A stretch of DNA of 63,904 nt, the filler included, from Collodictyon triciliatum (taxonomy: Eukaryota), in NCBI GenBank assembly GCA_043381765.1. It is 8 parts of 8 records of this genome, joined end to end, with 100 filler letters (N's around TTAATTAATTAA, not from the genome) between each part and the next. Parts side by side here need not be neighbours in the genome. Positions count along the whole stretch, not along the records: positions 10,420 to 20,722 come from JBHJMP010002724.1; 7 more parts are not named here. One strand, 5' to 3'. A program made the position numbers and the translations under genes. Positions 1-63,904 of this stretch are shown piece after piece. How positions within the stretch are numbered: position 1 is the stretch's first letter; each line of letters begins with the position of its first letter. The notes under the pieces were generated by a model that saw only the letters and a list, made by a program, of their open reading frames with translations, was not told the origin of the DNA and did no database searches.

Positions 1-92
<92 letters not shown>
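1..92. repeat. (AAT)n microsatellite inside a VPS13 intron
   Basis: Perfect trinucleotide run. Confidence 0.95.
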
Positions 93-98
<6 letters not shown>

Positions 99-208
99 AA
101 CAAAGAAACAAATAAACAAATAAACAAATAAACAAAAATAAATAAATAAAGATAAAAAATAATCAAAAAAAACCATATGTTGAAACATGGTAAATCTTCT
201 TTTCTTAC

Positions 209-3200
209 GTCTTGAACACCAGTGCCGATGTGTGCGAACAGTACCAGAGGACTGCCCAGGACTTCCAAGTGACCCAAGAAGTATTGCATCTGATACTTAA
301 GCCCATTCTTTACGTTTCAAAGCATATATCAGAACCAATTAATAAAACTCAGACCAATATTGGAAAGGGAAGGTCATTGATGAAAAAAAGAAAAAAAAAC
401 TGGCTTGAATAAAGCAATTGAGCATTAGGCTCATGGTTTTATAGCTGTGGCAAAATCGTAGATTGATACGCAATAATCTCCAAGAGTGCATATTTACGAA
501 CCTCATAATGCGATAATATGGTCCCAAGAAGAACCTTGTCGTCACAAAAGACGTTTTCAATCATCAATTGATTCAGCTTGACGTGTGCGCGGTCGATGTG
601 CGTCATGTTTTTCAGTTGAGTGCCAAGTAAACGCTTTGGTGGGAGGTGACAAGGAAGAATAGTGAACACAGAATATCCTTTTATTTTTTAATGCCATTAT
701 TTTATACAATATACTCTGGTATACTTGCACTTACTAAATCAGTAAAGGAAAGAAAATGAAAATACCTTGAAAAAAAAGAATTCACGCCCCTGCTTTGAGA
801 AATTTAGGTTGGGGTAGAACGAAAAGTGAATTGAAAGTGGGCCCAAGTTAAACCATTCTATGTACATTTTGGAAACCTGCACGTCCACATTTAATGTTAT
901 GACAAAAGATGATGGGAGCATCATGCTGGCTACAAATGATATTTGACACCCTTTTTCGATGAAAAAAAAAACTTTCAGAAGCGGTCTCGGATAAATCTCA
1001 ACTCACCCTGTGGTCAGCATCATCAGCCATGATAGCTAGTCTTGCTCTTGCAATGTCCACTTTCTTTGATAGATTTACATTTGTCTTATACCTATCATGT
1101 ATTTTCATACACATAAAAGAAATTGGGTAATTATGAAACGGAAAAAAGCATTTGAAAAAAAGAGTAAGGCTGGGGGAAAATAAAGAGGAGAGAAAATGGT
1201 TACTCTTGTGATTTTTTTGTTCCGTTTTCACAAGTTCTTTTTTCTTTTCATTCAATAGAAAGAGAGCATAGGGTGATAAGGATAGACGACATAGAGTTCA
1301 TAATGAGGATTACTCTATTCGCACTCGTGTTCTTATCCATCTGCGGCGGCGAAGACGTGCCGAAAAGAACCACGGATACCAGCGAGAACCCCAACCCTGA
1401 GAATACTGCCAGCCATATCCGTCTGTGCGTTGGTTCAACAAATCCACCTCCCATTCACCCAGCCAGACCCAACCCTTCGTGACGCAGTGAGTGCAAAGAT
1501 TAGGTGTAACACTCACCAAAATGCCAACAACAAATTATCGAATCATCCTCGTATTCATCATTCTTTGAGACATTTCTTTTTCTGGATTTGAAAAATAAAG
1601 TGAAATTGCTTCGAATACCGAAGGAAGTTCGGCGTCGTCACGAGATTTTGGGTTTCCTTGTCGGTCAGCCCATGGATGTTGGTCTTGCTTTTGTGTTGAA
1701 ACATGCGCAAACAGATGAAAGGGCGTTTGTCTGAAAGGACAAAATATGATGGGTTCGCATTAACAAGAGAAAGACGCAAAATGAGATGCTGCAGAGCTCA
1801 TTGCTACAGGTATAGTAATTGACCAAAGTCCTCTTGATTGTACAAACCTCTGCTGATATTCATAAAGCTCTTCTATGTAAATGCTGGCATCTTCGGTAGC
1901 GTCGGTTGAAAGTCGTTCGATGCAAACAAGCTCTTGACTGGTAGTTTTTTTTTTTTTCAAAATTAGCTCTTGGGAATAATCGAATAAACACTATCAAACC
2001 AAGATATAACTGAGCTAGTGATGGAACACAGGAAACAAAACATTAAAAACTCATTTGATATCCCGTAGTAATCAAGTCAAACCTGTCACGTCCGAGAGAA
2101 GGAAAAACCCTTTGTAGCATGTCGAAAAAGGCAATTACATCATTTACATATTCCTCATCAAGCATAAACTCCATTTCCTGGACACCACACATTTATCAGC
2201 AAAAATTATGAAAGAAATCGGCACCAAGTACATTTTTCACAGAGTTTTAAGCTTAGATGATATCATAAGGTTTTGTCAAACCTGGAAAACAAGTCCAAAG
2301 TAATGATAGTGTTGGATCATCAGAGAATTCAGGGACTGCGATATCGATATCTGTTACAGAATAAATTAAAAAAAAAAAGGAGTGAGAAAGAGAGAAATAC
2401 AGGTTCATCTAGATAAAATACTAATTGCCATTTAAGTATGATTTTATGAGGAGATCAAATGAGACATCCTGCACAATCCGATGCTAGAATTTCAGGCACT
2501 TGAGTGAACCTTTTACATATATGAAAATACTGACGTGTAGGAAGTCCTTTTCAGAGTCTGTTTTGGTCGGATGAAGAATGACTGGGTATTTTCCTGTCGT
2601 TCTATTTGGAAATTAGGGTTGCATACTCTTCGGTAATTAGCAGTGGAATAAAAATGTATTGGACGTTTTCATATCACGAGAAGAAAATAATTCAATAAAT
2701 GCAGGAACGTAAGGTTAGATATGAACCTGGAGCTATCCACTTGCATACGAGCCACGCGGGCCTCCAGACCAAATTTGTTGCCACTCATCTCAGCTCTCAG
2801 GCGAATATCGTCCATATGTACATAAAACATCTCTTGATACCCCGACCCAAGAATTGAGGCTCCGATGGAGGCCAAACCCAATGTAAATCGAAGAACAGGT
2901 GGAAGGGTTGCACGGCGCTGTTATTGAAAAAAAAAAAGGGAAGAGGGATTATTTAGATCAATATGTAATTAGAAGCTTAGAAATAGTAACAAAGGGTTTG
3001 GAATGTGATTTTATTTAGATAAATTATGAAAGAAATTGATGATATGGTTTACACAAAATATAATCATGCGAATCCAAAAGAAACTCTGCAATATTTTGGG
3101 AGTATTCGATTTGACAACTGTGATTTTAAAAATGTCGAAAATCACCCTCTCTTGAACAACTTCTTGGATTCGAAGTACTCGTGTTGACCCGTCTACAACC

Positions 3201-6200
3201 AAGTCAGCCCGAATCGGTCCGTTTCTACCTTCAAGGAGGAATTGCCTTTGAAATCCAATTTGGTCCTGTGAAGAGAAAAGAGAAAAGATATCGCCTTATT
3301 CTCATCGTAATGGGCATGATTTAAGAATACATCACATAAAACCACTAAAAAATGCTGGATAAAAATAAAGAATATATCCTCAAAGTATGGAATTCATCGT
3401 CTGGTTTTACACATGCCGCCACAAAATAAACGGGAAAATGCACCATTCTGATTGACTTCCTATCCCCGTTAATCATCACAATCAGTTTGTGCTTCACTTT
3501 CTCATCCTCCCAGCAATATACAGTGCTTTGATTCGATGACAGTATTTGCCAGAGCTCCATTTCATTCTGATAATATTTTTGGCAGAAGCTAATTGGGAAA
3601 TCCAGGCTGTGAAAGAACGGTGGTTATATAAGATATGTCAATAGGTTCTTATCCTCATACTACATAATAAAGTGAAAAAAATTAATATTCACCGATTTTC
3701 GATTCTGTACGGAGGTGCAACTTGGGATTCATGTCGAATAGTCAGAACAAGGATGGCACCGATGCAACGTATGTTGACAAATATAAACGAAGCAGTTCGC
3801 GCCCTCGCCGATCGAATTTTTATGTAATGGTCACCCAATTCGTTCGGAAATATGGGTGGGCTCCAGTTCTTAATGCGTGCGTCTGTGTCATCAAAAGCAA
3901 TTGACACAGATTGTTCTCTGTGGCATGCATAACATATTAAATAAGCTTCTTTACTTTGAGTCGTAAATTAAGATATCGTAGGTGTTTCACAGAATATGTG
4001 CCATGATGTTTATCACAAAATACAAAATACAAAATACAAATCATTTATGGAGAAATATTTTAGGCTCGACTAATATTCATCCAATTTGGGGTTATTAAAT
4101 ACCCTGTTGAATTCGACCAGTGAAAATTTGTTCTGCCGTTCGATGGTATTGTAAGAAACTCTGTCGAGCACGATTGACGGATAAGAACAACCCTAGGTTT
4201 AAAATAATAGTCATTCATGGAGCAGAAAGAAGGAGGAAACCAATTGAAATTGAATACACAGACTCATGGATTAAGTGTAAAATCCAATCATATATTTACA
4301 GATGTGATCGATTGATGACCAAGAAGCGGTGATAGAATGAGACATCTCTAACAAACACTTGGGGCACATTTTCAAGGAGTTCGTTGCTATTGCAAAGACT
4401 TAGATATACTTGTGACATTTTTTCATAAACAAGAAGACACTAACTCTTAGTGTTAACCTCTTACAGGGAATACAAATGATATTGCGTTTTGGGCAGATGT
4501 AATAATGGTTAATTTGTTTTTTTTTTAAAAAAAAAAAAGAAAATGTTTATCTGGTCGAAAGAAAGAATATTGAACACAAACCACTGCACAGAAATCGGGG
4601 GGCGAATGAACCGCCCAGCACTCTTAACTCCAAATTCGAAGAGTCTATTTGGTAGTCTGTATGTTGCAAAATATTCAAAATTGGTTACGAATTTGACTCT
4701 TACTGCATGGACACAGCTTAATTATAGAGGAGGATTACAGTGGACAACTAAGTAATTGCTGAGGAAAGTAATCATGAGTAACAAAAATAAAATTAATGAA
4801 AAGATACACGTGAGTGAATTGAGTACCGAGGATTGCGAGAAACGTCCTCAATCTGCAACGAAGCCTCCATGTCTTTGTCGATAGAAAACGTTGGCGACCA
4901 TTTCATGTTTGCTAATGACATTGAGACTCTCGCCTCAGAATCCTCCTGTTATTAAAAGACAGAAACGCTGAATATTCGGTATCACAATTTGGATTATATG
5001 AATAAAGAATGAAACGAATCAAATCTTGGAGGTTTAGCCGAGAAAACGGTCCGCGCACAACTTATTTTCCGAAAGAAAAGATCCAGCAAACCTGTACATT
5101 AAATAGCAAAGGAGCCCAGAGATTGCCTCCATCCCGAGTTCCAGGCAATAGATAATAATTTTCAGATCCTTCTCGGAACAGCAAGTTTAATCCTTTGTTA
5201 ATAGATAGAGTTAGAGGAAAATAAAGGCGTATCATCCAACATCGCGACTGTCGATGACTTCATAGCAACAGGGGCAAAAGCACTTCACCAGTCGGATATT
5301 TACCTGTTTGATTCCTTAACAAATGCGTCGAATAAAGTGTTATCAAACGGCACTGCTGCGGGTCGACGTAATTCATGATTGTACATGTAAGATTTTGATG
5401 CGAGAGGACATCCATGAACTCGACGGTCGTTGACACTTTTCCACTATCCCGAGTTGCAGCATGCACGAGTATAGGTTCGCTCGGTCTGAATATCGATGAG
5501 TACATCCCGAGAAACTCAGCTAAAGTAAAATAGAAATGGTGTGATGCGTTTATGTACCCCAAACACCCAAAAGATCTTTTCGTACATGTAAAACTTCAAA
5601 GTAAAGTTGTATCTAATGGACAGGAAATCATGATTTCCGACGATACAATAGCTTGAAATGTCTTTGTTCAAATCGAAACTACAATACCTTTCAAATAAAT
5701 GTTTGTATCAGGATTGATATGGTAGAATTCTTGCATGTCCTCAGAGTCAATGGTGGCTGACTCCTAATAATAATCAACTCATTATGAGCCTTCTGAACAG
5801 CCGTGTTGTGCTAGTATTGTAAATTATGGAGTGGCTATCGAATAGCCGTTTTATTTGAGGATAATATTAACAACCATTGAGACCATTCCTCCTTGAAATA
5901 ACAGCAATCGAACAGCCGCTGGAAATCCATTTCGAAAGCTGAAAACAGGCCTTAGCAAAATCACATCTTGAACCATATCGATGACACATGCCTTTATCCT
6001 TTCATTATTTTTATGTTAGCACAAGGAATTTTTTAAAAGGTATCTCAAATCTGAGAGATAACTAATCTTTGAGACATTTTGTGTGCATCATCGGATACAG
6101 TTTTCCTCTTATATGAACGATATAGTCAACTCATGGTATATATTACCATATGTCCTTCTGTGTGGATTGCCTCTGCTGCAGGCTTGGACAACGGATATTG

Positions 6201-7146
6201 CAAGAGTATTTCTCCCCATCTAGTATCCTGGCAAGATCAAATGACTCTCTCGGCGATGACCAATCGAAGGAATGCTTCCCACCGACACTCGAGTTTGTTT
6301 GCGTGATGAACATCGGTCGAACACTTAGAAAACTACTTTGCAGATACTCTGTCGGAATGCACATCTCCTCCTCTGGTAGAAGAATGCCAAGATACTTTTT
6401 TGTGTTGCCTCGCATCGAAAGTTGCACCTAGATGAAATGAAGTATAAAAGATTATTTTTTTTATTCAATTTGTACCATTGAATAGCTAGCTCCTTAAAGA
6501 ACCCTGATTTATGTGAGCTCTTTATAGTTCGATAGATAGTTATAAAAGTTTGTCGATTATTTCATGATAGGACATATAATGAAAATGATTTCGGAGCATT
6601 TTTGTAAAAGTATTTGATTGCGGTTTATTACATCAAGGGTGAGGCTGGTGTAATTTCGGACGACAGTTCGATTCATAAATGTGATCACTCTCCTGATTTG
6701 AAAAAAAAAGTAGAATGAATAAAAACATCAGTACACCAAGTCGCTTTATTGACACATGAGATGGAAAACCTGAAGAGACGAGTCTAAGGACAATCAAATA
6801 TAAAGACCTTCTATCATCCACTTTCGTATCTACGACAAAATATGTTGACTCTCGTGGCACTGCAGAATCGAGCGGGATAATATATCTCCCAGGTTTTTCA
6901 AAAGAAACGTCTGATGTTGCATAGAATCCATCCACAGAAACCTCTGAAGTACCAAATACAAGAGATTCCTATTTTTGTTAAGCAAAAATTGAGACAATTA
7001 AAAAAATTCAGCCGAGATGAACTCTTGACTTTTCAAATAATTCTTTGGCTGATTGAATTAATTGGCTTTTTTGTGTGTGTGTGTGTGTTTTTTTTTTTTT
7101 TTGAAAAACAGAAATTCGCCTGAGGGATATAAATTGCCTTCTTTAA
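209..7146 (-). CDS. VPS13: VPS13-family lipid-transfer protein, partial, about 20 exons (VAB/SHR-binding repeats, C-terminal region with DysF insert)
   Basis: Exons join in frame and give VPS13-like motifs: VITFMNRTVVRNYTSL, PPYRIENR, DGSTRVLRI, HYFGLVFQEMEFMLDEE, LGHLEVLGSPLVLFAHIGTGVQD. The 3' end runs off the window and the 5' end enters an N gap. Confidence 0.9.
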
Positions 7147-7905
7147 TTGNNNNNNNNNNNNNNNNNNNNNNNNNNNNNNNNNNNNNNNNNNNNNNNNNNN
7201 NNNNNNNNNNNNNNNNNNNNNNNNNNNNNNNNNNNNNNNNNNNNNNNNNNNNNNNNNNNNNNNNNNNNNNNNNNNNNNNNNNNNNNNNNNNNNNNNNNNN
7301 NNNNNNNNNNNNNNNNNNNNNNNNNNNNNNNNNNNNNNNNNNNNNNNNNNNNNNNNNNNNNNNNNNNNNNNNNNNNNNNNNNNNNNNNNNNNNNNNNNNN
7401 NNNNNNNNNNNNNNNNNNNNNNNNNNNNNNNNNNNNNNNNNNNNNNNNNNNNNNNNNNNNNNNNNNNNNNNNNNNNNNNNNNNNNNNNNNNNNNNNNNNN
7501 NNNNNNNNNNNNNNNNNNNNNNNNNNNNNNNNNNNNNNNNNNNNNNNNNNNNNNNNNNNNNNNNNNNNNNNNNNNNNNNNNNNNNNNNNAGCCGCACCAA
7601 TCTGACGGGTTCTATACCGCAACTCGCATTTTCCAAGCCAAACCAAGGCAGAAACACACAAGCAAATATGGAACAACGAAGGGACAAATTCAAAGACAAA
7701 GACAGTCATAATGATAATGACGAGGATGTCTTTGAGGAAGAGAAAAAAATGGACACGCATTCAGTTCCACATTTGCTATTTCGGCGTTTGTTTCCGAGAA
7801 GCCCCACAAATGCGGCACCTTGCGGGCTGTCATCAAACGGGGCTGGAGTCCATCACGCTGATGCTTTGCGATGACTTTATCTCGGGCACCGGGCAGGGGG
7901 AATAC

Positions 7906-9472
7906 TTAATGGGCATTTGCTGCTGTCTTCTGGACAGGCACAACAAGCTGGGATGCGTGGATTTCAGATAGCATGAGCTTCTCGTCCTGTTGGCGTCTTT
8001 GGTCTTTGGCTCGGAACTCGGCGGTGCGCTGAAGCAAATCCTGCACCGACGATGTAATCAAACGTTGCTGGACTTCGCTCTCAAGGCGATTCTGTTCCAT
8101 CTGCTCTCTGTGAACCAAGCGCTGCTGATAGCGAGCGTTGATTCTGGGCTCTGGCACGACTGTCTCCTGCGATGGCTGCGCTGACAAACTTGCTGCAACT
8201 GGTGGCTGTGGACTGGCCAGGACTTCGACTGGGGTGCTGCTTGCTTTCATACTGGGCTGTGGTACTGATGCTGCCTGCGCAGGCTCATACCGGAAGGCCT
8301 GGATGTTTGACACGGCCGACGTAACAGGCGTAACGGCATTGGCCGGGTTGTTTGGTGAGGCCATTGGTGTGGCTGTAGCGGCCAAGGTTTGGTGGGGCTG
8401 TGTGCTTGGTGTGGAAAGTCTTGGGCTCTGTGCAGACCAGTTTGTGGATGGGACAGGCGGAGCAACCGGGCGTGTTTGTGGTGTTGTTTGAATGCTGTTT
8501 TGAAAGGGAGTGTTGTATGGGTGGGTTGCTGTGGTTGACGGGGGGATGGTTGCGGCTGGGGCAATCGGCGAGGGATTGGATGTGGTAGGGTAGCTCGTGG
8601 AAGGATAGTATGGATGTTCTGTGGTGGAGAATAAGAACAGGGTCAATGTTACTTTGGAATAGATTCGGCGAGTGGGATCGAAGGAGCTGTAGAGAGTGGA
8701 AGGGAGTTGGGACAAAGAAAGGAAGAAGGCTTTGTGCTCTGTATGTTTGCGTGGTGCTATGTCTGCCTACCGCTTCGTAGCGAAAGCCTCTTGGGCTCGG
8801 CACTGGTTGCGTTTGTTTGAATAGGGGCTGAGGTGGTCATGTTCTAGGTTTCGGAAAAGATTGTGTTATCCATGATTGACATGCATACATATGTCTAAAT
8901 ACACAACCCAAGCAAAGGTAACACACGAATCACAGGACTACATGCACATTAATTGTGAAAAATAAATCGTACAGTTTATGTCAGTGCAAACATACTTGTG
9001 CGTTGGAATACTGAACAGGTTGGGTTTGGGCGGGAGCTGCCAGCTGTGCAGTCTGTATGCGAGGAGATTGTTGATATTGCTGGAATTGCATTTGCTGCGG
9101 CTGAAGGAATCGGGGCGACGGAGCAAAGAGGGTGGGATTCTGCTGCTGAGTGAGTAGTGGTTGTTGTTGCTGCTGCTGCTGGAATGGGGCTAGAGTAGAA
9201 GAAGGGCCACGGGCAGACGATGAGCCGGTCATTTGGCCATATGCAACCGTCGTTTGCTGCTCGGACGGGCGCATTACACTGGCACCGCTGCTGCCTGGGA
9301 TTCAATGGTTTGTTTTCAGAGTCTGTGCGGAGTGCGTACGACAAGATCAATCAATATGAGGCTTTTTATGACTTTGAGAGAAAAGAAGAGGGAAAAAAAA
9401 AGTCTTACTGACTGCGGCTGTGCGAGGATGTAGGTTGCTTGGTTGCGGCTGTGCAGAGTATGTGCGCTGCAT
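7906..9472 (-). CDS. Gln/Pro/Ser-rich low-complexity protein with a C-terminal coiled segment, about 4 exons
   Basis: GC-richer exons with GT-AG boundaries (MQRTYSAQPQ..., ...NAQ|NMTT..., ...RS|EHPYY...); TAA at 7906-7908. Confidence 0.6.
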
Positions 9473-9604
9473 CCTATTGCTGACAGGTTGACCTGGGTAG
9501 TCCTGTGGCATTTAGTCTATCAAAAGAGTCTCTTTTTTTTTCCGCTGACATCTACCTCACGGCGTTGGAACAGCTATTCTTTCTGATGCGTCAACAGATA
9601 CGTG

Positions 9605-9606
<2 letters not shown>

Positions 9607-9670
<64 letters not shown>
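9607..9670. repeat. (GA)n microsatellite
   Basis: Perfect dinucleotide run upstream of the Q-rich gene. Confidence 0.95.
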
Positions 9671-9674
<4 letters not shown>

Positions 9675-10258
9675 AAAAGGGAAAAGGGAAAAGGGAAAGG
9701 GAGAGTCAATCTATGAAGAATAAGTAAGGCACATTACAAGAGCCGTTGTGAGTGGGGATTTTGTGGAAGGAGGGCATGCCACTATTGCAGAAGTAACTCC
9801 AAAGAATAAGCCCCCACGAGGAAGAGCGAGAATGGGTGCGAGAACTCAGGGCGAAGCAGCGAGGGTTGGGGGGAAGCAGCAGCGATCACGCCATCGGCAC
9901 CGCAATAAACCTATGTGGCAAGATTGGGTCTTCAAATTCAAAAAGAAAAAAAGAATTCCAAGCATACGCATAATTGGAAATTATATTATAACTCACAAAT
10001 TATAATTGCGCGATGTATAAAAGCATTTTCTATCGGCTGATTTATATAAAAAACAATTACCTATTCATATATAAGAAAAACAAGACATACAGAAAAACAT
10101 ATCACTATTCTGGAAAAAATGGTCATCTCATCTAACCAAGCTGCTCAACGACAAGCAAACGCGCCAAACAACACAAAGCAGCTTCTTTCGATCGCGCAGC
10201 TCCCATTTCTACCGATCAAACGAGCGCGCTTTTAACAAACCAAAATAACCAAAATAAC

Positions 10259-10295
<37 letters not shown>

Positions 10296-10319
10296 AAAAG
10301 AAAAAAAAAAAAAAAAAAA

Positions 10320-10419
10320 NNNNNNNNNNNNNNNNNNNNNNNNNNNNNNNNNNNNNNNNNNNNTTAATTAATTAANNNNNNNNNNNNNNNNNNNNNNNNN
10401 NNNNNNNNNNNNNNNNNNN
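10320..10419. other. Artificial contig-joining spacer N44-TTAATTAATTAA-N44 (also starting near 20723, 31123, 38533, 41011, 51393, 61787)
   Basis: Identical 12-mer with stops in all six frames, flanked by Ns, seen 7 times. Confidence 0.97.
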
Positions 10420-10475
10420 TTTTGTTTTTTTGTTTTTTTGTTTCTTTGTTTTTTTGTTTTTTTTGTTTTTTTGTG

Positions 10476-11165
10476 ATGAGCTCTTGTCAGGATGAGATCC
10501 ATGCGGCGCTTGTGTCGACCAGGCTGCTGTCTTTTCCAAATTGTGATGAGATTATAGCAGGTGTGGATAACCGAGCAGAAAGTGATCGGGCCCGCGTCAA
10601 AAAAGATAACCGAAAGTAGAGGACGAAGAAAACAGACTAAACCAGGCACAAAAATAGAAAAGGAAAAGGAAAAGGAAAAGGAAAAGGAAAAGGAAAAGGA
10701 AAAGAGAAAACAAGGGAACCTCTAAGAAGGAAAGAAATTACGATAGTACCAAGTTTTTTTTTTTGTATGGGCCATAGAAAATGAGTGTACCTGTAAGCGA
10801 GCCTGGTTCCCCAGTCGTTCGAGCCTGGAGGGACGATTCAACTGATTCACGGGATTCTTTCCTGCCATCACCTTTGAGACCAACACTGCTTCATGCCCGA
10901 CCAAAGTCTGCATCAGCCACGCCTCCGATGCTCTTGATGTAGGAACTTCCTTTTGCGAATTGAGCAATAATGGAATGCTTTTCATATTACTTTATTTATT
11001 TATTTGGTTTTTTATTTGGTTTTTATTTGGTTTTTATTTGGTTTTTTATTTGGTTTTTTATTTGGTTTTTATTTGGTTTTTATTTGGTTTTTATTTGGTT
11101 TTTATTTGGTTTTTATTTGGTTTTTATTTGGTTTTTATTTGGTTTTTTTTTTGNNNNNNNNNNNN

Positions 11166-11263
<98 letters not shown>

Positions 11264-14200
11264 GATCTATCGATCTATCTATCTGTGCATATTTGAAATA
11301 TTATGCAATTTGAAGTATCAACAATTTCGTTTTCTTTGTACACGCTGTCGCCCATTATACCATATTATTCCAAAAGTGAATTCCTAAAGCTCTGTGTCAT
11401 ACTCCCTTATCGGCTAAAACGAACAAAAATGAATCAATATATTGTTTGTTCCATATATGTCAAATTGTTAATACTAGATGCATCCTTGTACACAACTTCT
11501 TTATAATATATTTCTCGCTTGGCCTCCAAGTATGTCTATGTCATTAAGACAAGCTGTTACAACATTCACAACCAGGCGAGAAAAGTCATGGAGAACCGTT
11601 TCCAGCCAACCGAGTCTGTCTCGTCCTTCCTCAGCAACGCCGACACGCTCGAGGACACCCACACCAGCATCGTCCAGAAAACCAAAGATTCTTCTGTATA
11701 GAAACGGCCAAAGATTGGACAAGCAAGGAGTGACTTATGTGGTCGCATCAAGTATTGCACAGGTTTGATTTTTCTACTTTTACTGGCGTACGATTTTATT
11801 ATCTCAGGTTTTTTTTAATTGAACCTTCACAAATCCTTGGTGCTATTTTCCTCCGTTCTTTTGCTTGCTCAGATTTACCTCTTACCACAATCAGGGTGTC
11901 GTGTTACTTAAATATTCCTTCCCTACACTTGTATCTTGAGGTTATTCGTTTCATGGTTTGATGACCATGCTTTTCTTTTAGATGATGGGCGATTGCACAA
12001 CAATCCTCTCGCTTCCTTTTTCTGCAAAATCACTCTATTTGGCAGATGGAACGCCTGTGAATCACGCAAGTCAACTTCATGAAGGAACTAAGGTTATTGT
12101 GAGTGCTGGAGAACGATTCAAATACAGGCTATATCTCAATAAAGGTAGGCCTTTCATCGTATATTTATCCTTCCTATTTAATATTTACCTGCAAGAGACA
12201 CTTATGGAAAAATATCATAAATATATGACATAGAAAATATGATAATGATACTCAATTTTTAACCCAATTCATCATTATTTTCCGTCTTGTGGCTGTGTTT
12301 TTCTCTCACTCATTTTGAATCGATGACAGATTTTCTAAGATCTATTTTAATACAGAACAATATGAAAGTCTTCCAAGGTCATGTAAATACTGTGGACAAT
12401 TTTTCATCCCCCGAGAAAACACACCCATATCTTGCTTAAAACATTCACTCGGATTCATCAACGGCCGATGGATTTGCTGCGGTCAAACAGAAAAGGGCAT
12501 CCACGGCTGCTCGAAAGGATTTCACGCAGACCCACGGGTTTTTCCTTATATCTAAAAATCCATTTCTGCAACATTTCCATATATACTGGATACGTATGCA
12601 TATTCGCAGAATGACGATTTGAAATAGTGGTATCCAGTCACAGTGTCTACTTTGAAGTGTGATATATTTTAAAATGTTACTATGGAAACGAATGGGAACC
12701 GCAATATATATATGATTGGAAAGATGAATCAGTATTTGTCAATTAAATGAATTTGTGTATAGTATGACGACGATTTGAATCTCCTCCCTCGAAAAAATGC
12801 TATTTGCGTATATTTGAACGGAACGCCGATTGGCTCGCCCCACTGCGCCGTTGTAGATATTCCTACAAAGATGGAAGTGGTATGAATATCCTAATTTTCT
12901 TGCTTTCTACAAAACCATGCACCTCAAAAAAAAAATTTGCTGCATTTTTTTTTTTTAAAAAAAAAAGGAAAATCATGTTCTACATTCCACATTGAATGAT
13001 ATTTATGCAAAGTAAAACATTTCTCAAAAAACCAGAGTATAATAATCTCCCATTATATTACAATTCGATACTTGTGCGCTGCTTTATTTTCTTTTACAAA
13101 ACGATGCGTCTCTCATGGATAATCTAATATGCTATTATAGCTATTTGAAAACTGTGGACGAAAGCTTGGACTAATACGAAACATTAAGAAGCTATTCAAT
13201 GAGAAAGGTAAATCAAAAAATCAAAATACATTGCTAAGGCCCCACTGCTGCTCTCAAGCTCACGATTGTGTTCTGAAACAAAAGGTCAGGAAATCACCTC
13301 AATGGCGGACATTAGACATGATATGAATATAATTGCATCAACCGGAGACCATTTTAAATGGGGCGTTTACCTGACGAAAGGTAACCACTATATGAAAATT
13401 TTGTTTTGCTATAAAAAAGTTTTTAAAAAGTACCCCAATCAGTTCGGACAATCAAATATTGAAAAGAAATAAACAAAGAAAATCGATGTATGCAGTAATT
13501 CAAAGGCGCTATTCATATTTTTTTTATGTTTTCAATTGTAGACGAACTGAGGCGCATCCCTCGAAAATGCGTGCGTTGTAAATCAGAATACACGGCTGAG
13601 AAGAATGGGCCTGATGCGTGCTTGTTCCATCCGCTTCCATATAATCCTGCCAGTGGTGTATCCTAAATAGTTTATTCTTCTGGAATTATTGTAATGATAT
13701 TATTTGTCGTTGTAGTGACAACATGATGCATGCAATACCTCCCTTCTTCTTTTTTTTTAATTCTATATATGAAAGACAAACTAATTAGACGCATTTGGTA
13801 TGGATAATATTCGTGATCAAAACCAAAGTCGCTGCTCATATATTTCTTTAACGCAGTATAACAGATTATATCCTTTTTTTTCGAAAAAAAATTGGAGAAA
13901 TTGCACAACCCATCAACATAATCAGGCACAACATTACAGTTTCGGTCACGCTGAAAGCATGTGACTATGAGTTATTTAAATCATAATTTTTATTGTATAC
14001 ATGTATTTCAATCAGATAACGCTACCATTTTCATGCAAGATTTGTGTCAGAGAAAGGCAATCCAATCGTTGCCTCCTCTTCCAACTCTCTTTTCTATTCT
14101 ATTTTTTTTTTGTATCCAACATTAATTCCTTAACCATGGCGCACTGGTTGTGTTGTCATTCGAAAGCAAGAGACAGCAAATCACTTCTTGGTTGTAGAGC

Positions 14201-14267
14201 GGCGCCGCACTTTGACCCGCGGTTTGGACCAGGAGCGAGTATCAGCACAATTGCACCATCAGAATAA
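10476..14267 (+). CDS. Protein with two tandem units of doublecortin (DCX)-like domain + CHORD-like Cys/His zinc finger; start uncertain
   Basis: Unit 1: ILLYRNG...KSLYLADG...IVSAGERFK then CKYC-x13-CLKH...WICC...GC...H. Unit 2: IFERNAD...KKLFNEKG...IASTGDHFK then CVRC-x13-CLFH...WLCC...GC...H. Ends in TAA at 14265-14267. Confidence 0.8.
11002..11283. repeat. Intronic (TTTTTATTTGG)n 11-mer array followed by (CTAT)n
   Basis: Visible tandem repeats separated by a short N gap. Confidence 0.9.
13658..13864 (+). other. Candidate U12-type GT-AG intron
   Basis: 5' site GTATCCTA; branch-like TTCTTTAAC at 13844-13852, then 12 nt ending in the terminal AG. Confidence 0.7.
13868..14144 (+). other. U12-type AT-AC intron
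   Basis: 5' site ATATCCTTTT; branch point TTCCTTAAC at 14126-14134; terminal AC 10 nt later; splicing restores the TGG-TTG-TGT-TGT frame. Confidence 0.85.
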
Positions 14268-14627
14268 TCTCTTCATCTCGCCCTTTGGGAATGTATATAG
14301 ACCCTGTCTATCCCACAAATATCGACTTTCTACTTCCATTGGTATAGCAAGCTTAAATGTTCTTTTATCAACAAGAAAGAAAAGATAAGCTGTCCAACCT
14401 TTGAAAGAAACATCTTTGGTTGATTTGTACAACTTACACTTTGCAACTTGCCATCGATGCACTCATCAACACCACCATTTCTTTTAACAGTTTTCTTGAG
14501 ATGGAGTTATATTTGTCTATGTTAATAAAATCCGTATCCTTCTTTGATTTATTGTGCTTTGAGAGAAGCTTAAGCTTTGAAGGGTGAGTTATATGTACTC
14601 TTGTTTGCTTCGAACGGGAGGCATGGC

Positions 14628-17600
14628 TCAGCCAAACGAATGAACAATAATTGCCACAGCTTCTCCGGACATATTTGAGATGCATGCAAGCCCGTATCGA
14701 CCTTTGTTTTTGCGGAGCACATTCAACAAGGAGATGATAATACGTGCTCCGGAGGCTCCTGTGCATGTTTTTGGGATGATATATGAGTGCCAAAGTATGT
14801 GGTGGGTATAGGAGAGTGGATAAAATGTGCGATGCATGTCGTTTTTTTTTTAAAATAAATAAATAATTTAATCAATCAAATTGCGGACACGTTGATATTT
14901 TTATTTTATTTTCCACTATGGAGGACATTTTCGTGTCTTTGAGTGTCACTTACCCATAGGATGACCGAGAGATAATGTTCCCCCATGTAGATTCACTACC
15001 GATGGGTCCAGTTTCAGCTCCTTATTTTCATTATTATTTTTTACGTAGTGTGATTTTATTTTATTTTAAGAGAAATATTCATGCAACTTTCCATAGGCTC
15101 CAAGGCAACATGATAAAAGAAAATATTATTAGAACATATTCGCACCCGCATAACGTCGATGGAAAGTGCGCTGAAAGTATCGGGAATCTCGTAATAATCG
15201 ATGTATTCTCGGTGTATGAATGATTTTTCAAAGACCTTTTGATATATGTTTTTTTGTTTTGAATGGGAATAAAGTCGTCATAAAGAAAAATGAGAAATTC
15301 TCACAAATACAAATATCGCTAGAGTCAGATTATAAAGCATATAGTGAAAAGGAATGTAAAGAGGAGAGGAAAAGCCATTTGACAACAAAGAAATCCTACT
15401 TTATTGATAGCCATCACCGGAGCCGCAAGAACATGGTGAGGACCCTTCATAATACGAGCATGTGCTGCGGTACGGATAAATAAAACAAATGTTTTTCTTT
15501 TCAAAAAAAAAAAGGCGGAAATACTAATAAGACAAATATGTAGTTCGGATGAATTTTCATGCAAGCATCCAAGTGTGTATAAAAGACGAAAATGGGCATA
15601 TTTTCCACAAAAAAAAGGCAGTAATTTATAATAAAGAAACATACCAATAATGCGTCCAATTGCTTTTAACTTGTGTTGCTTCACTACATCGCCACTTGCC
15701 AGAACCTGATTTATTATAATTCTATTATTATTTTTACAAATTTGGTTACTTAATCGCATTGGGACTAACATGACTTGGAACCTCTTTTCTTCCAGACAAA
15801 ATAAATGGAATAAAATGAAATTATGCAATCTAACGAAGAAGGAACAAACAAGTGCCGCTGCTCCATCACTGAGCTTACATGAGTTTGCTGATGTAATGCG
15901 ACCTGCAATGGAAGTAACACGAGCCGACATAAAATCAATTTTAGAACAATTTCGTCGAATTGAAGATACATATTCCATCAATTTTATCTGAAGTTTTTTT
16001 TTTGTAATTCACTGAACCAGTGCTTTAATTTTGTGTATTAAAGGATGCAAAAAAATCATTGTGATGTTTGTTACCATTTGCATGAAAAAAAGGTTTAGCT
16101 GCACGAATTTTGTCAGGGTCGAATTTGTTTATGTGTTCATCTTCAGAAAAGACTGCTTCCATTCCTCTGATGAGTTTGTGTAACGGGTATTAAAAATGAT
16201 TTTCTTCAGCGTTAATCCATATAATATAATATATTTTTGTAATGCTACAAACTCTTGGTTACGGAAGGTTACAGGTACAATTTCGTCTTTGAATTTGCCT
16301 TCCTAAGTTATCATCATAGCAATAAAAAAAAATACCGAAATGAGTAATGCTATTGGGTGCAGATATTTAAACTTGATAATTCAGAAAATATAAAACAGAA
16401 TATAGTAAAAAGTAATTATATCTGAAAAAATAAAGACAATTCATCTTATATAAGGGTGAAATATACAGCATGTGCTGCCGCTGCACGTTTATGTGAAATA
16501 ATTGTGAAATTGTCCTGCATCTCGCGTCTGAATGAGAAACAACATAATGTTGAAATATTTCAAATTTACTTTTTTTTTCTCTTTTTATACCGGGCTTGTA
16601 TTGTAATTTGTATTATTAATTCATTTAAGGCGAAAAAAATGGAACCCCATAGAATAAATTGAAAATACGCACGTTATATTCCGACTCTTTGCATAGTCTT
16701 CAATATGTTGTCCCTAGTTTTCAATATTTTAGTAGAGCCGGATTTCATATAGGTTTGAAAAGAAGATTCGATAAATATATACTAACAAGGTCAAAGTTGT
16801 TATGGAAATCCCAGAAACCATCTTTGCAGTGAGTATCTATGTCTCCAACGGGATGTGTCTGAGTTTTCAAATTTTTATTTATGGTTCACATTATTCTTAT
16901 GTAATGATACAGGAAGGAAAAACATGGGGGTGATCTTAATTTTGTATGAAAAAATCTTTGAAAAAAGGATTCAATACATGAAGAAAAATGCAGAATTTGA
17001 TATTGATATCATATATTAAAGGCAATTTACTCGCTGAAGATAAGCAGATGACTTTGATATGCTCTCAAAGCCCCCGACAACACAAAAGCCATCGCTAGTC
17101 TAAAATAAAGCTATTAGATTTGTTTGGCAAATCGCGAGCTATGAATGCTTTCGATATTACTAAATCAAGAAAGATGAAGTATTATGCGGTAAATTAGCAT
17201 GTGTGATTATCACGGTTTCAAGTTTAATATATTAAGGAAAATTTAATATCAATTTATACACATTTCTTGTGGTAGGTCCTTAACATAAAAAATCAATGCA
17301 CACGATCTAATAGATACCAAAGTTCCATATTCCACATCAGCAGCTCCAAAATCAACTGCTACAGCTCCAGATACACATAGAGAGTCATTATCGCCTCGTG
17401 AAACGCTTGTCGGGATACCTTTATTACATTATTCCTGAGGTACTGACAAATCGAAAAATATACATTACGTCCGAAAAGTAGAGTCTGCTTTTCTCTCAAG
17501 AGCAGAAATAACCCAAACAAAATAGAAAAGAAAAAAATATTGTTCTTCACTTTTAGGGGCGTGCATGTGTATTTTCAGAATTAACTAGAAGTATTTTCCC

Positions 17601-18671
17601 AATATCATTGGTAGAAACCAATTTCGATTTACTATTTAACAATAAGCTTTCTAAAAGAGAAAAAGAAACGAACCTCCCAGGGTCGCTGCCTGACGAACTA
17701 GATTATCACGATAGCCACCGCTGACAACGTTTCCCAGATATACTGACTGAACAGATTTTGCATCGACACCTAGAAGTTGGAGGATTGCAAACAAAGAAAC
17801 AGCATCAGAATGAAAGATGCACATATCAACCCAAATATTACGGAAACTGGAATTACAGCCTATTTTATTTTTAATTTACATTATTTTATTTTATTTTATT
17901 TTATTTTATTTTATTTATTTTTAATTTTTAATTTTTAATTTTTAATTTTTAATTTTTAATTTTTAATTTTTAATTTTTAATTTTTAATTTTTAATTTTTA
18001 ATTTTTAATTTTTAATTTTTACTTTTTACTTTTTACTTCATTTTTTTACTTTATTTTTTTACTTTATTTTTTTACTTTATTTTTTTACTTTATTTTTTGC
18101 TTTATTTTTTGCTTTATTTTTTACTTTATTTTTTACTTTTTACTTTTTTATTTTTGCATGGTGTGATTGGATGGAAGAGAAAAAGAGAGATACAAGAGGA
18201 TGAACAAGAAAATGGAGGGGAAGATGGCGCACAAGTACCTGCCCGAGATAGAGATGCCTTCACAATAGTTCCTCCGAGCCTTGAAGTTGAGAGAGAGGAA
18301 AGTGCTCCGTTGAAAGACCCAATAGGTGTTCGTACTGCACTGAGAATGAAAGCTTCCTACATACCGATAGAAATCAAACCAAACTGCAAATATTGTATCA
18401 AAAGGCGAGATAATTATGGTCTTACATTCGCATGAGTCAAAAAATATTAAAGAAAATGTGAATAAAAATAAAGGAAACAAAAAGACAAACAGAACGGGCC
18501 AGAAACACAAAGAACATCAAGGTAATGCGTTTGATTTGTTTTTGTGAGGAAAATGAACATACAAGATATTAAAAAAAAGTAAAAAAGAAAGGGATGAGCC
18601 ACCTTCCTAGTCGAATAGCGCGCGATCTGCAGTGTTGAGCTTTGACGAATCCTGGGTAGCATTTCTTCCAT
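14628..18671 (-). CDS. Divergent mitochondrial thiolase (acetyl-CoA acetyltransferase-like), 14 exons
   Basis: Arg/Ser-rich presequence MLPRIRQSSTLQIARYSTRK; motifs AVRTPIGSFNG, YLGNVVSGG, LCVSG, GGFESIS, FKDEIVPV, LSDGAAAL, VNLHGGTLSLGHPMGASGARI. All introns GT-AG. Confidence 0.9.
17880..18152. repeat. Intronic (TTTTA)n/(TTTTAA)n and related T-rich arrays
   Basis: Tandem repeats in thiolase intron 2. Confidence 0.9.
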
Positions 18672-19510
18672 TTCACCGTCAGTATTTTATTCATTTTTTT
18701 TATTTATTTTGCACGGAAGACAAAAACACACTGATCTCTGAGTGCATCGATGACTTTGGTAATACGTGGGCGTGTTCGGCCACTTCGATTCATCGTTTTG
18801 CATGTATTTGTGCTTTTGGGTGGTGTGTGTCAGCTCTTTGGAATGAAAGGAGAGACTTTGTGCGTTGCTTTAAACTTGCGGCTGAAGCAGGAAACAATTA
18901 CTGTTCTGGGCCATCATGCCGGATTTGAAAGCCCGCTGTCATCCCGGTTTTGGCGTTCCACCTGTGCGCCGAATGCAGAATATGCTGTGCGAACACCATC
19001 GAAAGAGAGAAAAGGAAGAGTGAGGGAGAGAAAAGCAAAAAGCAAGTCAAAGGTATGCTGCGAGGAAGATAGCGCCTTTGTAATGCATCAAGTGTCCCCT
19101 TTCATTGCTGTTTGCTGCTTACTCCATCCATAGCACGTTTACGATGCTGCCACGATGCTCTCCCATGTGCAAGAAAATCGCAAAGTTTGGTTGTGTGCGT
19201 TGCTCGAAGGAGTCTACCACGCGGATAAAGAGCGAGACGCCCTTATTTCCTGTTGGAAGGACTTTCCTGGCTGTGTGATGTTTATTCGCGTTTTATTGGT
19301 TGTATTTTTTATTTTTTTAATGTCGCGGCTGTTCCTCATCGCGGTGCGGTTAAAATATTCAAAAAAGAAAAAGAAAAAAAAAGGTTAAGCCATTCCTCGG
19401 AGAGAGACATGGGTGAGTTTCCAACCTTGAAAAAAAGAAGTGGAGCTTGACAAGCATTTGAAGAGAGACAATGAGACGAGAGAGGAACATGAGTTGAAGA
19501 GGAAGTTCCA

Positions 19511-20608
19511 CTAGGTGCGCTTGGCCTCCTGAATAAACTCGAGAATCACTCGAGCCTGAACCTTCTTAAGGTTAAACGGTGCGGATGTCAGGTCTTTTTC
19601 TTCGAGTTCAACAAAGTCTTCTCCCGTGTAGCCTTTCACGCCAACGGTTGCCACAAAGTCGGGATGTGCATTCTTCCCTCCCAAGTACTTGATAAGCTCT
19701 GCAGTGGTCATTTGGCCAACAGGCTTGGACACTTTCACAGTCTGCTGCAGGGGATTCCTAATCACCTCGTTCAGCTCAGCCTCAACTTGGGCAGCGTTGA
19801 TGCGGCTTTCAAAATCTCTTTCCCAGCATTTGTGAATCAATGCCACAAGATTGGATGGAGACGACGGCGGGAGAGGAAGCAAAGCTCCACTCAATACCCT
19901 CTGTCCGATTTCTGCATCCTTCAAATCCTGATACGGATACTCACCGGTCAGCATGGACCATATGACCACTCCATACGAGTATATATCGCTGGGAAGTCCC
20001 ATACTTTTCCCAATCTCAAACGCCTCTGGAGGCGACCAACTAATGGAGCCCTTGAAGCTGCTGACGGAGTTGACAGAGACACCACTTTTTGAGAGGCCAA
20101 AGTCAGTCAACTTTGCAACTCCATTGACAAGCAAGACATTCTGGGTCTTCAAGTCGCGGTGTTGAATGGCTGGTGTGCGTGTGTGCAGATACTTGAGGCC
20201 TTGGATGATATGTAAGCCATACTTCAAGGATGTTTCGTTTCCAAGAGCCTTGTGTCTCTTGACGAGCGAGTATAGGTCTCCTCCGTCCGCATATTCCATG
20301 ACAAAGAGAAGGTCTTTGCTACGGAAGCCATAGTCGTAGAGAGCAAGAATATTTGGATGCTGCAGCCCAAGCATCATATTACCTTCTTTCTCGGGGTCAG
20401 AGCCGTCAGCAGCAGAGCGCAGCTCCGCACTTGCAACGACCTTCACTGCATAGAGACCTGCCCTGAGCTGCACTTTAAAGACCAGTCCGAATCCACCAGC
20501 GCCAAGGAAGTTTTCTTTCTTTTCGAAGTCGACAACGAGGATGTCTGCATATTTACTGGTTGCAAGACGACTAGCAGTGACGGTAGATGTCTGAGTCTTG
20601 GAAACCAC
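19511..20608 (-). CDS. TKL-like protein kinase with C-terminal SAM-like domain; terminal exon, 5' part lost at contig end
   Basis: LGAGGFG, AVK, HRDLKTQN, DFG, WSPPE, SDIYSYG; TGCAG acceptor just upstream; tail ...MTTAELIKYL...YTGEDFVELEEKDL. Confidence 0.9.
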   Translation of the reverse strand: MVSKTQTSTVTASRLATSKYADILVVDFEKKENFLGAGGFGLVFKVQLRAGLYAVKVVASAELRSAADGSDPEKEGNMMLGLQHPNILALYDYGFRSKDLLFVMEYADGGDLYSLVKRHKALGNETSLKYGLHIIQGLKYLHTRTPAIQHRDLKTQNVLLVNGVAKLTDFGLSKSGVSVNSVSSFKGSISWSPPEAFEIGKSMGLPSDIYSYGVVIWSMLTGEYPYQDLKDAEIGQRVLSGALLPLPPSSPSNLVALIHKCWERDFESRINAAQVEAELNEVIRNPLQQTVKVSKPVGQMTTAELIKYLGGKNAHPDFVATVGVKGYTGEDFVELEEKDLTSAPFNLKKVQARVILEFIQEAKRT

Positions 20609-20822
20609 TGCAGATAATTATTTAATTATTGTTACTATCCCTAAGAGAGGTTAATGGAGGAACGATTATTCACTTAGAAATCATGTTTGTATCTTTTTTT
20701 TTTTTTGTTAAAAAGAAAAAGANNNNNNNNNNNNNNNNNNNNNNNNNNNNNNNNNNNNNNNNNNNNTTAATTAATTAANNNNNNNNNNNNNNNNNNNNNN
20801 NNNNNNNNNNNNNNNNNNNNNN

Positions 20823-21537
20823 GACTTTAGTCTCTCGTTTTCAGATTGAAGCGCTTCATGCGATTGTTTGAGTTGTTGGACTTCGTTTGTGAGTTTCTCA
20901 ACGTTCTCTGTGTCCTCTTGATTTGAATACTTTAGTCTATCGTTTTCAGATTGAAGTGCTTCGTGTGATTGTTTGAGTTGCTGGACTTCGTTTGTGAGTT
21001 TCTCGATGCTCTCTGTGTCCTCTTGATTTGTAGACTTTAGTCTCTCGTTTTCGGATTGAAGCGCTTCGTGTGACTGCTTGAGTTGTTGGACTTCGTTTGT
21101 GAGTTTCTCGATGCTCTCATTATCTTCTTGATTTGAAGACTTTAGTCTCTCGTTTTCAGATTGAAGCGCTTCATGCGATTGTTTGAGTTGTTGGACTTCG
21201 TTTGTGAGTTTCTCAACGTTCTCTGTGTCCTCTTGATTTGAAGACTTTAGTCTATCGTTTTCAGATTGAAGCGCTTCGTGTGACTGCTTGAGTTGTTGGA
21301 CTTCGTTTGTGAGTTTCTCGACGTTCTCTGTGTCTTCTTGATTTGAATACTTTAGTCTTTCGTTTTCGGATTGAAGCGCTTCGTGTGACTGCTTGAGTTG
21401 CTGGACTTCGTTTGTGAGTTTCTCGATGCTCTCATTATCTTCTTGATTTGAATACTTTAGTCTATCGTTTTCGGATTGAAGCGCTTCATGTGATTGCTTG
21501 AGTTGCTGGACTTCGTTTGTGAGTTTCTTGATGTTTT
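20823..21537 (-). repeat. 105-bp coding tandem repeat, about 7 copies
   Basis: Repeating unit EKLTNEVQQLKQSHEALQSEN(E/D)RLK(S/Y)SNQED(TENV/NESI). Confidence 0.95.
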
Positions 21538-24500
21538 CCTTATTCCTCATATCATCGGAATATATATTTAATTTCTCTCTGATCTGAATAGTTTCATCGT
21601 TATTCTGGACTAAAAAACGAGGACTCATTTGTTTTTCAGGATTTTGCGTGCTGTCAAAAAAATATATTGGCGACGTGTAATGTACCTGATTTCTATGCTC
21701 GGTGAAGTGTAAGTTACAATCCTTATTCCCTTCAGGCAAATGAATCTCACTCACAGTGAATGAATTGAATGAGCTAGAAGAATATTTAGTATGAAGGTTT
21801 TCCATCAATGATTCTGTTTCATCTCCGATGGCCCTCCCTCGACCAATTGAAGAATCAGAAAAAGTACACGATAAATTTTGAGGAGATATTAAAATTGATG
21901 AGCCAGTATCTTGACTATGTTTTGAATATGTTGTAGCTATATCTTGAGGTGATAATATGATGGAGCTTAGAGCCTGCATTATTTTTCTATGTTCCATGGC
22001 AATATGCAGGATTGTTGAATGCAATTGATTATTTTCTACCTTGAGAAAGCGTACGATGTTAGAGATTTTAATAATCTCCTCAAGAAACTTTGCATGTTCC
22101 AGGGTTATTTTATTTCCAACAGACTCTGTCCCATAAAGATTCTCAATTTCTCGTTGTTCCAAGCTTTTTTCTTCTGATGTTGTAGACACAGTCTGAGGAT
22201 GACAAGTTTTTTGTGGAATTAGGGATGAACTAGGTTTCCATGATCTACTCATGGGCCTAATTGTGTCTGCTCCTTCATCTGGTTCATCAAGAACGACTTC
22301 CACTGGAATAAGTGATATATCTTTGGAATGGATAATATTACCTAGCCTGGGCGCAACAATTTCATTAGCTTGTTGGTCAGGAATGACTACTGGGTGTTTT
22401 AGTGATGATAATTTATCTGCTTTACTCTGGGATGTAAATAATTCTTGATTCTCTTCATAAAAGTCTTTCATAATGTTCCTTGCCAGTACTAAGCGTTCAT
22501 GAGAATTTTTGAGATTTGTTTGGTTTTGTTTAGCAATACCCTCATCGCCCTCGAAAGATGTATGAAAAGCGAGTCCCAGGTGAATATCATCGATTAAATC
22601 CACAATCGCATCAATTTTGGACTTGAGAGATGCGAGCGAGATCTTATTTCCGTTACCTTGTGAGAGAGGAGATTCACGGGGATATATTTCGGATATGCCT
22701 TGTCGAATCAAAGATGATTTCTCTTCGCAACACGATTTCCACTCGAGAACGCCGCGGAAGTCTTTAAAATACTGAAGAGTATTCTGAGAAAAAGTAAAGC
22801 GTTGTGATATTTCAGACATCAGTAGCTCAAGTGTGACTCCCAAATTGTCTAGGGGACACCCTTCTTGTCCGATGTCATGTAAGATTGACTCTAAGGCTTG
22901 AATTTCCTGCATCGCCTGCTGGCACTTTATTCTGTTGCGTTTGTTTGCATCAATTTCTTCCTCCAAAAAATCAATAAATGATTCTAAGAGATTTTCGGAA
23001 CATGAGTCGTTAGAATCTCGCGGCTTTTCGAAATGAGCTCTCTGTAACAAAAGGAAAAGAAAAAATACGAAAAAGATGAGTCAGGTAGGTACATTAGCTT
23101 GATTAGAATTAAGTAGTTGATGGATAAATATTTCATCGACGAAATATCACTCACATTTTGGCATGTTGCAATATGGTTCAAATCTGATGTTCCTATAATC
23201 CGAGCATTATGAAAAGGCATATATCTCTGGAGGATGATGAAACAGATTATTGAATATTCCTTGTAAAATTACCTTGCCGCTTATGGCTTGAATATTCATG
23301 ATAATTCCGGTCGTCTTCATTTTGCGTTTCCATTGGATTAATGCTATGAATTTCCAAGGGCTTTTGTGCGGGTAATAAAAAAGCTCTTGATTTTGATGTT
23401 GATATTGAGCGGATAGAGAAGCTAGAATCCAGTCGCGCGGTAGCTTTATAGTTCAATATTTTGAATTAGTAAAGTATGGAATAGCAACGCTTTACTGCAA
23501 ATAGTACCTTCATCTTCCTGAATAGGATTTTCCACATCACAGAATACCTGAGCACTTTCGTCTATTTTGTCGGTCCTAAAATCCAAATTAAACAGTATAT
23601 TAGATAAAATTAATATATATATATGTCAAATTGATTTGGTGCAAACCCTATAGATGACAAGACACATTTGTTAACAGAACGTGACAAAGGACCTTTTATT
23701 ATGTTTTTCATTTTAAAGGGCAAGGCCAATATGTATATGCAAACAAATATTGGATTAAAAAATTGATTATCTTCAAAATGGCGTTTTACAGCTTGGAAAG
23801 GTAGGACGATAAGAAAATTTACAAATTTTTTGAAAAATATATATATAAAAGACCTGGAAGCTTTCGCTCTTGTCTGTTATTTCCAAAATTAAATTCTTGC
23901 AAGGCTTGAATCTCACTAAACAATCTTTCCTTTTCGGGTTGTAATGGGTCTAGTTGGTATTTCATAGCATAAAATTCAGAATGAAGTCTCTCAGATTCAA
24001 GTCTTAAATTCTGAACACTGTCATTCAATTCGCAATTTTCTGTAGTTAGTATTTTAATCCTTGCAGAATATTCTCCATTCAATTCTGCAGTTTTGATTAT
24101 TTCACTTTGATATCTTTTGTATGATTCCTTAATGGAGGCGAGTTCCATCGTCACTTCATCCAATGATTGTGCTGTTTGTTTGAACTCAGCTTTTAAGCTA
24201 TTTTTTTCATTTTCTAGGGTCTCTTTTTCAGATGCTATTCTTGAAAATAAAATGCTAAGTTCCTTCATGTCCCTTTCCTTTTCAGCCAAGTCTTTTTGTA
24301 GGGAGGATATATGGAGGTCCAACTTTTTATGCCTTTCCTTTATCATGGATGTCTCTTTTCTCAACTCGGTATTTTCTCTGATGAGTTCGATATTTTTCTG
24401 AATTTCGATATTTGTACTCTGTTTTGATTCAAAACTACTCTCCTTCATCTGCTTCGTAATTTTAAGCAATTCTTCATTTTTTCGTTTTGATTCATGAAGA

Positions 24501-25845
24501 TTGGTCGAGAGTAGACTCATCTCCGACTTTGATTGAGATAATGAGTGAAGGAGTTCTTGGTTTTGACTTTTGAGATGAAATAGTGCTTCCTCGTGTTTTG
24601 ATTCTACTAATTGAATTTGTAGGCTGTGAGATTTCCTAACGTTGACTAATTCTTTGGAAAGGCGATCAACCTCAGAGGACAAACTTGGAATTCGTTCATC
24701 ATATTCTGAACTGAATAAGCGAGCTTCCAGAAGGTCAGATTTCAATGATTCAATAGTTTGGATCAAAGAATCTATGTTTCCTCTCAACTTTGCATTGGTT
24801 TCTTTTTCTAACTGAAGTGCTTGCTGTAGATGTGATGAGCCAGGGTCATTTTCGGATGAATATCTGTTGGGTATTGCATATTTTCCAGACATTCTTGAGT
24901 TGGCTTCTGAATCATGGAGCAGAATGGAATTTTGCTGCCTCTCGTTCTCAGCTTCGGCAGCAACGTCCTCATCAACTATATAGCGATAACGAGAACGAGA
25001 TGTGACATACATGGAGAAAGAATTTTTGATACTACTGAGTCTATCTTGCAGCAGCTGGTTGTGACTTTTTTGGGCCCTTTTTAATAACTTCAACTCATGC
25101 TCATCCTTTTTTAACTCCAGCTCCAGTTCGTTAATCTTGCTACCATAATGAGACATTTGCATGTAAATCTCATCGTTTTCTCTTTGAAGTCTTTCAATTT
25201 CTTGATCCTTCTCTTGTATTTGAGTTTCAAGAAAACTCACCTGACCGATGGAAACCAAACCTGTGGTACGTGTAATAATCTTAGTGTTTGTTCTATTCCA
25301 TTCATTTTAATTTTTTAAAGGTCTGGGCAACAAGGACAAAATAGGCTCTAGACGCCAGAAATATGTACAATACGAAGGCCGATGAGTTAATGTTGGAGAA
25401 TACTTTTTTTCATGGAGGGGTCTAGAACGCACAGTTGAGCAGTTCCTTTGAGCAATGCTGACTCGGGATCAGTAACGTGATGTGCCGCGCCGATTATCCA
25501 GGTGTGCACAGAATGCTGTAGAGTGGCTAAGGCAGCATGTGTTCCCAGCAGCGCTCGCACCAAGTTTTGCGCTTGAGGGACGATCGGCAGCGCCTGCGAG
25601 GATGACTCAGGGGTTTGCCTTGCTGCTGCAAGGGTCCTTGTAAGTGGTGACGTGGCCACTGATTTCTGCCGATCGAGAGAGGCATATGCTTGGGAGACAA
25701 GCGAGCAGCTGGCCTCGACTCCCCGAGTAAGCTGGTTGAGTTGTCTCGTGATGCCAGCCAGCTCGTCCGACCATTCTGCAAGATAATGGCCATGGCGGCT
25801 GTTGGCGGTCTGCATCAGCGATTTCCTTTGCAGGGGACTGGACAC
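20823..25845 (-). CDS. Large coiled-coil protein with 35-aa tandem repeats; 3' truncated, start uncertain (possibly an exon near 26010-26100)
   Basis: Long heptad-rich exons (about 23855-25260 and 20823-23041) can be joined through small GT-AG exons. Confidence 0.75.
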
Positions 25846-26293
25846 TGTGGATATGCGTGGCGGCTGCTTTTGTGATCGGACAGCCGTAAGTAAACCAATT
25901 TGGTACTCTGCTACCCTGTGAAGACCTTTTCTTTCTTTCTTTCCTTCCTTTTTTTCTTTTCTTTTTTCCTGCTCTTTTTTCCTGCTCTACTTTATCTTGC
26001 AGTGCCTTTACGGTGAGCCTGTGCTCTGGCCGCGTTGTTGTCTTCTTGCTGATTCTTCCCAGCGCCACGCACGCTTTTTTTTTTTTGGTTGCAGCGGCAT
26101 GATGTCGCCGTGACAAAGGTACGATACATGAAGTATGCAATAAATCAGTAATCCATACCAAATTGAGACTGTTCTTCGCAGCGCTGCCTTTCTATGAATG
26201 ATTTGTGTAGCCGTCTTTATTTTTTCCCCTCTTTCTCGCTCGAAACAGAGTCGCAGTCGCGCGAGGCCGCGAATGCTACGCGCAGATTTCAAA

Positions 26294-28054
26294 CTACTGT
26301 TGCTTGGGGGCGTCGGGCAGAGAATTGCGGGACGGTTCATCGGCATCGGACGAAGCCTCAACTGGAGGGAGCACGGAAGGGGTGGAGAAGGGCGGATAGA
26401 CGCCCGTGAAGTGGGGCAGCTTCTTCTCCTCCTCGGAGGCAATCTCTGCAAGGACGGTGTGGCCGACGTATCCTCGGGTGTCAGGGTTCTTGTACCATCT
26501 AAAGGTACCGCAACCGATAAGAAAACATGGCACAGATTATGCAAGGATGGTGGTTATATGCGAGTCTTACAGGTAATCCTTTGGTGCCGGTCGAGCAAAG
26601 CGGGGCATGATCTCTGGTGGCGGTGGTGGGTGAGTACAGAGCGCAGTCGCCAGGACGCAGAGCACATAGGAGTGGACAACACAATTGAACATGATGTTGT
26701 GTATGTATGTATGTATGTATGTATGTATGTATGTATGTATGTATGTATGTATGTATGTATGTATGTATGTATGTATGTATGTATGTATGTATGTATTTGG
26801 GTTAGATATAAAGCAAGGTTGTCGCTCTTACTGAATTTTTCTGGATACAGAACCGAGCGGAGGCCGAGGCGGTTGTAGTACATACATTTGATGGAGCCAC
26901 CAACTCTCTCGATGGCTTCAATCACTGGGCGCGTTGCGCGAGACACCTCCAAGTCAATCTTGTAGCGGAAGTTGTCTGCACCCTTCAAGCAAGTAGGAGT
27001 TGTGATGGGGTTGTGATGGGGTTGTGATGGAGTTGAGGGTGGTAACTTACTGTTCCCATGACTTTCACCCCGTCATGAACGTGGTGAACTGCACCAGCAT
27101 CTTTGAGGGTTCTCATTGTCACAGTCTGTGTTGGGTCGATGCGTCCGATCTCGATGAGCCACTTTATTTTTGACAGCGGAATCTTCGCGTATTCAGAGCG
27201 GAAACTGAATGATATTCGATTATTCAATTTATTTTTTAAAAAATTAATCAAAAAATACTGAAAGTAGTTACGAGTTGACCTCTAATATATCATGCTTGAA
27301 GACTAGACAATACGGAAAAAAGCGGTTTTTTTTCCGAGTCAAGTTTTCAAAAATATAGACAGGAAAAGAGAGAAAAAGTAAGGATTGAAGAAAAAAAAAA
27401 AAGAGAGAGAAAAGGAGAGAACCAAGAAAAAAAAACAAGCAGACGTATTGACGAATCCGTATTTGCGGAAGCGACGGTAGATGGGTGTTTGGCCTCCCTC
27501 AAAACCAGGGCGCACGCCTCCGCCAGCACGGGAGTTTTGGCCTTTGTGCCCGCGACCAGCAGTCTTTCCCTTACCGGAGCCAATACCGCGACCTACACGG
27601 GTTCTCTGCAAGAATCACAATCAGTGTCAGGTGCTCACTCTCTCAAACGAGCAGTTCCTTTTTTTTTTTATTCCATTTATCTTTCTTTTAAATTAATAAA
27701 ACAATAATTATTATTTTGCTTTTTGAATAGGGCTGGCAAGAGCTGGAGTACATGAAGCTGTCTCAAAGCCTTCTTTGCTTCTTTTTTTCACCTTTTTTTT
27801 CTTTTTTCTTTTTCTTTTTTGTTTGTTGTAAGAAAGAGACTGAACGAATCACTCCTTGCCTCTTGCTTTGCGCCGTCGTTGTCGCTGATGTTGTGAAGGC
27901 GCACTGGAGGGACGCCAACTCTTGTGGACAGAGGAGCAAACTGAGTCCAGGCGAAGAGAGGCTTCACGGACGGGAAAAGAGGCGTGGCCTTGGCCTGCAG
28001 GAAGGAGGCAGCAGCAGGCCTTGCGAAGGGTAGAAGCGACCGCAACATGTTCAT
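26294..28054 (-). CDS. MRPL15: Mitochondrial ribosomal protein uL15m, 6 exons
   Basis: Presequence, then [56 protein letters not shown]; intron 1 is GC-AG. Confidence 0.93.
26700..26796. repeat. (TATG)n microsatellite in a uL15m intron
   Basis: Perfect tetranucleotide run. Confidence 0.95.
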
Positions 28055-28667
28055 CTGTGGGTATCGACAGAGCGTGAGGCTGACGTTTTCTTGCTTGATG
28101 TTTGCGCTTTGGAGCCAAAAGAAAGAGAGAGAAAAGTGAGAGAAAAAAGTGAGAGAAAAAAGTGAGAAAAAAAAGTGAGAAAAAAAAGTGAGAAAAAAAA
28201 GTGAGAAAAAAAAGTGAGAAAAAAAAGTGAGAGAAAAAAGAGAAAGAAGGAAAGTGAGAATAAATAGGAGAGAAGAAAAAAGAGAGAAGGAAAAAGAGAG
28301 AAGAAAAAAGAGAGAAGGAAAAGACATATACGCGCACACACTGCACTGAGAAATGAGGCTTCAGAGCCAAGCGAAGTGGACGCCAGCCTGTGCACATCTG
28401 CTCTGTTGCGTTGAGCGCGATTGATTTGGTTTGGCCGGGGTTTTCTGATCCGGATTAAACGGAACCCGTTTATTGCGCTTGGTCTAGTGTCGAATAACTA
28501 ATTATGGAATATATTTTTCGAGTAGGTGTTCGCAGGCAATGTAGCAGCCCACACGCAAGGACACGATTTTTTGGGGCTCTTTTTACTCAATCTTTTTACT
28601 TTATCTTACCGCCATCTTTAATTGCACGAAGGCTGGCGCGGATTCAGGGACCGAACGAGACAATAAC

Positions 28668-30918
28668 TTAGACCGTGGAGGGGTGGCGAAGCTCTATTGA
28701 AAAGAACAGGCTTGCAGAGGAGCGCACTGTCACCATGCCGTTGATTACTTCGTTGTTTGTGCTGTGGTGATGATTGCGGTAGAGACAGAGTTGTTTTCGC
28801 TCTTCATTTATTTCTTTTATTTTAAAAAAAAAATAACATCCAGCTATACAACTGACGGGATTGTAATGATAAAAACCTGATAAGTTGACCGAAGCGCATG
28901 TCTTGCCCATCTAGCATTTGGAAAACCATAGGTACTCGTTAAGTGATGTAATTTCAACAATATTTTTGTTTTGCATATTTTGCTACACGCACTGTGGACT
29001 GGCAACTAGCTTTGACAGAATGAAGAAAATTGTGCCCAAGTAGACCAGAATATTTGGGTCGGTCAAAATACCACAAGGGATTAAGAATACGCAGCGCTTT
29101 TAAACAAAATCTGGTAGGAGTTGCATACAACAGATAACACGAAGAAGGTAAACAAGAAAAAGAAACCAAGATTCCAGCGAAGTCCTGTTGTATGTGTTGA
29201 TGTGGCCGGCGCACCGATAGGCACAAGCCCGCATTTTATGCCCTCAAACTAAAATTTTATTGGTTTTAGGAGATGCAAGAGTAAATAGTTAGAATAAATG
29301 GCAAGAAATTAACGGTGATCTAGCATCAAAGCCATACGAATCTCCTTCACGAAATCGTGAGAAATTTATACAGGACGGCAACACGACAAATACACAGAAT
29401 ATAACCAAATAAACAATCAAACAAGCAAATTATTAACGAGTTAAAAATAAATAAAACCCTTTCGTTGTGGTGAATCTGATGGTCTTGATTTGCTTGAAGA
29501 AGGAACCCCATATTGCCATCTATCGTTTTCGATAAAATAATTCAGGGAAGAGAACGCGCCATTAGCGAATAGTTGTGTTTTTGAGATAGTGGAGAACGCT
29601 ATCCATGACTGATCGAATCGAACTAGAAATAATATAGCATAATAAAAGAGAAGAATGATTAGGGATTATTGGATCGGAGGTTACCAGATAGCAAGTAGAT
29701 AGTATGATAAGGAAATCGAAACGGAATTTGTATGTTTGCAAACAAATGGTCCATGCGTCCTCCGAAAGCTCCAAGAGCAACGACACAATACTTTATCAGA
29801 ATAAGACTTTTAAGGAACGAAATTGTGTGGATTATGCGTGGCAAAATATGGATTTTCATTATAAATCGAATGGAACTGGCACGTACTTTCACTCCCATTG
29901 ATTCTTCATGGTTAATCAGAATTTCCATGGCCTTTTCAAAATCAGTGGTGTCCTGAGATTCAACATGCTTCACTGAACAGCCCTTTGTTTGATGGTGATA
30001 TATACATAATTATAGCTAAGAATCGCTATGGAAAAATATGTATCAATTGGTCAAAAGCCCTGAAAACGGCTATCCGTTTTGAATAGTTTTTTTTCATAAG
30101 CCTCCATGAATCAACAATACTGATATGAAATTATCCGATAAATTAAACTCTCGCAAAATACAACGAGAAAAAAAATGAAAGAGAAAAGTAAGAGATGATA
30201 ATTCAGACACCTGCTTTGTATAAAATTGCTTGACTTCTTCCCGAATCCCGTCAAAGTCACCGACCACCACATCAGGGAGAATTCTAAAATCAACCCATCA
30301 AAAATTTCAAAGACATAGCTCGTTTGTTTCTTCTTGTTTCCCTTTATTCAATTTTAGGTAATAGCTTGCCCCTCGTAACAAGAGGATATCTCCAGATTGA
30401 TAGTTATTAAATTCCAAATTACAGAAACTTGTGAGGAAAACATAGACGTGGCATGGAATAGAGAAACGGAAATGGTGATGAATGAAATATTAATTCTACC
30501 TTGTTCTTTCTTCATCATGCAGCGCGTCAAAAAAGTGATTGGCACCTCCATCACAGCATATAAGAAATTGCGCTATAAAAATGGCAAGTGAACAATTTGC
30601 CAAAATACTTTCAGAATATGTCTCTCACAGCATATCTAAGTAGGTGCAATTTGATAAAAAAAAATAATAAAAAAACTTTCTAGCAATACTGATTTCTAAA
30701 AGATGATAACCGCAACACCAATATCAAAAATCATGGTCATGTTGATAATAAAGATATTTAAATAGCGTGTCAAAAATAAATTAATAAATAAACTCAATAC
30801 ACTTGCCAGATTTTACTACTGTTCTCCAAAATAGCGGGAGTGATTGGTTCAAAATGATAACAGCGAGTGGAGAGGCGTCTGATTTTGCTTCGAGAAAATG
30901 GCGACTGTCGAAGAGCAT
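28668..30918 (-). CDS. TPK1: Thiamine pyrophosphokinase, about 9 exons
   Basis: [63 protein letters not shown]. Confidence 0.92.
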
Positions 30919-31004
30919 GACTATTACAGCAGAAAGGGTTTTGAAGTGGACATATAGTGTATTTGTTGAATACAAAAAAGGCTAGAAAAGATGACAAGAA
31001 TAAG

Positions 31005-31035
31005 AATAATAATGATAATAATGATAATAATAATA

Positions 31036-31122
<87 letters not shown>
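31005..31122. repeat. (AAT)n microsatellite at contig end
   Basis: Trinucleotide run. Confidence 0.95.
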
Positions 31123-31230
31123 NNNNNNNNNNNNNNNNNNNNNNNNNNNNNNNNNNNNNNNNNNNNTTAATTAATTAANNNNNNNNNNNNNNNNNNNNNN
31201 NNNNNNNNNNNNNNNNNNNNNNAACGCAAG

Positions 31231-31920
31231 GAAAGTGACCCGTTGTCCCCTCAAAAGACTCATCCAGTGGAATGAAATAGGATGTAAACCTTGCTTGAGA
31301 TAGACGGTTGAAAGGACTCGTCGGAATCGATTTGAGAAGTAACTGTCATGTGCGTACTTTCATCGAACCGACAACTTTATCCGCTCTTCTGTCAGTCTCG
31401 AACACAACCAGAAACCGCGTTGGAGCTAAATCACTTCGGGTAGAATAGTCTGTGTGTGAGAACACTTTCTCTCCTTTTTATATCTTTTTCTTTTTCTTTT
31501 TCTTTTTCTTTTTCTTTTTCTTTTTCTTTTTCTTTTTCTTTTTCTTTTTCTTTTTCTTTTTCATCCACCCAAAGCATAAAAACTCCAACCACACAATCTG
31601 GGGGTTTTCCATTGTCTTGTCCACAGCTCATTTTTGTCCTAGAGGCGAAGGCGGTTTCCTCGGCTTTTGTTTTATCTCAAACCCTAATGAAAGAGAAGAA
31701 AAACGTTATGCGACATGAGAAACACTTAATTCAATTCATATAAAGAAAATTAATAACACCGTTTGCTGGGCAAGTATCATATGAGAAGAACAGGATTACT
31801 AAGATTCAACATCTTTAAAGAGGAAGACATATATTTTTTTTTGGGCGCTTAGGGAACTACGTTCGCGAACGATTCAACCTCATCGAGTCACAATTTGTGG
31901 GACACAAGCCTGTGTTGTGA
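31231..31920 (+). CDS. Possible 3' exons of an unidentified gene
   Basis: Short GC-richer blocks with AG/GT flanks around a (TTTTTC)n tract; frame unresolved. Confidence 0.25.
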
Positions 31921-32126
31921 GCGTGATTTTCTGTGTGGGTGTGACTTGATTCGATGAAAGGATGAAAGCTGGAGAGTAAAATGAGGCAGTCCAATTATAT
32001 TCAAAAAAAAATGAAAGAATAGCAATCGTGCTGAACGCACTGGGACAAGTACTTGTGGAGTCCAGCACCCTGAAGCAACAGGAATTTAAAAACAGACCGA
32101 TGTGCAAGCAATGAAAAAGTAGAATC

Positions 32127-32199
32127 TGCCGAGACTCGGGATCGAACCAAGGACATCAAGATCTTCAGTCTTACGCTCTTCCAACTGAGCTATTTCGGC
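32127..32199 (-). tRNA. tRNA-Phe(GAA)
   Basis: GCCGAAATAGCTCAGTTGGAAGAGCGTAAGACTGAAGATCTTGATGTCCTTGGTTCGATCCCGAGTCTCGGCA folds as a cloverleaf (one acceptor-stem mismatch); T5 terminator downstream. Confidence 0.93.
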
Positions 32200-32974
32200 T
32201 GCTCCTTGCTGGTTGAGGAGAATTATATAATATAATCTCGTATTAAATCCCTTCACTGTTTTTTATTTTGTTTCTGCATGAATCTCATTCGTTTGCTTGG
32301 AGCTTTGTTCGGGCAAGGTAAATGCTCTGGCTAACCAATACGAGCCTATAGGAACCGCTCCTCCCCTTGAATCTAATAAAGGGAAAGAAGTCAGAGAGCG
32401 AAAGAAGGACTACACAGGGCGACCCAGTCATCGATAGCGATGAAAAGAAATGAACGGCTAGTATGAGTTAAGGGGCAACCAGCGTCAAGAGAAATAAGTT
32501 TTTTGCTTTGTATCCTTCGCAAGTAAAGAGACCCATTGACCGAAGCTTGTCTGGATGACGAGATTAAGTCTCCGCACGGCTTCAAAGCCAATTGAAAAGT
32601 CCGTCTTGTTGCGGTGACGAATTTTACGAAGGCAGGACTCGATATGAAGATAGATATATGCATTTGACATTGCGATTTGGAAAAAAAAAAAAAAATAATT
32701 GGATGCGATACAGGAATCGACGGGTTTGGAGAAAGTCCAGGGCGCCCCTTTAACCTGCCACTACCGTTAAAATGAATGATGGGTAGGCCCCGAAACACAC
32801 GACATGATCAAAGCAGAAGCGGGAAAATACGATTTAAAATAAAACTGCTGCTTTCTATCTGTGAGGCAAATCTTCATTCGTGCCTCACACCTGCCAAATC
32901 TGTTGGTTGGGATGCTTGTGTTGCAGCATTCTGACCAAGCGGCTCGATGAAGTAATGTGGCGATGCAAAAAGAG

Positions 32975-33045
32975 TGTCCGTACCGGGAATCGAACCCGGG
33001 TCGCAAGAATGGGAATCTTGCATGATGCCACTACACTACACGGAC
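32975..33045 (-). tRNA. tRNA-Gly(CCC)
   Basis: GTCCGTGTAGTGTAGTGGCATCATGCAAGATTCCCATTCTTGCGACCCGGGTTCGATTCCCGGTACGGACA folds as a cloverleaf; T5 terminator downstream. Confidence 0.93.
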
Positions 33046-33060
33046 TTCTTGTCTTTCCTC

Positions 33061-33190
33061 GGATTATATATATATAATATACGCTAGTTTCTAACTGGAT
33101 TATATATAATATACGCTAATTTCTGACTGGATTATATATAATATACGCTAATTTCTGACAGGATTATATAAATATAATCTACATTAGTTC
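33061..33190. repeat. About 32-bp TATA-containing tandem repeat (4 copies) upstream of tRNA-Gly
   Basis: Unit GGATTATATATAATATACGCTAATTTCTGACT. Confidence 0.85.
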
Positions 33191-33593
33191 ACTAATTTTT
33201 ATCATGTATTTTAATCATGTATTTTTATCATGTATTGTTATCTTGTTTTTTATCTTGTTTTTTATCATGTTTTTAATCATGTTTTTAATCATGTTTTTTA
33301 ATCATGTATTCATTGATGTATTTACTCGTATATTTTTTAATTTAGTCGTTTTTGAGCACTCCTTTTTTTGCACTGATTATTTCCCCTGATTCCTTCTGAT
33401 ATGTTCCCTGATTTTTCATCTCATAAAGTAGGAAAACGCCGAATAGACACAACTTTTGCATCCTTTTATGTTCGGTTAAAGATAGAGGGTGCATTCTTAA
33501 AGATTTATTTATTCATTGTTTGTTTGTTTGATTTTCGTGCTCAGATGGGATGACGAGCTTCTGGATGTTCCTGCATTCGCTTTCTTGTAGTAA

Positions 33594-35419
33594 TTATCGT
33601 TGTCTAAATCCCAGCATTATTTTGTAAATATATATGAGTATAATTCTCAGGGTTCTGTGGCTTACAATTTTGTTATGTGCGCTTTGATACTCCAGAGCAT
33701 AAGAGTAAGATAAAAAAAATAGAAATGATATAAACTATCGTATTAAGCAAACTTTGCCCATCCAACTTCCAAAATCAAGTGGTCATATCCGTAGCCGTTC
33801 AATGACATGGCCTTTTCAGCCTCATCTCTGTGAATAAAATGAACAAAAGCTACACGGCGGTTTGCATATTGATTCTATAAATTATTTATTGAGAGAAAAA
33901 TTAGTCACCTCGCTGCTGACATTCAACAAATAACCCGGTATATCGAAATGCTGTGAGGAAGAAAAGGGCTCTTACCACGTAGACCTTGGTCATCTGTCCA
34001 AAGCGAGAGAATAACTCGCGGACATCAGAGTCTCTGGCATCGGGGCTAAGGTTGGAGACACGGAGTACGTGTGTATCGCTTGCCATAGAATCTCCCGACT
34101 TCCCAGACTCCATTTGGTTGCGGATGGATGGAGGAATATATTTGCCGGGCTTTGATGTGGCAATATCGGCGGCTGCAGCGGCAGAGGCCAAAGGATTTCC
34201 GACGGCCTCGACTCTGTCAGCGAAGGGACATTTGTTGGTAAAGTGGAGCCCAACAGCACCACAAATACGACAGGTAACCGATATAATCTCGGGAGTTGGG
34301 AGGGGAACAGAATCGACCTGGGAGAGGTACTTATAAGTGTTTTTTCGCTTGTACAAGAAAGACGCGTTATTGCAAAGTCATGCAATTAATTCATTCAAAC
34401 AGAAATGAAATAGAGAATCAAATGTAGAAAAATGGCTGCATGTTTGGAGGGGAGGGGATGGGAGGGAAAGGGAATGGAAAGGGAAAGAACCTTGACAACC
34501 GGTCTGATGTCCAGGGTAATTTCATCACCAATATAGCTCGTTGTACTTTCTGTTGCTGGGTTGTTTTTGGCAGAAAGGCCGAACTTCGCCCATTTCTACG
34601 AGTGTTATGTTTTGTTTTGTTTTGTTTTGTTTTGTTTTGTTTTGTTTTGTTTTGTTTTGTTTTGTTTTGTTTTGTTTTGTTTTGTTTTGTTTTGTTTTGT
34701 TTTGTTTTGTTTTGCTTTGTTTTGCTTTGTTTTGCTTTGTTTTGCTTTGTTTTGGATATTAAGAATACGCGGAGACATCAATTAAATTGCTCCATTACAT
34801 TCTTTCTCAAATGGAAGTTAAGAAGGAAAAATATGCTTTTAGGGCATCTGCTTGGGATAAAATAAATATAAAAATAAATTAATTAATTAATACAGTATCA
34901 ATGTAGTTTATTAGAAAACAAATAGGTACCTTTCTCTCCGCAACACCAGGCAATACCTTGGACTTTTTTGTCACCACATGAAACCGGCGTGTTATCTAAA
35001 ACCATCGATTCATCTGAGCAATAGCATGTGGTATGACTCAAAAGATGGAAGGGGAAACGAAAGTGAAAAAATCAAGAAATATATTGTGACGGTCAGGAGA
35101 CGGGGCTTGGATCACACCTTCACAACTTTGCCGTCTTCTTGCTTTTCGAAATGAACATAGGACTTGATTCCTTGAGCATCAGGTCCTTCCACATAGTCTG
35201 GAGGCAATATGGTGGGAAAATAATAATAAAACTCGCACTTCATTTGCATTGTCACAAGAGAAAGCAATAAATTATATTGCTGTAAAGTATTCGGATAGAA
35301 GCAAACTAATTGTCAAAGAGATCAAGCACAGGGAGGGGGATACAAAGACCTTGGTAAGTAGGTGTTTCGGGTGACTCTGCTTCGTCCCCCCAGTTTCTGG
35401 CTTTGGGTGCTTCGGTCAT
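33594..35419 (-). CDS. EIF3G: Translation initiation factor 3 subunit G, 7 exons
   Basis: NWGDE, RKKWAKFG, zinc knuckle CRIC...HFTNKCPF, GKYIPPSIR, RRM LRVSNLS...NGYGYDHLILEVGWAK. Confidence 0.93.
34608..34753. repeat. (TTTTG)n in an eIF3g intron
   Basis: Pentanucleotide run. Confidence 0.95.
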
Positions 35420-63829: not shown

Positions 63830-63904
63830 ATTCAAATATTAGAGTTACCTATTGTATACTTGCGGGCCACGTGAGAGACATCTTCACTCAGAGTGAATCC
63901 ACCA

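Follow-up and report, generated by a model that had tools for sequence, protein, structure and literature searches.

A gene on the plus strand of the window (the whole 63,904-nucleotide stretch of Collodictyon triciliatum DNA that was analysed) very likely contains a real and unusual micro-exon, the single isoleucine codon ATT at 13865..13867. In the reading that we favor, and that we consider probable, this one-codon exon lies between two abutting introns with U12-type signals, a 207-nt GT-AG intron at 13658..13864 (intron 1) and a 277-nt AT-AC intron at 13868..14144 (intron 2), which are removed in turn to give the protein sequence S-G-I-W-L-C-C. The motifs used for comparison are those of U12-type introns, with donor [A/G]TATCCTT and branch site TTCCTT[A/G]AC (10.1101/2020.10.12.336362). 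All of the motifs that the initial annotation had assigned to the two introns were found where it had placed them.

The encoded protein is composed of two repeats, each pairing a doublecortin-like domain with a BTK-motif/CHORD-like zinc finger on its C-terminal side, and all of the features described for it lie on the plus strand. An exon at 11982..12144 encodes the C-terminal half of the first doublecortin-like domain (Pfam DCX, 23.7 bits, cut-off 22); it is collinear with two isoforms from Diphylleia rotans, P0016 and P0015, and it is spliced in a contig from RNA run X1 (the X1 contig; joint 12142->12354, cut +2). The gene extends upstream of 11982, with RNA contig pieces at 11576-11760 and 11980-12103. 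Zinc finger 1, including the motif G-R-W-I-C-C, is encoded without interruption at 12356..12537 (Pfam BTK motif, 34.6 bits, cut-off 24, E 1.8e-08) and is covered by the X1 contig piece 12354-12878. It is followed by a 225-nt intron at 12538..12762 that looks major-type (GTTTTT...AG) and that the X1 contig retains; the intron contains a stop in frame at 12553-55, and its excision yields a gap-free match to D. rotans (...DP-x-x-DDD-L-N...). Three exons (12763-12879, 13141-13207 and 13285-13380), defined by X1 pieces and joints, the sequence and the D. rotans alignment, encode the second doublecortin-like domain. The GT-AG introns between them (12880-13140 and 13208-13284) are placed by joints in the X1 contig and by the sequence, as is a further GT-AG intron upstream of zinc finger 2 (13381-13541) by the sequence and the X1 contig.

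The exon at 13542..13657 encodes the N-terminal half of zinc finger 2 (C-x2-C ... C-x2-H ... A-S-G), agrees with X1 piece 13540-13657 without a single difference and is also placed by the D. rotans alignment. A final exon at 14145..14267, comprising 40 codons (W-L-C-C ... G-C ... H ...) and a TAA stop, completes the finger and is assigned from the reading frame and the D. rotans alignment. On their own these two exons give weak, sub-cut-off Pfam matches, the former to CHORD (E 0.054, 14.5 bits) and the latter to BTK (E 0.08, 13.3 bits). With ATT included, the model forms a single open frame of 288 codons, in which two abutting introns separate the His ligand of zinc finger 2 from its Cys-Cys ligands.

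The RNA evidence at the micro-exon consists of one X1 contig (record 1) of 1112 nt, assembled at a low depth of 6.34 from one run. Runs X1-X3 are presumed to be RNA, and X1 and X3 are taken as cDNA on the grounds of splicing in their contigs, an adaptor-like 5' end and a poly-T end. The X1 contig opens with 22 letters that we take to be the SMART template-switch oligo, and it is on this assumption that we treat it as cDNA. Five introns of the gene are spliced out of the contig; 13658-13864 is one of them, and the letters that follow it are ATT ATATCC.... Position 13657 is joined straight to 13865, and because the flanking bases differ this junction cannot be shifted; intron 1 has thus been removed exactly as predicted, with ATT following the Gly codon in RNA. 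Intron 2 is kept in the same molecule at least over 13868-14111, up to the point at which the contig stops, and intron 12538-12762, a real intron according to the D. rotans alignment, is retained as well. Contigs from X1, X2 and X3 share a coverage gap at 14112-14453 that includes the final exon and that we do not treat as evidence. Thus, of the composite junction AGTGGT-ATT-TGGTTG proposed in the initial annotation, 13657|13865 is seen in RNA and ATT|TGG is not, ATT running on into intron 2 in the contig; likewise, within S-G-I-W-L-C-C the G-I step is established by RNA, and the I-W step is predicted from the frame and from two D. rotans homologues with one residue before WLCC.

In exons the X1 contig differs from the window at three sites, all third codon positions and two of the three synonymous. 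In the retained intron 12538-12762 there are two 2-nt deletions and one base change, and in the retained segment 13874-14111 the contig has six base differences and 2 additional letters in a T-run. These differences fit coding exons and non-coding introns. Elsewhere in the window, an odd joint at 15465->15647 ('TG..CA' plus one letter) reads as an ordinary GT...AG intron of a minus-strand gene with a difference nearby.

The exon upstream of intron 1 ends in AGT GGT at 13657 and is followed by the donor GTATCCTA at 13658-13665, which agrees with GTATCCTT at 7 of 8 positions. A branch-site-like motif, TTCTTTAAC, lies at 13844-13852 (8 of 9 positions), with AG 12 nt on at 13863-64. The departures from consensus in intron 1 are two: an A at donor position +8, and TTCTTTAAC in place of TTCCTTAAC. 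The AG used in RNA is the one 12 nt past the motif, and an AG 3 nt past the motif (13855-56) is skipped. That nearer AG breaks the frame, as had been claimed from the sequence, and would yield an 11-nt exon with a TAA inside; a longer micro-exon is forbidden by TAA at 13859-61 in its frame. The spacing used fits the optimum of 11-13 nt between branch site and 3' end that is given for U12-type introns (PMC3584512).

In intron 2, the donor ATATCCTTTT at 13868-77 matches ATATCCTT at all 8 positions, and a perfect branch site, TTCCTTAAC, at 14126-34 is followed 10 nt on by AC at 14143-44. Upstream of the final exon the last AG starts at 14055, so that the closing 88 nt of the intron are free of AG, in line with the initial annotation, which had counted about 85. 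The frame of the final exon is open immediately after the AC, reading TGG TTG TGT TGT from 14145, and RNA that keeps intron 2 runs into a stop 18 codons past ATT. Excision of intron 2 at 13868/14144 is predicted from the open frame and from the alignment with D. rotans.

To judge how readily such signals arise by chance, we compared counts in the window with expected values. RTATCCTT alone is not enriched (5 occurrences, 4.64 expected), and TCCTTAAC alone is found 5 times against 2.07 expected, a count reached in 7 of 100 shuffles. The AT-AC signature ATATCCTT...TCCTTAAC-N8-13-AC occurs once against an expectation of 0.024 over 63.9 kb and both strands, and at least one copy appeared in 10 of 500 shuffles. 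The abutting arrangement, in which a branch-site-like motif, 8-14 nt, AG and three further nucleotides precede RTATCCT, also occurs once, against 0.002 expected (1 of 500 shuffles). Among the 20 introns of the window that were examined, introns 1 and 2 alone each carry both minor-type signals; in the other 18, neither RTATCC donors nor branch-site-like motifs at 8-14 nt from the 3' end were found. Pyrimidine content sets neither of them apart from the gene's five other introns: over the 32 nt that precede the 3' dinucleotide, the fraction is 0.59 in both, compared with 0.50-0.72 in those five. RTATCCT also occurs elsewhere in the window (673, 32510, 54017 and others), but these sites were rejected, having no convincing combination of branch site and 3' end. 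A scan of the window at Rfam gathering scores returned no minor snRNAs and only 2 tRNAs. Local RNA structure around the micro-exon (13825-13905) is unremarkable, with a z-score of -0.21 and 81 of 200 shuffles folding as well.

These observations bear on an unlikely alternative, a hybrid micro-exon in which intron 2 is a true minor AT-AC intron and intron 1 is removed by the major spliceosome, its minor-like appearance being due to accident or descent. Intron 1 has GT-AG ends, TTTAAC fits a generic major-type branch consensus as well, major-type donors in the window are loose (GTATCT, GTAACC, GTATGA, GTATAT), and a looser GT-AG minor-type pattern is not significantly more frequent in the window than chance (3 found, 1.67 expected). 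However, the donor of intron 1 agrees with the minor-type consensus at all but one position and its branch motif likewise, the RNA passes over the AG at 3 nt in favor of that at 12 nt, neither feature recurs in the 18 other introns, and the placement of an abutting ATATCC donor is the rare arrangement noted above. The reading that we favor has minor-type signals on both sides, and in it removal of both introns by the minor spliceosome is inferred from their sequence.

It is very unlikely that intron 2 is never removed. The gene would then end soon after ATT with a truncated second zinc finger, and 14145-14267 would be a decaying former exon. The sole RNA contig at the site does keep 13868-14111, and X1, X2 and X3 provide no cover of 14145-14400. 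The initial annotation had named retention of 14050-14144 as refuting its model, and the segment retained in X1 overlaps that interval; it looks equally like a partly spliced intermediate. Against permanent retention stand (i) a perfect donor and branch site at textbook spacing, (ii) 40 codons open in the exact frame set by ATT, (iii) the match of those codons to the C-termini of both D. rotans proteins, in which the zinc ligands CC, C and H are conserved, (iv) retention in the same contig of 12538-12762, and (v) the slow removal of minor-type introns and their over-representation among unspliced introns, as described in PMC3584512.

The homology evidence comes mainly from a search of 1.84 billion representative proteins with the zinc finger 1 exon as query. 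There were 14 matches at E<=1e-3, of which the only two at E<=1e-10 were D. rotans transcriptome ORFs; thus, close homologues among these representatives are limited to two D. rotans transcriptome genes (Trinity DN9940 and DN1179). The full-length isoforms P0016 and P0015 carry two BTK stretches and DCX, and between zinc finger 1 and WLCC they align gap-free with our model of the window gene; identities are 44-46% (125/286 and 130/283 aligned positions). That the nearest homologues come from D. rotans at this level supports indirectly the protist origin stated in the initial annotation. P0016 reads G-Y-WLCC and P0015 reads G-F-WLCC, so that homology demands one residue, Y or F, at the position of ATT. 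The final exon aligns to both C-termini through WLCC, GC and APH, and through DPRF with P0015. Another isoform, P0001, from the same gene as P0016, departs from the frame just past that Gly (V-S...), as expected from a retained intron starting GTN TCN at the same position. The D. rotans DCX-BTK-motif proteins (EukProt EP00002 P041155, P041153, P002778, P0015) have the same four-domain order as the protein described here, and D. rotans isoforms go out of frame where the window has the introns that start at 13658 and 12880. The D. rotans sequences compared are transcript-derived proteins. No candidates were obtained among proteins of 71-2000 residues with the final exon as query, nor any protein candidates with the exon for the N-terminal half of zinc finger 2 plus one codon. 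A metagenome scan with alignment A1 gave 109 pattern matches, of which none was confirmed, and an exact 24-nt scan with the first bases of the final exon gave no matches.

It is highly improbable that ATT is mostly skipped, with 13658-14144 removed in one step (GT...AC) to give S-G-W-L-C-C and the ATT-containing RNA as a by-product: the frame survives skipping and minor-type signals are present at both outer sites, but the 13657|13865 junction is present in RNA, both D. rotans paralogues have one residue between G and W, and GT-AC combinations are described as disfavoured (PMC3584512).

In the favored reading, with both introns removed in turn, the geometry of the locus constrains how this could happen. 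An exon too short for exon definition has its flanking introns removed stepwise, with the tiny exon first joined to a larger one, and minor introns are recognised via rigid, extended signals by a preformed U11/U12 particle. The branch site of intron 1 lies 16 nt from the donor of intron 2, which makes simultaneously active spliceosomes implausible and argues for probable sequential removal. In a first step, ATT and everything downstream would serve as the 3' exon for intron 1. Once ligated, ATT would close an ordinary 5' exon of 119 nt, the AT-AC intron next to it could then leave, and the product of both steps would be S-G-I-W-L-C-C. One RNA, the X1 contig, has lost intron 1 and still carries intron 2, as would a partly spliced intermediate of the kind that had been proposed to reveal splicing order; beyond this observed instance, removal of intron 1 first may be the rule. 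A common origin of the two introns was also considered and rejected. Blastn gave only 7-14-nt matches between them (E >=0.87), and the global alignment score of -6.5 compares with a shuffle mean of -5.5 (sd 5.3), which does not support birth by duplication.

A more far-reaching proposal, which we put forward tentatively and regard as rather doubtful, is that the 3-nt exon constitutes a conserved, obligatorily ordered minor-spliceosome 'relay'. By analogy with the USSE elements discussed below, U11 bound to the AT-AC donor would aid the upstream 3' site, intron 1 would go first, and a slow intron 2 step would produce detained transcripts that tune the two-finger protein. If the relay is true, minor-spliceosome splicing would be documented for the first time in a lineage whose closest sequenced relative for this gene is the CRuMs flagellate Diphylleia, and the locus would have the shortest known distance from a minor-type branch site to the next minor-type donor. 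No paper treating Diphylleia and U12 together was found in the literature searched. If the organism is related to Diphylleia, evidence for minor splicing reaches a poorly sampled, deep eukaryotic branch. The locus offers a natural experiment on the packing limit of two minor-type recognition events, tests whether a downstream U11 site aids or blocks an upstream minor-type 3' site, and exposes splicing order. In addition, gene finders that bar AT-AC ends or 3-nt exons would truncate zinc finger 2.

Among known systems, canonical U12-type introns of animals and plants, both AT-AC and GT-AG, have the same donor, branch site, short spacing and tendency to remain unspliced as the introns described here. 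They sit among major-type introns and ordinary exons, whereas here two subtypes abut with 3 nt between them. About 50 human genes have two minor introns, one per gene being usual (PMC3584512).

Physarum polycephalum, studied by Larue, Elias and Roy, provides a second comparison, with expanded minor introns in non-conserved genes, about 20,899 of roughly 175,000 introns being minor-type (10.1101/2020.10.12.336362). By sheer number, adjacent minor introns must occur in that genome; the words microexon, short exon and adjacent are absent from the main text of that paper. The likeness lies in a protist with minor-type introns in non-conserved genes. The signals differ, being classic here and altered in Physarum, where a TTTGA branch motif lies 10-12 nt before the 3' end and donor position +6 is often T (10.1101/2020.10.12.336362). 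A Physarum-like system in the window was rejected, as the TTTGA-type signal is absent from both introns and only 2 of 20 introns are minor-like.

The major spliceosome, too, has its micro-exons and its recursive (zero-length-exon) splicing, the subject of a review (PMC13149111). They share with this locus the stepwise handling of a tiny exon. The known cases involve major-type introns, whereas here minor-type signals are present on both sides and one intron is AT-AC. A micro-exon between two minor introns appeared in no title or abstract of the literature searched, a body that lies apart from subscription journals and supplements.

A parallel to the proposed relay is the USSE of SNRNP48 and RNPC3, in which a U11-bound minor-type donor downstream activates an upstream 3' site through an exon-definition-like contact (PMC8329584). 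The USSE acts on a major-type 3' site at a longer, conserved distance and is itself unspliced, whereas the donor here, presumably used in splicing, is separated by 3 nt from a 3' site of minor type.

The plus-strand gene, which we defined by stop-to-stop frames, Pfam matches and RNA contigs, encodes a protein with two copies of a pair of domains, one doublecortin-like and then a BTK-motif/CHORD-like zinc finger. Zinc finger 1 (12356-12537) is uninterrupted and matches the Pfam BTK motif at E = 1.8e-08, scoring 34.6 bits where the cut-off is 24. Zinc finger 2 is in two parts: the stretch containing C-x2-C and C-x2-H runs up to 13657, and the stretch containing W-L-C-C ... G-C ... H begins at 14145. 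With the triplet ATT included, the joined exons form a single open frame, 288 codons long when counted from 11982, and contig pieces at 11576-11760 and 11980-12103 extend the gene upstream.

We consider it highly probable that ATT is a single-codon exon between a GT-AG and an AT-AC intron that both carry the signals of the minor (U12) spliceosome. Every motif claimed in the initial annotation was found in place when the plus strand was read from 12400 to 15400. The upstream exon ends AGT GGT at 13657. Intron 1 has the donor GTATCCTA (13658-65) and the branch-site motif TTCTTTAAC (13844-52); its terminal AG (13863-64) closes the 12 nt that come after the motif. The micro-exon ATT (13865-67) is followed by intron 2, with donor ATATCCTTTT (13868-77) and branch site TTCCTTAAC (14126-34), then 10 nt ending in AC (14143-44), and the final exon starts TGG TTG TGT TGT at 14145. 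An AG-free stretch does precede this exon, the last AG of intron 2 starting at 14055, 88 nt upstream. A TAA in the ATT frame at 13859-61 means that the micro-exon cannot extend further upstream, and the alternative acceptor AG at 13855-56 would give an exon of 11 nt.

Contigs from three runs of one study (X1, X2 and X3), none recorded as RNA, were compared with 11500-17800. The X1 contig that covers the micro-exon (1112 nt, depth 6.34) begins with 22 letters that match nothing in this interval and that we take to be the SMART template-switch oligo; because of this start and five spliced joints, we regard the contig as cDNA. It comprises 12108-12142, 12354-12878, 13140-13203, 13281-13378, 13540-13657, the eleven letters ATTATATCCTT and 13874-14111. 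ATT directly follows the Gly codon (13657 joined to 13865), and this joint cannot slide because the flanking bases differ. Thus, the proposed splicing holds for intron 1, whose excision uses exactly the GT and AG that were predicted, and the ATT|TGG junction was not seen. The contig then reads through at least the first 244 nt of the AT-AC intron and stops in the T-run at 14102-14111; 14112-14453 has no contig from any of the runs, so the junction left by removal of intron 2 is neither seen nor excluded.

The X1 contig likewise retains 12538-12762, so its processing is incomplete regardless of intron 2. This plus-strand stretch of 225 nt, with the weak donor GTTTTT, is a genuine intron: in the alignment with Diphylleia rotans, zinc finger 1 and the second doublecortin domain become contiguous only after its excision, and left unspliced it stops the frame at 12553-55. 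Relative to the window, the contig has two 2-nt deletions and one base change here; in the retained AT-AC stretch its T-run is 2 nt longer and there are 6 other differences. All three exonic differences fall at third codon positions, two being synonymous, and it is the retained stretches that have indels and the greater number of changes, a pattern that, in these small numbers, fits coding exons and non-coding introns. X1 and X3 are assigned to separate organisms (A and C) in the study; both have contigs at least 99% identical to the window and share the joint 17416 to 17672; the labels may not name the true source of these transcripts.

Protein searches with each of the two zinc finger 2 exons gave no match. 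In a search of 1.84 billion representatives, the zinc finger 1 exon had 14 matches at E ≤ 1e-3, and the two at E ≤ 1e-10 are both EukProt Trinity ORFs of D. rotans. A follow-up search with the transcript ORF P0001 returned 3 proteins out of 2111 candidates, and its isoform P0016 was added through a cluster look-up. The full-length homologues, P0016 of 408 aa and P0015 of 390 aa, share the four-domain order of the window gene; between zinc finger 1 and W-L-C-C their alignment to it has no gaps, with identity at 125/286 and 130/283 aligned positions, respectively. A single residue, Y in P0016 and F in P0015, lies between the conserved Gly and W-L-C-C. The alignment supports the S-G-I-W-L-C-C reading of the initial annotation, as Ile fills this position only when ATT is included. 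The Diphylleia comparison is one of transcript-derived proteins. P0001 loses its frame immediately past the conserved Gly (V-S...), as would be expected of a retained intron beginning GTN TCN at the position of intron 1. A further ORF, P0002, loses its frame likewise at the position of the window intron 12880-13140.

We compared introns 1 and 2 with 18 others: 13 from a minus-strand thiolase gene (12 seen as CT..AC contig joints, one read as GT...AG) and 5 from the zinc-finger gene (four contig-confirmed, 12538-12762 from alignment). Both introns have an RTATCC donor and T[CT][CT]TT[AG]A[CT] ending 8-14 nt from the 3' end, and neither feature occurs in any of the 18; one of these has TTTTTAAT, at 22 nt from its 3' end. 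The spacings of 12 and 10 nt after the motif fit the optimum of 11-13 nt given for minor-type introns in an excerpt of PMC3584512, and the X1 contig's use of the AG 12 nt past the motif, not that 3 nt past, agrees with it. As intron 1 has GT-AG ends and departs twice from the minor-type consensus, the major spliceosome could remove it instead, though this is unlikely. Pyrimidine content before the 3' ends did not discriminate introns 1 and 2 from the five others of this gene, and no significant local RNA fold was found at the micro-exon. Sequence kinship between the two introns was rejected, the two being unrelated.

Single motifs are not enriched in the window: RTATCCTT occurs 5 times (4.64 expected), as does TCCTTAAC (2.07 expected; 7 of 100 shuffles reached 5). 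Combinations were assessed with 500 block shuffles of the window on both strands. The full AT-AC signature (ATATCCTT, 40-1500 nt, TCCTTAAC, 8-13 nt, AC) was found once against 0.024 expected, with at least one in 10 of the shuffles. A branch-site-like motif, 8-14 nt, AG, three bases and RTATCCT was also found once, against 0.002 expected, and in a single shuffle. A looser GT-AG minor-type pattern was not significant (3 found, 1.67 expected). At 54017-54056, GTATCCTTCC is followed 14 nt on by TTTCTTAAAC and about 16 nt further by AG; this minor-type-looking donor and branch motif, only ~40 nt apart, are probably too close for an intron.

The thiolase gene (14542-17771, minus; Thiolase_C, E = 2.7e-07 on the last exon) has short GT-AG introns, at least 13 of them and 73-255 nt long, that an X3 contig confirms; this contig begins with poly-T at 14542, the poly(A) site. 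GTATCCTT at 14534, which sits just past this site, is not an intron donor. Other minus-strand genes comprise long single exons for a protein kinase (19511-20617; Pkinase, E = 2.7e-49), an eIF3g-like RRM protein (33901-34377) and an F-box/LRR protein (38585-40189). At 20823-21533, a 105-nt unit is repeated in tandem 6.8 times (91% matches) within a long minus-strand open frame (20771-23080); the array codes a repeated E/Q/L-rich, coiled-coil-like unit and runs into an N gap. The window holds 1690 N across several gaps. Two minus-strand tRNA genes (32127-32199 and 32975-33045; Rfam, 59-60 bits) are its only RNA-family matches, and it contains no minor snRNAs.

The upstream branch site (13844-52), AG (13863-64) and downstream donor (13868-76) all lie inside 33 nt, a space hardly large enough for two active spliceosomes at once, so the introns should be removed one after the other. 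Whichever goes first, every step would have an exon of normal size on one side; if intron 1 leaves first, ATT would close an exon of 119 nt, and the AT-AC intron would be cut from it next. The X1 contig, which lacks intron 1 and still has intron 2, supplies the partly spliced intermediate that had been sought. It shows that the intron-1-first order occurs; one contig at a depth of ~6 does not establish it as the rule. Slow removal of minor-type introns, established in animals (excerpt of PMC3584512), would account for the form retaining intron 2. In the USSE, as excerpted from PMC8329584, there is a U11-bound precedent for a donor-like site promoting an upstream 3' site; by speculative analogy, U11 bound at the AT-AC donor might promote the 3' site of intron 1.

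Among open-access papers and bioRxiv preprints, judged by titles, abstracts and excerpts, we found no account of a one-codon exon flanked by two minor-type introns. A Physarum-like system was rejected for the window: Physarum minor introns have TTTGA branch motifs and make up ~12% of introns (20,899 of ~175,000; 10.1101/2020.10.12.336362), and introns 1 and 2, the only minor-like ones among the 20 compared, have no TTTGA-type signal. Minor-type introns of both subtypes, micro-exons, stepwise splicing and intron retention are each already known; what is unusual is their combination in a one-codon exon with minor-type signals on both sides, GT-AG on one and AT-AC on the other.
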